From: a virus
Virus record (IMG/VR): IMGVR_UViG_3300045988_137393
Direction: 5' to 3' (one strand)
DNA: 64,000 nt
Shown: in pieces, positions 1 through 64,000 of the stretch
How positions within the stretch are numbered: position 1 is the stretch's first letter
Layout: the number at the start of each line of letters is the position of its first letter
Notes under the pieces: model-generated
The model's input: only the letters and a program-made list of their open reading frames with translations
What the model was told of the DNA's origin: nothing
The model's database searches: none
Position numbers and translations under genes: made by a program

Positions 1-1241
1 TTAGTAAACCATTTATCCATATCCAACTGAGATTGAACAGCATTTCTTTCTGCGATAATAGAATTATATACATCTGTAGCAGAATCAACCTCAGACTTTC
101 TTTTATTGTATTCGGCAGTAACATTGTTCAAATCCTCAAGATTTTGCTGATACAGATTATAGTTAAAAGAATTTGGCTTATTCATACCTTGGGCACAATA
201 AACTTCATCTATGTTCTTGAACGATTTAACCTTTGAATCCAGAAAATCCAATCCACATTTCGTCCAATCCTTAGAATCCAAACTATCAGGTAATCTCGTT
301 TCAAGTTCCTGAATAACACCAATCTGATCACCAAGATGCTTCATAATTTCTTCGTACTGTGGTTTTAAAGATTGATATTTTTCATTATATAACTTTACTT
401 TGTTCTGAATAGATTCTTCCATTTCAGGTAAATAATATTCAAAATTATAAATCTTATTTGTGCTATTTGGATTGACTTCATTGATATAAATTCCATCACC
501 ACCATTTACACGATAGCATGTAATAATGCTATTTTCATCAATGCTTTCTATCATAGACTGCGCAAGATTATCCATTGAGATATAGATATTTGTATCTTCT
601 CCATAATCGTCTAAATCATAAGCATTTATAGTCATATTGAATGTATCGAAAACAAACAAACAATTAAATGCTTCTGATACATCACCAGTCAAAAATGAAT
701 ATATATCTATATCGTCCTCGTCAAAACTTCTTTGTTTGTTAGCAAGAGTAGCATCTACATGACCAACCGACCAACTTGGAGCAACATTCAATACACGATG
801 CAATAAACTTCCTTTAGGGTTTGTAGGATCGTAGAAGATGGTCTTTACATAATCGTCATACAAAATCTCGCCCGTATTACATTCAAAATCAATGAGTCGC
901 TTGTTACACAATGTACACTCTAATGAATTTGCTGTAATACTTTTTGAGATCCCTGTATTCTCAATATTAGTCTCCGCATGAATTTTATACCAGCCAATAC
1001 CCTGTACCATAATCAAACGATCTTCTTGAAAATCGTCATAATGTTCATATTTCTTACCATTGATATCTCTATAGATTTTAAAAGAAGCAGTCTGATAAGC
1101 ATTTAGATTAAAAGTAAGAGATAAATCATCATAAATACTTACTGCACCAAGAAAAGTTTTATCCTTTTTAGCAATGTAGATAATTGGTTTTTCAAGATTG
1201 TTCAAGAAATCAACGGGTAAATTAAATGATTGAACCGCCAT
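1..1241 (-). CDS. Tail-associated (Tal-like) minor structural protein, C-terminus cut by window edge
   Basis: Hand translation gives an open minus-strand frame from the ATG at 1239-1241 to base 3 (MAVQSFNLPVDFLNNLEKP...). The start overlaps the stop of the upstream Dit-like gene (ATGA). It sits directly after the TMP and Dit-like genes. Confidence 0.6.
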   Translation of the reverse strand, partial: MAVQSFNLPVDFLNNLEKPIIYIAKKDKTFLGAVSIYDDLSLTFNLNAYQTASFKIYRDINGKKYEHYDDFQEDRLIMVQGIGWYKIHAETNIENTGISKSITANSLECTLCNKRLIDFECNTGEILYDDYVKTIFYDPTNPKGSLLHRVLNVAPSWSVGHVDATLANKQRSFDEDDIDIYSFLTGDVSEAFNCLFVFDTFNMTINAYDLDDYGEDTNIYISMDNLAQSMIESIDENSIITCYRVNGGDGIYINEVNPNSTNKIYNFEYYLPEMEESIQNKVKLYNEKYQSLKPQYEEIMKHLGDQIGVIQELETRLPDSLDSKDWTKCGLDFLDSKVKSFKNIDEVYCAQGMNKPNSFNYNLYQQNLEDLNNVTAEYNKRKSEVDSATDVYNSIIAERNAVQSQLDMDKWFT

Positions 1242-2038
1242 CAGATCACCACCTTCCTTATTGGTCTATATTTCATAGTAAGAGTGCAATTACCCTCAAC
1301 CTTAAATATGTTCGTTCTCTTGTTAATGTCGTTTACAATACGTGGAAGTTTATAGTTGGTATCGTTGTAGATTTTATGTGATATAGCTGTAGAAGTGATT
1401 TCTAAGATTGTTCCATCAATTTTTATAACTTCATTATTGATGCAATTATCCAGCTTGAAAATTTCACCTGATGTTTCATTGGTAATTTTGAGGTTACAAG
1501 CACTGGAAATATCAATTTCTATATCGGGATAAATATAACCAATTTCATCACTCATATCTACAAACTTTAACATACCAATACCATTTTCTGTTGTTACCTT
1601 TAGTGTAATTAACTGTCCAAACCAAAATGGGGCATCTGTTGTCCCTGTGATTGTAATCCCAATAATATCACCAGCTATAGAAATAGGGGATACATTTAAT
1701 TGTGCATTAAAATGAACTGTATCATAATCTAATCGTGTAACTGTGAATTCCTTATAATTATCTTTCCTCTGTAACCATCGAGCAATTGTAGAATACTCAT
1801 ATGAATCAATTGGCTCAAAATTCTGTTTCATAACTTGGAATTCAAACTTAATCGCTTCTGAATAACTTGAATTTCCATTTTTATACCATCTATTTTGAAT
1901 AGGAGAGGAGGTTAGTGTAAATTCAATATTGCCACCTGTCGTATCAGATGGAGTATTCCCGTCAAATTCACATACCATCAGTCCATACTCATCAGAGGTC
2001 TTATTATCAAAAGTAAAACCACGAGTTTGAATTGTCAT
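1241..2038 (-). CDS. Distal tail protein (Dit-like)
   Basis: 265-aa ORF between the tape-measure-like gene and the Tal-like gene. The call rests on siphovirus gene order. Confidence 0.55.
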   Translation of the reverse strand: MTIQTRGFTFDNKTSDEYGLMVCEFDGNTPSDTTGGNIEFTLTSSPIQNRWYKNGNSSYSEAIKFEFQVMKQNFEPIDSYEYSTIARWLQRKDNYKEFTVTRLDYDTVHFNAQLNVSPISIAGDIIGITITGTTDAPFWFGQLITLKVTTENGIGMLKFVDMSDEIGYIYPDIEIDISSACNLKITNETSGEIFKLDNCINNEVIKIDGTILEITSTAISHKIYNDTNYKLPRIVNDINKRTNIFKVEGNCTLTMKYRPIRKVVI

Positions 2039-2055
2039 GGCAACCTCCTTTCTTT

Positions 2056-2310
2056 TTACATCCTTTTCTTCATTTCTTTTTCATATTTCTTTTTGAGTTT
2101 TTTCATTTCTCTGTTTGTCCCAGAAAACTCTTTATTCAATTTCTGTGTCTCAGAAATAATATCTTGTAATTCCTTAATATCACTTCCAAAACTTTCAATT
2201 TCTTTCTCTAATTCAGTGTTTTTCTCCTGTAACTTCCGAATCTGTTCATCACGTTCAAGAAGCAGTTTTTCAAGAATACTTACTTTTCTTTCATTAGTCA
2301 CTTCTGACAT
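2056..2310 (-). CDS. Small coiled-coil protein (Lys/Glu-rich)
   Basis: 84-aa ORF with RBS GGAGGAAAACGT before the ATG. It has a heptad-like charged sequence. Confidence 0.55.
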   Translation of the reverse strand: MSEVTNERKVSILEKLLLERDEQIRKLQEKNTELEKEIESFGSDIKELQDIISETQKLNKEFSGTNREMKKLKKKYEKEMKKRM

Positions 2311-2323
2311 ACGTTTTCCTCCA

Positions 2324-2353
2324 TTAAAATAGGAGAGGATATTTCACCTCTCC
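2324..2353 (-). terminator. Rho-independent terminator after the giant tail gene
   Basis: Stem GGAGAGG(2332-2338)/CCTCTCC(2347-2353), followed on the minus strand by a U-rich tract. Confidence 0.6.
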
Positions 2354-2358
2354 ATAAA

Positions 2359-5300
2359 TTATCTTCTTACTCCTTTGGCATAAGTTGCTTGGTTAATCTT
2401 TCTCACAACATTTTCAGCCTGTTTCTGAGCAACACCTTCCATCTGCTTAACAATCTTGTCTGTAGCGACACCTTCAACAATCGTTCTGTTGTCGATTTGA
2501 TAAGTAGGAGATTGGGATGAAACTTTCTCAATAGGAATGTTCTTCAGATTGCCAATAATAGAATCAATCTGTGGAATAACAGGCTTAAAATTCAACAATG
2601 CTTGCGTCTGTTCCTTAGAAAGTACAGCTTCGCCACGTTGTAAGAAACTAATACCATCTTCACCAGAAAGTTTAACAAGATCCTTAATCACACCGCCAGT
2701 TGAGAACGAAGCGTCTTTTATAAGTTTCTTGAGAGCTGAAGCAATTTTCTCTCTATCATTCTTACCAGACAAATCACTTTTTACAGATACACCAAGTTTC
2801 TTCGCAAGAGCAACTTCATTAGCTATACTCAGAACTTGTTTATGCTGTTTATCATAAAGATACTGATTAAGAGCACCGTAATACGATTTCTTGTGTGTTG
2901 CCGAATCTGAATGCTTAGATATCCATTCTGTAATATCACTTGCTTTCTTTTTGAGTTCATACAATTTCTGTTGCTTATCGGTATTGTTACTTCCTGAAGA
3001 ACCAGAACCGTTTCCGCTTGAAGTTCCTGAATCGTTTGATGATCCAATACCTTGTGTGTCTGTAACTTTTGTCTCTGCATACTTGGCACTTGCTTCAGCG
3101 GCTCTGTCAGCAGCATCACAAATAGATTGCCACGAAGATGCAATCAAACTAAGTTGTGCTGTAATGTTTGGAATGTTAGAAGATAATGTGCTTGCATAAT
3201 CACCTACAGCGTTTCCACCCTTTTCCCAAGCATTCACAATGTACGATGATATATCATATCCAGTATCCTTTGCGATTTTCTCAATATTAGATGCAACCTG
3301 TGAAGAGTTAGCATTTACATATGTGAGAGCATCAGAGAAAACTTTATCTGTATCTTTCAGGTAGTCTTCAGCTTGTTTTTTGCTATTTTCAAGCATCTTA
3401 TCGAGAGCATCTTCCTGATCGGAAACAGAATGATCGTACAACATGTCCGATCTATCTTTCTGTGCGTCTTGAAGATCGGATTTAAGTTGTTGTAATTTCT
3501 TCCGATTTTCTTCAGAATCGTCGCCTTCCAAAGCCGCAATCTGCTTTTCTAACTTAGCGATATTTTTATTAGAATCAGCTAACTTATCATTCCACTCTTT
3601 TAAGGACTTGTCTGTTTCTAACAATTCCTTTTTCTTCGAAATTGCTTCTTCCAAAGCATTATTCTGCGCATCTAATCCTTGCTTTACATAAGCAGCTAAC
3701 GACTTCTTCGCTTCATTAGCAGACTTGATAGAATCACGCTGACCTTGCTGATAAGTTCTCAACTTAGAGTTGTAATCGTTAAGACCAATTTTGCCCTCAT
3801 TATACATCTCATTCAAATCAGCAATAGCATCTTTGTACTTCTGAGCCTCAGCAAGATATGTATCATAATTCTGAGCGGTCAATCCCATAGCAGTAATACC
3901 ATCCTGCGTAATCATTCCCGTATCACTGTCAAACAGATTGTCAGAATCAAGCATGTCAATTAAGAAATCTGTCTCGTCCGTGATGTCTCCAAGCTTATCA
4001 AGTAACTCGTCAAAACGATCAAACTTCAACTCATTGATAGACTTTTGAAACTCCGCAAGTTCTTGCTCATCCTGTTGAATAGATTCATAGACACCATTTA
4101 ATGCTTCTTGTGCTTCATACCATTCATCGCTACCAAACTTAATCGTAGATAATTTCTTTGCAAGTTCTTCAGCTTCTTCCTGTTTAAGCTGCATATCAGA
4201 CTTAACGGCATCTGCTTGACGTGTATAATAAGCTTCACCTATTAACAGACCTTTTGCTTCAGCTATACTAAGAGAATTGGAAACAGCGTTCTTTCTCTGC
4301 TCAATCAGCCCGGCTTTATTGTCATATCTTGCCTGTACCTCATCAAAGTGATCTTTCCTAGTCTGACGCACATTAGAGGTATGATCCTCTTTAGCCTGAT
4401 TATAATTATCAGTTGCGGTATTCTTTGCAAGAAGATATTCATTATGTGCTATGCACTTTTTCCTAAGAGTGTCATTTTCAATCTTGTTAATAAGATTATA
4501 CGAAATTGACTTATTGGATTTTAAATTACTCTTAATAGAATTAAATTCATTTTGAGTAAGACCAATGTTTTTAGCTTTTGTTTTTTTAAGAGACTTTGTA
4601 AGAGAACTCTTATTGGATTTATAACTCTTTGTTGCACCAGTATAAGCAGTTTTTGAAGCTGATAACTGGCTATTGTAGTTTTTAATAATCTGTTTATACA
4701 GATTGTCAATATCAGACGTACCGATTTTCTTTGTTGGATTAAATGTAAGATTACCTACCTTGGCATTCAGAATATCCATCTTTGTTCCAAGTTTTTCAAT
4801 CTTATCAGAAGCACTGTCAATCGGGTTGTTCGCTAAAGTCTCATATAAATCCTTTAACTGATCCGTAAGACTGGTAACCTGTTCCTTGCAAGATTTTGCC
4901 TTTTCATACCAAGTCTGATAATCTTTCATGGCATTTTTCAGGTTTTCATTTTTGATAGTCTGGATTCCATCAGCGTCCAATGTACCATTACGGATAAGTT
5001 TCTTGTAATGTTCCAGTGTCTTGGATGATACACCTTTTTTGACCTTTTTTACATTCTTTCCGCTGCTAGAAGATGTAGATGTTGCATTGTTGATTTTGCT
5101 AAAACGTGAACCAGATACAAAATCCTTACGAGATGAAAGCTTGGAAACTCTTACAGATGCGCCAGTATGAGGGGATTCAATAAACTTACCGTCTCCACCA
5201 TAAATACCTACATGTGTGATGTTGTTTTTGCTTCCAAAGAATACTAAGTCACCAGCTTGCAAATTTTTCTTCGATGTGATTTTTGTCCCCATCTTAGCCT

Positions 5301-8300
5301 GGTCAGCCGCATGATGTGGTAAACTTACACCAAACTTCTTGTAAATCTGCTGTGTAAATCCAGAACAATCCGCACCTTTTGTAAGACTTGCACCACCCCA
5401 AACATATTTCAGTCCAAGATAATCTGTAGCAGTATCATATACAGCATTTCCACCTGTAGAAGAAGATGATGAAGTTGTCTTTTTGCTATTCTGTGTTTTT
5501 GCGGCTTTATTGGCATATGCCATGTATTTCTTATATGCCTTTTCCTGTGCAGTAATAGCTTTAGTTGTAGCTTCGATAGCTTTCTTAGTCTGATTTTTCT
5601 TTTGACCAAATGTAAGAAGATCGTCAATCTTGTCTTTAGCCTTAGATGCCTTGTCCGTGAGATTATTAAGTTTGATCTCAATAAAGTCAAATACTTCGGC
5701 TGCATCGGATTTTGTTTTGGATTTGGATTTTGATTTTTTTGATGACGGAGATTTATAACTTGATGAACCAGAAGAATTTACTTTTACTTGTGGTATATCT
5801 AATTTTGCACCAGCAGAAGTTGTTACACCATTTACAATGTCTTGAATTGCATTGTTAATATTATTGCGCATTTCATTAGACATAATTGGATTGTCTGATA
5901 ATCTTTGTTTTAATGCCGCAAGTTTATTTAAAGCTTCTGTACCTGCACCAGCCATTTTAGCAAGAGTGTAAATATTTTGACAATCTGCATCAGTTACAAT
6001 AGTGTTTTTGTTACAATACTGTTTTTCCAATGTGAAAGCTGCAAGTTTTGCCTTTTCCTGTTCTGTAATATCACCAAGATTTTGAAGTTTAAGAATATCA
6101 GCAACTGTGGCATTTTGCAAATCTGTGGATGCATCGGCAGAAAGAAGTTTTTCAAATCTAAGTTCTTCTTCCTTTTTTGCCAAAGCCTCTGTTACAATTT
6201 GCTCGGCATTTTTAACGCCCATATCTTCAAGCTGAGTGATATAATACTGTTTGTTTTCATCGGTAAGATTAGCGAGAAAATTGCCATCATTTACCCATTC
6301 AGTAGCAAGAGCATTAGCTGCTTTCTGGCACTGATCCATGCTAGATTCAGAACTACCCATTACCTCTTCAAACTCATCCCATGATTCAAGACCACGGACT
6401 GAAACATCAAATCCTGCTAAATCAGAAGCGGATGCAACTGTACCATTTTTCTTGTCAGCAAGCATATCAGATATCTTAGAAATCTGTGTAGACATAGAAG
6501 AGAGCTGCGTAGAAGCGTTTACAAGACCATTTATTTTCTGTGCAAGTGCCTCTGCTGATAAACCTGTTTCATTCATCAACTGCTGACCACCAGCCAAACC
6601 TTCAAGTGCGTTTCCTGTTAATTGTCCTGCATTTGCAAGGTCAAGAAGGTCATCTGCCGCACCTTTTAAATCGGAATCGTCTGTGTTTTTGAGATTGAGC
6701 CATGCTTCGTCAAAAGAAGCGATAGATGGGGCAGCAGAATCAGCAGCATTACCCGTATCTTCAATAGCATCCACACCAGCATTCAAATCATCACAGAAAA
6801 CTTTAAGATTAGAATCTTTTTCCCCTAAAAACTCTGCGTTATTAATCGCATTCATAAGGTTAGGATATTTTTGTAATTCTTCCTCTGTAAGCTTACCTTC
6901 TTGTGCCAATTGTTTAAGATCTTCTTTTGATTTCTCAATTCCGTTTGTATTGAAAATTTCTGAAATCTGAGAATTATTCCATCCTGCTTTGTCAGTATAA
7001 GAGTAGATTAACTTAATTATGTCTGCAATTTCTTGATATTTTGAAATTGTATTTTTTTCATCGGAGGACAAAGATTCTCCATTAGACTTCTTTTTGACAG
7101 CATTATCATAGGCATCTTGAAGATTGTTCTTCTTCTTTGTGAGATCTTCGATATTGTTATTTAATGATGTTGTATATTCATCTACAGTATCAATACAATC
7201 TTGTAAATTCTCTTCATAATACTTAATATCATCCTTAGAACCAGATTTCAAAGCTTTGTTATATCTCTTTTGTGTCTTTTCCATCTGCTCCGTATAATAT
7301 TCAAAAGATGCTAAATTGCCAACAATATCATCGCTGTTTCGAGCTTCCTGAAATACGCCAGTTGCTTTTGACTGAGCAAGTTGAGTATCAACCGCATTTT
7401 TATCAATATCACCTTTCCCATATTGTTTATTAAATGCAGTTACTGTTTTATCTGCCGCCTCTCGCGCAGAATTAGCCTTCTCTTTTTCTTCAATATTTTT
7501 TTGAAGTTCTAACTGTCGAGTAGCTTCTTTTAATTTATCTAGTTCTTCCTGTTCAACGTATGTGAGTTTATCTTTTTTATTAAGTTCATCAATACTTTTA
7601 TTTTGTTCTTCTAATTGAGAAGTTGTGTCTTTTAATGCTGTTTTAGCAGAATCATACTCACTTACAGCTTCATTCATTGCTTCATTGGCTTTTTCTACAC
7701 GATGGATATAATTATCAATAGCTGTAACAGCTAATTGAATGCCTTCTGCGATAAGCATACCAGCAATCATATTTGCCGCCATCTTTAATCCTTCTAAGGC
7801 AATATTAGCTGCTTTAGCACCAATGGTCATTTGCTCTAATCCATTATTGTAAGCAATAGCAGACTGCCTTGCTGCATTCTGAGCATTTTTTACATCATCA
7901 AGAGATACTTTAGTTAAGTCATTTTCTTGAACAAATTTTACTTGCCATTTTTCACCTTCTGATAATCCTTCAAAGTATTTTTGCCAACTAGACTGATTAG
8001 AATCAACGAATTCTTTTTGTTTCAATAGATTATCTAAAATACCTTGCGGATTTTTTTCATAAACAGAAAGATCTTTTAATTTATCTTGTATATCAGATTT
8101 AGTAATAATAAATTTATCACTTAAGTCTTTCTTAACGGAAGAATTTTTCCACGCATTTGCAATATTAGATATTGTATAATCATTTATTACAATTAATTCA
8201 TCAGAAACTTTTTTAAATCTATTTCCAATATCTTCAAATGATTTCCCCAATATTCCAAATTTCGATGAAAATGTATCTTTATCACTGTCAAATGTTTTGA

Positions 8301-8307
8301 ATATCAT
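2359..8307 (-). CDS. Giant tape-measure-like tail protein (1982 aa) with internal NlpC/P60 peptidase domain
   Basis: Very long coiled-coil-rich ORF lying just upstream of the Dit-like and Tal-like genes. It has a hydrophobic segment near residues 170-200, Ser/Lys-rich linkers and an NlpC/P60 motif block. Confidence 0.85.
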   Translation of the reverse strand: MIFKTFDSDKDTFSSKFGILGKSFEDIGNRFKKVSDELIVINDYTISNIANAWKNSSVKKDLSDKFIITKSDIQDKLKDLSVYEKNPQGILDNLLKQKEFVDSNQSSWQKYFEGLSEGEKWQVKFVQENDLTKVSLDDVKNAQNAARQSAIAYNNGLEQMTIGAKAANIALEGLKMAANMIAGMLIAEGIQLAVTAIDNYIHRVEKANEAMNEAVSEYDSAKTALKDTTSQLEEQNKSIDELNKKDKLTYVEQEELDKLKEATRQLELQKNIEEKEKANSAREAADKTVTAFNKQYGKGDIDKNAVDTQLAQSKATGVFQEARNSDDIVGNLASFEYYTEQMEKTQKRYNKALKSGSKDDIKYYEENLQDCIDTVDEYTTSLNNNIEDLTKKKNNLQDAYDNAVKKKSNGESLSSDEKNTISKYQEIADIIKLIYSYTDKAGWNNSQISEIFNTNGIEKSKEDLKQLAQEGKLTEEELQKYPNLMNAINNAEFLGEKDSNLKVFCDDLNAGVDAIEDTGNAADSAAPSIASFDEAWLNLKNTDDSDLKGAADDLLDLANAGQLTGNALEGLAGGQQLMNETGLSAEALAQKINGLVNASTQLSSMSTQISKISDMLADKKNGTVASASDLAGFDVSVRGLESWDEFEEVMGSSESSMDQCQKAANALATEWVNDGNFLANLTDENKQYYITQLEDMGVKNAEQIVTEALAKKEEELRFEKLLSADASTDLQNATVADILKLQNLGDITEQEKAKLAAFTLEKQYCNKNTIVTDADCQNIYTLAKMAGAGTEALNKLAALKQRLSDNPIMSNEMRNNINNAIQDIVNGVTTSAGAKLDIPQVKVNSSGSSSYKSPSSKKSKSKSKTKSDAAEVFDFIEIKLNNLTDKASKAKDKIDDLLTFGQKKNQTKKAIEATTKAITAQEKAYKKYMAYANKAAKTQNSKKTTSSSSSTGGNAVYDTATDYLGLKYVWGGASLTKGADCSGFTQQIYKKFGVSLPHHAADQAKMGTKITSKKNLQAGDLVFFGSKNNITHVGIYGGDGKFIESPHTGASVRVSKLSSRKDFVSGSRFSKINNATSTSSSSGKNVKKVKKGVSSKTLEHYKKLIRNGTLDADGIQTIKNENLKNAMKDYQTWYEKAKSCKEQVTSLTDQLKDLYETLANNPIDSASDKIEKLGTKMDILNAKVGNLTFNPTKKIGTSDIDNLYKQIIKNYNSQLSASKTAYTGATKSYKSNKSSLTKSLKKTKAKNIGLTQNEFNSIKSNLKSNKSISYNLINKIENDTLRKKCIAHNEYLLAKNTATDNYNQAKEDHTSNVRQTRKDHFDEVQARYDNKAGLIEQRKNAVSNSLSIAEAKGLLIGEAYYTRQADAVKSDMQLKQEEAEELAKKLSTIKFGSDEWYEAQEALNGVYESIQQDEQELAEFQKSINELKFDRFDELLDKLGDITDETDFLIDMLDSDNLFDSDTGMITQDGITAMGLTAQNYDTYLAEAQKYKDAIADLNEMYNEGKIGLNDYNSKLRTYQQGQRDSIKSANEAKKSLAAYVKQGLDAQNNALEEAISKKKELLETDKSLKEWNDKLADSNKNIAKLEKQIAALEGDDSEENRKKLQQLKSDLQDAQKDRSDMLYDHSVSDQEDALDKMLENSKKQAEDYLKDTDKVFSDALTYVNANSSQVASNIEKIAKDTGYDISSYIVNAWEKGGNAVGDYASTLSSNIPNITAQLSLIASSWQSICDAADRAAEASAKYAETKVTDTQGIGSSNDSGTSSGNGSGSSGSNNTDKQQKLYELKKKASDITEWISKHSDSATHKKSYYGALNQYLYDKQHKQVLSIANEVALAKKLGVSVKSDLSGKNDREKIASALKKLIKDASFSTGGVIKDLVKLSGEDGISFLQRGEAVLSKEQTQALLNFKPVIPQIDSIIGNLKNIPIEKVSSQSPTYQIDNRTIVEGVATDKIVKQMEGVAQKQAENVVRKINQATYAKGVRR
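5135..5425 (-). other. NlpC/P60 cysteine peptidase domain inside the giant tail protein
   Basis: The translated block GLKYVWGGASLTKGADCSGFTQQIYKKFGV...GDLVFFGSKNNITHVGIYGGDGKFIESP carries the canonical Cys and His motifs. Confidence 0.85.
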
Positions 8308-8389
8308 ACTATTTTATTACAAGTTGTTTGAGGACTTGCTGAATTTTATTATATGTGATACAATTTTCATAAATTGGAGGTGTGTCATC

Positions 8390-8860
8390 ATGTTAATGTA
8401 TTGTAAAAAATGTGGAAGAACAATTATAGATTCAAAAAAATGTGACATTTGTAACTCTATAACATATGAAGTTCCTGAAGAATATCTATTACTATATAAT
8501 GGAAAAATTTATAAAAATAATTTGAATGAAAGCAAAAAAGACCAATTCATAGAAGAATGTATAAAATCTTCACCAGAATTTGACGAATATCTATTTAACA
8601 ATAGAGATAGAATCAAAGCACAAAAATCTGCCGAATATGAACGAGATATGGCTATCGGTGATGCAATACGTCAAGGTGCGGATGTTAAAACAGCTTTTCG
8701 CAATGGTGGTAAGAACATGCCAAAATGCCCTACCTGTGGCTCACTTAATGTAGAAAAGATTTCAACTAGTAAGAAAATATTTGGCGGTGTAATATTTGGA
8801 TTGTTCAGTTCAGATGTAAGAAACACAATGCACTGTAAAAATTGTGGAGCAAAATGGTAA
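8390..8860 (+). CDS. Double zinc-ribbon protein
   Basis: RBS GGAGG at 8376-8380, 9 nt upstream of the ATG at 8390. CxxC pairs occur at both ends (CKKCG..CDIC; CPTCG..CKNCG). Confidence 0.7.
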   Translation: MLMYCKKCGRTIIDSKKCDICNSITYEVPEEYLLLYNGKIYKNNLNESKKDQFIEECIKSSPEFDEYLFNNRDRIKAQKSAEYERDMAIGDAIRQGADVKTAFRNGGKNMPKCPTCGSLNVEKISTSKKIFGGVIFGLFSSDVRNTMHCKNCGAKW

Positions 8861-8935
8861 ACGTATGTTCCGACTATCAATTCTTTGTTTAAAATGGTAA
8901 AATTTGGTTATCAAATATATTACGAAAGAAGGTTG

Positions 8936-9340
8936 ATGCATATGGATTTTATATCACCAGAAGTTAAAAGACAGATGCAGCAAAACCAAGCTAATCGTCA
9001 GATAGAAATAAATGCTTCCAAGATGCAGCTTGATAGTAGCGCAGAACAAGTTGCTTATTATCTGTATGAAGAAATCAGAGATTATCAAAACAAACTTCCT
9101 GATACAGAAGATGTAGCAATGTCTATTGTTCAATTTAATCAGTCAATTACCATTTTTGTTAAAGAAATCGGTTGCATTGGCTACAATTTGGTTTGTTTCC
9201 ACGGAGAGGACACATCTGGCAAACCGTTGGAACTGATACAGCATGTACAACAGTTAAATTTTCTTTTAATGGTTGTCCAAAAACCTGCTCCAGAAGTTCC
9301 GAAACGTCAGATAGGTTTCGTAGGTCAGGTTGAGGAATAA
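8936..9340 (+). CDS. Hypothetical protein
   Basis: 134-aa ORF from an internal ATG preceded by GAAAGAAGG. It is followed by a terminator. Confidence 0.6.
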   Translation: MHMDFISPEVKRQMQQNQANRQIEINASKMQLDSSAEQVAYYLYEEIRDYQNKLPDTEDVAMSIVQFNQSITIFVKEIGCIGYNLVCFHGEDTSGKPLELIQHVQQLNFLLMVVQKPAPEVPKRQIGFVGQVEE

Positions 9341-9390
9341 GTTTTGTTAAATCAATATTCGTATTTATCACCTCGAATTAAGAGAGTAGA

Positions 9391-9417
9391 AGACTTGTCA
9401 GATGGCAGGTCTTTTAT
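9391..9417 (+). terminator. Rho-independent terminator
   Basis: Stem AGACTTG/CAGGTCT followed by a TTTTAT tract. Confidence 0.65.
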
Positions 9418-9438
9418 GATATATGTTTACAATGCGAA

Positions 9439-9462
9439 AGAGACTAGATTGCTCTAGTCTCT
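9439..9462. terminator. Perfect 10-bp hairpin (bidirectional terminator-like)
   Basis: AGAGACTAGA ttgc TCTAGTCTCT, lying between convergent genes. Confidence 0.5.
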
Positions 9463-9554
9463 TATTAGTTACTAAAAACTTATATGCAGTTCGTATACAC
9501 ATTTCTGTGCAACTTGATTTACAATTCATATTATATATTATGTATTATATGTTG

Positions 9555-10100
9555 TCAAGATAAATTTGTTAATTCTTTTATTTTGTTTTTTACATAATCA
9601 TATGGTGTTTGTATTTTATAAACTTTTTTATTAGGATTTATTCTCATAATATCGGCACAAAACATTTGATGCACCTTTAATTTACTACATCCTTCTTCTT
9701 CAAAATTCTTAACTCTTATTATCATTTCACATGTTTTATCAACAGGAGCAGATTCTTTTTTAATAGATACAAGCGGAACTATTAACATAGTGTTTCCAAA
9801 ATCTTTTAATATTAAACACCAATGACTATTGTATATTTCTTTTGGGTATGAATTTTCTATATAAAAGTAACAGACATCTCCCTCTGACGGACGTTCCATT
9901 CCCTTTAAATTATATTTTATCTTTGATAATTCAGTATTATTTTTAGCATTCTTACCTATTGTGTTATTAAAGTGATAAATTGAATTAACCATTCTTTTAT
10001 AGTTGTATACAAAACTAATAATATCAAAATTCTTAATAGATAAAATCTTTTTATTTATTAACTCAAGTTCTTTTTCAACATCCATAATAGTGTCCACCAA
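9555..10100 (-). CDS. Hypothetical protein with PemK/MazF-like toxin motif
   Basis: 181-aa ORF. The segment GDVCYFYIENSYPKEIYNSHWCLILKDFGNTMLIVPLVS resembles the G-D-[IV]...[LIV]VP[IL][TS]S pattern of PemK/MazF-fold toxins. This is motif-level evidence only. Confidence 0.45.
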   Translation of the reverse strand: MVDTIMDVEKELELINKKILSIKNFDIISFVYNYKRMVNSIYHFNNTIGKNAKNNTELSKIKYNLKGMERPSEGDVCYFYIENSYPKEIYNSHWCLILKDFGNTMLIVPLVSIKKESAPVDKTCEMIIRVKNFEEEGCSKLKVHQMFCADIMRINPNKKVYKIQTPYDYVKNKIKELTNLS

Positions 10101-10207
10101 TCATAAGTATTATAATTACCATTATATACCAATAATCGACAGAATACTATCAGAACGTATGTTTATAAATATAAAAGAAGAGTAGCCAATCGACTACTCT
10201 TTATCTT

Positions 10208-18834: not shown

Positions 18835-18853
18835 AATCGTGAGGTGAATAGAT

Positions 18854-18997
18854 ATGGCAAAATCAAAATTTACAACAACACTTGATTCAGAATTATTAAA
18901 GAAAGCTAAGATTGAAGCAATTCAATTAGATATAAGTGTTGCACAATTTCTCGAAAAACTTATCGAGAAATACTTTGAGGATAAAGATAAGGAATAA
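18854..18997 (+). CDS. Ribbon-helix-helix (CopG/Arc-like) small DNA-binding protein, 47 aa
   Basis: RBS GAGGTG before the ATG. MAKSKFTTTLDSELLKKAKIEAIQLDISVAQFLEKLIEKYF fits a beta-alpha-alpha RHH pattern. It falls below the track length cutoff. Confidence 0.6.
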   Translation: MAKSKFTTTLDSELLKKAKIEAIQLDISVAQFLEKLIEKYFEDKDKE

Positions 18998-19012
18998 TCC
19001 TTATCTTTATCC
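18979..19012. repeat. Perfect 15-bp inverted repeat spanning the RHH stop codon
   Basis: GGATAAAGATAAGGA ataa TCCTTATCTTTATCC. Neither side has a clear U-tract. Confidence 0.8.
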
Positions 19013-19133
19013 AAAGGTATTCCCAAACGCCTAACAGCAATGGGATAGAGGTTATGGTTCTTAGCCATTTATCAAATATTTTGATAATAAACGGTTATGA
19101 AAAAGCCGATGAATCCGCTCTTTCTTTTAAATA

Positions 19134-19310
19134 TTAAATTTTAAATATGATAAGTCGCAATTCCCAATGAGCATTGGGATATTTATCAATATTACTTATC
19201 ACGAAATTATGTACTTCATTCATATTTCCAAAGTTCTTGTCAACATGAATTACTTTACCACCCAATAATTCCAATTCTTCACAGATTACATTGTAAAATG
19301 TTTTCTCCAT
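19134..19310 (-). CDS. Hypothetical small protein
   Basis: RBS AAGGAG before the internal ATG (MEKTFYNVICEEL...). It lies directly after the XRE gene stop. Confidence 0.55.
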   Translation of the reverse strand: MEKTFYNVICEELELLGGKVIHVDKNFGNMNEVHNFVISNIDKYPNAHWELRLIIFKI

Positions 19311-19321
19311 ATCAATTCTCC

Positions 19322-19555
19322 TTATCTCTTTATGCAAAACAAATCGTACAAATCAACATGTAATACATGAGATAAAGATACTGCATGAGAGAGTAGTATA
19401 TCAGAAGTATATCCATTTTCGAGATTGGATATTGCAGTTGCTGACAATCCTGTACGTCTCGCAAGTTCTGATATTGACATATTCTGTTGATACCTATATC
19501 TGCCTATTTCATTCTTCATGTATTTAGTCTGTGTATAATCTGTTTTTCTATACAT
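19322..19555 (-). CDS. XRE-family helix-turn-helix regulator
   Basis: NMSISELARRTGLSATAISNLENG is a typical HTH_3 motif. Confidence 0.75.
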   Translation of the reverse strand: MYRKTDYTQTKYMKNEIGRYRYQQNMSISELARRTGLSATAISNLENGYTSDILLSHAVSLSHVLHVDLYDLFCIKR

Positions 19556-19614
19556 ATATAATAAGGAAGAAATTCATAAGTTGAATTACTGGATTTTATG
19601 GTATAATAAAAGTA

Positions 19615-20091
19615 TTAGGGTTCATCCTTAATTGGTAACGACATTACTTCTGGCTTTAATTTATCATGATAGATATCATCGCCCCCAGCGGCTTCGTAAA
19701 TTTTCCCTAACTCCGTAAAAGTTTTTAATCCAGAATTGTCAACATAACCTTTTTCAGAAAATCTAGCATGTAATCCATATAACTGATTTCTTAATGTCGC
19801 AACTGTCCGCTCTTTATCAGCTCTTTCTTTTTCAGTTAATTGACATTTTATATCATCTATACCCTTTGACATTTTAGATATTTCTTTGTATTGCCAATTA
19901 TCATGTTTTTCTAAAGTGGTTATTCTGTCTTCAATTGTTTTTTTATCTTCTTCAAATCCAAATTTTATCCTAAAAGTCTTTTTAATTTTCAAAAATAAAT
20001 ACACTATTTTATCAATACCGAGAATAAAAATAAACACACCCATTATGATAGTTGGATACGGAAGATTAAATAATGCTTCTATTTCGTCCAT
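19615..20091 (-). CDS. Membrane-anchored protein (lysis-cassette neighbour)
   Basis: 158-aa ORF with an N-terminal TM helix (PTIIMGVFIFILGIDKIVYLFL). It lies directly downstream of the holin. Confidence 0.6.
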   Translation of the reverse strand: MDEIEALFNLPYPTIIMGVFIFILGIDKIVYLFLKIKKTFRIKFGFEEDKKTIEDRITTLEKHDNWQYKEISKMSKGIDDIKCQLTEKERADKERTVATLRNQLYGLHARFSEKGYVDNSGLKTFTELGKIYEAAGGDDIYHDKLKPEVMSLPIKDEP

Positions 20092-20102
20092 AACACACCA
20101 CC

Positions 20103-20384
20103 TTAATCTTTAGGTTTGTTGTAAGTTAGGGCAATAGAAGAATCTCCAATTCCTTTTGTTGTTGGATCGGTAATTGCATTAAATAATGAAGCTAATACCA
20201 TTACTACTACATATGGATTACTAATTGCTTGTACAAATGTTTCCCATACTTTTGACCAAGTTGTTAAATCTGAAGCTTGTAAACCAAAGTACGTAAGAAT
20301 CGGAATTACAACAGAAATTATAACTTGCGAAATAAATAAAATATTTTCTTTATTAAAACGAACTTTCCAGTTAATTTTATTCAT
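20103..20384 (-). CDS. Holin (Phage_holin_1-like)
   Basis: 93-aa ORF. INWKVRFNKEN...two TM segments...NAITDPTTKGIGDS matches the family pattern known from Firmicutes phages. Confidence 0.75.
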   Translation of the reverse strand: MNKINWKVRFNKENILFISQVIISVVIPILTYFGLQASDLTTWSKVWETFVQAISNPYVVVMVLASLFNAITDPTTKGIGDSSIALTYNKPKD

Positions 20385-20402
20385 GACTTTTCCTCCTATA
20401 AT

Positions 20403-21137
20403 TTATACTCTTTTGAGTTTTCCTGCTTTTAATAATGAAAGAAGTCGTGTGTTTTGATCTGAACTTCCTACATACCCAGCAATTCTATTAGCTTTTGCAA
20501 TTTTAATACGATGTGCTTTTGATGAATCTACTTTGATACTATCCAATGCAGACGAAATAGTAGTACACTTACTTGCGCACTTAGGATAATAACTTGATTT
20601 TTTATTTGATGTAGGCTTATTAGCTGTAGAAGTGATTGTATAAATAAATTCAACATGTCCTATCTGCTTTGGACGAGACGGATCAGTTCCAACAAACAAT
20701 ATTGCATCTCCGACCTTTAAAATTTCAGGATTTGTAATATGACCATTTTTAATCTTTACAGGAACAGTTTCAAACAATGAACTTGTATAAATTCCTGCCG
20801 TATTTAGTAACGGTACACTATATCCAATTTTCTTAAACGTAGCACATCCACTAGAAGAGCAGTCTGAATAATACTTCCCCTTATATGGAGTATATACATA
20901 TGGTCGTAACGACTGATTATATGAGTTCCGACCTAGAATGGTTTTGTATGTGTCATGAAACTTTTTTCGTCCAGAATCAGTAATTTTTTTTAATCGTCTT
21001 ACTGCAATAACTCCCTTATGTTTTCCGTTTGGAGCAATGCTTTTGTATCTGCTTTCAAGATATGTATACATATTTTTAGTAGACGGAGTTCCTGATCCAT
21101 GACCACACAATGTAATATCTTTTTCAGTTACTGCCAT
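20403..21137 (-). CDS. Endolysin, NlpC/P60-type cysteine peptidase
   Basis: DCSSSGCATF provides the Cys motif and GDAILFVG...IGHVEFIY the His motif. It is adjacent to the holin. Confidence 0.7.
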   Translation of the reverse strand: MAVTEKDITLCGHGSGTPSTKNMYTYLESRYKSIAPNGKHKGVIAVRRLKKITDSGRKKFHDTYKTILGRNSYNQSLRPYVYTPYKGKYYSDCSSSGCATFKKIGYSVPLLNTAGIYTSSLFETVPVKIKNGHITNPEILKVGDAILFVGTDPSRPKQIGHVEFIYTITSTANKPTSNKKSSYYPKCASKCTTISSALDSIKVDSSKAHRIKIAKANRIAGYVGSSDQNTRLLSLLKAGKLKRV

Positions 21138-21153
21138 AATAGTTTCCTCCTTC

Positions 21154-21378
21154 CTATGTTAATTCATGATTACACCATTTCTTATAAACTTCTTTTGTGT
21201 CGTTTCTAATAAAAGTCATTATAATAATTTTCTTTTCACATTTAGGACTATAACTCGTATATACATCCACTGGATAAACATTAGAGTCGATGTAAAAAGT
21301 TTGTTGATCTCGATTATATATACGAACAACTTCTTTTTCAGTGTAATTTCTTGGTTTTAAATTACTTTCAATTATCAT
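21154..21378 (-). CDS. Hypothetical protein
   Basis: 74-aa ORF in the operon. Confidence 0.5.
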   Translation of the reverse strand: MIIESNLKPRNYTEKEVVRIYNRDQQTFYIDSNVYPVDVYTSYSPKCEKKIIIMTFIRNDTKEVYKKWCNHELT

Positions 21379-21465
21379 TCCTTTTTATCCCTCAATTGAA
21401 TAACGTAAAAAATAGGGATTACAACATTGAATAGTGGTATGTCATAATCCCTTATTTAAAAATCA

Positions 21466-21840
21466 CTATTCAACATTACGTTCAGCCTCTTTTTCGACTT
21501 TTGTAACAATATCCTTTTTGACAGATTTAGCCTCTGTCTTTTTATTTTCTTTCTTAATAACTTGTGCTTTTGCCTTCATAATAGAAGTAATAGAATTTTT
21601 ATAGCTTTCACCAAAATATTCTTTTCTGCTTAAATCCAATTTATTTAACTTATCTTTAGCTTCAATATCTGTCATGCGTCCATCTTCAAATGCGGAAGCC
21701 ACTTCGTCAATTTCATGACAATTATCTGAACACCAACAAAAATACCATGTTGGCTTCAAACGGTCTTCTGGATTACAAACTGGACAAAACGAATAAGTTT
21801 TACCGCAAAGCACACAAGTTCTCAATTCTTTCTTTGACAT
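21466..21840 (-). CDS. Zinc-ribbon protein
   Basis: CVLCGKTYSFCPVC...CWCSDNCH. Confidence 0.6.
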   Translation of the reverse strand: MSKKELRTCVLCGKTYSFCPVCNPEDRLKPTWYFCWCSDNCHEIDEVASAFEDGRMTDIEAKDKLNKLDLSRKEYFGESYKNSITSIMKAKAQVIKKENKKTEAKSVKKDIVTKVEKEAERNVE

Positions 21841-21889
21841 TATTCCTCCTTGTAAGAATAGGGCAGTAATTTAACTGCCCTACGTGTCC

Positions 21890-22738
21890 TTATAATTCGA
21901 TGTCGTCCTCTTCCTCATCAATGTAATAAATAGAGAAAAGTTCTGCATCTGTAGAGCAAGCATTTAACATCATAGAACCCTTATAGTCCATTGTCTGAGA
22001 ATCACCACTCTGTAATGCAAGTGAGAACTCAGGACTTGGCATAAATGAAGGGATATGAATGATAGCTGCTTTTAATACATCAGTTTCACACTTATCTACT
22101 ACAAGTGCCTTGAAGAACAACTCATGAGACTTAGGGAACTTTTTACCAGAATTAGTAATCTTTGCTCCACTCTTAATTGTCTTCTTATACTTTATAATAT
22201 ACTGAGTTTCACCATCTGCAATAGGCGGTGTTAATACATCACTCGCAGGAGTTGTTACATGCTGATCTCCTGGATCTTTTGCCTCATCAGTATGCTTAAT
22301 TGCATATTCAGTAGCAGAAGCAGCAGATCCTTTCTTAAATTCGTCCTTACCCATAGAACCTTTTGTAGAAAGAGCATTTACATGAATAGAACCTTCAATA
22401 AATCCCGTAATATCCAATGTCTCGCCAGCTTTTACGATCTGAATCATCGGCATAACAATACCATTATCTGCGGTTGCAATCTCGGCATCAGTAGCAGAAA
22501 TAGTCTCTACAACAGCAAGATTAAGGAATGCGTTAGTTGCAGTAACCTCACCTTTCTTACCTGTATACTTACGATATACAAGGTTTCCATCCTTATCATT
22601 GATATCTGTTGAGTCAGCAGTAATATCAATATTTGCCTGTGTAAGCTGTGTTAAAGCATACAGAGGTGTACCATTAGACTTTGCACCGTAACCAAACTGA
22701 AGTCTATCTACGATTACGTCACCTAATTTAAATGCCAT
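21890..22738 (-). CDS. Major tail (tube) protein candidate
   Basis: 282-aa ORF with strong RBS GGAGGAAAATAATT before the ATG. The call rests on its position after the head-tail joining genes and on its acidic C-terminus. Confidence 0.5.
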   Translation of the reverse strand: MAFKLGDVIVDRLQFGYGAKSNGTPLYALTQLTQANIDITADSTDINDKDGNLVYRKYTGKKGEVTATNAFLNLAVVETISATDAEIATADNGIVMPMIQIVKAGETLDITGFIEGSIHVNALSTKGSMGKDEFKKGSAASATEYAIKHTDEAKDPGDQHVTTPASDVLTPPIADGETQYIIKYKKTIKSGAKITNSGKKFPKSHELFFKALVVDKCETDVLKAAIIHIPSFMPSPEFSLALQSGDSQTMDYKGSMMLNACSTDAELFSIYYIDEEEDDIEL

Positions 22739-22790
22739 AATTATTTTCCTCCTTTAAAATTGTTATTTTTATGCAATAAAAAATGAGCGA

Positions 22791-23624
22791 TTATAATTCG
22801 CCCATAAAATTGATTAAGTCTTCGGGAATATCTTTGGCTGACACCATACCGCCATAGATCCCATGTAATGCAGCCGTTCCCTGTTCGTATTTTTGAATTC
22901 TGTTTACAGAATCCATAAACTGACATATATTCACTTGTTTTAATTCTTCCAACTTATATTTAAACCCAGGATGATTTATACAACTCGAAACAAGTGGTAA
23001 AAGAGTCGATATGCCTTTCTTTTTATCATCCTGTTCTGCTTTCATTCTATCTTCTTGTAAAATCCATTGTTTTGTTGTTCTACCTTTTGCCTTTTCAACC
23101 TTTGGATGAACATTCATCATCGCTCGAATAAATTCAGCAATTTCCATATATTCATCATCATAAATAATCATATTTTTATCTTGATTAAAAAGTGCAAGAT
23201 GATTGTATTCTGGATCGTCAACATTTTTTCTTGCTTGAATTAGTTCAAATCCATCAAAACTAAAATCTTTGAATAGTAGCTTTAACGGCTCTTTATCTTC
23301 GAGCAATTGATATAAGATATAAAACACTTCAATATCTTTTGTTTTGTTCCAATCCTTTTTAAATACATCATAAAGAAGAACTCGAATAGAAGTAGAATTA
23401 CTAAGAAAAGGAGAGATTGCTTGGTAAAATTTTGATTCACCAATATCTAAAATATCTCCTATAGTTGGAATGGAAATAGTAATACCATTTATAGTATAAT
23501 CTTCACCAAAATACATTTTAAGTTTGTCAAAATGGTATTCTGGATTATTACTTTTTTCTTGTTTCTTTTTTATATCTTCTTCAGCAGCAGATTGAAGATT
23601 ATTTAATGTCTCTAATACATCCAA
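22791..23624 (-). CDS. Hypothetical structural-module protein
   Basis: 277-aa ORF. Confidence 0.65.
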   Translation of the reverse strand: MDVLETLNNLQSAAEEDIKKKQEKSNNPEYHFDKLKMYFGEDYTINGITISIPTIGDILDIGESKFYQAISPFLSNSTSIRVLLYDVFKKDWNKTKDIEVFYILYQLLEDKEPLKLLFKDFSFDGFELIQARKNVDDPEYNHLALFNQDKNMIIYDDEYMEIAEFIRAMMNVHPKVEKAKGRTTKQWILQEDRMKAEQDDKKKGISTLLPLVSSCINHPGFKYKLEELKQVNICQFMDSVNRIQKYEQGTAALHGIYGGMVSAKDIPEDLINFMGEL

Positions 23625-23628
23625 ATAA

Positions 23629-24279
23629 TCACCGCCTTATACCGTAATTCATAATAGAAGACTTTTTATCTGTTGTTTTATGAATTCCATTAGTATCAAC
23701 AACTTGGAATACGAGAGTGCGAACAAGATAATTATTATCTGTTGTAGATTCCTTTGATGATACAAGATGTGTTTGCATTCCAAATATATTAGACCAATTA
23801 AATCGCTCTCTTATAATAGAAGCAATGAGGTCATGCCTTGGAATACCTGTTAATTTATCATTTCTGTCATTACCATGAACAAAAATAGTGAATGTAACAT
23901 TCGTATACTTTAATGTATCCTGATAGCGAGGCATTTCATCAAAAGATACTTGGTAACAGATATAATGTTTTACCTCCGTCTGAGTGTCAGGAATAAACAA
24001 ATAAGGACGGATATTGGATGTTCCACCAAAATATCTATCCCATTCCCCAAGAGGTTCATACTCTTTTGTATCTTCGTTCCATTCCCAGTTGATATTACCA
24101 TCATCGTCAAAAAGTTCAGATTCTAATGACTTCTCATTAAGTGCATATAAAAGACATGGATTAAGCATAAGTGCTTTTTCAATCTTTTTCTTATACTGAA
24201 TATTTTCATCATCAGGAGTAGTCTTATATGCACGAAGCTTATTTAACAAATCATTTTTTGTAACTAATTTTTCTGCCAT
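23629..24279 (-). CDS. Hypothetical structural-module protein
   Basis: 216-aa ORF. Confidence 0.65.
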   Translation of the reverse strand: MAEKLVTKNDLLNKLRAYKTTPDDENIQYKKKIEKALMLNPCLLYALNEKSLESELFDDDGNINWEWNEDTKEYEPLGEWDRYFGGTSNIRPYLFIPDTQTEVKHYICYQVSFDEMPRYQDTLKYTNVTFTIFVHGNDRNDKLTGIPRHDLIASIIRERFNWSNIFGMQTHLVSSKESTTDNNYLVRTLVFQVVDTNGIHKTTDKKSSIMNYGIRR

Positions 24280-24289
24280 AAAACACCTC

Positions 24290-25528
24290 CTATTCAGTTA
24301 ATTCTAACGACAAAATTTCAGATTCAATCGACAAGTTATCCTTAACAATTTCACATTTAACAGATAATATTTTGCCGATAGTAGAAGTGTCGTTGGGAAA
24401 CTTTGCTTTCTTTTGGTTGTACTCTGTACCAGCTCGCCATGTTACTTTATCAGTCCAGCCTTCATTATCAATAGAACAAGTCCATGTAAAAGTTGCATCA
24501 GCATATTCAGTTGTAATATCTTCATTGGAATCGTTGAATAGATTTACTGTGAGATTTTTATAAGAGCCGCCAACTTTGATTGTTGAAGTGGATGCTGAAA
24601 TTCTTGCTGTTATAGAAGATGGGGGAGTGGTTGGAGTAGATGAATCTGTTGGGGCGATTTCTGAATCGAAATAGTTCGCATACATTTCGCCTGTTTCAAG
24701 ATTAACATAATCGGTATGCTCGTTAAATCTATCCTGATAGAGTGTAAGCTTTTGAATACCAAGAGGTTGAGTGTTCTCACATTTTGTAATACGCCATGTG
24801 ACAGGTTCTTTAATAGGCGCGCTTACGATAAGGCGCATATTTTTATCATTGTCATCAGAATACCAAAACTTCTCTGTTATAGAATTCATTGAAAACCATA
24901 ATTTAGTTTGATTGTCTGGGCGTGAGAACACTTTGTCTACATAACTGCCGCTGGTATATGATGACTGCATACGAATTGCACACCACATATTTCTTTTATA
25001 TCTTTTATCACCATCTTGTTCTATCCAATACAGACGATAATTCAGTGGCAAAATTAAAAATTTTGGGAACTGATTGGCAGGTTCATCACGACAAATAAGC
25101 CATTTGTGATAAATTCCTCTATCATCTGGAATATCAATCATCATACCGATTGGGTAGTCAGCTCCATACTTTTTATGAAAGTCTTTCTCATAATAGTAAA
25201 GTTCGTCTTTCTCTGTGAAATCAAACTTCTCATCGGGTCTAAACTGAATATAATAATCAACCTGATCCTTATCCATAGACTGATACGATTTAACAATAAA
25301 CTTAATATCAATACGAGTTTTTGTTGTATTCTCATATGTCATATGATCTTTTATTTCTGGTTGGTCATCATGGAAGTAGTCATAGATATATGCGACTTTA
25401 CTTTGGGGATCATTCCACCATGTCTGTTCCATCGCCCAATCAGACTGTTCCTTATAAATCTGACCAATCGTTTTAGCACCGTTGTTCTTGGCGTTTGCGA
25501 CACGCCTAGCTGTTTGTAGACTCGGCAT
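24290..25528 (-). CDS. Hypothetical structural protein (412 aa)
   Basis: RBS GAGGAGG lies 9 nt before the internal ATG (MPSLQTARR...). Confidence 0.7.
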   Translation of the reverse strand: MPSLQTARRVANAKNNGAKTIGQIYKEQSDWAMEQTWWNDPQSKVAYIYDYFHDDQPEIKDHMTYENTTKTRIDIKFIVKSYQSMDKDQVDYYIQFRPDEKFDFTEKDELYYYEKDFHKKYGADYPIGMMIDIPDDRGIYHKWLICRDEPANQFPKFLILPLNYRLYWIEQDGDKRYKRNMWCAIRMQSSYTSGSYVDKVFSRPDNQTKLWFSMNSITEKFWYSDDNDKNMRLIVSAPIKEPVTWRITKCENTQPLGIQKLTLYQDRFNEHTDYVNLETGEMYANYFDSEIAPTDSSTPTTPPSSITARISASTSTIKVGGSYKNLTVNLFNDSNEDITTEYADATFTWTCSIDNEGWTDKVTWRAGTEYNQKKAKFPNDTSTIGKILSVKCEIVKDNLSIESEILSLELTE

Positions 25529-25871
25529 CGCAACCCACCTCCTCAAACATTTGCTTAATATATCCGTGAGAATCTAAGATTGCCCTACGGAATTTTTTGT
25601 AACTAAAATGGTCACTCTTGAAATTATCCATAGCACCTTGCAAGGTTGCCATAAGAGTTACCATAAGTCCGTTGTCGTTAAATAGAGTTTTTGTGCCACC
25701 TAATTTAAACATAACATTCTCAAAGAAGATGAGAAATGCTTCATCATCTTCAAATATTTTCTCTTCAATTGTTTTGTCTTTGTAGAGCAGTAGCTTGTGA
25801 ATGTCACCATGCATTGCACGAACTGCTTCATTGATTTGCTTGTCTGTGAAGTCACCATATATGTATTGCAT
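25506..25871 (-). CDS. Hypothetical head-tail module protein
   Basis: The start is moved to MQYIYGDF, preceded by GGAG and by the stop of the upstream ORF (TAATATG). Confidence 0.6.
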   Translation of the reverse strand: MQYIYGDFTDKQINEAVRAMHGDIHKLLLYKDKTIEEKIFEDDEAFLIFFENVMFKLGGTKTLFNDNGLMVTLMATLQGAMDNFKSDHFSYKKFRRAILDSHGYIKQMFEEVGCDAESTNS

Positions 25872-25872
25872 A

Positions 25873-26328
25873 TTAGGACTCCGTTGACGAATATGGTTTA
25901 AAAGCAAAACCATAATCACGAATAAGTTTTTGCTGTTCAATTTTCATTTCTTTCAGCAATGCCTTATTCAATGAAAAATCGTCCTTCAATTTTTTTTCTT
26001 CTTTTCCACCGAAAAACCTTACAGTATTTTCCAATGATTTAACTTTTGGTTCAAGCCATTTTATAGCCATACCTTTGCTAAACAGTTCAATAACAAATTC
26101 TTCATCAGAATACTCGTCAACAGAAGTTGTTAATTCAAATTCAAACTGTTCCATTTCATCATCAAGTTTTAATGTGGAAAATAATCTACGAATAAATGGA
26201 CTAGAGATAGCAGAATGTAAACGTTCTGCTAATATTTCATGCAAATCAGACTCTTTTAAAGACAATTCTTTGACATCATCAATTAATCCAAAGTATCTGT
26301 CGAATACTTTTTCGTAGGAGATATTCAT
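25873..26328 (-). CDS. Hypothetical head-tail module protein
   Basis: 151-aa ORF. Confidence 0.6.
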   Translation of the reverse strand: MNISYEKVFDRYFGLIDDVKELSLKESDLHEILAERLHSAISSPFIRRLFSTLKLDDEMEQFEFELTTSVDEYSDEEFVIELFSKGMAIKWLEPKVKSLENTVRFFGGKEEKKLKDDFSLNKALLKEMKIEQQKLIRDYGFAFKPYSSTES

Positions 26329-26345
26329 ATAACACCTCCAATATA

Positions 26346-26915
26346 TTACTCAGCAAGTAACTTCAAATCAGTACCGCATTCCTCATCAATAATCTTGATT
26401 TTATTCATACTGTCAAAAGTTCCTTCTGAAATCATTTCAGAAACCATTGTTGCGATTGTATTTTTGAAACCAGATGGAAGTTTTCTAAACTCTTCACTAA
26501 AACGCATAGTAGGAAGATTGATAAGATTTATTAAATCCTCTCTATCATATAAACCATCATATACTTTTTTAACTTCCTGCCAATGTACATTTTCAAGCAG
26601 CTCCTCATCTTCAATAATGATATAAGGTGCAAATAAAGACTTCTTACGAACAAGTAAGGCTGAGAGTAAGTCCTGATACTCAATATATCTGAAATCACCC
26701 ATGTTACTAAACTCATATGTAATCTTTGTCTTATCACCAGTAAATAAAAGAGTACCTGCATACATAGAACGACATGGAATTAAATCATCTGGTTCATACT
26801 TCTTAGGTTTCTTAACCTCTGCAACTGTTTCCTTTACTGTATCTTTTTCAACCCTTGTATCTTCTGCCTTTGTTTTTGCGGCTGAAGTAGTTGTAGCTTT
26901 CTTCTGATAAGCCAT
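26346..26915 (-). CDS. Hypothetical protein downstream of capsid gene
   Basis: 189-aa ORF. Confidence 0.6.
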   Translation of the reverse strand: MAYQKKATTTSAAKTKAEDTRVEKDTVKETVAEVKKPKKYEPDDLIPCRSMYAGTLLFTGDKTKITYEFSNMGDFRYIEYQDLLSALLVRKKSLFAPYIIIEDEELLENVHWQEVKKVYDGLYDREDLINLINLPTMRFSEEFRKLPSGFKNTIATMVSEMISEGTFDSMNKIKIIDEECGTDLKLLAE

Positions 26916-26990
26916 TTATATTTTCTCCTTTCACTCAATTCAAAAAGGACTGCATATCATTTAGATATACAGTCCAAATATTTCTATGGA

Positions 26991-28091
26991 TTACGCACCG
27001 ATTGTCCAAGTACCAAATCTTGTGTTGGTCATAGTCTTGATACCAAAACGAGACTTGAACTCGTACTCTTTTGTATCATCGGCATTATCACCAGACTCAG
27101 ATACTTCCTTAGTCTCATCCATTCCCTCATAGTACATCTTAACAAACTTGTCGATGTTAGATGGGAGAATAAGAAGCTTTGTATCGTCTTCAAGGTAATG
27201 TTCTACGTCATTCTCCTTAAATGCCTGTGGAAGCTCGATAATCTGAGTACCCTCAAATGTACCAATTCTACCAGTGTTATAAACATCGTTCTTTGCAGCT
27301 TCAGAAACCCACTGAATATCTCCAAGGTTCTTTAATCCTGCAAGAGCAACCTTTGTACCAACAATAGTAGCGACACCACCTGTAGCAAGCTGAACATCAG
27401 AAATAAGCTTTACAAACTTATCATGGTTAGCTGCATTTAACTCACCACGGATATTCCACTTAGTAGGAACAGGAAGAGAAGTACCGGCACTCATAACAGC
27501 TTCATGAAGAAGAGTATTGATTAATCTTGTGAATGCTTCTGCAATCTTATTGATTAACTCACTCCAATCTTCAACGCCCTGAAGGAATCTTGACATTTCC
27601 ATGTAAACCTTTGCGCCATAAGACTTAACGTTCACACCAAATTCCTTGCCAGCACCAAGTCTCTGTCTCTCAATACTGTGATGACCATCAGCAATCTCAG
27701 CAACAGTAATAATGCAAGGATCTTTTGTATAGAACTTGTTTGTCTGTCCAAGAGCGAGAGTCTTAACTTCTACATACTTCTGGAATACAGGTGAACTTGT
27801 CCAACCAGATACAAGAGTATCTTCAACAGTCTCCTCAATAACCTCGAATACAGCCTCTCTTACAGACTGTTTCTTAAATGCCTTTCTTACCTCATTAGGA
27901 GTAGGAGACTCAGAAAGACCTGCCATCTCAATAATTGTTGTACGAATCTTATCATTTGCTTCTTCGATAGAATACTGCTTTACAGTACCCTTTGCTGTGT
28001 CAACACACAGACGAGAGAAATTCTTATATTTTGTTTCATCAAACTTTTCAACGATTACATCGCTCATTTCATTAAATCTTAATCTCTGCAT
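26991..28091 (-). CDS. Major capsid protein candidate
   Basis: 366-aa ORF with a strong RBS. The call rests on its position after the protease/scaffold gene and on its size. Confidence 0.6.
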   Translation of the reverse strand: MQRLRFNEMSDVIVEKFDETKYKNFSRLCVDTAKGTVKQYSIEEANDKIRTTIIEMAGLSESPTPNEVRKAFKKQSVREAVFEVIEETVEDTLVSGWTSSPVFQKYVEVKTLALGQTNKFYTKDPCIITVAEIADGHHSIERQRLGAGKEFGVNVKSYGAKVYMEMSRFLQGVEDWSELINKIAEAFTRLINTLLHEAVMSAGTSLPVPTKWNIRGELNAANHDKFVKLISDVQLATGGVATIVGTKVALAGLKNLGDIQWVSEAAKNDVYNTGRIGTFEGTQIIELPQAFKENDVEHYLEDDTKLLILPSNIDKFVKMYYEGMDETKEVSESGDNADDTKEYEFKSRFGIKTMTNTRFGTWTIGA

Positions 28092-28118
28092 AGTATATTA
28101 ATCCTCCTTTCTACCGAA

Positions 28119-28640
28119 TTACGCATATACCTGGGCATTCTTATCTACCCAAATACGATAATTTCCATTTGCAGCAACCTCGTAGATATGTCCTACAAAA
28201 CCATACTCAGTCATACTTGGTTTTTCACCAGTTGTAAGCTTGAAGTCTGTACCATCTACGAATACATATTTTCCAACAGCTAATTCTGCATCAGAATTGA
28301 AAGCTTCTGTAGAAAGTGTGAATCTATCAGTGTCCTGAATCTCGTAAGCTCTCATAACTTCACCCTTACCGTTGTAGAAGTTAGATTCCTCCTGCATCTT
28401 TGTTGTATATTCCTCATAAATCTTTGGAGCAGTTAAAATGAGAACAATCTTGTCTCCCTTTGCAGGAACTTTTGCTTCAAACACATCTGCTTTCTTTCTG
28501 TCACCAATTACAGCAACAGAACCATTGTCAATATCCTTAGACTCATTTACTAAGTTGTAGTGATGACCAACTTTTGTAGCCTTAAGTAAAGTTGACTCAG
28601 CAACACCGTGCTTAGTATATGAAATGAAATTACTAGCCAT
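28119..28640 (-). CDS. Hypothetical head protein (scaffold/decoration candidate)
   Basis: 173-aa ORF between the scaffold/protease gene and the capsid gene, with a strong RBS. Confidence 0.55.
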   Translation of the reverse strand: MASNFISYTKHGVAESTLLKATKVGHHYNLVNESKDIDNGSVAVIGDRKKADVFEAKVPAKGDKIVLILTAPKIYEEYTTKMQEESNFYNGKGEVMRAYEIQDTDRFTLSTEAFNSDAELAVGKYVFVDGTDFKLTTGEKPSMTEYGFVGHIYEVAANGNYRIWVDKNAQVYA

Positions 28641-28739
28641 AGTTTTATTTCCTCCTTAAAATTTCTAATTTTTGTGCAATAAAAAACACCTATGGATTTT
28701 TCCATAAGTGCTAATTCATAAAGTTATTTAGTTTTTGAT

Positions 28740-30446
28740 TTAATCAAACAGATCACCATATGGTTTATATGTATCTTCCGTTTCTTTTTCTGCATTAAAT
28801 GCAACTCTGCTCACATGTTTCTTCTGTGATGTTTCACCTGCAAAAGAGAATGTCTTATTCTTTTTAACAAGTTTTCCAAGAGTAGCATCAGCCTTCTCAG
28901 ATAACTCTTCCTTAGAATATTTGTTTACAGAATCCTCAGACATAAGTGCTTTGAATTCATCTGTATCAAGATATTCTGAATATGCTTCGTCATCAAATAC
29001 AGTCATCTTGTCTGCAAATACTTCAGCAGATTTATATGTGTTTAATTCCTCTACAACAGAAGAGTAGTTGGAACGCATGTCCTGAATTTCTGTATATTCT
29101 GAATCGGTAAGATATTCTTTGTGCAGATTATAGCGTTCACCATCAAATGATACATTGTCATTATCTTTTGTATATTTCTGACCGTAAATTTTACCGCCAT
29201 CCCAACTTTCATAAACAAAGTAAGAATCATATACACCAGTAATGTAATACCACTCATTATCTGCGTCTTCATAAGAAGATAAGAGATTATATAAAGCATA
29301 ACGAATGTCATCATGAGAAATTTCAAATGTCTTTGTCATATTCTCAAAATTCTGACCTTCGCCCTCATTATCTCCATCAGTAGTTCCTTCTGGCTCAGTA
29401 GTGTTTTCTCCATCACCTTCATTATCATTAGAAGGTTCATTCGCGGTATTATCACCAGAATTGTCACCATCTGTATTGTTGTCTTCACCAAATACTTCTG
29501 CAAATTTAGCCTCTAATTCTTCGTCTGATAATTCTGAATAATCAAAGGTTACATCTTCAACTGTTTTATTGTATTTAGCAAGTAACTCTTCAAATTTTGT
29601 CATACTTTCTTTATTTCCTCCTTCCTTTGATAATGTGTGAACAGAAGAATTCTGTTCTTTATTGAAACAAGCAGTCTCTAAATTTTCAATTCGTGCTTGT
29701 AGTTCAACCATTTTTGACTCATAATCTTCAAATAAACTGTTATTCTTAGAACTGAAATCTGCCAACTTAATATTTGAACCAGTCATTCCAGGCTTTACTT
29801 CATTGCCTTGAGGTGTTTTTCCTAGAATTGTCACACCAGAAAACCAAAAATCTTCAATATTTAAGAACTTCTGCTTTGCGTCATAACTGAGTTCTCGGAT
29901 TGACAATTCGACTGATACAGAGCATTCTTCTTCACGCTGTAAAATTTCAGCAGCTTTAGAATATTCCTCAAAAATATATCCATCGACTTCACAATAAGTT
30001 TTCTTCTTTTCTTCATCATAAACTAACTGTGCATTGCAACTTTCAGGTATGATTCCAATAGGATATTCATCATAAACCACATCACCATTCTCGTCTTCAT
30101 GCATATTATGAGAATAAAATTCCCACTGACCTTCTGGATTTTCATCGGTTGTTACCTTGTGAATGTATCCAAGAATAGGACGATTGCTAAAAGATGGAAG
30201 GGCAGCTTCCATGACAGAAGATTCAATATTAGAGCCGTTTACATTTAAATCTGTATGGCATGACTGTAAATGAACTGGAAGAAGCCCATCTTTGTTCTTG
30301 TCTGACTCATCAAAATTTATACGTCCATGTACTTGTACAACCAATGGTTCACCAGTTTTTTCGGCACTGAATTTCGTAGAACGTTTGTATTTATTTGAAT
30401 AGAAATCATACAAATCTTCTATATAACGAAGTCTTTTCTTAGCCAT
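28740..30446 (-). CDS. Prohead protease/scaffold-like protein with acidic low-complexity linker
   Basis: 568-aa ORF downstream of the portal gene. The central run is NNTDGDNSGDNTANEPSNDNEGDGENTTEPEGTTDGDNEGEG. Confidence 0.5.
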   Translation of the reverse strand: MAKKRLRYIEDLYDFYSNKYKRSTKFSAEKTGEPLVVQVHGRINFDESDKNKDGLLPVHLQSCHTDLNVNGSNIESSVMEAALPSFSNRPILGYIHKVTTDENPEGQWEFYSHNMHEDENGDVVYDEYPIGIIPESCNAQLVYDEEKKKTYCEVDGYIFEEYSKAAEILQREEECSVSVELSIRELSYDAKQKFLNIEDFWFSGVTILGKTPQGNEVKPGMTGSNIKLADFSSKNNSLFEDYESKMVELQARIENLETACFNKEQNSSVHTLSKEGGNKESMTKFEELLAKYNKTVEDVTFDYSELSDEELEAKFAEVFGEDNNTDGDNSGDNTANEPSNDNEGDGENTTEPEGTTDGDNEGEGQNFENMTKTFEISHDDIRYALYNLLSSYEDADNEWYYITGVYDSYFVYESWDGGKIYGQKYTKDNDNVSFDGERYNLHKEYLTDSEYTEIQDMRSNYSSVVEELNTYKSAEVFADKMTVFDDEAYSEYLDTDEFKALMSEDSVNKYSKEELSEKADATLGKLVKKNKTFSFAGETSQKKHVSRVAFNAEKETEDTYKPYGDLFD

Positions 30447-30505
30447 TTTCTTCTCCTTTCTTCAAAATTTAGGCATAAATAAAACCACTCAGAATAGGAG
30501 AGTGG

Positions 30506-30688
30506 CTAAATATTCAGCATATTACTATACTGGATTTTCGATTTATCTATATCATCTGAAAACATCAATTTATCAGTATTCAGAAAAGTATAAATACCAT
30601 TTTGTTCATCAATTTTCTGAAAACCAAGATTTATCATCTTAGAAGCTGTTTCAGGATCTGATGTCTTTATAAAATTTTGTTCCATCAT
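30506..30688 (-). CDS. Hypothetical small protein
   Basis: 60-aa ORF between the portal and protease/scaffold genes. Confidence 0.45.
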   Translation of the reverse strand: MMEQNFIKTSDPETASKMINLGFQKIDEQNGIYTFLNTDKLMFSDDIDKSKIQYSNMLNI

Positions 30689-30696
30689 TTTACTCC

Positions 30697-32289
30697 TTAT
30701 TGTCCTGCTTGTGTGCCAGTATCTTTTTCACCCTCTCTGGTAGCAAGTCCCTCATCTGAAAGGTCATCTTCATTCTTAGTCTGACCACCACCTTCATTAC
30801 CACTCGTGCCACTTTGCGTATATGAAGATGAGAGAGGAGTAAAGTAATTCATTAATCCTAATGACCTCATCATAAAAGCATTATTAACAACTCTTGAAGG
30901 TGAAGAACCATCCAACGTTGCATAATCCATTGCATCTATACCCAACGTAGCTTTATCTTTTCTTTGAGACATCTTTTCATCAAGGTCAAATACAGATACA
31001 TAATGGAAATAAAATTCAAAATCCTCTGTAATATTTAATTTGACATATCTCTGGATGTTTGCTTCAATTCTTTTTAATAATTCCATAGGGAACGTCATAT
31101 CAACTGTAATAGAATGTTTAAGACCAACAGAACCAGATTTTTGACCATTGAATATCATTTCTGAAATTCCCAATGAAGAAAAAAGGTTGTGTATTGCTTG
31201 CGAATATATATTGGTATCATCAACTTGATTTTTATTACCAAACTCAATCTTTTCGACTTCACACGGAGTCCATGCCGAACCAACAAGACTTGGCAATACC
31301 TCATCAATTGCAGCTTGAGTAGCTTGTACAATTTCAAGATCTACAGCAAAGTCATTTACTTCGCCTGAATTTTCATTCATAGGGATTTTTGATAAGAGAA
31401 GAACATAATTTTCAAGTTCTGTTTTAGAACGAATAAGGGCTTCGTAATCAAGCAAGTCAAGAATAGAAGTGAATGTTCCTAAGAAGTATGGCAATGGTAC
31501 AACTGGATCATCACCACATATAATACAGATAGTTTTCTCTGGTGGTAATTCAAACCATTTATAATCATTACCTTTTGATTTATATGTTTCGTAGCCTTCT
31601 ACAAAAACATCATCCCATAAGCCTTCTTCTGAATCAGTTTCGCTACCAGTACCATATAAGAAATCCTTGTTGTTACCAGAATCAAAATAAGAAGCATCGA
31701 ATTTTACAATCCATGTATCTTTTTCTGCACGAGAACCTATTTTATAATATTTTGGATCAAGTGGATGTATAAAGAACGAATCTCCATCATCGTAACAAAA
31801 TCCACAATAGATACCATCTCTTAAACAAGTAGCAATTATTTGTGAACCCATTTCTTTCAGATCCATTTTATCTAATCTGGTACAAAGTTCTTGATACCCT
31901 TTAATATATTCAGATGCATCCTGTGGGGGATTTGCCCAATCGGGAATATTGTAAGATACGTTATAACTAAAGATAGGAGTGTAAGCATAATATTCTATAA
32001 TCTTTTTATAGTTATGACTGATACGATATAAGAAAGCAGATATATCACGAAGATTGTCAATATTGGCAAGAGGACTTTTTATGTATGATTTAAGTTTCTC
32101 TTTTGTGTATTGAGTATATGTCTTCGATGTACCTTTTGATATGTTCTGCTGTAAGATACGTTGTAATTCCTGAAAGTTAATCATCTGTGCATACTTCTGA
32201 GTAGAAGTAGTCAGCTCATTTTTACGAGTTGGCGATGGTTCTGTCTGTACTGATTTCTTTGCAGAATTATTTGTTTTCTGTGTTGCCAT
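30697..32289 (-). CDS. Portal protein candidate
   Basis: 530-aa ORF starting 26 nt after the terminase large subunit stop. The call rests on size and position. Confidence 0.65.
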   Translation of the reverse strand: MATQKTNNSAKKSVQTEPSPTRKNELTTSTQKYAQMINFQELQRILQQNISKGTSKTYTQYTKEKLKSYIKSPLANIDNLRDISAFLYRISHNYKKIIEYYAYTPIFSYNVSYNIPDWANPPQDASEYIKGYQELCTRLDKMDLKEMGSQIIATCLRDGIYCGFCYDDGDSFFIHPLDPKYYKIGSRAEKDTWIVKFDASYFDSGNNKDFLYGTGSETDSEEGLWDDVFVEGYETYKSKGNDYKWFELPPEKTICIICGDDPVVPLPYFLGTFTSILDLLDYEALIRSKTELENYVLLLSKIPMNENSGEVNDFAVDLEIVQATQAAIDEVLPSLVGSAWTPCEVEKIEFGNKNQVDDTNIYSQAIHNLFSSLGISEMIFNGQKSGSVGLKHSITVDMTFPMELLKRIEANIQRYVKLNITEDFEFYFHYVSVFDLDEKMSQRKDKATLGIDAMDYATLDGSSPSRVVNNAFMMRSLGLMNYFTPLSSSYTQSGTSGNEGGGQTKNEDDLSDEGLATREGEKDTGTQAGQ

Positions 32290-32314
32290 TTATATTTCTG
32301 ATTTCCTCCTTTCC

Positions 32315-34339
32315 TTAGTTATAGAATCCCCATTTTTTAGGGCGTTTTGAGACACCGACCATTTTGGTGATGTCAAAGTTGTTTGTACGTTTCTTGTTTC
32401 TGATATGATCCATTCGTTTTTCAGATAAATACCATCCAAGCATAGCCAAGACATACGCACGGTCGTCATGCATAGTAGCTTCTGAAGCTCCTGTATCAGC
32501 GTCTTTATACGCAGGAAGTTTAAATGAATCCTTACCACCTTCACGCTTATTTCTACAGATATTAACAATTTCCTCTTTCATTGCATCAATCTGAACTAAT
32601 GCAACTTCTTCATCAGGTGTTAATTTATATACTTGTGTTTTAGCAGCTTCAATCAATGAAAGTCTTTCTTCCAGCTCATTTTCATATTCATCAATGCTCA
32701 AATCCAATTTGTCTAATTCTGCACGAATCTTTTCTTCCGATTCATTCATAAGTTTGATATCAACTTCCATGATATTGAGATAACCTTTGTTATCATATTT
32801 TTCTGTGAAATGAATTTTGTCTGCTTCAACCATTTTTATTAAAGCCTCAAACATTTCAGATTTATATTTTGATGGTTCAATTAATTTCAGTTTTTCAACT
32901 GCATTAGGGTATCTTTTAGCATACACATCACCATTGTTATATTCCTTATCCAATAAACCACGGTGAACATTACCTTTTTTATCTTTCCAATCTTCAATTA
33001 AACTGTCTCGAACCCAAGAGTTTCCCCCTCCACCAGAACCAGCATCGGCTAAGAAAATTTCAATATTGTCATAATCCAAAGCTTCACCGTTATAATCAAG
33101 AAGTATTTTCCTAATTTCTTTTATCTGGTCTTGAGTCATCATGGGTGTCTTTCTCCTAAGACCTAAATCAGAAAATGACACAACATTTACAATATCCATT
33201 GTGTATCCATCTTCTTCGTTATAAAGTAATTCACCTATACCCAGAATTGAATTGTCGGTTGAACGTGCTGGATCATATGCTAAAACAAATGTTCTTTCAT
33301 TGGTATCATTACATAACACAGGTGGACGAGTGTAAGAATTACGAACAATTAAAGCTCTTTTAATAATCTGGTTCGCATTCCCGTCTTGAGTGAATTTATT
33401 ATAATACTCACGTTGAGCTTTTTCTGGATTATTTCTTAATTCTGTCTCAACGGTTTCTCTATTCAAAAGTGGAACATAAGGTTTGCCATGAAAAGTAGCA
33501 TTAATAACAACATCACAGTTAATATCTGCTACAAAATATTTTGGATCACCTAACATCATTTTCTTGGAAAAATCACGATACTTTTGATAAAAAGCTGTGT
33601 CAATAGAAGAAGCAGAAGAAGCATATAAGAGCTGATGTGGAAATTCCTTTGGAAGAGAAGATATATCAATATTTCCACCAAGTTTGAAATTTGAATCAAG
33701 AGTTGTAAATGCACCAATAACATTAAATTCTTCTTCTGAGAGCCAGCCGCCCTCATCAAAACAGACGCACTCACACCTCTTACCTCTTTTGGCATTGATA
33801 TTACTATTCAATGTTTTTACAAAGCTACCATTATACAACCTATATGTAAATCCCATTGGATTGTGGATAAATCCATTTGAGTTTGCTTGCGATATTTCAA
33901 CTTCATTTTTAAAAACATCTGTAAGACCAGTCATTGATTCAATATTTTTTAATGCAATATCTTCGATCTTCTTAAAAGTTTCTTGGGACTGGTCTGCTGT
34001 TCCTGAACAAATGTACGTTCTGTAGTTGTTGAACAGAAGTCCCTTTATTATGGTAAATAAAGCAAGTAATGTCGTCTTTCCTGCGGCACGACTTTCCAAC
34101 CATAACACAAATGGTTTTGTCCATGAATTCATAAAAGTATATTCTTGTGCATCAAGAAGCTCAACTCCTATAAATTCTTTCATAAATTTTGTCGGGTATT
34201 TAATCCCAAATTGCTTTATTTCCGCTAATTTTTTATATCCTTCCAACTTCCTTTCAGATATTTGAAATTCAGTTGGTTTGACATAAATTTCATAATTTTT
34301 AGGTATCAATATTCCAGATTCAGTAGTCTCAAACGCCAT
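32315..34339 (-). CDS. terL: Terminase large subunit
   Basis: Walker A ESRAAGKTT, Walker B CVCFDEGGW and the nuclease-type LAYDPARSTDNS motif are present. The ORF is 674 aa. Confidence 0.9.
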   Translation of the reverse strand: MAFETTESGILIPKNYEIYVKPTEFQISERKLEGYKKLAEIKQFGIKYPTKFMKEFIGVELLDAQEYTFMNSWTKPFVLWLESRAAGKTTLLALFTIIKGLLFNNYRTYICSGTADQSQETFKKIEDIALKNIESMTGLTDVFKNEVEISQANSNGFIHNPMGFTYRLYNGSFVKTLNSNINAKRGKRCECVCFDEGGWLSEEEFNVIGAFTTLDSNFKLGGNIDISSLPKEFPHQLLYASSASSIDTAFYQKYRDFSKKMMLGDPKYFVADINCDVVINATFHGKPYVPLLNRETVETELRNNPEKAQREYYNKFTQDGNANQIIKRALIVRNSYTRPPVLCNDTNERTFVLAYDPARSTDNSILGIGELLYNEEDGYTMDIVNVVSFSDLGLRRKTPMMTQDQIKEIRKILLDYNGEALDYDNIEIFLADAGSGGGGNSWVRDSLIEDWKDKKGNVHRGLLDKEYNNGDVYAKRYPNAVEKLKLIEPSKYKSEMFEALIKMVEADKIHFTEKYDNKGYLNIMEVDIKLMNESEEKIRAELDKLDLSIDEYENELEERLSLIEAAKTQVYKLTPDEEVALVQIDAMKEEIVNICRNKREGGKDSFKLPAYKDADTGASEATMHDDRAYVLAMLGWYLSEKRMDHIRNKKRTNNFDITKMVGVSKRPKKWGFYN

Positions 34340-34341
34340 AA

Positions 34342-35559
34342 CTAATCCTCCTCAATATTGATTCCGTTTTCTTTTACGAGAGCTTTTAAGTCAATGTTTT
34401 CTCTGAGTAAAATACGGGCTTTTTCTTCATACTCATCAGCAATTCTCTTATATTTTGTAATAAGTTCTCTCTGTTGAATAATCATATCTGCTGAATCATT
34501 TTCGTCTAACATAATCTGCTTTAAGATAGAAGCATTGCTGATATCTGCAACTTGCTTTAGACCAGCAGAGTATTCCGCATCATATAAATTTACTTCTGCA
34601 TCTCGTAAATTCATTTCTTTCATTTTACGGACTTTTCCAGTCCATGTGTTTTCGCCCTTAGTCGAATTAACACTATGCTTTAACGAAATTCCATTATCTG
34701 CTGCAAGTTTCAATACAGAAGCAGTAATTTTACTTTTTGTATCTTCGAGATTTTTAATGGTAGATATATTTGCTTCAATATTTGTGTAGTCATTCATAAG
34801 CCTTGCGATAATATCATTCATTTTCTCTATGTGATTAAATCCTTTTACAATTTCAATAATAGAGGAGAGTCGCATTCTATCATCATTTGCTTCTTCAGCA
34901 GCATCCAAATAACCAATAAGTGTTGCATATAAAAAAGGCTGTTCATCAGTTGATTCTTTTGAAAATGGATCATAGCCTAATAGCCTTATAGCATCTTTTT
35001 TATTCTGTTCATAAGCTGACATTATTTCTTCATCTGAACTATCTTCATTTTCTACGGAAGAATTGTCAAAACTATCTTCTGATATATTTGTTTTGACTTT
35101 ATAAAAATCAGAATCAAAATATGTCATACCATTATATTGTCCCATTGAGATCTGACGGATATATGCAACCCAAATATTAGATTTAACTCTCCCAGAAGCA
35201 AGGTTTTCCATTTCCTGCATACTTGAATCCCATATCCTGTCGAGGTAGGGTTTATTTAAATATCTCAATGCGAGCTTTACAGACTCTTTATCTGGCTCAT
35301 GTTCAACATTTTTATTGTCTACTTTTAACGCTATTCTACGAGCACAATCTTTACAAATTGGAGTAAGACCACTTTTACTCATAGGATCTGTACTCATATA
35401 AAATTTATCTCTTGCTTTATGTGTATCACACATATAGCACCAAGCACCTTCTTTAAGTGACTTGATTTTCTCTTCCTGTGTTTCAACTTTCTTCTTTAAT
35501 TGTGCAGCCGTTAATTTTGTGGGCTGTGTCTCTTTTGTCGTAGCCAAACTAACGACCAC
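34342..35559 (-). CDS. Hypothetical protein upstream of terL (small-terminase position), Cys4 motif
   Basis: About 400-aa ORF. The start is uncertain: GTG at 35559, or TTG at 35547 which lies 10 nt after GGAGG. It carries CYMCD...CKDC. Confidence 0.6.
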   Translation of the reverse strand: MVVSLATTKETQPTKLTAAQLKKKVETQEEKIKSLKEGAWCYMCDTHKARDKFYMSTDPMSKSGLTPICKDCARRIALKVDNKNVEHEPDKESVKLALRYLNKPYLDRIWDSSMQEMENLASGRVKSNIWVAYIRQISMGQYNGMTYFDSDFYKVKTNISEDSFDNSSVENEDSSDEEIMSAYEQNKKDAIRLLGYDPFSKESTDEQPFLYATLIGYLDAAEEANDDRMRLSSIIEIVKGFNHIEKMNDIIARLMNDYTNIEANISTIKNLEDTKSKITASVLKLAADNGISLKHSVNSTKGENTWTGKVRKMKEMNLRDAEVNLYDAEYSAGLKQVADISNASILKQIMLDENDSADMIIQQRELITKYKRIADEYEEKARILLRENIDLKALVKENGINIEED

Positions 35560-35661
35560 CTCCTTTTATTTCAATATAAAAAAGAAGCCACTTAATACGA
35601 AATGACTTCTCAAACTTTCCAATATTAAATTTTCAATGAAAGCGCAATTCACTTCACTTAG

Positions 35662-35734
35662 CACACCTTCTACGATTTGAACATAGATCTGACGATTTTG
35701 GAGATCGTTGCTTTACCAATTAAGCTAAAGGTGT
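35662..35734 (-). tRNA. tRNA-Trp (anticodon CCA)
   Basis: Hand-folded 73-nt cloverleaf ACACCTT-TA-GCTT..AAGC-A-ACGAT-CTCCAAA-ATCGT-CAGAT-CTATG-TTCAAAT-CGTAG-AAGGTGT-G. Confidence 0.85.
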
Positions 35735-35823
35735 ATATAACAAAAGAACCGCCTCCAAAGGAAACGGCTCTTTCTTCCAAACAAGCAGAAGAGTAGCAAT
35801 AACCACTCAACTGCTATAATTTT

Positions 35824-37800
35824 TTAAGATTCTGCAACAGGGTAACTAAATAATCCACTATATACTTGACTTGTTAATCCTACAACATGATGTTCCAATC
35901 CACCACTTAAATTAGGATGAATTAATACGCTATATGATGGATCAGCAACACAAACCAAAGGACACCAACAATAATCAGAACTTGGTTTTGGAACTGAATT
36001 AGCTCCCAATATTATTGCTTGGGTTGCTGTCTTAAACCCAATATTCAAAATACTCATATAACATATTCCATTTTTAATGCAATAGTTAATTGTCGCTCCT
36101 GCACTTGTATTTTCATCAACACTAGAAATATCAACAGAAGTCCAATTAACATCTGCAACCTTACTTTTATCAGCTTTGCCATCAATTGCAGATTTTAGAC
36201 TAATATTACTTTCGGTTGTCGGCTCATACATATGTGCAATAGCACCAATTTCAAGCATCGGTTTCAATACTACATTATCAACAGTAACGCCACTTCTAAC
36301 AACAATTCGGATACCATACTGTAACAAATTAGCATCACTAGCAGTCCAAGTCCTATTTCCATAATTTGTACTGATACCATAATTAAAATCGTTCTTTGTT
36401 GCATCAATTCTTACAAACTGGAAATAAATAGGTGCTTTGTAGCCGATACTATTAGACTGATTCACGCCATCTGACAATGTATAAGTCTGTCCAAGTTCCA
36501 GTGTTTTTCTATCAGAAGTATCATATGGACTTACCAATCTGAAATCAGATTCTTTTGTAGCTGTACCATTGACAGTTATAGTACCATCGACTTCATTCAC
36601 TGTATAGGTAACTCCATTTGATTCAAAACTTGTTCCATTATAATATGGATAGGATATTAGATTTCTTCCCTGTGAAGTTCCCACGCCACCAAGTTTAGTC
36701 TTTTCTTCACTTGTATAATCATTAGAAGATAATCCCTTGCCTTCTTCCTTTACAACAAGATTAGAAATATCTTGATGCTCAGTAAGATATCCTGCATCAT
36801 TTGTAAAGTCAGATACATTTGTTGGAACAGTCGGAATTTCTGTCTTATCTGCTTTATCAGTCTGTAATGTTGTAATAGCATTCTTATTATCCTTAATAGC
36901 ACTATTCATGGCAGATGCATCATTTTCATGACCAGAAATCCAACCACTAATTTCTTTTAGTGTATTAAAACTTTCAGGTGCATCAGAAACAACCTCTGCA
37001 ATCTTATCTGAAATTTCCTTTGTTACATTAGTCGAATTAGCTTTCTTTGCCAATTCAGTCTTAATCTCTGTATCATCATAATTCTTAATACTTTTTAATC
37101 TTTCAATCTCAGTGTCAGCAATCAGTGATTTACCTTTTATTTTGTCAACTTTACCGCTAATATCCTGATGAGAGGTCAGATAACCTTTTGCATTTAATTC
37201 TTCATCAGTCACATATTTATCAAGAGATGGAATATCAGAAGTGTTTGCTTTCTTAGCAAGTTCTGTATCAACATAATTCTTGTCAACATCTACAGTTGGC
37301 ACAGTAATATCAACTGATTTATCCTCCGCAACAGTCTGTGCGACACCATTGACCTTGATAGATTCAATGATATTTTCTTCGCCTGTAGAAGAACCTGAAC
37401 CATTCTTTCCGTCTTTACCATTTGTAACCGTGTATTCAAATGTAGAATCATCAGAAAATGTGATAACATATGTATCAACTAGACCTTCGGTTTTTGTCTT
37501 TTCAATTTTTGAAATACCGATACCATCCTGACCATTTGTTCCGTCTTGACCATTTTGACCAGGATCTCCCTTCGTACCTTTTGCACCATTCTTACCGTTT
37601 GTTCCGTTTACACCATTCATAACATCAAGAGTGGAAGTCTGTTTTGTGCCACTTGTGCCAGTCCATTCAAATGTAACTCTGTGACCACCATCAATTTCTG
37701 TAATTGATTTGATAGTAGCAGGAGCACCTTTTACTGCTCCGAGAGAATCGGCAGTTTCTCCAACATAGCCCTTAGCGGCAGCCAATGTAATAAGATCCAT
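35824..37800 (-). CDS. Tail fiber / receptor-binding protein with collagen-like and fiber repeats
   Basis: 658-aa ORF. It has a G-X-Y run (GVNGTNGKNGAKGTKGDPGQNGQDGTNGQDGIG). GYLT[SE]HQDIS...GK[SG]L...[DY]T.EE..KL repeats occur twice. Confidence 0.8.
   Translation of the reverse strand: MDLITLAAAKGYVGETADSLGAVKGAPATIKSITEIDGGHRVTFEWTGTSGTKQTSTLDVMNGVNGTNGKNGAKGTKGDPGQNGQDGTNGQDGIGISKIEKTKTEGLVDTYVITFSDDSTFEYTVTNGKDGKNGSGSSTGEENIIESIKVNGVAQTVAEDKSVDITVPTVDVDKNYVDTELAKKANTSDIPSLDKYVTDEELNAKGYLTSHQDISGKVDKIKGKSLIADTEIERLKSIKNYDDTEIKTELAKKANSTNVTKEISDKIAEVVSDAPESFNTLKEISGWISGHENDASAMNSAIKDNKNAITTLQTDKADKTEIPTVPTNVSDFTNDAGYLTEHQDISNLVVKEEGKGLSSNDYTSEEKTKLGGVGTSQGRNLISYPYYNGTSFESNGVTYTVNEVDGTITVNGTATKESDFRLVSPYDTSDRKTLELGQTYTLSDGVNQSNSIGYKAPIYFQFVRIDATKNDFNYGISTNYGNRTWTASDANLLQYGIRIVVRSGVTVDNVVLKPMLEIGAIAHMYEPTTESNISLKSAIDGKADKSKVADVNWTSVDISSVDENTSAGATINYCIKNGICYMSILNIGFKTATQAIILGANSVPKPSSDYCWCPLVCVADPSYSVLIHPNLSGGLEHHVVGLTSQVYSGLFSYPVAES
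37515..37617 (-). repeat. Collagen-like Gly-X-Y triplet repeat (coding)
   Basis: About 11 consecutive G-X-Y triplets in the tail fiber ORF. Confidence 0.8.
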
Positions 37801-37803
37801 ATG

Positions 37804-38007
37804 TTACACCTCCCACCACTTCTGATTTTCTTCATCGTAAATGTAAGACTTTTTACTATCCATTTCATAATAGGTTGAAGCATTCCCCACGAAAACATCT
37901 TCAAACTTACCAATAGGTTTTTCATCAGTAGAAAGTCCGTATAATTCAAGCCATACACGATTTGGCTTATCTGCATACTTGTTAATTGTGATCATTTTAT
38001 ATACCAT
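37804..38007 (-). CDS. Hypothetical small protein
   Basis: 67-aa ORF ending 4 nt before the tail fiber start. Confidence 0.55.
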   Translation of the reverse strand: MVYKMITINKYADKPNRVWLELYGLSTDEKPIGKFEDVFVGNASTYYEMDSKKSYIYDEENQKWWEV

Positions 38008-38035
38008 CCTTTCTTTTTATTTAGTCGATTTTTTA

Positions 38036-38065
38036 TATAACAAAACCGACTATAGAAAGTCGGTT
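38036..38065 (-). terminator. Rho-independent terminator after tRNA-Pro
   Basis: AACCGACT(38044-38051)/AGTCGGTT(38058-38065), with UUUUGUUAU on the minus strand. Confidence 0.65.
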
Positions 38066-38125
38066 AAAAAGTTTTAATATTTACCAATCAGTCGCCAAAC
38101 TGATCATAACTATATAGGGCGATAA

Positions 38126-38199
38126 TATGGATAGCAGGACTTGAACCTACAACGTCTAGTTCCCAAAACTAGTGGACTACCAAATTGTCCTATATCCAT
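38126..38199 (-). tRNA. tRNA-Pro (anticodon UGG), copy 1
   Basis: 74-nt cloverleaf ATGGATA-TA-GGAC..GTCC-A-CTAGT-TTTGGGA-ACTAG-ACGTT-GTAGG-TTCAAGT-CCTGC-TATCCAT-A. Confidence 0.85.
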
Positions 38200-38252
38200 G
38201 TAATAATTTTAAAATTTCTTCACATACTAATCAAAAACCCAAGGAGTAACCA

Positions 38253-38921
38253 ATGAACACATCATATAAAACAGCAATCAAATTCAAAGACTTATATATT
38301 CCTGTAAAAATGGTCAAAGTATCTCATAATAACTCAATAGAACTTAATCAGCTCTGCAAAGATTCAAAGGAAAGAGTACGTTATATCAAATTTTGCCCAT
38401 CATGCAATAAAGAAATTCACAATGAAGATATTGTGAAAGGATATAGATATGCAGAAGATAAGTATGTTATTTTGGAACAATATGATATAGAATCAATTAC
38501 ATCAAACCAAGATAGAACACTTTCAATAAAATATTTCTGTAAATCAAAGGAAATATCAGACATACTCATAGATAAATCATATTATTTAATTCCTGAAATG
38601 AATTCAGAAATCGAATATGAGCTTTTTCGCAAAGCTATGACTACGAATAGAGTAGTAGGTATTGCTGAAATTGTATTGGGTACAAAACAAGAATTAGTTG
38701 CGTTATTTGCCAATAAGAATTGTATTATTGCAACCATTTTATTTTATGAGAATGAGATTAACGAATTGCCGATTATCATGAAACACAAAATAGATAAACA
38801 ACAACTCGAAAATCTCAAACAAGATATTATAGATAATACAAAAGATTTTAATTGGAATTCACATTATGATAAATATCAACTCAAACTAAGAGAATTAATA
38901 TTTGAAAAAATTCCAAAATGA
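38253..38921 (+). CDS. ku: Ku-like DNA end-binding protein
   Basis: RBS AAGGAG. IKFKDLYIPVKMVKV...RVRYIKFCPSCNKEIHNEDIVKGYRYAEDKYVIL...KSYYLIPE...ELVALF...ATILFYENEI matches the bacterial Ku core pattern. Confidence 0.75.
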   Translation: MNTSYKTAIKFKDLYIPVKMVKVSHNNSIELNQLCKDSKERVRYIKFCPSCNKEIHNEDIVKGYRYAEDKYVILEQYDIESITSNQDRTLSIKYFCKSKEISDILIDKSYYLIPEMNSEIEYELFRKAMTTNRVVGIAEIVLGTKQELVALFANKNCIIATILFYENEINELPIIMKHKIDKQQLENLKQDIIDNTKDFNWNSHYDKYQLKLRELIFEKIPK

Positions 38922-39111
38922 TAACGCCTTTCTCATTCCATCCTCGAATGGCGAGCTTTCATCTAAACTGCATAGGACGTATCCTATTGTTACAACAGTA
39001 CCAGTCCGAAGACCGCAAAGGGCATAGGGCGGTAGTAAGTGTTGAGCTTACACGCCTAAGTTTCGTATACATCCAAAAAATAGGTTTTTACATCAGGTTT
39101 ACCGCACGAAA
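38922..39111 (-). ncRNA. Structured ~190-nt RNA candidate upstream of tRNA-Glu
   Basis: On the minus strand there is AUAGGA-UACG-UCCUAU and a CGGUC-UUCG-GACUG hairpin. There is also a nested helix GGCG-U-GUAAG-CUCAACA-CUUAC-UAC-CGCC. No credible ORF is present. Confidence 0.45.
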
Positions 39112-39182
39112 TAGGGCATAACGGACTCGAACCGATACTCATGGAATGAAAATCCATTGTCTTACCTTTTGACTAATGCCCC
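39112..39182 (-). tRNA. tRNA-Glu (anticodon UUC)
   Basis: 71-nt cloverleaf GGGGCAT-TA-GTC..GAC-A-ATGGA-TTTTCAT-TCCAT-GAGT-ATCGG-TTCGAGT-CCGTT-ATGCCCT-A. It has one T-stem mismatch and a G1-U72 pair. Confidence 0.75.
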
Positions 39183-39216
39183 ATATTTAGGGTGGAAAAG
39201 TACCACCCATTATTTT

Positions 39217-39690
39217 TTACAGAGTATATTCTGTAGTTCCTTCAAAAGTATTATTCAATGCACGAATTTCAGCCAATTTCTCAGTAACAGCTTCCTTAAC
39301 TTTTGTAGCAAATAATACACACTGAGCCTGTGCATACAGTTCCTTCTTATCAAGAACAGTATTTAATACTGTATCAGGGTATTTTGTTACATCTCTTTCA
39401 AAATGAAATGCTAAATCTTCATTGATAAGTTTTCTCTCATTTGTTACATCCGTAATCTCCAATTCAACAATAGTAGAATCGTCTTTTGGATCTGTTGTTA
39501 CTTCTGGAACGCCATTATTAAGCTTGATGTTTCCCTTGAACTGAATTTTGCTATACTCGATATACTTATTGTAATTTGCAAGTAATTCTTTTTCCTGCTC
39601 ACTTGTCAAATCAGCAGTGCCAAGACTTGTAACCGTAATGTCTACACTTGCAATATCATTTTCTACATTAAATTTCTGATCTAATTTCAT
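39217..39690 (-). CDS. Hypothetical protein
   Basis: 157-aa ORF between tRNA genes. Confidence 0.65.
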   Translation of the reverse strand: MKLDQKFNVENDIASVDITVTSLGTADLTSEQEKELLANYNKYIEYSKIQFKGNIKLNNGVPEVTTDPKDDSTIVELEITDVTNERKLINEDLAFHFERDVTKYPDTVLNTVLDKKELYAQAQCVLFATKVKEAVTEKLAEIRALNNTFEGTTEYTL

Positions 39691-39980
39691 GAATTTGTCC
39701 CCTCGCTTTCGTTTGCAATTATTTGGTTATATGCGTCTTTGAAACTGATTACTAAATCCCTTAAAGTCTCTTTATCAATAGTACAGTCCAAATTGCTCAT
39801 ATCAATATTTGGATTTGATACCGTAAACTCCAATGTATTTCCATTTGGCGCAAATAAAACTTCCACAGATTCATTAAGCAGAAGAGTAATAGAATCAATT
39901 TTATTTCCATTATTCGATGTTACTCGTTTTACTTGCCCAACTTTTAATCTATCATTTTCAATAGATAATCTACTTGCCAT
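39687..39980 (-). CDS. Hypothetical protein
   Basis: The start is moved to MASRLSIEND, with RBS AAAGGAG 9 nt upstream. The longer track ORF runs through the tRNA gene. Confidence 0.6.
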   Translation of the reverse strand: MASRLSIENDRLKVGQVKRVTSNNGNKIDSITLLLNESVEVLFAPNGNTLEFTVSNPNIDMSNLDCTIDKETLRDLVISFKDAYNQIIANESEGTNS

Positions 39981-40031
39981 TATATATACACTCCTTTCTT
40001 TTATTTTTAGTTTTCCTTTTAATCGTTGAGT

Positions 40032-40103
40032 TGCGGAAACAGGACTCGAACCTGCATTCTCTTGGTTATGAGCCAAGTGAGCTTCCATTGCTCGTCATTC
40101 CGC
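40032..40103 (-). tRNA. tRNA with CAU anticodon (Met or Ile2), slightly irregular
   Basis: Anticodon arm CTTGG-CTCATAA-CCAAG, T arm GCAGG-TTCGAGT-CCTGT and D arm GAGC-AATGGAA-GCTC. The acceptor pairs only 6 bp cleanly, with an extra nt before the D stem. Confidence 0.6.
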
Positions 40104-41026
40104 TATGATAATAGGAGAGGAGCGACCTCCCCATATTATATGTAGATTGGTAAGATCTACTGCCGATTGATTACCAGTCAACCGACAAAGAGAATATTGA
40201 AAATTCTCTGACATGTAATATTATCCAGTTGCAACGCCACATCGGAATTAAACCGAAATCTTCTCTGATATGAGACGCATGTTCAATCATGCTGATGACC
40301 TGGATAATATATTATTCTCCACATATTTTCAGTCTTCGGAGCAAAGACCTCTTGATAAGGTTTAATGACTCTTATCCGTCAATTAAGATTCTCATTAACG
40401 TAGAGAGGCACGAACATCTTCTCATTTCTGAAGGCTGAGATAAACCGATGATCCTAGATGTCGGTAGGAAAGAAATAGGACTTACAATACTACATGAATA
40501 ACAAATGCCAAGTTGATTTTTTCATATTTCAAATGAAACCGTGATGCTGTATCAACCCAATAACGGTTCACTATTTTGTGATTCTTATTGACTAACAGAA
40601 TCACTTTACCTACAACGATTAGAGGTGTTCCACACTTAACGGTGGTGGATTACCATATTTTTTAGTTGTCTACTAAGGCAAGATCTCTCCATAACACCGC
40701 CAATGAGCAGTAAGCAGTGGGAAGTTTTAGACCGTTCCAAAGTCAATAATTTCGCAAACCGACCTTTATATTTATGTCGCATATCGGTCAGCGACAGCTC
40801 ATTTGTAAAAGTCCGTCAACGGATTAACAGACCGCCCTCACTTCTTATGGATGTGAGCAGCTTTGTTATATTTTATTATTCTCTACATTGTCGTCACCTC
40901 TCGGCTCAAATATCACGTTGCTATGCTTTCTTGTTTAAATTAAATTGTTGATGTTGGACGAAAGCTTCATCGGTATCCTCAGTTTCTTCACGAATTATAT
41001 ACATCTGAATGGTTTCGGAAGGATTA
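40104..41026 (-). ncRNA. Large (~0.9 kb) ORF-free structured region, candidate giant ncRNA (N1)
   Basis: No credible ORF on either strand. The region looks richer in G+C than its flanks. It holds many stable hairpins and a possible pseudoknot at 40757-40796. It ends in the hairpin GGGGAGG-UCGCU-CCUCUCC (40114-40132), which pairs better on the minus strand (G-U versus A-C). Confidence 0.5.
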
Positions 41027-41980
41027 TTAAATTTCAACACTATCTTTTAACTTTCTTACCTTAGAAGTGTCTATTTTAATGTAATATTTTTTTGTGACAT
41101 CCGTTCCAGAATGATTTAACATTGTAGACACATCTTCCAAGCTAACACCTTCATTTTTAAGCAAAGTGGCATAACTATGACGAAAATCATGAGGATGTAA
41201 TGTTGGAACGCCAATCATATTTCCGATCTTTTTACACCAGTCATTTAATGTACCACTTTGAATCGGCTTATTTTCATTGGTGTATGGAGTAATAAATATT
41301 CTTCCGTGGTCATCAATGTTATTATCTTTTCTGTATTGAATTAGTTTCTCAAGATACCCCTTAGTTTCTCTACTAAAACTTAACTCAACAATTTTCCCCT
41401 CTTTTTCAAGCACATTACTACAAATTCTTTCATCAAAATCTACTTGTTCCCATTTTAAACTGCCAATAGCAGTAACTCTTGCCATAGTAGTTAAAGAAAG
41501 AAAAGCATATGCCTGTAACTGAATATCTCCATATTCTTCAAGTTTTTCACGCATTAACTGCACTTGATCTTTTGTAAGATATGTTTGCACAGCGATAGGT
41601 TGACCATTTTTAGGTCTATCAATAAATTCAGTAGGAGATTCTACAATCAATTTTTTCTTACGAAGGAATTTGTAAAATGCAGAAACAGAAGACATAACTC
41701 TTTTTTGTCTTGCAACATTATTCCCTTGTTGTTTCCTCCAATAATAGTATTCTGTGATATCATCCTCTGTTGCTTCCAATACAGATAAATTAAACTGATT
41801 ATCATACATATAAATAAACCATTGTCTTAAATCTATATTGTACGCATTAATAGTATTAACTGATAAATCACGAATAGACATATCTACTTGATACTTTTGA
41901 AACAGTTTTAATGTTTCAGGATTTATATGTTCAAGTTTATCTTCATCATACATTACAATTCTTTTGCTTCGTTCTGCCAT
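41027..41980 (-). CDS. int: Tyrosine integrase/recombinase
   Basis: HPHDFRHSYATLL...LNHSGTDVTKKYY provides the HxxR...Y catalytic signature. RBS GGAAGTGAG lies before MAERSK. Confidence 0.85.
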   Translation of the reverse strand: MAERSKRIVMYDEDKLEHINPETLKLFQKYQVDMSIRDLSVNTINAYNIDLRQWFIYMYDNQFNLSVLEATEDDITEYYYWRKQQGNNVARQKRVMSSVSAFYKFLRKKKLIVESPTEFIDRPKNGQPIAVQTYLTKDQVQLMREKLEEYGDIQLQAYAFLSLTTMARVTAIGSLKWEQVDFDERICSNVLEKEGKIVELSFSRETKGYLEKLIQYRKDNNIDDHGRIFITPYTNENKPIQSGTLNDWCKKIGNMIGVPTLHPHDFRHSYATLLKNEGVSLEDVSTMLNHSGTDVTKKYYIKIDTSKVRKLKDSVEI

Positions 41981-42043
41981 TTTCTCACTTCCTTTCATAA
42001 CAAAAAGAAGCAGTAGTAGTAATAACTAAACTGCTTCATCAAA

Positions 42044-42922
42044 CTATTTTCCATTCTTCATCTGTATATTTTGTATATCTGATACTTTTCTTGGTAATTT
42101 ATATTTATCACACCATTTTCGTATTGTATTGTCTGTAACTTTATACATATCAGCAATATGAGTAAATGGTGTAGATCTTATTAATTTCTTTAAATTATCT
42201 CTTGAAATAATATTATACAATTTTTCTGTATTATATTTTTTGTAACAAATTTCACACATTGTTGATGTTGAATTCATTAAATTTGTTTTGCAATATGGAC
42301 AAAGAATTTTAATCGTTTTATTATTGCGTTTTGTTTTAGCATTCTCTCGTCTATACTTATGTAAGCAAGAAATACATAAGCCACTTTTATTATTTTTACT
42401 AATTTTTGTTCCACATTCTTTACATATCAATTTATTCTTTATTACTCTTTTATAGTTATATACACCAAAATTGTCCGTCATACTATGACAATTAGGACAT
42501 AATATTTGCAAATTTGATAATTCATTATTATCATGATCTCCGTCAATGTGGTGTAATTGCAGTTTAACAGGTTTTCCCATCCATTCAGATATATTACATA
42601 GTTCACATTTATTTTCTTTATATCCAAGTTCAATTAACTTATTTCTTAATTTATGACTTTGTACTTTAGTATTTCTATGTAATTTCGATTCAATATCATA
42701 TTCTGAACATAAAGATTTTTTCGCCATTTGTTGTTTATATACTTTTCTGTTTTCTTCAAATTTAGAAGTATTTAGTTTATATTCATTTATGATTCTTTTT
42801 AACGTATTTGTGCTACTTGATGAATTTATTCCTGCAGCTCTAAGAATTTCTGTGTATGTATTACTTGAATCGAGCAAGCTTTGTAATTGTTCAGGTGAAA
42901 AATTATATAATTTACTCGCCAT
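42044..42922 (-). CDS. HNH endonuclease with zinc-ribbon repeats
   Basis: LQLHHIDGDHDNNELSNLQILCPNCH is the HNH motif, and several CxxC pairs follow. The start is moved to MASKLYNF, after GGAGGAATATA. Confidence 0.8.
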   Translation of the reverse strand: MASKLYNFSPEQLQSLLDSSNTYTEILRAAGINSSSSTNTLKRIINEYKLNTSKFEENRKVYKQQMAKKSLCSEYDIESKLHRNTKVQSHKLRNKLIELGYKENKCELCNISEWMGKPVKLQLHHIDGDHDNNELSNLQILCPNCHSMTDNFGVYNYKRVIKNKLICKECGTKISKNNKSGLCISCLHKYRRENAKTKRNNKTIKILCPYCKTNLMNSTSTMCEICYKKYNTEKLYNIISRDNLKKLIRSTPFTHIADMYKVTDNTIRKWCDKYKLPRKVSDIQNIQMKNGK

Positions 42923-43008
42923 TATATTCCTCCAATCTATTAATTTATTGAAGGTAGAGATAAACTTTATGTTTATAATTCTCTTTATTAATCGAACAGA
43001 TTGACCTA

Positions 43009-43093
43009 GTCCTCCCACTTGGTAACGCTCCAAGCCGATCCGAAGACGACAGATTTACAGTCTGCCCCACATCTTTAGTGGTCTATGAGAGGA
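43009..43093 (-). ncRNA. tRNA-Tyr(GUA)-like 85-nt cloverleaf with non-canonical D and T loops
   Basis: Acceptor UCCUCUC/GGGAGGA. D arm CCAC-UAAAGAU-GUGG has no GG. Anticodon arm is GCAGA-CUGUAAA-UCUGU. The long variable arm has a UUCG loop. The T-like arm CUUGG-AGCGUUA-CCAAG has no UUC. Confidence 0.4.
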
Positions 43094-43128
43094 TACAAAA
43101 AGAGTGTGCAGCATACACCACACACTCT
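43094..43128 (-). terminator. Rho-independent terminator
   Basis: AGAGTGTG(43101-43108)/CACACTCT(43121-43128), with UUUUUG on the minus strand. Confidence 0.7.
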
Positions 43129-43134
43129 AAATAT

Positions 43135-43809
43135 TTAAAAAATAAAATCAAGCAAATCAAATAATCTTCCAACCGAATTATATTCGTCAAAATCACTTAA
43201 ATCAATCGGCTTACTAGAATAAAATTCACGCTTTTCATATCCATTAACATCACTTTTAACAGAAGTAAATCCGTGAATTTTTCCGTTTTCATCTTTATCA
43301 AATGTAATATTTTTATGAGAATTATCACTTACGTCACTGCAACTGCAATTCTTACAATTACCATCACAATCATCGTCTACATCTTCAGCATCCTCACCAA
43401 TGTTGAATTCATGAATAATGCATCCAGAATCTTTATTGTCCTTGACAAAAGCTGAACTTACATCTCCATGAATAAATACAATGTCTGTCTCATCCATATT
43501 GATATAAGTATCACTTCCCTCATACTTGGTAGCCCGAACACATACATTCATTTCAGAATCAATACTAAGAATAAATGCATCATCATAACCGTCCAAATAA
43601 GGATCATTCAAATCGTTACAAGAAGCAAGTTTAAAATTCGTATTTTTAATAACAGAATTAAGAACATCTTTCATCACATCATACTTAGCCACAACTACAA
43701 TTTCTGAACAATCATCGTCATAATCTCTTGTACAAACATCCAGCTTGTCAAAAGTATCTGCTAAAAATTCAGCAAAATCATTTGTATCTGTAAAACCAAA
43801 TGTTTTCAA
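43135..43809 (-). CDS. Acidic Asp/Cys-rich hypothetical protein
   Basis: 224-aa ORF containing DDDCDGNCKNCSCSD. Confidence 0.65.
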   Translation of the reverse strand: MKTFGFTDTNDFAEFLADTFDKLDVCTRDYDDDCSEIVVVAKYDVMKDVLNSVIKNTNFKLASCNDLNDPYLDGYDDAFILSIDSEMNVCVRATKYEGSDTYINMDETDIVFIHGDVSSAFVKDNKDSGCIIHEFNIGEDAEDVDDDCDGNCKNCSCSDVSDNSHKNITFDKDENGKIHGFTSVKSDVNGYEKREFYSSKPIDLSDFDEYNSVGRLFDLLDFIF

Positions 43810-43830
43810 TATATTTTCACCACCTTAGAA

Positions 43831-44115
43831 TTAGAGCTGTTTTGCAGACTTTGACATCTTAAAGCAAATCTCATCATGCTGTGGAGTTACATATTCCTCA
43901 CCCTTGCGATCACCCATCATAATTTTTCCTCTACGCTCTGGAACTGTCTTAACCTTAAACTTTCCAAGTTTTCCAACTGCAACTGATTCTGCGTGATTTG
44001 CTGTTAATGTCTCTGTGATTACATCAGCAAAAGCATCAAGAATAACTGCGATGTCCTTCTGTGAAGCTCCCTCAACTTTATTTACTACTGCCTTTAATAC
44101 CTCGTTCTTTGTCAT
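43831..44115 (-). CDS. HU/IHF-family DNA-binding protein
   Basis: MTKNEVLKAVVNKVEGASQKDIAVILDAFADVITETL...GKFKVKTVPERRG fits the HU fold pattern. RBS AAAAGGAG. Confidence 0.75.
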   Translation of the reverse strand: MTKNEVLKAVVNKVEGASQKDIAVILDAFADVITETLTANHAESVAVGKLGKFKVKTVPERRGKIMMGDRKGEEYVTPQHDEICFKMSKSAKQL

Positions 44116-44321
44116 TTTAATTTTCTCCTTTTTTCTCAATTATTTATTTTTTTAATACAAAAAGAGGGTAGTGTTTCATTTGAGTACACTCCCTCCGATA
44201 CATACAATTGTGACAGCAACATCACAATTTCTATACAATCGGACTAATTAAAAGTAGAAAATTAGCCCAATTTTCATAGTTACTTATGCATAATATAAAA
44301 ACCAAGTCACTCGTACTTGGT

Positions 44322-45317
44322 CTACTTTGTCATGAAATTAGTAATAATTCTTGTCTTGGAATCAATAATGTCACCATTTGAATCCAATGCAAGATACATA
44401 AACCCGTTCTGATTTGGAATTATAAGTTTACCGTTGTTATAATCCAACTTATCCAAATCACACAAACAACCTTGCTCATACATTTTTATTCCACCTTGAG
44501 TAAAACTTCCTACTTTATGGGTATGAGCCATTACGATTCCAGTAAATGTGCGATCTACACGCAAGAAATAATTGACTGCCTTTTCTGTTGTTTTTAACAT
44601 ACCAGATGAATAATTTAATGTGTGACAGAAAATTACATTACCCTCTTTTATCCACCATTTTTTATCATAAACGATTTCAATATTTGAATCTTCAAACACT
44701 TCACGAATAGAAGAGTATTGTGTCTGGGTTTTATTTCTTTCATCATTAACTTTGAATCCATCGTCTACAATCATTTCTAGCGGATCTGTTGGAATGATGC
44801 CAAGTAATTCATTTGATAATCTATCAGAACAGTATCTTTGCATACGGTATTCATGATTTCCCATCACAAACATTACCTTTTTAGGTGTAGTCAGATTGAT
44901 TAAATCAATAATATACTGTCTTCCTAAAACAAGTTCTTCATCAAGATTTATTTTGAATTTTTTAGGAAATGCAGAACATGAAAAACAATCCAATAAATCA
45001 CCATTGACTATTAAAGTGTCTACAATTCCCTTATAACCTGAAAAAATATCAATAGGTAAATTAAACGGAATATGAACATCTGACACACATAAAATTCTTT
45101 CAGATGCACCCTCACAGTTGTGAATATAATTATCATACTCTTCATATCCAACAGCCTGTTTTCTAAGCTGATCTGGTGTAATGTTCAATCCAAGCATATC
45201 TCGAATTTCAATCCAATCCATATCTGTTTCCTTGCGCTTTTTCGCAAGACAACATCTCAATTTCCATTCAAAATCTGTTTCATTTTCTAATCTATGTAAG
45301 TCGATTATAATGTCCAC
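44322..45317 (-). CDS. Calcineurin-like metallophosphoesterase
   Basis: Motifs CVSDVHIP, NGDLLD, MGNHEY and AHTH. Confidence 0.75.
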   Translation of the reverse strand: MDIIIDLHRLENETDFEWKLRCCLAKKRKETDMDWIEIRDMLGLNITPDQLRKQAVGYEEYDNYIHNCEGASERILCVSDVHIPFNLPIDIFSGYKGIVDTLIVNGDLLDCFSCSAFPKKFKINLDEELVLGRQYIIDLINLTTPKKVMFVMGNHEYRMQRYCSDRLSNELLGIIPTDPLEMIVDDGFKVNDERNKTQTQYSSIREVFEDSNIEIVYDKKWWIKEGNVIFCHTLNYSSGMLKTTEKAVNYFLRVDRTFTGIVMAHTHKVGSFTQGGIKMYEQGCLCDLDKLDYNNGKLIIPNQNGFMYLALDSNGDIIDSKTRIITNFMTK

Positions 45318-45327
45318 CTACTCTCTA

Positions 45328-45555
45328 TTACTCTTCATCAGACGGAACATCCAGCTCCTCATCTGTTTTTAATGCAACAGTAAAATCAATTACCTGATTC
45401 TTAAATGAAGTAAGCAGATCAGCTACCTTTACCTCCTGCTCCATATCATTCTCATCTGTGTATGTAATAGTAGTACAATCCTCTGAGAGTGTACCTGCCT
45501 TTACTGTTAATTTGTCTGTAGTTGTTCTTGTGAACTTTAATTTACTAGCTGCCAT
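45328..45555 (-). CDS. Small acidic hypothetical protein
   Basis: 75-aa ORF with RBS GGAGGAAAAGAAAA. Confidence 0.55.
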   Translation of the reverse strand: MAASKLKFTRTTTDKLTVKAGTLSEDCTTITYTDENDMEQEVKVADLLTSFKNQVIDFTVALKTDEELDVPSDEE

Positions 45556-45575
45556 TTTTCTTTTCCTCCATAAAA

Positions 45576-45887
45576 TTAAAAATTCCCACCAGAACGCTTT
45601 CTGCCAGGATTAAAATACATTTGTTTCGTTTTATTCTGTTTTACTTTGATATATTCACGAATATTTCTAATATAATTTTCATCATAACTCAAACGAATAT
45701 GTGATTCTAAATAATAACATCCACAACGAGTTGGAATTTTATTTGATAACACATTGTCTATAAGTCTATATGACGGATTAAGATTCGAGAGATGAGTATG
45801 CTTTTCTGTATCTTCTTGTCTACAGATACGATAGCCATTTTCAGTCTTGTCAATATAAAAACCTTTATATTCAATTCGATTTTTCAT
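45576..45887 (-). CDS. Hypothetical protein
   Basis: The ATG at 45885-45887 (MKNRIEYKGF) is preferred over the track TTG start. Confidence 0.55.
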   Translation of the reverse strand: MKNRIEYKGFYIDKTENGYRICRQEDTEKHTHLSNLNPSYRLIDNVLSNKIPTRCGCYYLESHIRLSYDENYIRNIREYIKVKQNKTKQMYFNPGRKRSGGNF

Positions 45888-45896
45888 AGGCAAAAC

Positions 45897-46061
45897 CTAC
45901 TTAACATACTTATCTTCGATGTAACGCTTTCCACCACAAGTCTTGTAATATCCAATATGTTCGCCTCTGCGATCTACATATCCTCGTCTTGTGTTTCTAA
46001 TTATACCTTCGAATAATAATTTTTCAATTTCATTTTTTGAAATGTACTTAATAATTTTCAC
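45897..46061 (-). CDS. Possible small ORF (54 aa, GTG start)
   Basis: VKIIKYISKNEIEKLLFEGIIRNTRRGYVDRRGEHIGYYKTCGGKRYIEDKYVK. The RBS is weak, and the ORF falls below the track cutoff. Confidence 0.3.
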   Translation of the reverse strand: MKIIKYISKNEIEKLLFEGIIRNTRRGYVDRRGEHIGYYKTCGGKRYIEDKYVK

Positions 46062-46099
46062 TTCTTTCTTGATTTATTTCCTACAAAGTAGGATAGTAG

Positions 46100-46174
46100 T
46101 TGGAAATGTAGGATTTGAACCCACGACCTCCTGAACCCAAATCAGGCGTTCTAACCAAACTGAACTAATTCCCA
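46100..46174 (-). tRNA. tRNA-Pro (anticodon UGG), copy 2 (different sequence from copy 1)
   Basis: 75-nt cloverleaf TGGGAAT-TA-GTTC..GAAC-G-CCTGA-TTTGGGT-TCAGG-AGGTC-GTGGG-TTCAAAT-CCTAC-ATTTCCA-A. Confidence 0.8.
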
Positions 46175-46204
46175 AAATAAAAAATCCCATACCGAAGTAT
46201 GAGA
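46175..46204 (-). terminator. UUCG-capped rho-independent terminator ending the N2 RNA
   Basis: On the minus strand, UCUCAUAC-UUCG-GUAUGGGA is followed by UUUUUUAUUU. Confidence 0.75.
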
Positions 46205-47008
46205 TCCTTACTTAATATGAGCTGAGATATTTGACTCAATACACTAACACTTACTGTGGTTGGACACAGTTTATCACACAAGCGATTAGCTTGTAGTTAG
46301 CAACAACACCGATTTTGACATAATCGGCAAACTCTTACCACAAAGTATTATAGATTTTCTTTCTGCACATTCTTCCTTGCGAGATTCATAGGTTGCAGCC
46401 TATTAGAGTTGCACGTACTTGTACTTTCTCATATAACACCTTGCGAGTGCTATATGTCACCATATTACAGGTGAATAAGTTGTTTTTCTCTTTGCGGTCG
46501 CACACACTTTTGCTGTTTTGTAATTTTCTTTTAAATATTATTTACCTAAAATAATTTGATTTCTTTCAAAAGTATGTACTTATTATGGACGATGAGGTGT
46601 ACATTTGATCATCCGTACCTTTTGAGTACAGCCCAATCATCACCATCCTGCTCGGATTGCGATCTCCTTACTTTTTGATTCCATCCCTGTTTTTCAACTT
46701 AAGAGATATTACCAAAATCCTACCAGCGGTTATACTTGCGGTATTCCCACCAATAGTACACAAATCATACCCACATTTCTGTGTTACTACAGTGCCTATT
46801 TCAAGACACCCACCAATCAACCATATTCGCCAACAGTTGTCCTTGAATAGAAGGTTGGGCGTAGATTTTATGTGTTTTCCGTTAAACTGTATTTCACAGT
46901 CGCAGCCTTATAATACGATAAGAACCACTTTATACATGTCGCCATGCTTATTTTTGAGATTTAACATCTCCTGATCCGAAACCAACCAGTCCTACAAAAG
47001 TAGAAAAG
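46205..47008 (-). ncRNA. Large (~0.8 kb) ORF-free structured region between tRNA-Asn and tRNA-Pro (N2)
   Basis: No credible ORF; the track ORF 46657-46974 lacks an RBS. It is bounded by tRNA-Asn at the 5' side and its own terminator at the 3' side. On the minus strand, two CUC-GCAA-GG GNRA hairpins lie at 46375-46383 and 46439-46447. Confidence 0.55.
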
Positions 47009-47081
47009 CTCTCCCAGTAAGACTCGAACTTACGACTTTCGCATTAACAGTGCGATGCTCTACCAGCTGAGCTATAAGAGA
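47009..47081 (-). tRNA. tRNA-Asn (anticodon GUU)
   Basis: 73-nt cloverleaf TCTCTTA-TA-GCTC-AGCTGGTA-GAGC-A-TCGCA-CTGTTAA-TGCGA-AAGTC-GTAAG-TTCGAGT-CTTAC-TGGGAGA-G. Confidence 0.85.
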
Positions 47082-47756
47082 TTAAGAATTGTCAGTGACC
47101 ATACCACAGGAACTGTAGCACAGCCACCGATCTATAAGAAGAGGAGTACAATATGAATATGTACCAATCTTAGAAATGAACTTTAGAATTGTTCAGAACC
47201 GCCAATGAATTAGTAGCGATGGAATCTCTTAGATTTTATCAGTTCCCCAAATAAGCTGATTATCCGTAGGTTTACCAACCTAACATTAAAATTAGCATTT
47301 ATGGCTGCTTGCACCACATACATTGTCTCTATGGACTTTATTGCCTCAGTATGATACGAGATCTAAATCACTGTTCTGAATTTAATTTGTGTTATATTGT
47401 GTCCGTATAGAACGTTGTTCTAATGTCTTTCGACAATTATATATTCTCTGTTTTATCAGCCAAGAAAAGCTGATTTCATTGTGTTAGCCTTTCGGCACAG
47501 CCCTCAATCAAGAGGGCTTTTATTTTGTAGTAAAACACGTGTTGCATACTTTTATTCCGCATTTGCATATAAGCGGAGAGGATAGTTATGTTGGTATTGT
47601 ACGAAGTACACGCAAATTTACACTGTTATACATTGATAAAGCTTCATTGCCCACTTTCTCCTCATAAGTTCACTTAACTACAATCGTTGAAACCGTTGAT
47701 TTTACTAGCTTTTAGCAACACTAAAGCAATTAAGTCTGTACAAAAACTGTGCATTT
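47082..47756. ncRNA. ORF-free ~0.67 kb region between the RNAP-like gene and tRNA-Asn (N3), strand unresolved
   Basis: Only mini-ORFs of 6-19 codons occur on either strand. There are multiple hairpins and an internal plus-strand terminator. Confidence 0.4.
47499..47527 (+). terminator. Rho-independent terminator (plus strand) inside N3
   Basis: AGCCCTC(47499-47505)/GAGGGCT(47512-47518) followed by TTTTATTTT. Confidence 0.7.
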
Positions 47757-50366
47757 TTAACAGTTTTTTGAAAAACATTTTAGCAAATTTGATGAATTTA
47801 TACTGTATAATACCTTCATTAACAATGATTTATTTTTATTAAGGACAGAAGATATTGATTTTTGATTTCGAATTGAACCAGGAAGAATTTTAAAACAACG
47901 ATCAATCATCCAAGAAAACAACCCAAGATAATTCTTAGATATTTTAATTGATTTCACTTCATAAATCATGTCATCAAAATCTTTTCTAAGCAATAAATAA
48001 TCATCATTCTCTGCATCATCGTTTATTTCATATAATTTTAATGAATATTTTGCTATAATTTCCTCAACCTTTCTACAAGTACGAATATTACTTTTCATTT
48101 CATATTTAACAAAAAAATGACTCATTGGCAGAGTTGTATCTGTATTATGAAACTTCATTAAATCCAAATCGTATAAGTAATTCATAGGACATTTTAAACT
48201 TTCGTTTATGTATTTTTCATTAAAACCTCTTTTGATTATTTTCCAAAACGAAGGATAAAGATTTGTTTTAATATCCATATCATCTTTTATTCTTTTGATT
48301 TCACCAGTTAAGTCGATGTCGAATCTTCTCTTTGCGTTATCAATAGCGACTTGAGCCAAAACACTTAATATACATACATAGTCAACATACTTTTGGTCAT
48401 CAAAATTACATGCATATGTTTGAGCTATTTGAGCTAAGTTGCTTGATTCGCCAATATCCAACTGAGATTTTGCTAAATTATTGTCAATTCCAGCATAATC
48501 GTCCATTGATTTACCATATATATTTTTCTCTTTTGGAATGTTATTTTTGATGGTAGGATAATTTTGATAGCATTTTCTCGCATGTTCTACAATATCACAT
48601 TGATTTGTTGTATACCCACTATCGGAATCTTGATCACTTCCATTGTTTCTATCCTGAAAATCTGTACCATTCATATTTACTGCAACGCACTGTTTTCCAA
48701 GGTTAAAATATTTTTCAAGATTTTTATGGTATATATTGTGAAGATATGTAAGATTGTTTTTACTATTAAAAGGACTTCTAAAGAAAGCTAGATATTCACC
48801 ACTATTAAATCTTTCAGTGTAACATTGAATTGTATTGCTTTCAGCAAAAAATGTGTCATCATTATCAACGTCAGACTCATTTCCTGTGGCAGCATATAAA
48901 AGCATTGCATATGGAGATCCAACTATTACTAAATTTTCAGCATTTTGAATAATACGTCCACTTTTCATATTTAACACATATCCTTTAATAATAGCTTTTT
49001 TTCTGTCACGAAAATATGAACTCCTTACAAAATCTGGATTTTGATTACACAAAGCAATTAAAACTTCGTAATCATTTGAAAAGTTTTTATTCTTCTCAAG
49101 ATATTTCAAAAACTCAGAATTGTCTTGTTTGAGTTTATTGATATACTCAACACTTTCCTTTACAACATTTGGCATTATTTTTTCATCAAGAGAGTTTACC
49201 ATTTGGTAGCTCATTCTCTGAACTTCTCCAAGTTTACTTTCATGTGCAGTTTTCACAATACCAAACATACAGCCGTTTTCATAAACTCGATCACACCAAT
49301 ATTCATACGACTTATCAAATTTCAACCATTTCATAGCATTGTCAGTTGTGATCAATTCAATATCCTTAACAAAATGTTCTACTCCAAACATATCTTTTAC
49401 AGTAGCAGAATAGTAATTCTCTCCAAAATAGTCTTTGAAAAATTGCTGGATATTTGTGCTAAAAGCTGCCATTTTACAAAAATGATGTCGTAATAATATA
49501 TATCCATTTCCCCAACTTGGGAAGATACTAGAATCAATTAACGCCTGTCCGTCAAACATCGTGTTCTTCAACTCGTAATTATCAATGTGTTTTGCATAGC
49601 AATGTTTGTTTTCATCTGTCTCAATACTAACTACTTTAGTAAAAAATGATCTATCCACATCTTTTAATATTAAAATATTCTTGGGATTAATTTTGACTTT
49701 ACCAACGACGGCACTGGATATGAGAGGAGCATAAGCACTAATTTCGACTGTAGGAGAATTCCTTTTAGGAAGTCGAATGCCCATATACAAAAATTTAATT
49801 GCTTTTTTATAAAGGCGATCACATATAAACATACACGAGCCTTTTTTTGCTTTTCCTGTACTTCTGTAAAGCATTTTGTAATGAATAGTTTCTCGTTTTA
49901 TGATATCACCGTTTTTCTTTCTGGTAATATATTCAACATTTACACCTTCATTATAAAACAATGTTCTTATTTCTTCTTTTGTGTGTTTGTGATATTTGTC
50001 TTTGTTCTTATTTGCTTCCTGAAATAATTGTGAAAGTTTTTTACGTTTGTTCCTTTTCTTTTGAATCTGACTATTATAGCCATATGATTTTGCAAGCTTA
50101 TATTCAGTTCTCGCATCTCTTGCGACTTTTTGTAAATGTGAAATCTCTTCATCGTAAGAACGAGAACCAAAATTAAATTCCAAACAAATTAAATCTCGTG
50201 TAGATTCTTCTTTCCATACCTTTAATCCATTTTCATTTAAAAAGTCACTAAAAAGGCTATTGGTAAACATCGCATCTTTATACTCATAATGATCTCTGAC
50301 ACCATTATTATACTCATAAAGGGTGCTTGCTTCAATATTCTTTATTTTAATTCCATATTCACTCAT
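47757..50366 (-). CDS. Large early protein, candidate YonO-like single-subunit (two-barrel) RNA polymerase
   Basis: 869-aa ORF. The segment ...LAFFRSPFNS...AVNMNGTDFQDRNNGSDQDSDSGY ends in a DxDxD triad (DQDSD, 48621-48635). An RxP element precedes it, as in YonO and RdRP-type polymerases. This is motif-level evidence only. Confidence 0.4.
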   Translation of the reverse strand: MSEYGIKIKNIEASTLYEYNNGVRDHYEYKDAMFTNSLFSDFLNENGLKVWKEESTRDLICLEFNFGSRSYDEEISHLQKVARDARTEYKLAKSYGYNSQIQKKRNKRKKLSQLFQEANKNKDKYHKHTKEEIRTLFYNEGVNVEYITRKKNGDIIKRETIHYKMLYRSTGKAKKGSCMFICDRLYKKAIKFLYMGIRLPKRNSPTVEISAYAPLISSAVVGKVKINPKNILILKDVDRSFFTKVVSIETDENKHCYAKHIDNYELKNTMFDGQALIDSSIFPSWGNGYILLRHHFCKMAAFSTNIQQFFKDYFGENYYSATVKDMFGVEHFVKDIELITTDNAMKWLKFDKSYEYWCDRVYENGCMFGIVKTAHESKLGEVQRMSYQMVNSLDEKIMPNVVKESVEYINKLKQDNSEFLKYLEKNKNFSNDYEVLIALCNQNPDFVRSSYFRDRKKAIIKGYVLNMKSGRIIQNAENLVIVGSPYAMLLYAATGNESDVDNDDTFFAESNTIQCYTERFNSGEYLAFFRSPFNSKNNLTYLHNIYHKNLEKYFNLGKQCVAVNMNGTDFQDRNNGSDQDSDSGYTTNQCDIVEHARKCYQNYPTIKNNIPKEKNIYGKSMDDYAGIDNNLAKSQLDIGESSNLAQIAQTYACNFDDQKYVDYVCILSVLAQVAIDNAKRRFDIDLTGEIKRIKDDMDIKTNLYPSFWKIIKRGFNEKYINESLKCPMNYLYDLDLMKFHNTDTTLPMSHFFVKYEMKSNIRTCRKVEEIIAKYSLKLYEINDDAENDDYLLLRKDFDDMIYEVKSIKISKNYLGLFSWMIDRCFKILPGSIRNQKSISSVLNKNKSLLMKVLYSINSSNLLKCFSKNC

Positions 50367-50389
50367 TTATTATAACATCACCACCTTAA

Positions 50390-50590
50390 TCAAATTTGTT
50401 CCCAAAATTCATCTTCATTCCATTCACTATTGCAACGTGAATTTACTTCCATGAAACATTCCTCAATATTTCCACAATTAACACAGTCATAATCGTTACC
50501 AATTAAATCGTTCTTACATTTTCTTTTAGAAATGTAATCTGTAATTAAGTCAGCCATTGACTCCAATTCTTCTTTACTATATTTATTCAT
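50390..50590 (-). CDS. Hypothetical small Cys-containing protein
   Basis: 66-aa ORF with RBS GGAGG. Confidence 0.55.
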   Translation of the reverse strand: MNKYSKEELESMADLITDYISKRKCKNDLIGNDYDCVNCGNIEECFMEVNSRCNSEWNEDEFWEQI

Positions 50591-50634
50591 ATAAATTTAC
50601 CTCCACTTATATATTCTCCAAATGAAATTTCTAT

Positions 50635-50946
50635 TTACTCACTTTTAGATTTTCCTTCGTTGAAAGCTACAATTCCAAATGTATCAACAGAAATTATCAA
50701 TCCTATTGTTCTAATACATAAATTGTCAACCATGATTGCGAAAACAAAAATGAAAGCAATTGATATAAATGTTAGGAATTTATATATTAACTTTTTATGA
50801 AATCTCTTTTTATCAATATAATGCTGTTTATCCTTAAATTTCACATACCAGAAATCTTGTGTGTTGCAAAACTGAGGTAATTTATCTTTTAGTTTATTTA
50901 CAATTTTATTCATCATGATCCTCCATTTCTTTATAATTGAATCCAA
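50635..50946 (-). CDS. Small membrane protein
   Basis: TM helix FLTFISIAFIFVFAIMV. The start is uncertain and may be MMNKIV. Confidence 0.5.
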   Translation of the reverse strand: MDSIIKKWRIMMNKIVNKLKDKLPQFCNTQDFWYVKFKDKQHYIDKKRFHKKLIYKFLTFISIAFIFVFAIMVDNLCIRTIGLIISVDTFGIVAFNEGKSKSE

Positions 50947-51145
50947 GCCAATTAATTATCTGACCTGTCCCTAAACATCCAGTACAGTCCTCATGCATAT
51001 ATTCTCCGTTTTCATTATCAAGATAGCGTTCACCTTGATAAATACCTTCGCCACAATAACAGCATAGATACTTTGGACGAGGTGGAGAGTAATAAGGACA
51101 ACGATAATCATGCAGACCGTCATATCTTCCACATATACTACACAT
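50906..51145 (-). CDS. Cys-rich zinc-binding small protein
   Basis: CSICG...CPYY...CCYCGEG...CTGC. Confidence 0.55.
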   Translation of the reverse strand: MCSICGRYDGLHDYRCPYYSPPRPKYLCCYCGEGIYQGERYLDNENGEYMHEDCTGCLGTGQIINWLGFNYKEMEDHDE

Positions 51146-51281
51146 ATAGTTGTTTCATTCTCCTTTAATACAGTTGCTTAAATTTTTAAGTTACAATTTT
51201 TAGATGGGTATTTGTTCACCGAATGGCGTAGAATTTTCTGTACAATGGTGTACATTAGAAATTCTGGCTAGAAAGGGTATC

Positions 51282-51584
51282 TCAGTTAGATTTACTAGCT
51301 TGATATTTTCTCATACGTTCAGCCGCCTGTTTCTTCTGTTCATCTGTAAGTTCACGTTTCTTTGCTCTAAAACTGATTAATGTTTTATCCTTTAATAAAT
51401 ATTTCTTACCTCTACCAGTATCTTGGATGAGAGAGTACATATCAGGACTTTCCTTGCACAATCTATCCAATTTAGTAATATATGTAGAATCTGAAGCATA
51501 AATTGTTGCGAATTTCTCATCACGCATTGCATTAATACAAATTTCCTGTTCTTCAATTGAAACTGTCATATTTTTATCTGCCAT
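51282..51584 (-). CDS. Hypothetical protein
   Basis: 100-aa ORF whose ATG overlaps the upstream stop. Confidence 0.55.
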   Translation of the reverse strand: MADKNMTVSIEEQEICINAMRDEKFATIYASDSTYITKLDRLCKESPDMYSLIQDTGRGKKYLLKDKTLISFRAKKRELTDEQKKQAAERMRKYQASKSN

Positions 51585-51784
51585 TATTCATGTCCCTCCT
51601 TGTAAGCATCTAATACAACTCTGTTTCTTGCACATGCCTTATCAAATCGCCAATCAGACGCAATACGTTCAGCAATATTTCGACTGCCTTCATAACCGGT
51701 GCAAAAATCTGATATACAAATATTTCCCCCATATGTATTCTGGTATTTATGGTTCTTTGATGTAATTGTTATGGTTCTGTTCAT
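51584..51784 (-). CDS. Hypothetical protein
   Basis: 66-aa ORF. Confidence 0.5.
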   Translation of the reverse strand: MNRTITITSKNHKYQNTYGGNICISDFCTGYEGSRNIAERIASDWRFDKACARNRVVLDAYKEGHE

Positions 51785-51881
51785 TAATTAGTTCTCCTTT
51801 TCTGTTTAAGAATTTATTCATTGCAATCAACTCCTTTGAGTGCTGCGTTAATTTGTTACATATGTTTATTCTCTGTTTTAT

Positions 51882-52688
51882 TTACGACTTATTGCCGTTT
51901 TTGATTTCTCCAAATGAGTCTACATTATAGATTTCCAACATCTTAGCAATAGCCCATTCAATTTCTTGCTCATATCCTTCTTTATTAAGTACATATACAT
52001 TTGGTACATTTTGTGGTGGTTTCTTTGGATTAGGTTGAACACTACCAACTTCTTTTTTGATTAGAAGTGGTTCTTTGTCGCCAATAGAAGATGTGAGATA
52101 TTGAATACATTGATTAATGGTATCTTTTGACATAGAGAGTTCTTTTGACATAGATTCTATACTTCGCCAAAAAGCTTCTGGTTTAGTTTCAGGGTTATAC
52201 ATAGTTTCTTCATTATCTTTATTTTTGGGACGAATGAAAATATACGAATTAATATAAAGAAAAGCCATTAATATATTCTCTTTATTAATACTAGATTCAT
52301 TCATCATAATAAAATCAAGCTGAGAAGATGTGATTTTTGAGAACTTATCAACAGCATCAAAATTTTCAGGAATGATCTTAATTTCAATTCCAGTATCATA
52401 TCCAAGCGTGTCAAGATCCTGTTGAACTTCAATCATTTTGTTGTTAATCATATATTCCAGTACATCAAGAATTTCTTGAACAGCTTTCGGTCTGCGTTTG
52501 TGTGTCTTGTATCCGTAGAAATTTAGAACTTTTCTAAGAGTAATCCAACTATAGTCTTCGTAAGACCTATATTTATCAATAAGGATGTAAGTAATATAGA
52601 ATTTACGACTAACTCCATATTTAGTTTTAATGTTTCCTTGAATATAGTTATTTGGAAAACGAGTAAAGTATTCTGTTCTCTGTTGCAA
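51882..52688 (-). CDS. Putative replication-initiator/organizer-like DNA-binding protein
   Basis: TTG start after AAGGAGG. The N-terminus YFTRFPNNYI...YGVSRKFYITYILIDKYRSYEDYSWITLRKVL loosely resembles RepA_N/replisome-organizer N-termini. It is the first gene of the leftward arm. Confidence 0.35.
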   Translation of the reverse strand: MQQRTEYFTRFPNNYIQGNIKTKYGVSRKFYITYILIDKYRSYEDYSWITLRKVLNFYGYKTHKRRPKAVQEILDVLEYMINNKMIEVQQDLDTLGYDTGIEIKIIPENFDAVDKFSKITSSQLDFIMMNESSINKENILMAFLYINSYIFIRPKNKDNEETMYNPETKPEAFWRSIESMSKELSMSKDTINQCIQYLTSSIGDKEPLLIKKEVGSVQPNPKKPPQNVPNVYVLNKEGYEQEIEWAIAKMLEIYNVDSFGEIKNGNKS

Positions 52689-52719
52689 TAAAAATTCCTC
52701 CTTTATAGGTGATATTTAT

Positions 52720-52739
52720 TTATTCTCCATCTGAAATTA
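52720..52739. repeat. 20-bp perfect direct repeat, copy 1 (TTATTCTCCATCTGAAATTA)
   Basis: Identical to 53011-53030. Confidence 0.95.
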
Positions 52740-53010
52740 AGTGGAAGAGAACCTTGCGAGCGTTCAGTAAAGTAGGTCTGAACCCCCACCTGTTTGTTTT
52801 ATTTTTGAAATTGGTAGGGGGTGAAACCCACTTTGCCGAACTGAAAGAAGATATATAACATTATTAATAAGATAGACTATTACGCTTGTATTTCGCTTAC
52901 GCTTCATACAAGCTCTTTAATTTTTTGTTTGATTGTTATTGGTTGATTTGGGTACATGGTGTTTTGGATTAATGGTTTCATTTGAGTACATGTGAGATCT
53001 ACCTATAGTG
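52740..53010 (-). other. 271-nt structured insert flanked by 20-bp direct repeats
   Basis: No ORF. On the minus strand it contains GCUUGUAU...AUACAAGC (8 bp), GUUCAG...CUGAAC (6 bp), ACCCCC/GGGGGU and a CUC-GCAA-GG hairpin (52752-52760). Confidence 0.5.
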
Positions 53011-53413
53011 TTATTCTCCATCTGAAATTATAATTCTGTTTCAAATTAACGTACTTCTCTGTGAAGATATTATCTACAAAAAATACTGGTAGCTTATCAT
53101 GATACATTTTATAAATTTCTTCACCTGATAAACTTATCCAAAAATTACTACCTATTTGTCTTTGTTTCTGCAATGTTTCGATTTCTTCCTGATATTTACT
53201 ATTTTTAATTATTCCTCCAATTTTTCCACAGATAGTACAGTAACTGCATAATGATGTATGAATACGTTCTTTTTATACGTTACTTTTAAAATTCCATTTA
53301 TATTGAATCAGACATTCTTCATAATGATGTTTGTGCTTTGATTTGCGGTTGCTCTTTGAGATATTACTTTCTGTTGACTTGAGATATTTTGGTATTTCGT
53401 TTTCATGTATCAT
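53003..53413 (-). pseudogene. Zinc-ribbon ORF interrupted by one in-frame TAA (53273-53275)
   Basis: RBS AAAGGAGG precedes the ATG at 53413. Reading gives 46 codons, then TAA, then 89 more in-frame codons with no start codon of their own (KERIHTSLCSYCTICGKIGG...). The His/Cys ligands are split across the stop. Confidence 0.55.
53011..53030. repeat. 20-bp perfect direct repeat, copy 2
   Basis: Identical to 52720-52739. It forms the last codons of the interrupted zinc-ribbon ORF. Confidence 0.95.
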
Positions 53414-53524
53414 ATTTAATTCCTCCTTTGATGTATTATTCTCTCTTTGTGAAAATGTGATTATTGCACTATTGTTCTTTTGGTAGTAAAATAAATATAT
53501 ATAATTTTAAAGGAGGAATTGTTT

Positions 53525-54421
53525 ATGAAAAAATTGAAGAGATTAAAGAGGATATTTAGTTTTGTGTTATGCATTGTAATGGTTATTACCGTTATTCAAT
53601 TAGTACCACAAAATGTTTATGCTGCCAATAAAGTTAAATTGAACTATACAAAGCTTACTTTGTATGTTGGCGAAGTAAAGAATTTGAAAATACATGAAGG
53701 AAAAACGGAAATATATTCTGCTAGATGGTCTTCTTCTAATAAAAATGTTGTGAAAGTTACTAATTATGGACATATAGAAGCATTAAAACATGGTTCTGTT
53801 AAAATAATCGCCAAATATAATAATAAAAATTATGTTTGTAAGGTTACTGTCAAGGATGCTTTAAAAGATCATGTAAGTTATGAGTTGATTGATATTCCTG
53901 AAAATGCATATTCGGGACAGTATAATAAAATGATTAAAATTGTAAACAATAATGATGTTACTGTTAATGTTAATATTTCTATTAAACAATACGATAAGGA
54001 TGGATTTTATATTAGACAAAACACAAATGATTATATAGTAAATAAAAATACTTATATTATTGCATTAATGGAATATAATAATGGACGTGTAATAGATTTT
54101 AATAATCCAATACAATATGACGAACAGTTAAAGATATCTTTGAGAAGTGTAAATAGGGCAAATTCTATTGATATAAAATATAATATTTCTGATCAATATA
54201 TTGATAATGGTTGGATATATAGAGATATTGTTTTTACTTCACCTATTACTAAATCTGCAAAATATTCTGCGTTATGTTATAATAGTAGTGGAGAATTAAC
54301 GAGAATAGTTACCGATTATGTTTATGTTCCTGCTAATGAAAAAGTAAAAAAGAAAGATGGATATAATTTGAATTTTAAAGATAAATATGATATTCAAAAA
54401 ATAAATATATATTTTTATTGA
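53525..54421 (+). CDS. Secreted/surface protein with Big_2 (bacterial Ig-like) domain
   Basis: RBS AAAGGAGG. Signal peptide MKKLKRLKRIFSFVLCIVMVITVIQLVPQNVYA. LTLYVGEVKNLK...SSNKNVVKVTNYGHIEALKHGSVKIIA is Big_2-like. Confidence 0.75.
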   Translation: MKKLKRLKRIFSFVLCIVMVITVIQLVPQNVYAANKVKLNYTKLTLYVGEVKNLKIHEGKTEIYSARWSSSNKNVVKVTNYGHIEALKHGSVKIIAKYNNKNYVCKVTVKDALKDHVSYELIDIPENAYSGQYNKMIKIVNNNDVTVNVNISIKQYDKDGFYIRQNTNDYIVNKNTYIIALMEYNNGRVIDFNNPIQYDEQLKISLRSVNRANSIDIKYNISDQYIDNGWIYRDIVFTSPITKSAKYSALCYNSSGELTRIVTDYVYVPANEKVKKKDGYNLNFKDKYDIQKINIYFY

Positions 54422-54438
54422 TCAAGTATTTGTTTATT

Positions 54439-54468
54439 GGACTATGGCTTTGGCTGTAGTCCTTTTTT
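54439..54468 (+). terminator. Rho-independent terminator
   Basis: GGACTATGGC...GCTGTAGTCC followed by TTTTTT. Confidence 0.75.
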
Positions 54469-54539
54469 ATTGCTGTTTTATATATAGATATCTCTATTTA
54501 AAAGGTGATTTGTGATATGGTTTTAATATACCCCCCCTA

Positions 54540-55260
54540 TAGGTTGAGATTCTTGAGTGTGGCTTTTGATGGAAAAATCGTTATCGGTGAAAACGCTTAT
54601 ATATAAGGAAGAAAATAGGATTGTTGGTGTGATTTTTGGTAAGATAGAAGTTTGAAATTTAGGGGTTGAAGTGAGTGAAATGGTTGAAAAATAATGGTTT
54701 TGACGATATGGGGTACGATAAGTGGTTTGAGATGGTAAAATTGGGATTTTGCTTGATTTTGTTGGAAATTTTGATGATTGGGGAAGGATGGATTTTTGAG
54801 TTGGTGTATGGAATAACCAGCTATAGGGTTTACTGCATTTCCAGTCCATCTAATTAGTTTTAACTACCCCGGCTAGGCAAAAACAATGGATAATAGATAT
54901 ATATTATACATTGTTTTTCTGATCCGATTTTCACAACAAATAGTATTAAAAACTATGTGTAGTAGTAGTTATTGGTTCTATGACATATAGTTTAATATTG
55001 TTATAATCCAATATAATCTTAATATCGTTTCCATTCACCACTTTTATATCAAAATCAATAATTTTTAGGTTCACATTCTCCACTTTATACCATAAAACCT
55101 GTCTAAAAATGGGACAGTCCACCACCACACAAAACCAACCTATAATTCTATTGTTAAAATTTCACAATAACACACACCATAACCACACTAAAACTACACA
55201 TATTTCACAAAACTATAAAATCTTATGAAAAAGACTTGAATATCTCACAAAAAAGGACTA
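54540..55260. other. Strand-asymmetric non-coding region (C-poor GT block, AT-rich centre, G-poor CA block): candidate replication origin
   Basis: 54560-54830 has almost no C on the plus strand, with repeated GGTTGA/TTTTGA-type words. 55130-55260 has almost no G, with CCACAC(A/T)AAAAC-type words that are their approximate reverse complements. The interval between them is AT-rich. Confidence 0.35.
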
Positions 55261-55906
55261 TTATACAGTTGTCCGAAGGGATAGGACATAAAACAAGTCC
55301 CATTGTTAGCACATCTGTAAAGAGGACACCGAACCTCACTTGACATCATTAGTTAAGATAGAACCTATCCAAGAATGATGTAAAACCTCACGGCTACTTG
55401 TACAGCCATTCCAAAGCGGATTAAAAAAGCTATCATATATAGCAACGTACAGGGCACTTGATAGCAGTTATTAAGAGGTTGAATTGATACCTTAATGAAA
55501 CAATTCAGTAAAGCCACACTATAGCAGGCACGTGAATAGTAGGAACGATAGAAACCTCATTAGTAGTCAAGTGGCTACTAATTACCATTCCGGCGATGTG
55601 TAACCGGCAAGACAGCAACTCATAAACGTATTAAATAATCTTTACAAGTGTATCACTTGTTTTGTGGTAAAAACATTAAATTACATAACAGGTTTATTAT
55701 ACCACATTCAAAGAGGTTGTTTCAACCTAACAAGATTAAATAGTACAATACCGCTTTATATGTCAAGCGTTAAAAGTATGGCAATATGACATAAGTATAG
55801 CAGGGTACGCAAGCTATACAGTGTAATTGTAAATTATTACAATAAGCACATTCCGCACATTACAATAATAAGCCACCAAGTAAACATGAAAAATGTTGAA
55901 TTATCC
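55260..55906 (+). ncRNA. Large (~0.65 kb) structured leader/ncRNA candidate (N4) ending in a tRNA-like element
   Basis: No ORF. The module AAACCUCA-hairpin-CCAUUCC is repeated (55383-55412 and 55552-55591). A possible H-type pseudoknot involves ATTAAG 55470-75 with CTTAAT 55491-96, and TGAATTG 55480-86 with CAATTCA 55501-07. Many 6-8 bp hairpins are present. Confidence 0.5.
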
Positions 55907-55994
55907 AGTCGCATTGAGCAGGCTCAGTCTACGCTTTTTTAAGCGGTTGTGAATTAAGCACATTTGAGAAGTGGTTCGATTCCACTTGCGACTT
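55907..55994 (+). ncRNA. tRNA-like element A (88 nt): canonical acceptor and T arm, aberrant centre
   Basis: Acceptor AGTCGCA/TGCGACT (7 bp) and T arm AGTGG-TTCGATT-CCACT are canonical. The interior holds GAG-CAGG-CTC, CGCTT-TTTT-AAGCG and TGTG-AATTAAG-CACA hairpins in place of normal D and anticodon arms. Confidence 0.5.
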
Positions 55995-56048
55995 TACCAA
56001 AAAAATAATTATATTGCACTCATGCGTTAAATGAGAGAAGGAGACATT

Positions 56049-64000: not shown

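Follow-up and report, generated by a model that had tools for sequence, protein, structure and literature searches.

A modular, covarying RNA fold in the tRNA island of an IMG/VR phage: a candidate for another class of large phage RNA

The DNA analysed, hereafter the window, is a stretch of 64,000 nt from the IMG/VR record IMGVR_UViG_3300045988_137393, and the block under study occupies its positions 40104-41026. The 5' (upstream) flank of the block is a tyrosine integrase gene (41027-41998, minus strand) whose product matches the Pfam Phage_integrase domain (4.2e-23), together with a SAM-like N-terminal domain, and the integrase family PHROG 1 (1.8e-47); the block starts at the stop codon of this gene. 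The downstream boundary is a tRNA-Met (CAU) gene (40030-40104, minus strand) found by ARAGORN and by the Rfam tRNA model (49.1 bits), the one among seven ARAGORN tRNA calls in the window that directly adjoins the block. Block, integrase and six of the tRNAs share the same orientation. Positions quoted below as block positions (p) are minus-strand, RNA-sense coordinates, the corresponding window coordinate being 41027 - p.

Homologues of the integrase were found at 69 IMG/VR loci, mostly on contigs of 80-210 kb, and the exact protein is indexed in 226 blocks of a public assembly collection. In four of the five metagenome contigs shown, the gap between integrase and tRNA was left empty by gene callers. 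No similar DNA was detected in the INPHARED phage genomes, either with blastn of the block or with megablast of its 12 kb context. As part of the overall explanation favoured below, the phage is probably a temperate gut phage of Clostridia of roughly 80-210 kb, with the block sitting in its tRNA island.

No ORF above 82 aa occurs in the block. The 82-aa ORF itself (40703-40951, plus strand) matches neither Pfam nor PHROGs and its frame is broken by single-base indels in close relatives; it was rejected as a protein-coding gene because the frame is not conserved and no family matches. The statement of the earlier note that the block contains no credible ORF holds for this frame and has to be amended at the integrase-proximal end, where a small ORF is conserved on the minus strand (40921-41040, segment A). 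This micro-ORF overlaps the integrase stop codon and makes up the integrase-proximal ca. 106 nt of the block; it is 39 aa long here and 28-31 aa long in relatives, with an open frame that never exceeds 49 codons. Conservation is seen at the amino-acid level, with a core peptide NPSETxQMYVIREDTEDxDEAF[V/I], and the variable sites in 15 distinct nucleotide versions are distributed 6/3/11 over the three codon positions, the replacements being conservative. Segment A behaves like a coding micro-ORF and is proposed as a candidate, with the caveats that its stop codon is lost in this phage (TAA to CAA), that its RBS is weak and that it is frameshifted at two loci (L003 and L076).

When searched over the whole window, Rfam 15 returned tRNAs only, both at the gathering threshold and at E<=0.01. 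Since such whole-stretch scans miss GOLLD through their speed filters, the search was repeated on short stretches of the block and of its relatives. Between 40000 and 41100, nothing was found in the block at E<=10 except the flanking tRNA, and the canonical relatives (L125, L082, L132 and L141) gave no match to GOLLD, ROOL or any other family at E<=5. Membership of the block in GOLLD (RF02032) and in ROOL (RF03087) thus fails the covariance-model test and, in the search that the earlier note had recommended, no catalogued RNA family matches the block. A GOLLD RNA is present 5 kb away, in a sister block of the same phage (46219-46648, minus strand), with 104.5 bits and E = 6e-28, which is below the gathering score of 150; in one relative (L002), GOLLD is found above the gathering score.

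The minus strand of the block has a predicted folding energy of -239.9 kcal/mol and a z-score of -3.65, as compared with -2.33 for the plus strand (20 shuffles in both cases). The alignment of the core C-D, described below, further contains conserved G-U pairs (e.g. GU 70 and UG 64), which would be A-C mismatches if the plus strand were read, indicating that the RNA strand is the minus strand. Both observations support the earlier proposal of a structured minus-strand RNA that reaches the tRNA. The proposal of a structured non-coding block of ca. 0.9 kb is likewise retained with respect to structure and strand, and is not retained with respect to one uniform 0.9 kb RNA: the block is a mosaic of separable modules which occur, 5' to 3' on the minus strand, in the order micro-ORF, header, domain B, insert I, core C-D, cloverleaf E and four hairpins F. 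The conserved unit is composed of B and C-D and measures ca. 450-600 nt (455-600 nt for B + C-D), rather than 923 nt.

Domain B (40695-40863, minus strand) begins with two 5' hairpins, Hh1 (CUCAC.UC/GA.GUGAG) and Hh2 (GUCUGUUAA/UUGACGGAC), which are followed by a multi-helix domain closed by AUGAGC/GCUCAU. The latter contains the hairpins S1 and H3 as well as S2, a helix formed by the loop of S1 with downstream sequence. A covariance model of B (R1, 169 positions) was run on the fetched loci and base pairs were counted on the resulting alignments; it scored 207.5 bits on this phage and gave 77 matches in 83 loci. A MAFFT alignment of all B variants misplaced the insert of the L055 type and was discarded, which is why covariance-model alignments were used. 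In 53 distinct sequences, 92.5% of the cells were paired, as compared with 82.2% in shuffles and 34-48% in slid controls, and both sides change in 35 of the 49 pairs (195 cells), the covariation score being 0.228, as opposed to 0.115 for shuffles and 0.02-0.07 for slid controls; for B as for C-D, the alignment is fitted to the nested helices by the model and much of the covariation signal comes from a few diverged lineages. None of 500 shuffles reached any of the measures observed for B.

The H-type pseudoknot that had been pointed out in this domain (40757-40796, minus strand) was located as claimed. It is formed by S1, in which UGUCGC pairs with GCGACA (40791-40796 with 40775-40780), and by S2, in which the loop GACCGAU pairs with GUCGGUU (40783-40789 with 40757-40763). 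Because S2 is no part of the covariance model, a fit of the alignment to this helix is excluded; pairing nevertheless holds in 91.3% of its cells and both-sided changes are found in four of its seven pairs, from AU to CG (9), from CG to UA (9) and from AU to UA (7). At the same place, relatives of the L055 group have ACAGCC/GGCUGU for S1 instead of UGUCRC/GYGACA and CUCGU/ACGAG for S2 instead of GACCGAU/GUCGGUU, both helices thus being kept in diverged relatives. Two other pairings in B were weak and are not claimed, namely PK2 (GGAA/UUCC), with 72.8% of cells paired, and helix 8 (CACUGC/GCGGUG), in which changes are mostly one-sided.

The core C-D (40311-40520, minus strand) spans ca. 210 nt and comprises two four-way junctions, C (ca. 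40414-40516), closed by helix P1, and D (ca. 40316-40406), closed by UCUCUAC/GUGGAGA. Its covariance model (R2, 210 positions), used with the same search and pair counting, scored 251.6 bits on this phage and gave 97 matches in 98 loci. Over 78 distinct sequences, 91.7% of the cells were paired, whereas shuffles gave 87.9% and slid controls 30-46%, and both sides change in 41 of the 55 pairs, a result that none of 500 shuffles matched. One pair of P1, for instance, occurs as CG 32 times, as UA 18 times and as UG 14 times. The covariation analysis suggested in the earlier note therefore places both B and C-D above 500 shuffles and above the slid controls.

Between B and C, this phage carries an insert of ca. 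140 nt with four hairpins (insert I, 40517-40656, minus strand) that is restricted to its lineage; in most relatives, B meets C after about 30-70 nt. Insert I replaces the 5' strand of P1 (ACAUCUU to UCAACUU), resulting in one mismatch here. Downstream of C-D lies element E (40219-40309, minus strand), a tRNA-like cloverleaf relic inside an outer 10-bp stem. Homologues of E are called as tRNA by ARAGORN at four loci (L051, L066, L067 and L183), none of those in relatives being called by the Rfam tRNA model at its gathering score, and E of this phage is called neither by ARAGORN nor by the Rfam tRNA model at E<=10. Its T-loop, canonical in one relative (L092, GGTTCGATTCC), is degenerate here (GGTTTAATTCC). 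About 90 nt of the "hairpin-dense" sequence is therefore a decayed tRNA or tRNA-like element that does not belong to a novel fold.

The tRNA-like nature of E, together with the position of the block, bears on the possibility that the block or part of it is the attP site, or another recombination substrate, of the adjacent integrase. Such sites often carry tRNA 3' halves, the block adjoins the integrase gene, and 64 of the 78 motif-fetched loci with enough DNA carry an integrase homologue upstream of the RNA core, at most 3 kb away. The degenerate T-loop of E, on the other hand, means that it cannot match a functional host tRNA. A search of host genomes further showed that the linear order of the integrase, C-D, E and downstream tRNAs is preserved within a few kb in Coprococcus ammoniilyticus (NZ_JAOQJS010000004.1) and in Eubacterium segne (NZ_JACOOZ010000003.1), on contigs of 420 kb and 340 kb respectively, of which 8 kb each was read; if the phage is integrated there, as the length of the contigs suggests, none of these elements is a prophage junction. 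Finally, compensatory changes that tolerate G-U pairs point to a constraint on RNA and not on DNA. A recombination substrate is on these grounds highly improbable, which bears out the doubt already voiced in the earlier note.

The 3' end of the block consists of four strong hairpins, F1 to F4 (40108-40210, minus strand). F1 is a palindrome containing GAGAAT, and the last hairpin (40108-40139) ends 4 nt before the tRNA-Met. Within the longer stem of this last hairpin, GGGGAGG/CCUCUCC (40114-40132) includes one G-U pair on the minus strand that is an A-U pair in a relative (L185), so that the terminal G-U hairpin previously noticed just before the tRNA is present as described. In L185 and in two further relatives (L188 and L199), the tail of B is joined directly to the 3' arm of this terminal hairpin, which is then followed by a different tRNA.

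Overall, recurrences of B and C-D were seen at more than 150 fetched loci, on IMG/VR phage contigs of 80-210 kb, B being detected in 99 loci and C-D in 156 with profile HMMs. As short exact words, a 17-mer of domain B is present in 78 IMG/VR contigs, an 18-mer of the core (40481-40498) in at least 113, and a 20-mer of the core in two species-representative genomes, those of Coprococcus ammoniilyticus and Eubacterium segne, which both belong to the Clostridia. Profile HMMs place C-D downstream of B in 82 of the 85 loci that could be evaluated, B occurring without it in three, and C-D is preceded by B in 81 of 142 loci and occurs without it in the other 61; D is missing at some loci. Similarity to the block at individual loci ranges from a full-length match of 96.7% (L003 and L060) to a match limited to block positions 504-673 (L049). 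Intermediate situations include matches over block positions 2-722 (L001) and 505-808 (L051, L066 and L067), and a match that covers positions 2-76 and resumes, after a 1 kb insert, at 143-334 and 502-727 (L055). At one locus where the integrase is 100% identical (L226), the micro-ORF and C-D are the sole parts of the block present and are followed by tRNA-Asp and tRNA-His, C-D being 83% identical. Since this locus keeps the micro-ORF and C-D without B, B would be dispensable there. Taken together with the B and C-D counts and with the joins at L185, L188 and L199, this indicates that C-D is the constant core and B a frequent 5' extension; the two could also be separate RNAs, or be dispensable.

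Such a patchwork might suggest that fast recombination in the tRNA island has left the block behind as debris with no function, which looks conserved through close kinship of the phages only. The mosaic architecture and the clear tRNA relic are in line with this, as are deletions between short repeats, the frameshifts of the micro-ORF at some loci and the high identity among many members. Debris would nevertheless not be expected to keep S1, S2, H3 and Hh1 at the same positions by means of different sequences, as is observed between the group of this phage and the L055 group. It is also difficult to reconcile with covariation measures that all lie above those of all 500 shuffles and all slid controls, or with a C-D whose fold is kept at 83% identity beside an identical integrase, and we regard it as distinctly unlikely.

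A header motif, GGTGACGACAATGTAGAGAATAAT, is located upstream of domain B (40875-40898, minus strand). In relatives, motifs of the AGAGAATAAT type are found before B and before stand-alone C-D units, and one forms the 3' strand that closes D. The sequence GAGAATAAT occurs six times in the window, as compared with 1.75 expected; it occurs as a palindrome both in hairpin F1 and, in the L055 group, where the two halves of B meet. One copy of the header motif lies ca. 30 nt upstream of an RBS and ATG, and the 17-nt header is the sole repeat of the block elsewhere in the window. A scan for sigma-70 promoters and terminators gave 15 matches against 14.7 expected, no better than chance, and no clean -35/-10 geometry could be fitted to the GAGAATAAT header. 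We infer that the header motif may be a promoter-like or punctuation signal. The over-representation of GAGAATAAT and its palindromic occurrences in F1 and in the L055 group could also mean that the conserved elements act as DNA: GAGAAT half-sites could make up operators or promoters, or the elements could serve as an origin or a packaging signal. This would account for the short header motifs only; the covarying helices, which extend over 380 nt and include G-U pairs and a pseudoknot, would be left unexplained, so that as an explanation of the block it has very little probability.

The block thus contains, on its minus strand, a conserved, covarying and pseudoknotted multi-junction fold, located in a tRNA island together with a GOLLD RNA. 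We consider it probable that it encodes a modular, structured non-coding RNA composed of the C-D core and B, which would resemble GOLLD and ROOL and be processed together with the phage tRNAs. Transcription would proceed by read-through from the integrase gene, from headers of the AGAGAATAAT type, or from both. The RNA would be co-transcribed with the tRNAs and run into tRNA-Met, so that cleavage by RNase P at the tRNA 5' end would set the 3' end of the RNA, which the terminal hairpin would protect. The released RNA of ca. 450-600 nt would then act in trans during infection, as a structural RNA of the GOLLD or ROOL kind tied to the tRNA biology of the phage.

The same surroundings can be read differently, with the structured domains acting only in cis, as a leader or spacer for the tRNA operon. 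They would guide or buffer processing by RNase P, Z or III, or terminate and insulate neighbouring units, and would then be degraded with no function in trans. The block is indeed always found among tRNAs with its last hairpin ending 4 nt before one of them, this terminal hairpin is followed by other tRNAs in relatives, and the modules shuffle along with the tRNAs. What is kept across cassette exchanges, namely a pseudoknot of 7 bp, two four-way junctions and single-stranded stretches that do not vary, nevertheless goes far beyond the needs of a spacer, and C-D is kept where all flanking tRNAs differ. A role restricted to the tRNA operon therefore appears unlikely, and an RNA released from the transcript is the explanation that we prefer.

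GOLLD and ROOL are large phage RNAs of unknown function, "often near tRNA islands", which form RNA-only nanocages; tRNAs are sometimes found inside the GOLLD linker, and the predicted structure of ROOL is highly complex, with several pseudoknots (PMC12286853). The RNA described here is similar to GOLLD in being encoded by a phage or prophage near tRNA islands, in its large size and multi-domain organization, and in combining a 3' part of higher conservation with a 5' part that varies or can be missing, C-D being constant and B optional. In both cases tRNAs or tRNA-like elements may be embedded or adjacent, and a GOLLD is found in the same phage. The two differ in their helices and conserved motifs and in length, GOLLD exceeding 800 nt as compared with about 450-600 nt here. 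The nanocage of GOLLD is a homo-oligomer, namely a 14-mer, and ROOL averages about 580 nt, a value close to the size of B + C-D. ROOL is likewise encoded by phages or prophages near tRNA islands, and the present RNA, at 455-600 nt with one well-supported pseudoknot and a second, weak one, is related to it by resemblance only. Unlike ROOL, it has two four-way junctions, a pseudoknotted 5' domain and modules that are separable. Another comparison is provided by "species 1 and 2" (rnaC/rnaD) of the phage T4 tRNA cluster, which are stable small structured RNAs of unknown function that are co-transcribed and co-processed with tRNAs. These belong to another phage group and are much smaller than the block, to which they are likened by description only.

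Finally, the IMG/VR catalogue of Fremin et al. 2023 lists 8,495 unnamed candidate structured RNAs, some of them tRNA-like and others short and highly expressed in human-gut Lachnospiraceae phages (PMC10690425). The data source, IMG/VR, is common to both studies, and fragments of the block may already be among these 8,495 candidates; the four examples highlighted there are of 64-86 nt and without family names (PMC10690425).

The covarying fold and its genomic setting make the block RNA a good candidate for an additional class among the large RNAs of phages. More tentatively, B, C and D might constitute a single trans-acting RNA of ca. 450-600 nt that represents an undescribed class of ornate phage RNA, occupies the tRNA-island niche of GOLLD and ROOL and functions in a related way, for example in higher-order RNA assembly or in a tRNA-linked role during infection; this possibility is held with less confidence than the structured RNA itself. 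If true, a further structured RNA family, unrelated to GOLLD or ROOL, would occupy the same niche and share a genome with a GOLLD. Cryo-EM would gain a new target, and the role of such RNAs in tRNA-rich phages would become open to study. A natural comparative series, in which B and D are each either present or missing and cassettes are swapped beside an identical integrase, would be available, and a common human-gut phage would serve as working system, its integrase being found in 226 assembly blocks and the core in Coprococcus and Eubacterium. More generally, annotation based on Rfam leaves sizeable covarying RNAs of IMG/VR phages unannotated.

A comparison for the non-coding block between the integrase and tRNA-Met is offered by the relative locus L226 (ENA ERZ28660703), whose integrase is 100% identical to that of the window. 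At positions 3973-4603 of this locus, the block is replaced by the conserved micro-ORF described below, a copy of the structured core C-D (83% identical) and genes for tRNA-Asp and tRNA-His, a cassette exchange inside the tRNA island. In three other relatives (L185, L188 and L199), the tail of the structured domain B (GGAGAGGUC) runs straight into the terminal hairpin's 3' arm and a tRNA (see L185, 2185-2400). This arrangement points to a deletion or an insertion between repeats of the type GGRGAGGUC.

Module borders in the relatives are marked by the motif AGAGAATAAT/AGAGAATATT. In the window, this motif occurs in non-coding stretches at 11989-11997, 12240-12248, 40311-40319, 40875-40883 and 53435-53443, always on the minus strand, and exact copies of GAGAATAAT number 6 versus 1.75 expected. 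One motif copy is followed ca. 30 nt downstream by an RBS and an ATG, and the motif may therefore be a phage promoter element.

A conserved micro-ORF (window 40921-41040, minus strand) overlaps the integrase stop codon. It encodes 28-31 aa in relatives, with the core peptide NPSETxQMYVIREDTEDxDEAF[V/I], and its variable sites favour third codon positions. The window copy has lost its stop codon, and frameshifts occur in the copies of L003 and L076.

The other non-coding block of the window (46219-46648, minus strand), which is flanked by tRNA-Asn on one side and tRNA-Pro on the other, is a GOLLD RNA (RF02032), although the Rfam match (104.5 bits, E = 6e-28) does not reach the family's gathering score of 150. 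Rfam scans of the whole window overlooked this RNA because of their speed filters. In the phage locus L002, the covariance model of domain B gave a weak match (516-629, plus strand; 19.5 bits, E = 0.012) ca. 600 nt upstream of a GOLLD RNA, and a 32-nt blast match (597-628) to positions 300-331 of the block between the integrase and tRNA-Met, counted along its minus strand, was also found.

The tRNA island further contains, on the opposite strand, a Ku-like DNA-end-binding gene (38253-38921, plus strand; Pfam Ku, 3.5e-37). Several other gaps of the window, of 0.7-1.2 kb each, have no ORF of at least 90 aa (11846-12592, 18751-19614, 52689-53518, 54850-56030, 57676-58369 and 58790-59650).

Finally, ARAGORN detected in the window (55907-55994, plus strand) a tRNA-like gene whose anticodon has two bases, and in the relative L066 (9131-9215) a suppressor tRNA with anticodon tta; together, these are a hint that phages of this group recode stop codons.

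Follow-up and report, generated by a model that had tools for sequence, protein, structure and literature searches.

The tRNA elbow, the corner of the L at which the D loop meets the T loop, is among the most conserved RNA tertiary contacts. Some described tRNAs depart from it. tRNAPyl and type II mitochondrial tRNAs are functional without G18G19 and T-Psi-C and use other D/T-loop contacts (PMC7609411), and eukaryotic initiator tRNA and AGC-tRNAAla display A54.A58 with U55/G18 kept, such tRNAs being reported absent from bacteria (PMC7566577, PMC7912444). Allo-tRNAs form 8/4 and 9/3 cloverleaves, with changed helix lengths and Ser/Leu identity (PMC7609411). Long tRNA arrays, named L-arrays, spread horizontally and have neighboring homing endonucleases (PMC8421152). 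Phage-borne tRNAs also serve against host defenses that target tRNA. Phage T5 tRNA-Tyr counters retron-Eco7, which like PrrC is such a defense (PMC11555353), T5 tRNA-Lys counters PARIS (PMC11464382), and mycobacteriophage variants with an altered anticodon loop counter tRNA-targeting defense (PMC10264068).

The locus described here lies in the window, i.e. the whole 64,000-nt stretch of viral DNA that was analyzed, where the minus strand of 43009-43093 reads UCCUCUCAUAGACCACUAAAGAUGUGGGGCAGACUGUAAAUCUGUCGUCUUCGGAUCGGCUUGGAGCGUUACCAAGUGGGAGGAC. An earlier note had drawn an 85-nt cloverleaf on this strand, closed by the acceptor UCCUCUC/GGGAGGA with one G-U pair. The cloverleaf is real, but ARAGORN run with relaxed thresholds (-ps), a family alignment (A1), and a family covariance model (R1), the latter two described below, point to a best-supported gene 83 nt long (43010-43092), from nucleotide 1 to discriminator A73. 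The acceptor moves one base in, to CCUCUCA/UGGGAGG, which retains one U-G pair and makes C1-G72 the first pair and A73 the nucleotide at 43010. CCA is not encoded, and C43009 is the next nucleotide after A73. The features of the locus, all on the minus strand, are as follows.

43010-43092, minus strand: predicted tRNA-Tyr(GUA) gene with an alternative elbow (ARAGORN -ps; R1, 79.3 bits, E 6e-20; family covariation)
43086-43092 with 43011-43017, minus strand: acceptor CCUCUCA/UGGGAGG, 7 bp, one U-G (all 7 pairs change on both sides in the family)
43082-43085, minus strand: linker UAGA, 4 nt (U8 and A9 invariant in A1)
43067-43081, minus strand: D arm, stem CCAC/GUGG, 7-nt loop UAAAGAU at 43071-43077 (stem 96.8% paired, 4/4 pairs covary)
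43049-43065, minus strand: anticodon arm GCAGA-CUGUAAA-UCUGU, anticodon GUA at 43056-43058 (98.5% paired, 5/5 pairs covary)
43038-43047, minus strand: long variable arm GUC-UUCG-GAU, a class II feature (93.9% paired, 3/3 pairs covary)
43018-43034, minus strand: T arm, stem CUUGG/CCAAG, loop AGCGUUA at 43023-43029 (exact 17-mer in 54 viral stretches)
43101-43128, minus strand: terminator-like hairpin and U run (pattern scan; precedes every allele in relatives)
43135-43809, minus strand: upstream ORF, 224 aa, no Pfam family (anchor for finding orthologous loci)
42044-42922, minus strand: downstream HNH-like ORF (Pfam HNH 20.7 bits versus a cut-off of 21.4; visible HH..N..H motif)

The gene forms a four-arm cloverleaf whose acceptor measures 7 bp and whose anticodon and T stems measure 5 bp each; the 7-nt anticodon loop contains U33 and purine 37. 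The anticodon arm, the long variable arm with its UUCG loop, and the D and T loops all read as first described. Of the irregular spacers reported at the same time, the long linker after the acceptor stands, at 4 nt rather than 5, which is 2 nt longer than that of an ordinary tRNA (nucleotides 8 and 9). There is no spacer before the 3' acceptor strand, as the 5-bp T stem directly abuts the acceptor. We know of no structural precedent for a 4-nt linker. The D loop UAAAGAU lacks GG, and the T loop AGCGUUA, numbered A54 G55 C56 G57 U58 U59 A60, replaces the usual U54 U55 C56 R57 A58. The original view that both partners of the elbow contact are missing did not hold, because C56, R57, G53-C61, and one D-loop G are kept.

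The bacterial tRNA-Tyr identity set consists of A73, G34 and U35, and the long variable arm, with G1-C72 as a minor element, and E. coli TyrRS discriminates G1-C72 from C1-G72 in microhelices. The window allele has A73, the GUA anticodon, and the long variable arm. The G1-C72 first pair is absent and replaced by C1-G72, which may affect the efficiency of charging in the host.

Standard tools largely pass over this gene. In the window, default ARAGORN reports six ordinary tRNAs plus a doubtful seventh, and calls none at 43010-43092. The six, which Rfam also finds at its gathering score, are all canonical, and none encodes CCA; the alternative elbow occurs only in the Tyr gene, which is the sole tRNA-Tyr in the 64-kb window. 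The Rfam tRNA model RF00005 gave no match at 43010-43092 at its gathering score (29 bits), and when a 501-nt stretch was searched at E ≤ 10 it was again absent, with chance matches only, e.g. an L20 leader on the terminator hairpin. The low-threshold check proposed in the earlier note was informative, as ARAGORN -ps called tRNA-Tyr(GUA) at 43092-43009, with the acceptor one base off the first drawing. The minimum free energy fold of the single sequence is exactly the five-helix cloverleaf first drawn (−28.6 kcal/mol, z = −2.05), but 7 of 200 shuffles were as stable, so that single-sequence folding, taken alone, offers only modest support. A megablast search of 42000-44500 against cultured phages returned no match. 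In a distant blastn search of the locus, annotated phage tRNA-Tyr genes matched only over the anticodon and variable arms; the same search also gave one unrelated match in the flank.

The exact T arm CTTGGAGCGTTACCAAG is present in 54 viral stretches. A scan of viral sequences, using a pattern that combined the anticodon loop of tRNA-Tyr with the T loop and then requiring acceptor and T-stem pairing, yielded at least 62 distinct tRNA-Tyr-like sequences from many metagenomes. Among the 62 listed, most have G1-C72, A73, and an encoded CCA, and 53 have the 4-nt linker. Alignment A1 comprises 55 distinct sequences of these 62. Its invariant positions are U8, A9, the D loop UAAAGA, the anticodon loop CUGUAAA, and the T loop G-AGC-UUA-C, while every stem varies; the search pattern fixed the anticodon and T loops but placed no constraint on U8, A9, A73, or the D loop. 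A73 is found in at least 90% of the 55 sequences. Cloverleaf cells are paired in 96.0% of cases versus 64.0% in column shuffles and 36-44% with slid partners, both sides have changed in 22 of the 24 pairs, and the covariation score is 0.832 versus 0.206, the former reached by none of 500 shuffles. The D stem, anticodon stem, and variable arm played no part in selecting these sequences. Pair 1-72 is G-C in 37 sequences and C-G in 18. At 7-66, 30 of the 55 sequences lack a pair and mostly have G.A.

Covariance model R1 was built from 34 family members, leaving out the C1-G72 clade to which the window allele itself belongs. It matches 43010-43092 over the full length (model positions 1-84) with 79.3 bits and E 6e-20, and finds none of the six canonical tRNAs of the window. 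It also identifies a member in a cultured phage, Vibrio phage CHOED (KJ192399.2, 56549-56631; 83.1 bits), where that record carries no annotated feature. Family covariation, invariant loops, and the R1 match together exclude decay and chance as origins of the cloverleaf. As judged from these alignments, the window gene is shown to belong to a large family and to be under strong purifying selection for both the cloverleaf and the exact alternative loops.

Among the 120 matches listed from bacterial genome records, ∼16 are true family members and most others are due to chance. The true members among these matches lie in dense tRNA arrays, mostly of Verrucomicrobia, including Chthoniobacter flavus Ellin428 and Verrucomicrobium sp. 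BvORR034, with others in Collinsella, Clostridiales, and Acidobacteria MAGs. In several arrays G55 is found in 70-100% of 10-19 tRNAs, and the Met(CAU) and Ser tRNAs of such G55-rich arrays stay canonical and keep UUCRA.

The T loop of the window gene is not confined to tRNA-Tyr. The loop GGAGCRUUACC, with covarying T stems, occurs in tRNA-like genes of phage tRNA clusters, which default ARAGORN often misses. It is found in class I tRNAs for Ala, Cys, Gly, Glu, Asp, Gln, Pro, Val, Ile, Lys, Phe, and Thr and in amber suppressors, most of which encode CCA, and tRNAs with the alternative elbow cover about 15 specificities in all. Acceptor-end identity marks, which are known from E. coli work, match the anticodon: G3.U70 in Ala, U73 in Cys and Gly, G73 in Asp, Glu, and Gln, and C1-G72/A73 in Pro. 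The matching marks and the mostly encoded CCA favor chargeable tRNAs over decoys.

To relate the two loops, we cross-tabulated 947 distinct tRNAs called by default ARAGORN in the fetched loci. Among tRNAs with G55, the D loop lacks GG in 190 and has it in 17; with U55, it lacks GG in 33 and has it in 701. Because many loci were fetched by T-loop patterns, these counts are biased for that loop class, although the UGCRA class was not selected for. The association of G55 with loss of the D-loop GG has an odds ratio of 237 and a Fisher p of 4e-141, which overstates independence because the sequences are related. The typical D loops are one base apart, AAUGGUA or AGUUGGUA with U55 versus AAUAGUA, AACAGCA, and AAAAGUA with G55. 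Position 54 behaves similarly with respect to position 58: U54 is accompanied by A58 in 862 of 864 cases, and A54 by U58 in 52 and by A58 in 14. All four combinations at 54/55 occur, namely UUCRA, UGCRA, AUCGUUA with GG, and AGCRUUA with AG. Since G55 goes with loss of the D-loop GG, and A54 with U58, the elbow looks re-paired, not lost. As read from sequence association, two tertiary pairs appear to have been exchanged independently, G18.U55 to A18.G55 and U54.A58 to A54.U58, with G19-C56, R57, and G53-C61 kept. The earlier suggestion of a deliberately altered tRNA is borne out in this sense, as the co-substitution of D and T loops recurs in hundreds of phage and mobile-element tRNAs.

Other patterns were considered in the same material. 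Watson-Crick kissing between the D loop UAAAG and the T loop CRUUA fits the Tyr sub-family by eye only, and was dropped as a general rule because the D loops of class I members do not fit. By inspection of the same loci, R57 showed no covariation with the D loop. Enrichment for particular anticodons (e.g. the GUN family) was also rejected, as G55 tRNAs span almost all specificities.

Next, we compared the site across relatives. Orthologous loci were found through the protein of the 224-aa upstream ORF in 46 related viral contigs, its identity being 93-99% in 37 of them and ∼54% in 9. In the related contigs (n = 46), a tRNA-sized cassette follows the same hairpin at the same position, but its type varies.

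Window sequence, 97-100% identical: 19/46 loci, 2 of them in the 54% clade
Ordinary tRNA-Tyr(GUA), with GG and UUCGA loops, called by default ARAGORN: ∼21/46 loci
tRNA-Asn: 1/46 loci
tRNA-like sequence with a ∼40-nt insertion in the anticodon loop: 2/46 loci
No cassette detected: 3/46 loci

The ordinary tRNA-Tyr alleles comprise at least six deeply different sequences in phages that are ∼97% identical in the flanking gene. Two of these canonical same-site alleles are detected by Rfam (L056 and L058, 48.8 and 55.2 bits) and a third by ARAGORN only (L062). On its upstream side the swap site is bounded by the conserved hairpin at 43101-43128, which ends 8 nt short of the tRNA; the downstream flank recombines independently of the cassette. 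The tRNA-Tyr at this site is one of several interchangeable cassettes, and its allele diversity fits conflict-driven turnover and cassette exchange by recombination equally well.

The window allele itself is 97-100% conserved in >40 contigs. Within its clade the anticodon stem shows two compensatory double changes; two changes from G.U to A-U also occur, along with a G/A switch at R57, one variable D-loop position, and one singleton mismatch. It had been proposed that a canonical tRNA-Tyr in relatives, with random disabling mutations in the present copy, would argue against a special RNA. The first part was indeed observed; the second was not. On the evidence of these comparisons, the window allele is no mutated copy of the canonical tRNA-Tyr at the same site and represents a separate, strongly conserved lineage.

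The neighbors initially named, a terminator and an HNH gene, were both recovered, the former as the hairpin and the latter as the ORF with a visible HNH motif. As only 2 of the 46 relatives have the HNH gene, it is ruled out as a driver of the window allele, and the candidate linkage between the two was rejected on this count. The HNH-like ORF at 42044-42922 is a sporadic insertion beside the tRNA, with no part in its function. A tyrosine recombinase gene lies at 41027-41998, ∼1 kb downstream of the tRNA-Tyr; the HNH-like ORF, absent in 44 of 46 relatives, stands between the two.

Taken together, these findings suggest, with a probability of roughly 0.8, that 43010-43092 is a working phage gene for tRNA-Tyr with anticodon GUA, and its RNA is most likely a chargeable tRNA-Tyr. 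It would be part of a transcript of the minus-strand tRNA/HNH region, made through the upstream hairpin or in spite of it; with a terminator-like structure so close to the start of the gene, either read-through or an unseen promoter is required. The precursor would be trimmed by host RNase P and 3' processing enzymes, a host enzyme would add CCA, and host TyrRS would charge the product, which would then read UAY codons. The corner of the L would be built from alternative, mutually matched nucleotides, with A-G in place of G18-G19 and A54 G55 C56 R57 U58 in the T loop. Plausible benefits are elbow folding without T54/Psi55/Gm18 modification, or insensitivity to readers of canonical T loops such as host nucleases, toxins, or the phage's own host-shutoff activity.

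A broader proposal is that the re-paired elbow (A18.G55 with or without A54.U58) is a molecular mark of a large, horizontally mobile clade of phage and array tRNAs, one that would set them apart from host tRNAs and make them either independent of the machinery reading T54-Psi55 or invisible to it. We regard this as tentative and, on balance, unlikely. If it were true, the machinery evaded would comprise modification enzymes, tRNases directed at the T loop or the elbow, and perhaps host-shutoff nucleases of phages, the phage would keep translating while canonical tRNAs are attacked, and the hypervariable tRNA-Tyr site would be one front of that conflict. An anti-defense or self/non-self role of this kind, in which the elbow makes phage tRNAs insensitive to a nuclease or factor (host defense, toxin, or phage-encoded host-shutoff tRNase) reading the canonical T54-Psi55 T loop or elbow, is likewise possible but doubtful. 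Since the tRNA would still translate, it adds a selective reason to the working-tRNA explanation and does not replace it. The hypervariability of the site, with its deeply different tRNA-Tyr sequences, the arrays in which most or all members carry G55, and the documented use of phage tRNAs against tRNA-targeting defenses (PMC11555353, PMC11464382, PMC10264068) speak for such a role. However, one and the same phage background harbors both canonical and alternative alleles, the anticodon loop, which is the usual nuclease target, is unchanged, and the Met(CAU) and Ser tRNAs of the same arrays keep UUCRA. The decoy raised in the earlier note would be an uncharged, tRNA-shaped RNA that soaks up a nuclease or binding protein directed at tRNA-Tyr and is not used in translation. 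A canonical anticodon stem-loop on an altered body that neither Rfam nor default ARAGORN recognizes would suit a decoy, and tRNA-Tyr is a known defense target (PMC11555353). Nevertheless, the family conserves A73, the long variable arm, and an acceptor paired throughout, and CCA is encoded in most relatives. The elbow is also shared by tRNAs of about 15 specificities, whose acceptors bear the identity marks proper to each, and such marks would be superfluous in a decoy. In addition, the gene is the only tRNA-Tyr of the window and occupies the site of the relatives' ordinary tRNA-Tyr. We therefore consider a decoy highly improbable.

The remaining explanations place the cause in the DNA or deny function altogether. 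The T-arm sequence could destroy the recognition site of a homing endonuclease, e.g. the adjacent HNH protein, that cuts canonical tRNA genes, RNA function being secondary. An HNH-like gene is directly downstream, the site acts as a hot spot of cassette exchange, and, according to work cited in PMC8421152, regions with tRNA genes are targets of T4 SegB and of array-linked homing endonucleases. This DNA-level immunity is nonetheless improbable, as only 2 of 19 loci with the window allele have the HNH gene and the loops stay the same in unrelated phages and bacterial arrays, where all stems differ. Moreover, the D loop covaries with the T loop from ∼45 nt away, which argues for a constraint at the RNA level. 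As for a decayed pseudogene (the first possibility named in the earlier note), an attP-type tRNA fragment associated with the tyrosine recombinase gene at 41027-41998, or a chance fold, each could draw on the failure of standard detectors, the position of that gene ∼1 kb downstream, and a single-sequence z of only −2.05. All of these can hardly be correct. An attP-type fragment is a partial tRNA, usually the 3' half, that is identical to a host tRNA gene and lies next to an integrase, whereas this gene is full length and has its own 5' acceptor strand as well as the 3' one. Decay is refuted by compensatory changes in all helices (96% of cells paired, 22 of 24 pairs covarying), by the invariant alternative loops, and by the match to R1, a model built independently of the window's clade, at E 6e-20; even within that clade, an allele conserved at 97-100% in >40 contigs varies in a compensatory manner. 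The adjacent HNH gene, too, is missing from most relatives with the window allele.

A working tRNA-Tyr with an alternative elbow has several implications. The window gene is predicted to be a tRNA in fold and function, yet it fails several of the sequence features that define the family for detectors. The Rfam tRNA model still detects class I tRNAs with the alternative elbow (44-49 bits), but did not detect the Tyr members in the window and in two other loci (L265 and L027). Tyr members are thus missed by both this model and default ARAGORN, the CHOED member being unannotated, and because of this annotation gap phage tRNA counts and codon-supply analyses understate phage content. The elbow itself has been the object of a natural experiment, in which hundreds of independent sequences have apparently exchanged two pairs, with each of the four combinations represented. 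This raises the questions of what T54, Psi55, and G18 do beyond folding, and whether phages use the alternative elbow to escape or avoid host factors. Related phages that swap canonical and alternative tRNA-Tyr at one site provide near-isogenic comparisons, and Vibrio phage CHOED with Vibrio anguillarum is a culturable system.

We found no description of the loop pair in PMC7609411, PMC7912444, PMC7566577, PMC8421152, or PMC11555353, and a text search of the L-array study (PMC8421152) gave no mention of altered T or D loops. Text searches of the literature for the motif, A54/U58, and A18/G55 returned nothing relevant, absence there being no proof of novelty.

The nearest analogues are tRNAPyl and mitochondrial tRNAs, the A54.A58 tRNAs of eukaryotes, and phage tRNAs that act against tRNA-directed defenses. 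The window gene resembles the A54.A58 tRNAs in that the 54.58 pair is replaced and a purine is found at position 60, but it has A54.U58 combined with G55/A18. In tRNAPyl and type II mitochondrial tRNAs the D loop is short, stem lengths differ, and the loops are not conserved, whereas here arm lengths are standard, the replacement loops are invariant, and many specificities are represented, in phages and mobile tRNA arrays. Like allo-tRNAs, the family is non-canonical, metagenomic, endowed with many anticodons, and missed by standard tools; unlike them, it keeps the 7/5 geometry and its identity follows the anticodon. Anti-defense phage tRNAs share with it a phage-borne isoacceptor of a targeted tRNA at a rapidly exchanging locus, but act by dosage or by a change in the anticodon loop, while the change in the window gene is in the elbow and leaves a canonical anticodon loop. 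With L-arrays there is a resemblance in that relatives are found in dense arrays of 10-19 tRNA genes (Verrucomicrobia and phage contigs), an HNH gene lies nearby, and supernumerary isodecoders are supplied, although the window gene is a single cassette among canonical phage tRNAs. A further counterpart is the canonical bacterial and phage class II tRNA-Tyr (RF00005), which sister phages carry at the same site. The window gene differs from it by UAAAGAU without GG, AGCGUUA instead of UUCRANY, a 4-nt rather than 2-nt linker, and C1-G72, and shares with it the 7-bp acceptor with a stacked 5-bp T stem, CUGUAAA, A73, the long variable arm, G53-C61, C56, and R57.

G55 T loops, in which T-loop position 55, which faces the D loop, is G instead of the U of canonical UUCRA, also occur in arrays of 10–19 tRNA genes, where UGCRANN or AGCRUUA is found in 70–100% of the tRNAs. 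These G55-rich arrays lie in eight Verrucomicrobia genome records (L243, L327, L256, L265, L273, L283, L294, and L320) and in one viral contig (L144), and UUCRA is retained by their Met(CAU) and Ser tRNAs. The alternative elbow is also present in tRNAs with a CUA anticodon, which carry Gln-type acceptor ends, in loci L001 and L035. At another position (8454–8529 in L090, compared with L089 and L060), near-identical phages have either a tRNA-Trp(CCA) or a CUA-anticodon tRNA, the latter looking like an amber suppressor produced by an altered anticodon.

The swap site, which follows a conserved terminator-like hairpin and where relatives carry differing tRNA cassettes, holds other unusual alleles. 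One had been grouped as "ordinary":

L062–L064 and L068, 4719–4803: tRNA-Tyr allele, detected by default ARAGORN

Although ARAGORN detects it, this allele has no Rfam match at gathering score, and its D arm is unusual (AAACAACUACGGAGAUUG); it is therefore a second atypical Tyr allele at this site. In L067 and L076, the swap site (~4718–4820) holds a tRNA-like gene whose D and T arms are both canonical, but the two strands of its anticodon stem (AUCUA/UGGAU) are separated by ~40 nt, possibly an insertion or small intron.

Three further features lie in the window:

55907–55994, plus strand: "tRNA-?" (ARAGORN)
40105–41026, minus strand: ORF-poor stretch of ~920 nt, from tRNA-Met to the tyrosine-recombinase gene
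47757–50366, minus strand: 869-aa protein

As assessed by ARAGORN, the "tRNA-?" has a 7-bp acceptor and a long extra arm, and its T arm (GTGGTTCGATTCCAC) is canonical, but its anticodon loop is 6 nt long; it has no Rfam match. Every other tRNA in the window is on the opposite strand. The ORF-poor stretch contains no ORF >50 aa and no Rfam match at gathering score. Within it lies a weak tRNA-Asn-like fragment (40794–40860) with anticodon loop CUGUUAA and no T arm, which scores 10.9 bits with R1, the covariance model built from 34 alternative-elbow tRNA-Tyr relatives outside the clade of the window's phage.

The 869-aa protein matches no Pfam family. Within the cultured-phage collection, it is related only to Enterocloster and Clostridium phage proteins (23–25% identity), one of which is annotated "RNA-dependent RNA polymerase," and to proteins in unannotated human faecal phage records (27–56% identity). 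These similarities suggest that the window's phage infects gut Clostridia.

Among cultured phages, Vibrio phage CHOED (KJ192399.2; L333) carries an unannotated alternative-elbow tRNA-Tyr at 1494–1576 of locus L333, corresponding to 56549–56631 of KJ192399.2 (83.1 bits with R1, compared with 79.3 bits for the window gene). The annotated tRNAs nearby are tRNA-Asn and tRNA-Ser only, and a second unannotated, canonical-looking tRNA directly follows the tRNA-Tyr (~1585–1660 of L333).

What the first reader, a model, noticed from the sequence alone, without database searches (positions are those of the whole stretch)
46175..47008. A discrete ~0.8 kb non-coding RNA unit between tRNA-Asn and tRNA-Pro
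This minus-strand interval has no credible ORF in any frame.
- Its upstream boundary is exactly the 3' end of tRNA-Asn, so RNase P/Z processing would define the 5' end.
- Its downstream boundary is its own UUCG-capped terminator (46175-46204), just before tRNA-Pro.
- By eye it is richer in G+C than the coding flanks and is full of 5-8 bp helices.
- On the minus strand, two copies of the hairpin C(U)C-GCAA-GG lie at 46375-46383 and 46439-46447. This is a GNRA tetraloop with a bulged U. A third copy sits in the repeat-flanked element at 52752-52760.

Very large ornate RNAs (ROOL, GOLLD) are known to be encoded in Firmicutes phages and prophages next to tRNA genes. This locus fits that context, but I cannot match it to either consensus from memory. 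It may therefore be a new class.
Basis: partly seen in the sequence, partly recalled or inferred. Interest (0 to 1): 0.85.

Follow-up and report, generated by a model that had tools for sequence, protein, structure and literature searches.

The report
Divergent GOLLD RNA in gut phage
The 0.8 kb gene-free stretch between two phage tRNA genes encodes a real, highly structured RNA, but it is a divergent member of the known GOLLD family of giant cage-forming phage RNAs and not a new class.

Summary
Window 46175-47008 (minus strand) has no conserved ORF. It runs from the 3' end of tRNA-Asn to a hairpin plus U-run just before tRNA-Pro, and it folds far better than shuffles (z = -5.4).

It is a GOLLD RNA.
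- **3' half (46219-46648):** aligns end to end with Rfam RF02032 at E = 4.8e-28. The score is 104.5 bits, below the curated cut-off of 150, so standard annotation misses it.
- **5' half:** carries the same four-hairpin start and junction motifs (AAAUAA / AUAAAGUGG / CUGCG) as the cryo-EM GOLLD env-38. I tested 20 viral loci found by that motif alone. Eighteen have a GOLLD 3' domain above the cut-off (243-323 bits). The other two are copies of the window's own type.
- **Homologues:** 119 full-length copies occur in viral metagenome contigs. In 43 representatives, 101 of 188 predicted pairs show compensatory changes, against 10-20 in shifted controls.

The RNA sits in a ~1.24 kb stretch missing from the closest relatives. 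In the same slot, downstream of a YonO-like RNA polymerase gene, other relatives carry ROOL, a canonical GOLLD, a homing-endonuclease-like ORF, or nothing.

Verdict: real feature, new member of a known kind, moderate interest.

The parts
47009..47081 (-). tRNA-Asn (GTT), with no encoded CCA. Its 3' end defines the start of the unit.
   Evidence: ARAGORN; Rfam tRNA 68.7 bits. A same-strand tRNA lies directly upstream in 94 of 119 homologous copies: Asn 64, Met 25.
46991..47004 (-). Small tRNA-trailer hairpin CUAC-UUUU-GUAG, between the tRNA and GOLLD helix P1.
   Evidence: Minimum-free-energy fold. Present, with stem changes, in all aligned homologues. A near-identical hairpin CCUAC-UUU-GUAGG follows tRNA-Pro at 46080-46092.
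46649..46992 (-). GOLLD 5' domain, about 345 nt. It has four leading hairpins, a multi-branch domain and three further hairpins.
   Evidence: In 14 sequences: 85 pairs, 98% paired, 42 pairs with compensatory changes against 3-6 in shifted controls. In 43 representatives: 49 of 80 pairs. Hairpin order matches env-38.
46901..46953 (-). GOLLD 5'-domain signature: AAAUAA, a GNRA-capped hairpin, AUAAAGUGG, a hairpin, then CUGCG.
   Evidence: One match in the window and 0 in 100 shuffles. Of 20 viral loci found by this motif and tested, 18 carry an Rfam GOLLD 3' domain of 243-323 bits downstream on the same strand. The other two are window-type copies.
46219..46648 (-). GOLLD conserved 3' domain.
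   Evidence: Rfam RF02032: 104.5 bits, E = 4.8e-28, model positions 1-416 of 416. In 14 sequences: 101 pairs, 98.4% paired, 40 pairs with compensatory changes against 1-6 in shifted controls. In 43 representatives: 45 of 95 pairs.
46517..46586 (-). Variable A/U-rich single-stranded linker after the first hairpin of the 3' domain. It corresponds to GOLLD J13/15, the disordered interior linker. It holds no tRNA here.
   Evidence: Length and sequence are not conserved in alignment A1, columns ~441-545. It aligns to the unpaired linker of the Rfam model. The linker's role in GOLLD is described in PMC12286853 and PMC12990946.
46439..46447 (-). First CUCGCAAGG hairpin loop. The full hairpin is RNA nt 553-579.
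   Evidence: It aligns to the conserved 'ggcuCGCAAggcc' hairpin of the GOLLD model. The loop is invariant and the stem covaries in 84 unique copies.
46375..46383 (-). Second CUCGCAAGG hairpin loop.
46175..46209 (-). Terminator-like hairpin with a UUCG loop, plus a U-run, ending next to tRNA-Pro.
   Evidence: Terminator scan. Loop and stem differ between homologues while pairing is kept; 6 of 11 pairs show compensatory changes.
46100..46174 (-). tRNA-Pro (TGG), directly downstream.
   Evidence: A same-strand tRNA lies directly downstream in 116 of 119 copies: Pro 53, Thr 20, Lys 20, Asn 15.
46178..47420 (-). About 1.24 kb variable stretch (leader, tRNA-Asn, GOLLD, terminator) that is not matched in three of the closest relatives.
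   Evidence: blastn checks of L003, L008 and L036 show homology ending near 47421 (47410 in L036) and resuming at 46177-46182. These loci, and five more with the same layout, have polymerase proteins 93-96% identical and only tRNA-Pro after the polymerase gene.
47436..47463 (-). Candidate sigma-70-like promoter, TTGGCT-16-TATAAT. This is a weak inference.
   Evidence: 10 of 12 consensus match. The number of such matches in the region does not exceed shuffles. It lies just upstream of the point where relatives diverge.
47757..50366 (-). Upstream neighbour: an 869-aa homologue of YonO-like single-subunit RNA polymerases. It serves as the synteny anchor.
   Evidence: tblastn hits include Enterocloster phage PMBT24, where the matching gene is annotated 'RNA-dependent RNA polymerase', and Clostridium phage c-st. 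74 viral loci hold a homologue. The YonO naming rests on my own knowledge, not on a test here.

Best explanation
The interval encodes a GOLLD RNA of a divergent clade that is common in human-gut phage contigs. Two MAG contigs suggest Lachnospirales-type hosts.

**Shown here**
- It is a roughly 790-nt RNA with two domains. The 3' domain is homologous to Rfam RF02032. The 5' domain starts like the cryo-EM GOLLD env-38.
- Both domains are under strong selection to keep their base pairs.
- The RNA sits head to tail inside a same-strand tRNA array.
- It ends in a conserved hairpin followed by a U-run.

**Inferred**
- It is transcribed together with the tRNAs. A candidate promoter lies about 350 nt upstream of tRNA-Asn.
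- Its 5' end is released by RNase Z cutting after the CCA-less tRNA-Asn.
- Its 3' end is set by the terminator hairpin, or, on read-through, by RNase P cutting at tRNA-Pro.

**Inferred by homology to the solved GOLLD structures (env-38 14-mer; S. agalactiae 12-mer)**
- The 3' domains form a ring held by loop-loop and A-minor contacts, and the 5' domains cap it.
- Two half-shells join into a hollow RNA-only cage, with the variable A/U-rich linker pointing inward.

What the cage does is unknown for the whole family. My best guess is that it acts during lytic growth as a self-assembling container or scaffold for translation-related cargo such as tRNAs or ribosomes. It is an accessory module, because near-identical phages lack it or carry ROOL in its place.
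For: **3' domain**
- RF02032 aligns over its full length at E = 4.8e-28.

**5' domain**
- The junction motifs and four-hairpin order are those of env-38.
- The motif is absent from shuffles of the window.
- 18 of 20 loci retrieved by the motif alone have a GOLLD 3' domain above the cut-off, beginning ~317-330 nt downstream. The other two are window-type copies.

**Structure**
- z = -5.4 for the single sequence.
- With 14 sequences: 42 of 85 pairs in the 5' half and 40 of 101 in the 3' half have compensatory changes, against 1-6 in shifted controls.
- With 43 representatives down to 59% identity: 101 of 188 pairs, against 10-20.
- Loops stay invariant while stems vary.
- No ORF is conserved.

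**Context**
- Flanking same-strand tRNAs are found in 94 of 119 copies upstream and 116 of 119 downstream.
- Syntenic relatives carry a canonical GOLLD (172.6 and 189.9 bits) or ROOL (266-341 bits) in the same slot.

**Literature**
- GOLLD has a conserved 3' domain, a variable 5' domain and a disordered linker, lies in phage tRNA arrays, and forms 10- to 14-mer cages (PMC12286853; PMC12990946).
Against: - The Rfam score (104.5 bits) is below the curated gathering score of 150. Four other copies of this clade also fail it.
- The hit disappears when the whole 64 kb window is searched, because of the speed filters.
- Reciprocal searches are weak. My narrow covariance models built from this clade find canonical GOLLDs only marginally: L002 at E = 0.04 and L067 at E = 0.62, each at the right place.
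- A sequence-only profile does not find env-38 at all.
- The 5' domain is about 65-75 nt shorter than in canonical GOLLDs. I could not map its later helices onto P5-P12.
- Transcription, processing, assembly and function are all untested here.
- The promoter match is no better than chance.
Confidence: 0.9

Rival explanations
1. It is a new class of large ornate RNA, unrelated to GOLLD or ROOL, that merely shares their genomic context.
For: The score is below the Rfam gathering score, and the whole-window searches give no GOLLD hit. There is no DNA match in 50,697 deposited phage genomes. Sequence-only profiles do not reach env-38.
Against: The full-length match to the covariance model has E = 4.8e-28. 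The 5' signature is shared with env-38 and with 18 of 18 canonical GOLLDs tested. The two-domain layout, the variable linker and the size are the same. A canonical GOLLD occupies the same slot in related phages.
Confidence: 0.03
2. It is a decaying remnant of a GOLLD gene, a pseudogene kept only as spacer DNA in the tRNA array. That would explain the low Rfam score.
For: The bit score is low. The cassette is dispensable, being absent from close relatives. In L030 the GOLLD body is replaced by an HNH-like ORF after its first ~20 nt.
Against: There are 119 full-length copies, 84 of them unique and down to 59% identical, yet 98.8% of structure cells are paired and 101 pairs carry compensatory changes. 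Loops are invariant. This is the pattern of a functional RNA under purifying selection, not of decay.
Confidence: 0.03
3. It is a GOLLD homologue, but its working role is in cis for the tRNA operon, not as a free cage. For example, it could act as a processing platform, a decoy for RNase P/Z, or a transcription attenuator that sets how much of the downstream tRNA is made.
For: It is always wedged between same-strand tRNAs. A conserved terminator-like hairpin sits directly before the next tRNA. The same small trailer hairpin follows both flanking tRNAs. The literature notes a tRNA embedded in the linker of mycobacterial GOLLDs and proposes 'inhibited storage' (PMC12990946).
Against: The identities of the flanking tRNAs vary freely. 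ROOL, a different fold, substitutes in the same slot. Solved GOLLDs assemble into cages at nanomolar concentration without partners (PMC12286853). An 800-nt ornate fold is far more than an attenuator needs.
Confidence: 0.15
4. The interval encodes a small protein: the 105-aa plus-strand ORF or a short minus-strand ORF.
For: An ORF at 46657-46974 (+) of 105 aa exists.
Against: It is not conserved in any of 13 homologues. Indels are not multiples of three. Substitutions preserve RNA pairs instead.
Confidence: 0.01

Closest known systems
GOLLD RNA (Rfam RF02032; Weinberg et al. 2009). Solved structures are the env-38 14-mer (PDB 9MEE) and the S. agalactiae 12-mer (PDB 9L0R).
   Same: - Full-length alignment to the 3'-domain model.
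- Two-domain layout of about 800 nt.
- 5' start with the same hairpin order and the same AAAUAA / AUAAAGUGG / CUGCG junctions.
- Variable single-stranded linker after the first 3'-domain hairpin.
- Many GNRA-type loops.
- The loop I take to be L21-like keeps a self-complementary GC core (UGCA in most copies).
- Encoded by a phage inside a tRNA array.
   Different: - The 3' domain is divergent enough to score 104.5 bits, below the cut-off of 150.
- The 5' domain is about 65-75 nt shorter between the signature and the 3' domain.
- A conserved terminator-like hairpin follows the 3' end.
- A small tRNA-trailer hairpin precedes P1.
- Oligomer number and assembly are unknown.
ROOL RNA (Rfam RF03087)
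   Same: It is a large ornate cage-forming phage RNA next to tRNAs. In relatives of this phage it occupies the very same slot downstream of the polymerase gene (L001, L011, L032, L045, L056, L073 at 266-341 bits).
   Different: There is no ROOL match in the interval even at E <= 10. Its sequence and secondary structure are different, and its 5' and 3' parts are intertwined where GOLLD has two separate domains.
GOLLD copies in Mycobacterium tRNA arrays (Morgado et al. 2020, as cited in PMC12990946)
   Same: GOLLD embedded in a tRNA array.
   Different: Some of those carry a tRNA inside the J13/15 linker. Here the linker is a plain A/U-rich stretch of about 70 nt, and the tRNAs lie outside the RNA.

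Membership tests
GOLLD RNA (RF02032) | Statistically significant, full-length, same-strand alignment of the conserved 3' domain to the family covariance model. | tested here: met
   104.5 bits, E = 4.8e-28, model positions 1-416 of 416, window 46219-46648(-).
GOLLD RNA (RF02032) | Score at or above Rfam's curated gathering score of 150 bits. This is an operational annotation cut-off, not a biological feature. | tested here: not met
   104.5 bits is below 150. There is no hit in gathering mode. Four other copies of the clade (L033, L066, L027, L102) also fail, while canonical copies in L002 and L067 pass at 172.6 and 189.9 bits.
GOLLD RNA (RF02032) | The helices of the 3' domain are maintained by covariation. 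| tested here: met
   With 14 sequences: 101 pairs, 98.4% paired, 40 pairs with changes on both sides against 1-6 in shifted controls. With 43 representatives: 45 of 95 pairs. The predicted helices coincide with those of the Rfam alignment.
GOLLD RNA (RF02032) | A separate, less conserved 5' domain of about 350-420 nt whose start (leading hairpins and their junctions) is shared with canonical GOLLDs. | tested here: met
   The first four hairpins and the junctions AAAUAA / AUAAAGUGG / CUGCG are shared with env-38. The motif gives 0 hits in shuffles. 18 of 20 motif-selected loci hold a GOLLD of 243-323 bits and the remaining 2 are window-type. The later helices could not be mapped to P5-P12.
GOLLD RNA (RF02032) | A variable, unstructured linker (J13/15) after the first hairpin of the 3' domain. 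| tested here: met
   A1 columns ~441-545 vary in length and sequence and are A/U-rich. They align to the unpaired linker of the model.
GOLLD RNA (RF02032) | Encoded in a phage or prophage, near or within a tRNA cluster. | tested here: met
   Seven tRNA calls in the window. Flanking same-strand tRNAs in 94 of 119 copies upstream and 116 of 119 downstream. The copies lie on IMG/VR viral contigs, most of those listed 80-180 kb long.
GOLLD RNA (RF02032) | Self-assembly into a dihedral RNA-only cage of 10 to 14 subunits. | not testable with these tools
   Known for env-38 and S. agalactiae GOLLD (PMC12286853; PMC12990946). Here I can only note that loops are invariant and that the L21-like loop keeps a palindromic GC or UGCA core.
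GOLLD RNA (RF02032) | Expression as a discrete RNA that rises during phage lytic growth. | not testable with these tools
   No expression data are available for this metagenomic phage.
ROOL RNA (RF03087) | Match to the ROOL covariance model. | tested here: not met
   No ROOL hit at E <= 10 in 45900-47300 on either strand. The same tool finds ROOL at 266-341 bits in related loci.
Group I/II introns, RNase P RNA, tmRNA | Match to the corresponding Rfam models. | tested here: not met
   No such hits at E <= 10 in the interval. ARAGORN finds no tmRNA.

The most novel reading that the evidence does not exclude
In one lineage of large gut phages, GOLLD (two clades) and ROOL are interchangeable accessory cassettes. 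They plug into the same tRNA-array slot just downstream of the phage's own YonO-like RNA polymerase gene. That would mean the two unrelated cage-forming RNAs do the same job. In addition, the window's clade, with its shortened 5' cap, may build a cage with a subunit number different from the known 12- and 14-mers.
Probability: 0.45. Interest if true: 0.55.

Novelty: new member of a known kind. Interest (0 to 1): 0.38.

Why it matters
GOLLD is one of very few natural RNAs known to build a protein-free cage larger than a ribosome, and its function is still unknown.

- **An overlooked clade.** A whole clade escapes Rfam's cut-off. I recovered 119 full-length copies (84 unique) from viral metagenome contigs; the contigs that share the window's polymerase gene are related to phage sequences from human faeces. 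GOLLD is therefore more common in these phages than current annotation suggests.
- **A natural swap experiment.** Near-identical phages carry this GOLLD, a canonical GOLLD, ROOL, a homing-endonuclease-like ORF or nothing at one locus. This supports the old guess that GOLLD and ROOL are functional analogues. It also gives matched pairs for comparative or experimental work.
- **Structure work.** The shortened 5' domain is a ready test case for how the cap sets the number of subunits.

Tried and rejected
- **Rfam on the whole window.** Both the gathering mode and the E-value mode returned only tRNAs. The GOLLD hit appears only when about 1.4 kb is searched, so the speed filters hide it.
- **BLAST against deposited phage genomes.** blastn of the interval and megablast of 20 kb against 50,697 genomes gave no match.
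- **Sequence-only profiles.** nhmmer profiles of my alignments against env-38 plus 2,000 shuffles found nothing, not even for the 3' domain. The method has no power at this distance.
- **My own covariance models.** R1 (5' start, 107 positions) and R2 (3' core, 182 positions) recover only the window's clade with default filters. With filters off, R2's best hit in L002 falls inside its Rfam GOLLD but only at E = 0.04. R1 touches the start of the L067 GOLLD at E = 0.62. I treat both as weak support only.
- **Third CTCGCAAGG copy (52752-52760).** It lies in a ~290-nt element flanked by 19-nt direct repeats. A lax Rfam search found nothing credible there. Once the two GOLLD copies are explained by family consensus, one extra copy has roughly a 6% chance. 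I do not link it to the GOLLD.
- **Protein-coding reading.** Rejected, because no ORF is conserved.
- **Mapping to the cryo-EM numbering.** The env-38 sequence recovered from the PDF text is 816 of 833 nt. Residue-level statements such as nt 656-657 could therefore not be transferred.
- **5'-domain helix names.** A consensus fold of 16 canonical 5' domains was too rough to name the helices the window's clade lacks.

Full report
**1. Observation**

The interval 46175-47008 is exactly the spacer between tRNA-Asn (47008/9-47081) and tRNA-Pro (46099/100-46174), both on the minus strand.
- The longest minus-strand ORF is 50 aa. A 105-aa ORF on the opposite strand is not conserved in any of 13 homologues.
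- A terminator-like hairpin with a UUCG loop and a U-run lies at 46209-46175.
- G+C is 36.9%, against 33.1% for the window and 29-32% for the neighbouring genes.
- The RNA folds at -235 kcal/mol against -190 +/- 8 for shuffles, z = -5.4.
- The 9-mer CTCGCAAGG occurs at the three stated places, with 0.06 copies expected by chance.

**2. Identity of the 3' half**

A whole-window Rfam search shows only tRNAs, in both gathering and E-value modes. When only 45900-47300 is searched, the GOLLD model RF02032 aligns over all 416 positions to 46219-46648 on the minus strand. The score is 104.5 bits and E = 4.8e-28.

That score is below Rfam's gathering score of 150, which is why routine annotation misses the RNA. 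No ROOL, intron, RNase P or tmRNA model matches the interval at E <= 10.

**3. Homologues and covariation**

No deposited phage genome matches at the DNA level. The upstream gene (47757-50366) encodes an 869-aa homologue of YonO-like single-subunit RNA polymerases. Using it as an anchor retrieved 74 IMG/VR loci. Eighteen of them carry homologues of both halves of the RNA in the same position.
- **14 distinct sequences (A1).** RNAalifold predicts 199 pairs, 86 with compensatory changes.
- **Counted by half.** The 5' half has 85 pairs, 98% paired, with 42 pairs changed on both sides against 3-6 when partners are slid. The 3' half has 101 pairs, 98.4% paired, with 40 against 1-6.
- **Wider sampling.** A 31-nt pattern from the 3' core found at least 118 further viral contigs. 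It also found two MAG contigs labelled Anaerotignum and Lachnospira.
- **Totals.** There are 119 full-length copies, 84 unique, and 43 representatives below 96% identity that go down to 59%.
- **43 representatives.** 188 pairs, 98.8% paired, 101 with compensatory changes against 10-20 in shifted controls. This includes the terminator hairpin, with 6 of 11 pairs.
- **Loops.** They are nearly invariant while stems vary.

This is a functional structured RNA across its whole length.

**4. The 5' half is also GOLLD**

The sequence of the cryo-EM construct env-38 is given in the supplement of Kretsch et al. 2025 (PMC12286853). Its first ~110 nt and window RNA nt 17-137 share one plan: a P1 hairpin, AAAUAA, a GNRA-capped hairpin, AUAAAGUGG, a hairpin, CUGCG, then another GNRA-capped hairpin. 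Independent minimum-free-energy folds of the two give the same order of hairpins.

The pattern AAATAA-N8-20-ATAAAGTGG-N12-32-CTGCG hits the window once (46901-46953) and never in 100 shuffles. It hits at least 120 IMG/VR contigs from many environments. I tested 20 of those loci with Rfam at gathering threshold.
- Eighteen have a GOLLD 3' domain of 243-323 bits on the same strand, starting ~317-330 nt after the motif.
- The two without are copies of the window's own clade.

In the window the 3' domain starts 253 nt after the motif. Its 5' domain is therefore about 65-75 nt shorter. A variable 5' domain is a known property of GOLLD (PMC12286853; PMC12990946).

**5. Context**
- **tRNA flanks.** Every aligned copy follows a same-strand tRNA by 4-7 nt plus a small hairpin. 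Every copy ends in a hairpin and U-run a few nt before the next tRNA. Across 119 copies the upstream tRNA is Asn (64) or Met (25). The downstream tRNA is Pro (53), Thr (20), Lys (20) or Asn (15). A near-identical trailer hairpin follows both flanking tRNAs in the window, but not the other four tRNAs.
- **Dispensable stretch.** Eight loci whose polymerase is 93-96% identical (L003, L004, L006-L008, L013, L036, L037) have only tRNA-Pro after the polymerase gene. In the three I checked by blastn (L003, L008, L036), homology stops near 47421 (47410 in L036) and resumes at 46177-46182. This defines a ~1.24 kb variable stretch.
- **Alternative occupants of the slot.**
  - ROOL is confirmed by Rfam in L001, L011, L032, L045, L056 and L073 at 266-341 bits.
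  - ROOL is supported by nhmmer only in L012, L057-L059 and L075.
  - A canonical GOLLD sits in L002 and L067 at 172.6 and 189.9 bits.
  - L030 has a 229-aa HNH-like ORF that begins after the first ~20 nt of the GOLLD.
- **Whole clade below cut-off.** Four other copies of the window's clade also fail the Rfam gathering score.

**6. How it most likely works**

Shown: the fold, the two domains, the tRNA-array setting and the terminator-like 3' hairpin.

Inferred:
- The RNA is co-transcribed with the tRNAs. The only promoter-like site, TTGGCT-16-TATAAT at 47463-47436, is no better than chance.
- RNase Z cuts behind the CCA-less tRNA-Asn and makes the 5' end.
- The hairpin and U-run terminate transcription or protect the 3' end. 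On read-through, RNase P cutting at tRNA-Pro would make the 3' end.

By homology with the solved GOLLDs, the 3' domains should form a ring through loop-loop and A-minor contacts and the 5' domains should form a cap. Two half-shells would close into a hollow cage with the A/U-rich linker inside (PMC12286853; PMC12990946). The number of subunits cannot be predicted; known values are 10, 12 and 14. The biological role is unknown for the family. I favour a container or scaffold for translation-related cargo during lytic growth. A cis role in tRNA processing or attenuation is the main alternative.

**7. Comparison and novelty**

This is a member of the GOLLD family. Every biological hallmark I could test is met. 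Only the curated score cut-off is not. It is not a new class.

What is new:
- a sub-threshold clade that is abundant in viral metagenome contigs, with a shortened 5' domain;
- the observation that GOLLD, ROOL or nothing occupy one syntenic slot in closely related phages.

The similar contexts of GOLLD and ROOL were already noted by Weinberg et al. 2017 (PMC5737381).

**8. Dead ends**
- Sequence-only profiles do not reach env-38.
- My narrow covariance models find canonical GOLLDs only marginally.
- The third CTCGCAAGG copy lies in an unrelated repeat-flanked element with no Rfam match.
- The env-38 text copy lacks about 17 nt, so residue numbers from the structure paper could not be transferred.
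- The helices missing from the 5' domain could not be named.

**9. Verdict**

This is a real feature and a correct observation. Classification: new member of a known kind. Interest: 0.38.

Noticed in passing
Window 46178-47420, compared with L001-L076: The slot just downstream of the YonO-like polymerase gene holds different things in related phages. It holds this GOLLD clade in 18 loci, a canonical GOLLD in L002 and L067, ROOL in 11 loci (six confirmed by Rfam at 266-341 bits), and only a tRNA in the closest relatives.
   Followed up: partly
L030:10138-11133: After the same tRNA-Met, trailer hairpin and first ~20 nt of the GOLLD (TCCTACTTCGGTAGGCGGTC), the RNA is replaced by a 229-aa HNH-like ORF. 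This may be a homing-endonuclease replacement of the GOLLD body.
   Followed up: no
Window 52717-53025 (-): A ~290-nt element is flanked by the 19-nt direct repeat AATTTCAGATGGAGAATAA. It contains a long hairpin (~52762-52841) and the third CTCGCAAGG copy. It has no credible Rfam match, and its pieces are scattered mosaically among related loci.
   Followed up: partly
Window 47421-47756 (-): About 340 nt of ORF-free sequence after the polymerase stop codon is ~90% identical in relatives, whether or not they carry the GOLLD. It contains a hairpin (47499-47518) and the promoter-like site. It may be a conserved terminator and promoter region or another small RNA.
   Followed up: no
Window 46080-46092 and 46991-47004 (-): Near-identical small hairpins (CCUAC-UUU-GUAGG and CUAC-UUUU-GUAG) follow tRNA-Pro and tRNA-Asn, but not the other four tRNAs of the window. 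They could be processing signals or the recombination joints of the cassette.
   Followed up: partly
L001:4743-5525; L036, L037, L044, L068 and others: The polymerase gene of some relatives is interrupted. Rfam finds a group I intron (77 bits, plus a weaker second hit) inside the L001 match. Several loci have a match ~1.2 kb longer than the window's uninterrupted 2.6 kb gene.
   Followed up: no
L031:733-802(-); L033:232-307(-); L032:9581-9816(+): Related phage loci carry a Pistol ribozyme (69.7 bits), a type-P5 twister ribozyme (49.8 bits) and a HEARO RNA (121 bits). This phage lineage is unusually rich in structured RNAs.
   Followed up: no
Window 55907-55994 (+): ARAGORN reports an 88-nt tRNA-like gene with an undetermined anticodon. 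Rfam's tRNA model does not report it at gathering threshold.
   Followed up: no
Window 46219-46648; method note: A 104.5-bit GOLLD match is lost when the full 64 kb window is searched, even in E-value mode. Other sub-threshold structured RNAs in this window could be hidden in the same way.
   Followed up: partly
L005 and L068, upstream of their GOLLD copies: The tRNA preceding the GOLLD in these loci has an anticodon loop that ARAGORN cannot assign ('tRNA-???'). In L019, L020, L022 and L060 a tRNA-Met-like sequence upstream is not called at all.
   Followed up: no

Follow-up and report, generated by a model that had tools for sequence, protein, structure and literature searches.

RNAs as large and complex as the ~640-nt phage RNA described here are few, and to our knowledge only a handful have been recognized in bacteria and phages (rRNA, RNase P, group I/II introns, OLE, ROOL and GOLLD). 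The known giant RNAs have each proved biochemically remarkable. ROOL and GOLLD are borne by phages and prophages, span 580 to >800 nt, fold with many junctions and with pseudoknots, lie beside tRNAs, and are known without any protein partner (PMC5737381, PMC12286853). The RNA presented here resembles GOLLD, in which the 3' region is conserved and the 5' region variable, in that its 3' domain is 93–99% identical in most relatives while its 5' cores are of three types, A, B and C, which are exchanged between phages. Unlike ROOL and GOLLD, which adjoin real tRNAs, it adjoins a tRNA mimic, heads an operon behind a predicted sigma-70 promoter, and is limited to one group of ~160-kb human-gut phages. 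Similarity to either class is undetectable by Rfam models at E ≤ 10, and we do not count it as a member.

A second comparison comes from plant mitochondria, where t-elements, non-canonical tRNA-like folds with a GGTTCRANYCC T-arm motif, flank mRNAs and guide the RNase P and RNase Z cuts that form mRNA 5' and 3' ends, a role also open to reduced acceptor-like stem-loops (PMC1920247). As with t-elements and mitochondrial tRNA punctuation, two elements bracket one ORF at the phage locus, and the downstream element overlaps the stop codon in both. The t-elements are organellar and their cleavage is known, whereas the present case is from a bacteriophage, has a giant non-coding RNA as its upstream product, and has its cleavage predicted from sequence. 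MALAT1–mascRNA and the phage P1 C4 and P4 CI RNAs reportedly also gain a mature end through RNase P at a tRNA-like structure; the P1 and P4 RNAs are antisense regulators of <100 nt, and MALAT1 is eukaryotic. The RNA described here would share with these the proposed end-making by RNase P, with unrelated sequences. We know of no earlier phage example of mitochondrion-like tRNA punctuation dicing a polycistronic transcript.

Layout of the locus

The window (the whole stretch of DNA analysed, 64,000 nt of IMG/VR record IMGVR_UViG_3300045988_137393) contains the locus at the point where leftward genes give way to rightward genes and the GC skew turns. Repeats are present in this intergenic strand-switch region. 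An original prediction, made by reading the sequence, had described an ORF-free interval that precedes the rightward operon, with a large pseudoknotted RNA running into a tRNA-like element. The interval indeed holds no ORF >50 aa on either strand (longest ORFs ≤50 aa), and the arrangement now has comparative support from ~75 related loci. Its parts are as follows.

55236–55264, + strand: sigma-70/SigA-type promoter (TTGAAT, 17 nt, TATTAT; promoter scan)
55270–55906, + strand: large structured RNA, ~637 nt (conservation, covariation, G-U versus A-C counts)
55907–55994, + strand: TLE1, the upstream tRNA-like element, 88 nt (ARAGORN; covariance model R1)
56019–56051, + strand: hairpin CUCAU-GCGUUAA-AUGAG directly before the RBS GAAGGAG (56037–43) and ATG 56049
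56049–56846, + strand: gene for a conserved 265-aa protein, always adjoining the large RNA
56845–56899, + strand: TLE2, a second tRNA-like element, overlapping the UAG stop codon (compensatory lineage differences, acceptor and T stems)

An A-rich tract precedes the promoter, whose predicted start is at ~55270, and the motif CTTGnnA-17-TAnnnT occupies an unchanged position in those related lineages for which sequence upstream was inspected; we infer that transcription proceeds from it. The large RNA is kept in all loci whose sequence reaches far enough upstream. Within its pairings, read on the + strand, G-U combinations number 74 and A-C combinations 11, an excess which identifies + as the RNA strand. 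The L014/L079 lineage has a small ORF and a strong terminator separating the RNA core from the promoter, an arrangement that simple co-transcription does not readily explain.

The RBS and ORF anticipated after the 88-nt element are also in place, the true gene start being ATG 56049 (MLKSEKFY) and not the ATG 56031 of the program-made ORF listing, and the hairpin before the RBS is conserved, with compensatory changes in three relatives (L006, L021, L027). Among 80 protein clusters, followed to 38% identity, the 265-aa protein gave no name and no Pfam or PHROG match, two truncated or fused entries excepted, and its AlphaFold model (pLDDT 90.8) had no fold match in the PDB. Linkage of the RNA to this gene is absolute in every locus that was found independently by DNA pattern.

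Structure of the large RNA

The RNA divides into a 5' domain (55270–55660) and a 3' domain (55660–55906). Covariation analysis on homologs, which had been proposed as a check, revealed 73 bp in 15 helices in the 5' half, 98.4% paired across 18 relatives, with compensatory (double) changes in 37 of the 73 pairs. None of 500 shuffles paired as well, and slid controls reached 23–41%. The structure exceeds chance, a verdict that comes from the covariation rather than from folding energy, for which the region has a z of only −2.2. The helices of the 5' domain are:

55270–55300, + strand: two 5'-terminal hairpins (GUCC-GAAG-GGA(U); GGAC 55284–87 / GUCC 55297–300)
55322–55443, + strand: hairpins H1–H6 (per-helix covariation counts)
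55322–25 / 55334–37, + strand: H1
55339–44 / 55352–57, + strand: H2
55366–69 / 55377–80, + strand: H3
55392–95 / 55404–07, + strand: H4, invariant
55408–11 / 55418–21, + strand: H5
55429–32 / 55440–43, + strand: H6
55457–55508, + strand: most conserved core, H7 and PK1
55457–63 / 55469–75, + strand: H7, CUUGAUA / UAUUAAG
55476–78 / 55490–92, + strand: stem 1 of PK1, an H-type pseudoknot, AGG / CCU
55479–86 / 55501–08, + strand: stem 2 of PK1, UUGAAUUG / CAAUUCAG
55513–55607, + strand: H8, H9, H10 and PK2 (covariation)
55513–15 / 55527–29, + strand: H8
55531–33 / 55545–47, + strand: stem 1 of PK2, a second H-type pseudoknot, CGU / ACG
55541–43 / 55555–57, + strand: stem 2 of PK2, AGG / CCU
55559–68 / 55573–82, + strand: H9
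55590–93 / 55604–07, + strand: H10
55645–55668, + strand: H11, CAAGUG / CACUUG, then a U-run (the stem covaries)

Direct sequence reading shows the second 5'-terminal hairpin covarying across lineages (GGAC/GUCC, GGGG/CCCC, GGGC/GCCC), and pairs changed on both sides occur in every one of H1–H6 except the invariant H4. The core formed by H7 and PK1 has 96.9% of its cells paired and double changes in 14 of 17 pairs (alignment A8, 15 gap-free sequences); 0 of 500 shuffles match this, and slid controls reach 26–44%. PK2 is less secure than PK1, since each of its stems has a single doubly changed pair (CGU/ACG to CGG/CCG and AGG/CCU to AAG/CUU). Candidates for long-range helices closing the 5' domain (GUUaGC/GCAAC, ACGU/ACGU, GCACAUC/GAUGUGU, and RNAalifold columns 7–14 with 373–380) fit the alignment but show no covariation.

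Several pairings of the original prediction were thereby revised. For the pseudoknot, stem 2 (TGAATTG/CAATTCA) stands, with double changes in 6 of 7 pairs; stem 1 (ATTAAG/CTTAAT) was wrong, because ATTAAG belongs to the covarying hairpin CTTGATA/TATTAAG, and the true stem 1 is AGG 55476–78 with CCT 55490–92. Of three further stems, ATTAGTAG/CTACTAAT survives as helix 13, while ACATCATT/AATGATGT and GCTATCA/TGATAGC are broken in relatives and give way to the covarying local hairpins H2/H3 and H6/H7. The proposed module, AAACCTCA, a hairpin and CCATTCC, is present exactly twice (55383–55412 and 55552–55591) where chance predicts zero, but the repeat is not conserved as a unit: in relatives, the CCATTCC of the first copy covaries with its own partner (H5), and the CCT of the second is a pseudoknot strand.

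Two candidate signals were rejected. H11 with its U-run is terminator-like in this genome alone, the U-run being missing in the L014, L021 and L031 lineages and the GUGG of the hairpin tail being a strand of the next helix; 55645–55668 consists of covarying helix strands with a lineage-specific U-run and is not a conserved terminator. Likewise, a 'second promoter', TATTATAC at 55695, is a covarying helix strand and not a conserved signal.

In the 3' domain, few pairs can be tested by covariation owing to its high identity, and compensatory changes were seen by eye in L014, L079, L011, L100 and L021. Its features are:

55664–55906, + strand: 3' domain (compensatory changes seen by eye)
55664–69 / 55700–05, + strand: helix GUGGUA / UACCAC
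55714–19 / 55723–28, + strand: helix AGGUUG / CAACCU
55752–56 / 55765–69, + strand: helix CGCUU / AAGCG
55795–801 / 55813–19, + strand: helix GUAUAGC / GCUAUAC
55883–87 / 55893–97, + strand: helix AACAU / AUGUU

The 37 compensatory changes, the two pseudoknots and the G-U excess on the + strand are signatures of single-stranded RNA. We accordingly give almost no credence to a reading without any functional RNA, in which signals in the DNA itself (packaging sites, protein-binding sites or cruciforms, for example) would account for the conservation, even though an intergenic strand switch with repeats is a setting that would suit it.

tRNA-like elements and a candidate ribozyme

The 88-nt element with perfect acceptor and T stems was borne out, and ARAGORN calls it 'tRNA-???'. 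TLE1 comprises a 7-bp acceptor, a D-like hairpin whose loop is CAGG, a junction stem of 3 bp (UCU/AGA) bearing a U-loop hairpin and a second hairpin, and the T arm GGUUCGAUUCC; its discriminator is U, and CCA is not encoded. Covariance model R1, searched against 77 sources, found one TLE1 upstream of the gene in 73 of the 73 loci that hold this stretch. The fold is 97.6% paired by cell, with double changes in 20 of 28 pairs; the acceptor is 100% paired with covariation in 7 of 7 pairs, and the T stem 99% paired. TLE1 is thus a genuine tRNA-shaped fold.

TLE1 shares with canonical tRNAs a 7-bp acceptor stacked on a T stem of 5 bp and a GGUUCRANUCC T loop. In place of the canonical 5-bp anticodon stem and 7-nt loop there is a hairpin of 3–6 bp with a loop of 4–8 nt, ARAGORN assigns a 2-base 'anticodon', and the 7-nt anticodon loop is missing in most lineages, while the D-like loop measures 3–4 nt (CAG(G)) instead of 7–11 nt. 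The Rfam tRNA model (RF00005) has no match to TLE1 at its gathering score or at E ≤ 10, nor to the elements of L031, L027, L021 and others; the window's six real tRNAs score 49–69 bits with the tRNA model. Acceptor sequences and discriminators vary freely between lineages, which argues against a specific aminoacylation identity. tmRNA models (RF00023 and relatives) match the T arm alone (13–15 bits), ARAGORN reports no tmRNA, and, unlike in tmRNA, the TLE1 acceptor stem closes the 88-nt unit and not the large RNA. In the L022 lineage TLE1 lacks one hairpin and measures 67 nt, and in L106, the most distant relative, it is reduced to an acceptor/T-arm minihelix, which is the minimal substrate of RNase P and RNase Z.

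The loop of hairpin 1 raises another possibility. It is U-rich in all lineages and a 7-nt UUUUUAA or UUUUUGA in some, ARAGORN calls the L031 element tRNA-Lys(ttt), and tRNA-based counter-measures are established in phages, so TLE1 might itself be the effector, a tRNA decoy or mimic with a tRNA-Lys(UUU)-like U-loop that absorbs a host anticodon nuclease or another tRNA-directed defence. We regard this as improbable given the range of the loop (4–8 nt), the short stem (only 3–6 bp), an anticodon-side half that L106 does without and that the L022 lineage has lost in part, and a TLE2 without any such U-rich hairpin. It is compatible with the punctuation model set out below.

The + strand of the whole window contains only two GGTTCRANTCC motifs. 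TLE2, which was absent from the original prediction, lies downstream of the 265-aa gene and has an acceptor (AGGAUGA 56845–51 / UCAUCCU 56892–98), a T arm (GCAGGG 56873–78 / CCCUGC 56886–91, loop UUCGACU) and an inner hairpin; its acceptor-T stack is 11–13 bp in every lineage that has it (nine lineages). Both elements thus carry the structural hallmark of t-elements, a ~12-bp acceptor-T stack and T loop at functional-RNA boundaries. U-rich trailers follow both TLE1 and TLE2 and neither encodes CCA, which fits RNase Z substrates in Firmicutes. With TLE2, the earlier picture of an RNA fused to a tRNA-like 3' end becomes that of a transcript apparently punctuated by tRNA-like cutting signals.

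In four lineages (L021, L022, L023, L090), the TLE2 site is taken instead by a 12-bp hairpin and a hammerhead type III candidate. The L021 candidate has each nucleotide of the type III hammerhead core (RF00008), in the order GUC, stem I, CUGAUGAG, stem II, CGAAAC and stem III, and is absent from the window; it is sub-threshold, scoring 23.6 bits where the Rfam gathering score is 48.5 (E = 0.0046 over the 191 nt searched). Its stems II and III have 2 and 4 bp, and it is almost invariant, so that covariation lends it no support.

We put a probability of roughly 0.55 on a reading in which the early transcript is cut by RNase P and RNase Z at the tRNA mimics, releasing a giant RNA that acts in trans. 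The locus would open an early transcription unit of the phage; host RNA polymerase would start at ~55270 at the sigma-70-type promoter, and the pseudoknotted ~640-nt RNA would be made first. TLE1 would be a non-decoding mimic of the acceptor/T-arm surface that host tRNA-maturation enzymes read. An RNase P cut at 55906/55907 would give the giant RNA its 3' end, a cut after 55994 by RNase Z or an equivalent enzyme would form an mRNA 5' end protected by the pre-RBS hairpin, and TLE2 would serve likewise on the gene's 3' side. The freed RNA could then act as a stable folded particle, a third 'ornate' phage class beside ROOL and GOLLD. The overlap of TLE2 with the stop codon counts against this model, as an RNase P cut there would leave the mRNA without a complete stop. 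If the reading is true, the tRNA-mimic brackets and the hammerhead swap would be the first phage tRNA punctuation that we know of.

No separate promoter is evident for the 265-aa gene, so the large RNA could simply be a long leader. Its place is invariably after the sole recognisable promoter and before the first gene, its linkage to that gene is absolute in independently found loci, and in this genome it contains a terminator-like hairpin and U-run (55645–55668); on these grounds it might be a cis-acting leader of the early operon, a read-through/antitermination device or sensor, with the TLEs as incidental stabilisers. However, the U-run is not kept in other lineages and the hairpin tail contributes to a different helix, the cis-acting leaders known from bacteria are smaller by several-fold, and two TLEs, with a ribozyme candidate in the corresponding position, suggest that RNA and message are physically separated. 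We consider such a leader rather unlikely.

Distribution and known families

The proposed Rfam check, with 4227 models including GOLLD and ROOL, did not match the large RNA: at three sensitivities no family was found (E ≤ 10 over 54800–56200), and on this count the RNA is previously uncatalogued. GOLLD (RF01998) and ROOL (RF03087) had no match in the window, in 54800–56200 (E ≤ 10) or in seven divergent relatives (E ≤ 5), and neither RNase P RNA, group I/II introns nor other large Rfam RNAs matched at E ≤ 10. The original likeness to GOLLD therefore holds as an analogy and not as membership, the GOLLD model giving no match even at E ≤ 10.

Roughly half of the relatives carry 4–5 co-oriented DnaA boxes (TTATCCACA) 100–200 nt upstream of the promoter. 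These boxes, and the position of the locus at the gene-direction switch and GC-skew turn, would suit an RNA associated with a replication origin, an R-loop or structured pre-primer comparable to ColE1 RNA II. This is highly improbable in our view, as the boxes were not found there in the window itself and in many relatives, all of which retain the RNA, transcription heads away from them, the RNA bears no likeness to a DNA-unwinding or RNase H site, and strict RNA-level covariation extends over 640 nt.

Returning to release by tRNA enzymes, a far-reaching version would make the RNA a third independent giant 'ornate' class forming, as ROOL and GOLLD do, a higher-order RNA-only particle, excised along with the adjoining mRNA from a single early transcript via tRNA-mimic punctuation by host RNase P and RNase Z, with a hammerhead able to replace the mimic; this we advance as a speculation that is unlikely as a whole. 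A new class with two well-supported pseudoknots would offer a tractable case, in abundant human-gut phages and behind a predicted early promoter. The proposed punctuation yields a testable prediction for the association of ROOL and GOLLD with tRNAs, namely co-transcription and excision by tRNA enzymes.

INPHARED holds no match to the region as DNA or to the 265-aa protein, hence no cultured relative is available, and the protein search of representative bacterial genomes (prophages and hosts) was without match. DNA-pattern matches in bacterial genomes numbered 93; among 80 loci drawn from these and tested with R1, only L177, a truncated fragment, scored. A scan of IMG/VR with the PK1-core pattern returned the same phage group and one chance coding-region match only, and the known range of the RNA is this single group of phages.

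A structured RNA upstream of the 265-aa protein gene

We compared about 75 related loci gathered in four ways: 32 IMG/VR loci obtained via the downstream protein, 4 more via a DNA pattern derived from the first tRNA-like element (TLE1), 40 metagenome loci, and 3 from more distant homologues of the downstream protein. A gene-poor stretch of 0.8–1.8 kb precedes the protein gene in every locus with enough upstream sequence, and the interval in the window contains no ORF > 50 aa, in agreement with the original prediction.

Main features of the locus
55270–55906, +, large structured RNA
55907–55994, +, TLE1
56049, +, ATG of the 265-aa gene
56845–56899, +, second tRNA-like element (TLE2), starting where the 265-aa gene has its stop codon, with acceptor stem, T arm (loop UUCGACU) and internal hairpin

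Folding energy alone (z = -2.2 on the + strand, -1.5 on the - strand) is weak evidence, and we therefore relied on comparative data. From a structure-blind MAFFT alignment of 18 sequences with the type-A 5' core (alignment A5), RNAalifold and manual curation yielded 15 helices with 73 pairs, two H-type pseudoknots (PK1 and PK2) among them. Standard pairs fill 98.4% of cells, compensatory double changes occur in 37 of the 73 pairs, and 0 of 500 shuffles reached the observed values; when partners were slid by 1–3 columns as a control, pairing fell to 23–41%. The predicted structured RNA is thus supported by covariation among homologs. Its best-conserved core, hairpin H7 with PK1, aligns without gaps in 15 sequences from six lineages, with double changes in 14/17 pairs (in PK1 stem 1, AGG/CCU becomes CGG/CCG, GGG/CCC or ACG/CGU). 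G-U outnumbers A-C by 74 to 11 in the curated helices, an excess that only a folded + strand would be expected to show, which makes + the RNA strand. We put the probability of a structured RNA on the + strand at about 0.95.

These helices revise several details of the original prediction. Stem 2 of PK1 had been placed correctly and stem 1 in a different register, and the comparison contradicts the proposed stems ACATCATT/AATGATGT and GCTATCA/TGATAGC, whose halves each form part of a separate covarying local hairpin. The motif AAACCTCA-hairpin-CCATTCC, described as a repeated module, does occur twice in the sequence (zero expected by chance); the two copies are not repeat-like in relatives, CCAUUCC of copy 1 being the 5' strand of hairpin H5, which varies jointly with its partner, and CCU of copy 2 being a strand of PK2.

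The 3' domain (55660–55906) is 93–99% identical among most relatives, so that few of its pairs can be tested, and the changes that occur are compensatory.

Compensatory changes in 3'-domain helices
GUGGUA/UACCAC vs GUGAUAG/CUAUCAC
AGGUUG/CAACCU vs GGUUUG/CAAACC
CGCUU/AAGCG vs AGCGU/ACGCU
GUAUAGC/GCUAUAC vs GUAUAAC/GUUAUAC

An apparent second promoter and a U-run after hairpin H11 were rejected as conserved signals, since these helices place both within the structure. Where sequence further upstream was read, the lineages show a sigma-70-type promoter (A-tract, CTTGnnA, 17 nt, TAnnnT) at a constant spacing ahead of the first hairpin, and its position predicts an RNA 5' end near 55270. Candidate long-range helices for closing the 5' domain fit the alignment and show no covariation.

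The nearest kind is that of ROOL and GOLLD, which are phage-borne and lie near tRNAs; RNA-only cages are a ROOL/GOLLD feature (PMC5737381, PMC12286853). The 5' core exists in three interchangeable versions (A, B, C) in mosaic combinations with different 3' domains, resembling GOLLD, with its conserved 3' and variable 5' regions (PMC12286853). No Rfam 15 family matches the large RNA or TLE1, and we found no description in the literature. Pieces of the large RNA may be among the candidate viral structured RNAs that a 2023 catalogue compiled from IMG/VR. We file the large RNA as a new class within the known kind of large ornate phage RNAs.

Two tRNA-like elements

The predicted 88-nt tRNA-like element is called by ARAGORN as 'tRNA-???' with a two-base anticodon, and an RBS and ORF follow it as proposed, the real ORF start being ATG 56049. 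A covariance model built from 21 variants found one TLE1 copy upstream of the gene in 73/73 loci holding that stretch (77 sources searched). Across 27 distinct sequences, 97.6% of cells are paired and 20/28 pairs show double changes, including covariation at 7/7 acceptor-stem pairs, indicating a fold under selection. TLE1 is nevertheless not a decoding tRNA: the Rfam tRNA model gave no match at all to it in the window and relatives, the D loop has only 3–4 nt, a 3-bp stem with two hairpins (one with a U-rich loop of 4–8 nt) replaces the anticodon arm, acceptor sequence and discriminator vary freely, and CCA is not encoded; moreover, the second hairpin is lost in one lineage (67 nt), and the relative furthest away (39% protein identity) keeps no more than an acceptor/T-arm minihelix. 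The parts kept and lost indicate that selection preserves the surface that RNase P, RNase Z and the CCA-adding enzyme read.

TLE2 is found in most lineages, with acceptor and T stems that differ compensatorily and a coaxial stack of 11–13 bp; T-loop motifs on the + strand of the window are only those of TLE1 and TLE2. It was first noticed through weak matches of the TLE1 model in other lineages (E ~0.08; L027 4818–4866 and L037 6253–6293, -). At the TLE2 position, the L021, L022, L023 and L090 lineages carry a 12-bp hairpin, then a hammerhead type III-core sequence.

Hammerhead candidate
L021 4824–4875, candidate minimal hammerhead ribozyme (type III), downstream of the 265-aa gene, full catalytic core (GUC, CUGAUGAG, CGAAAC)

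Its Rfam match (23.6 bits, E = 0.0046) is under the gathering score. Since this one site is occupied by either of two unrelated putative devices for RNA cleavage, we argue that cutting of the transcript here is intended.

Proposed processing of the transcript

We propose that one early transcript would be diced by host tRNA-maturation enzymes into the giant RNA (55270–55906), a small tRNA-like by-product and mRNA, and that the giant RNA would then act in trans. That the two tRNA mimics are processing signals we consider probable; for action in trans, as opposed to a leader role, we see about an even chance. Plant-mitochondrial t-elements work by this kind of cutting (PMC1920247). We found no phage description of such punctuation in the literature.

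A covarying hairpin abuts the RBS of each downstream gene; a small conserved one directly before the RBS of the next gene (56900–56957; ATG 56958) mirrors that at 56019–56035. From what is established about RNase J, a processed 5' end in a Firmicute would need such a hairpin.

Among the difficulties for the proposed mechanism are the following. The TLE2 acceptor stem shares sequence with the UAG codon that ends the 265-aa gene (56844–56851), where an RNase P cut would leave an incomplete stop codon; animal mitochondrial mRNAs have incomplete stop codons. In L079 (~3000–3255) and equivalently in L014/L015, an insertion of ~300 nt between 5' hairpins and RNA core, hence between promoter and core, encodes a 41-aa ORF (MTGKEVVNLITALEKEGMNAEKIIEIIKYIETADPKDPSNN) with its own strong hairpin-plus-U terminator.

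Genome setting

The window comes from a large phage genome and itself carries six tRNA genes (-), a terminase and an 869-aa protein. Neither as DNA nor via the neighbouring protein did the region match GenBank phages; relatives are plentiful in IMG/VR and human-gut metagenomes. Contig OCSG01000004.1 (327,761 bp) contains two copies of the locus separated by 163.5 kb (L067/L068), which points to a concatemer and a genome of ~163.5 kb. No family was found for the 265-aa neighbouring protein, whose confident structure model without known fold gives no functional clue. About 130 nt identical to the L014-type RNA end plus TLE1 occur in a Clostridiales MAG (ERR321576-bin.26, contig NODE_1481; L177 60–250), with identity ending within the T arm and both flanks unrelated; a recombination/integration junction or an assembly chimera may account for it.

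The large RNA sits within a 1.2-kb ORF-poor gap (54850–56048) that marks the leftward-to-rightward gene switch and a GC skew sign change. Where the gene blocks diverge lies an inverted repeat (54879–54918; 20+20 nt, no spacer, 90% complementary). About half of the related phages have 4–5 DnaA boxes in one orientation, 100–200 nt upstream of the RNA promoter (L001 2930–3000, L021 2940–3000, L029 3010–3080, and others), two or three per relative being perfect TTATCCACA and the remainder having one mismatch. The cluster may be a replication origin or may reflect DnaA control of the promoter. Such boxes are absent from 54850–55260 of the window, which has A/C-rich repeats at 55114–55206 instead.

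Gene of the 869-aa protein
47757–50366, -, 869-aa protein distantly related to proteins of Enterocloster phage PMBT24 (there annotated 'RNA-dependent RNA polymerase') and Clostridium phage c-st

This protein may be a single-subunit phage RNA polymerase. The homologue closest to it (MT837385) lies in three pieces spread over 3.5 kb.
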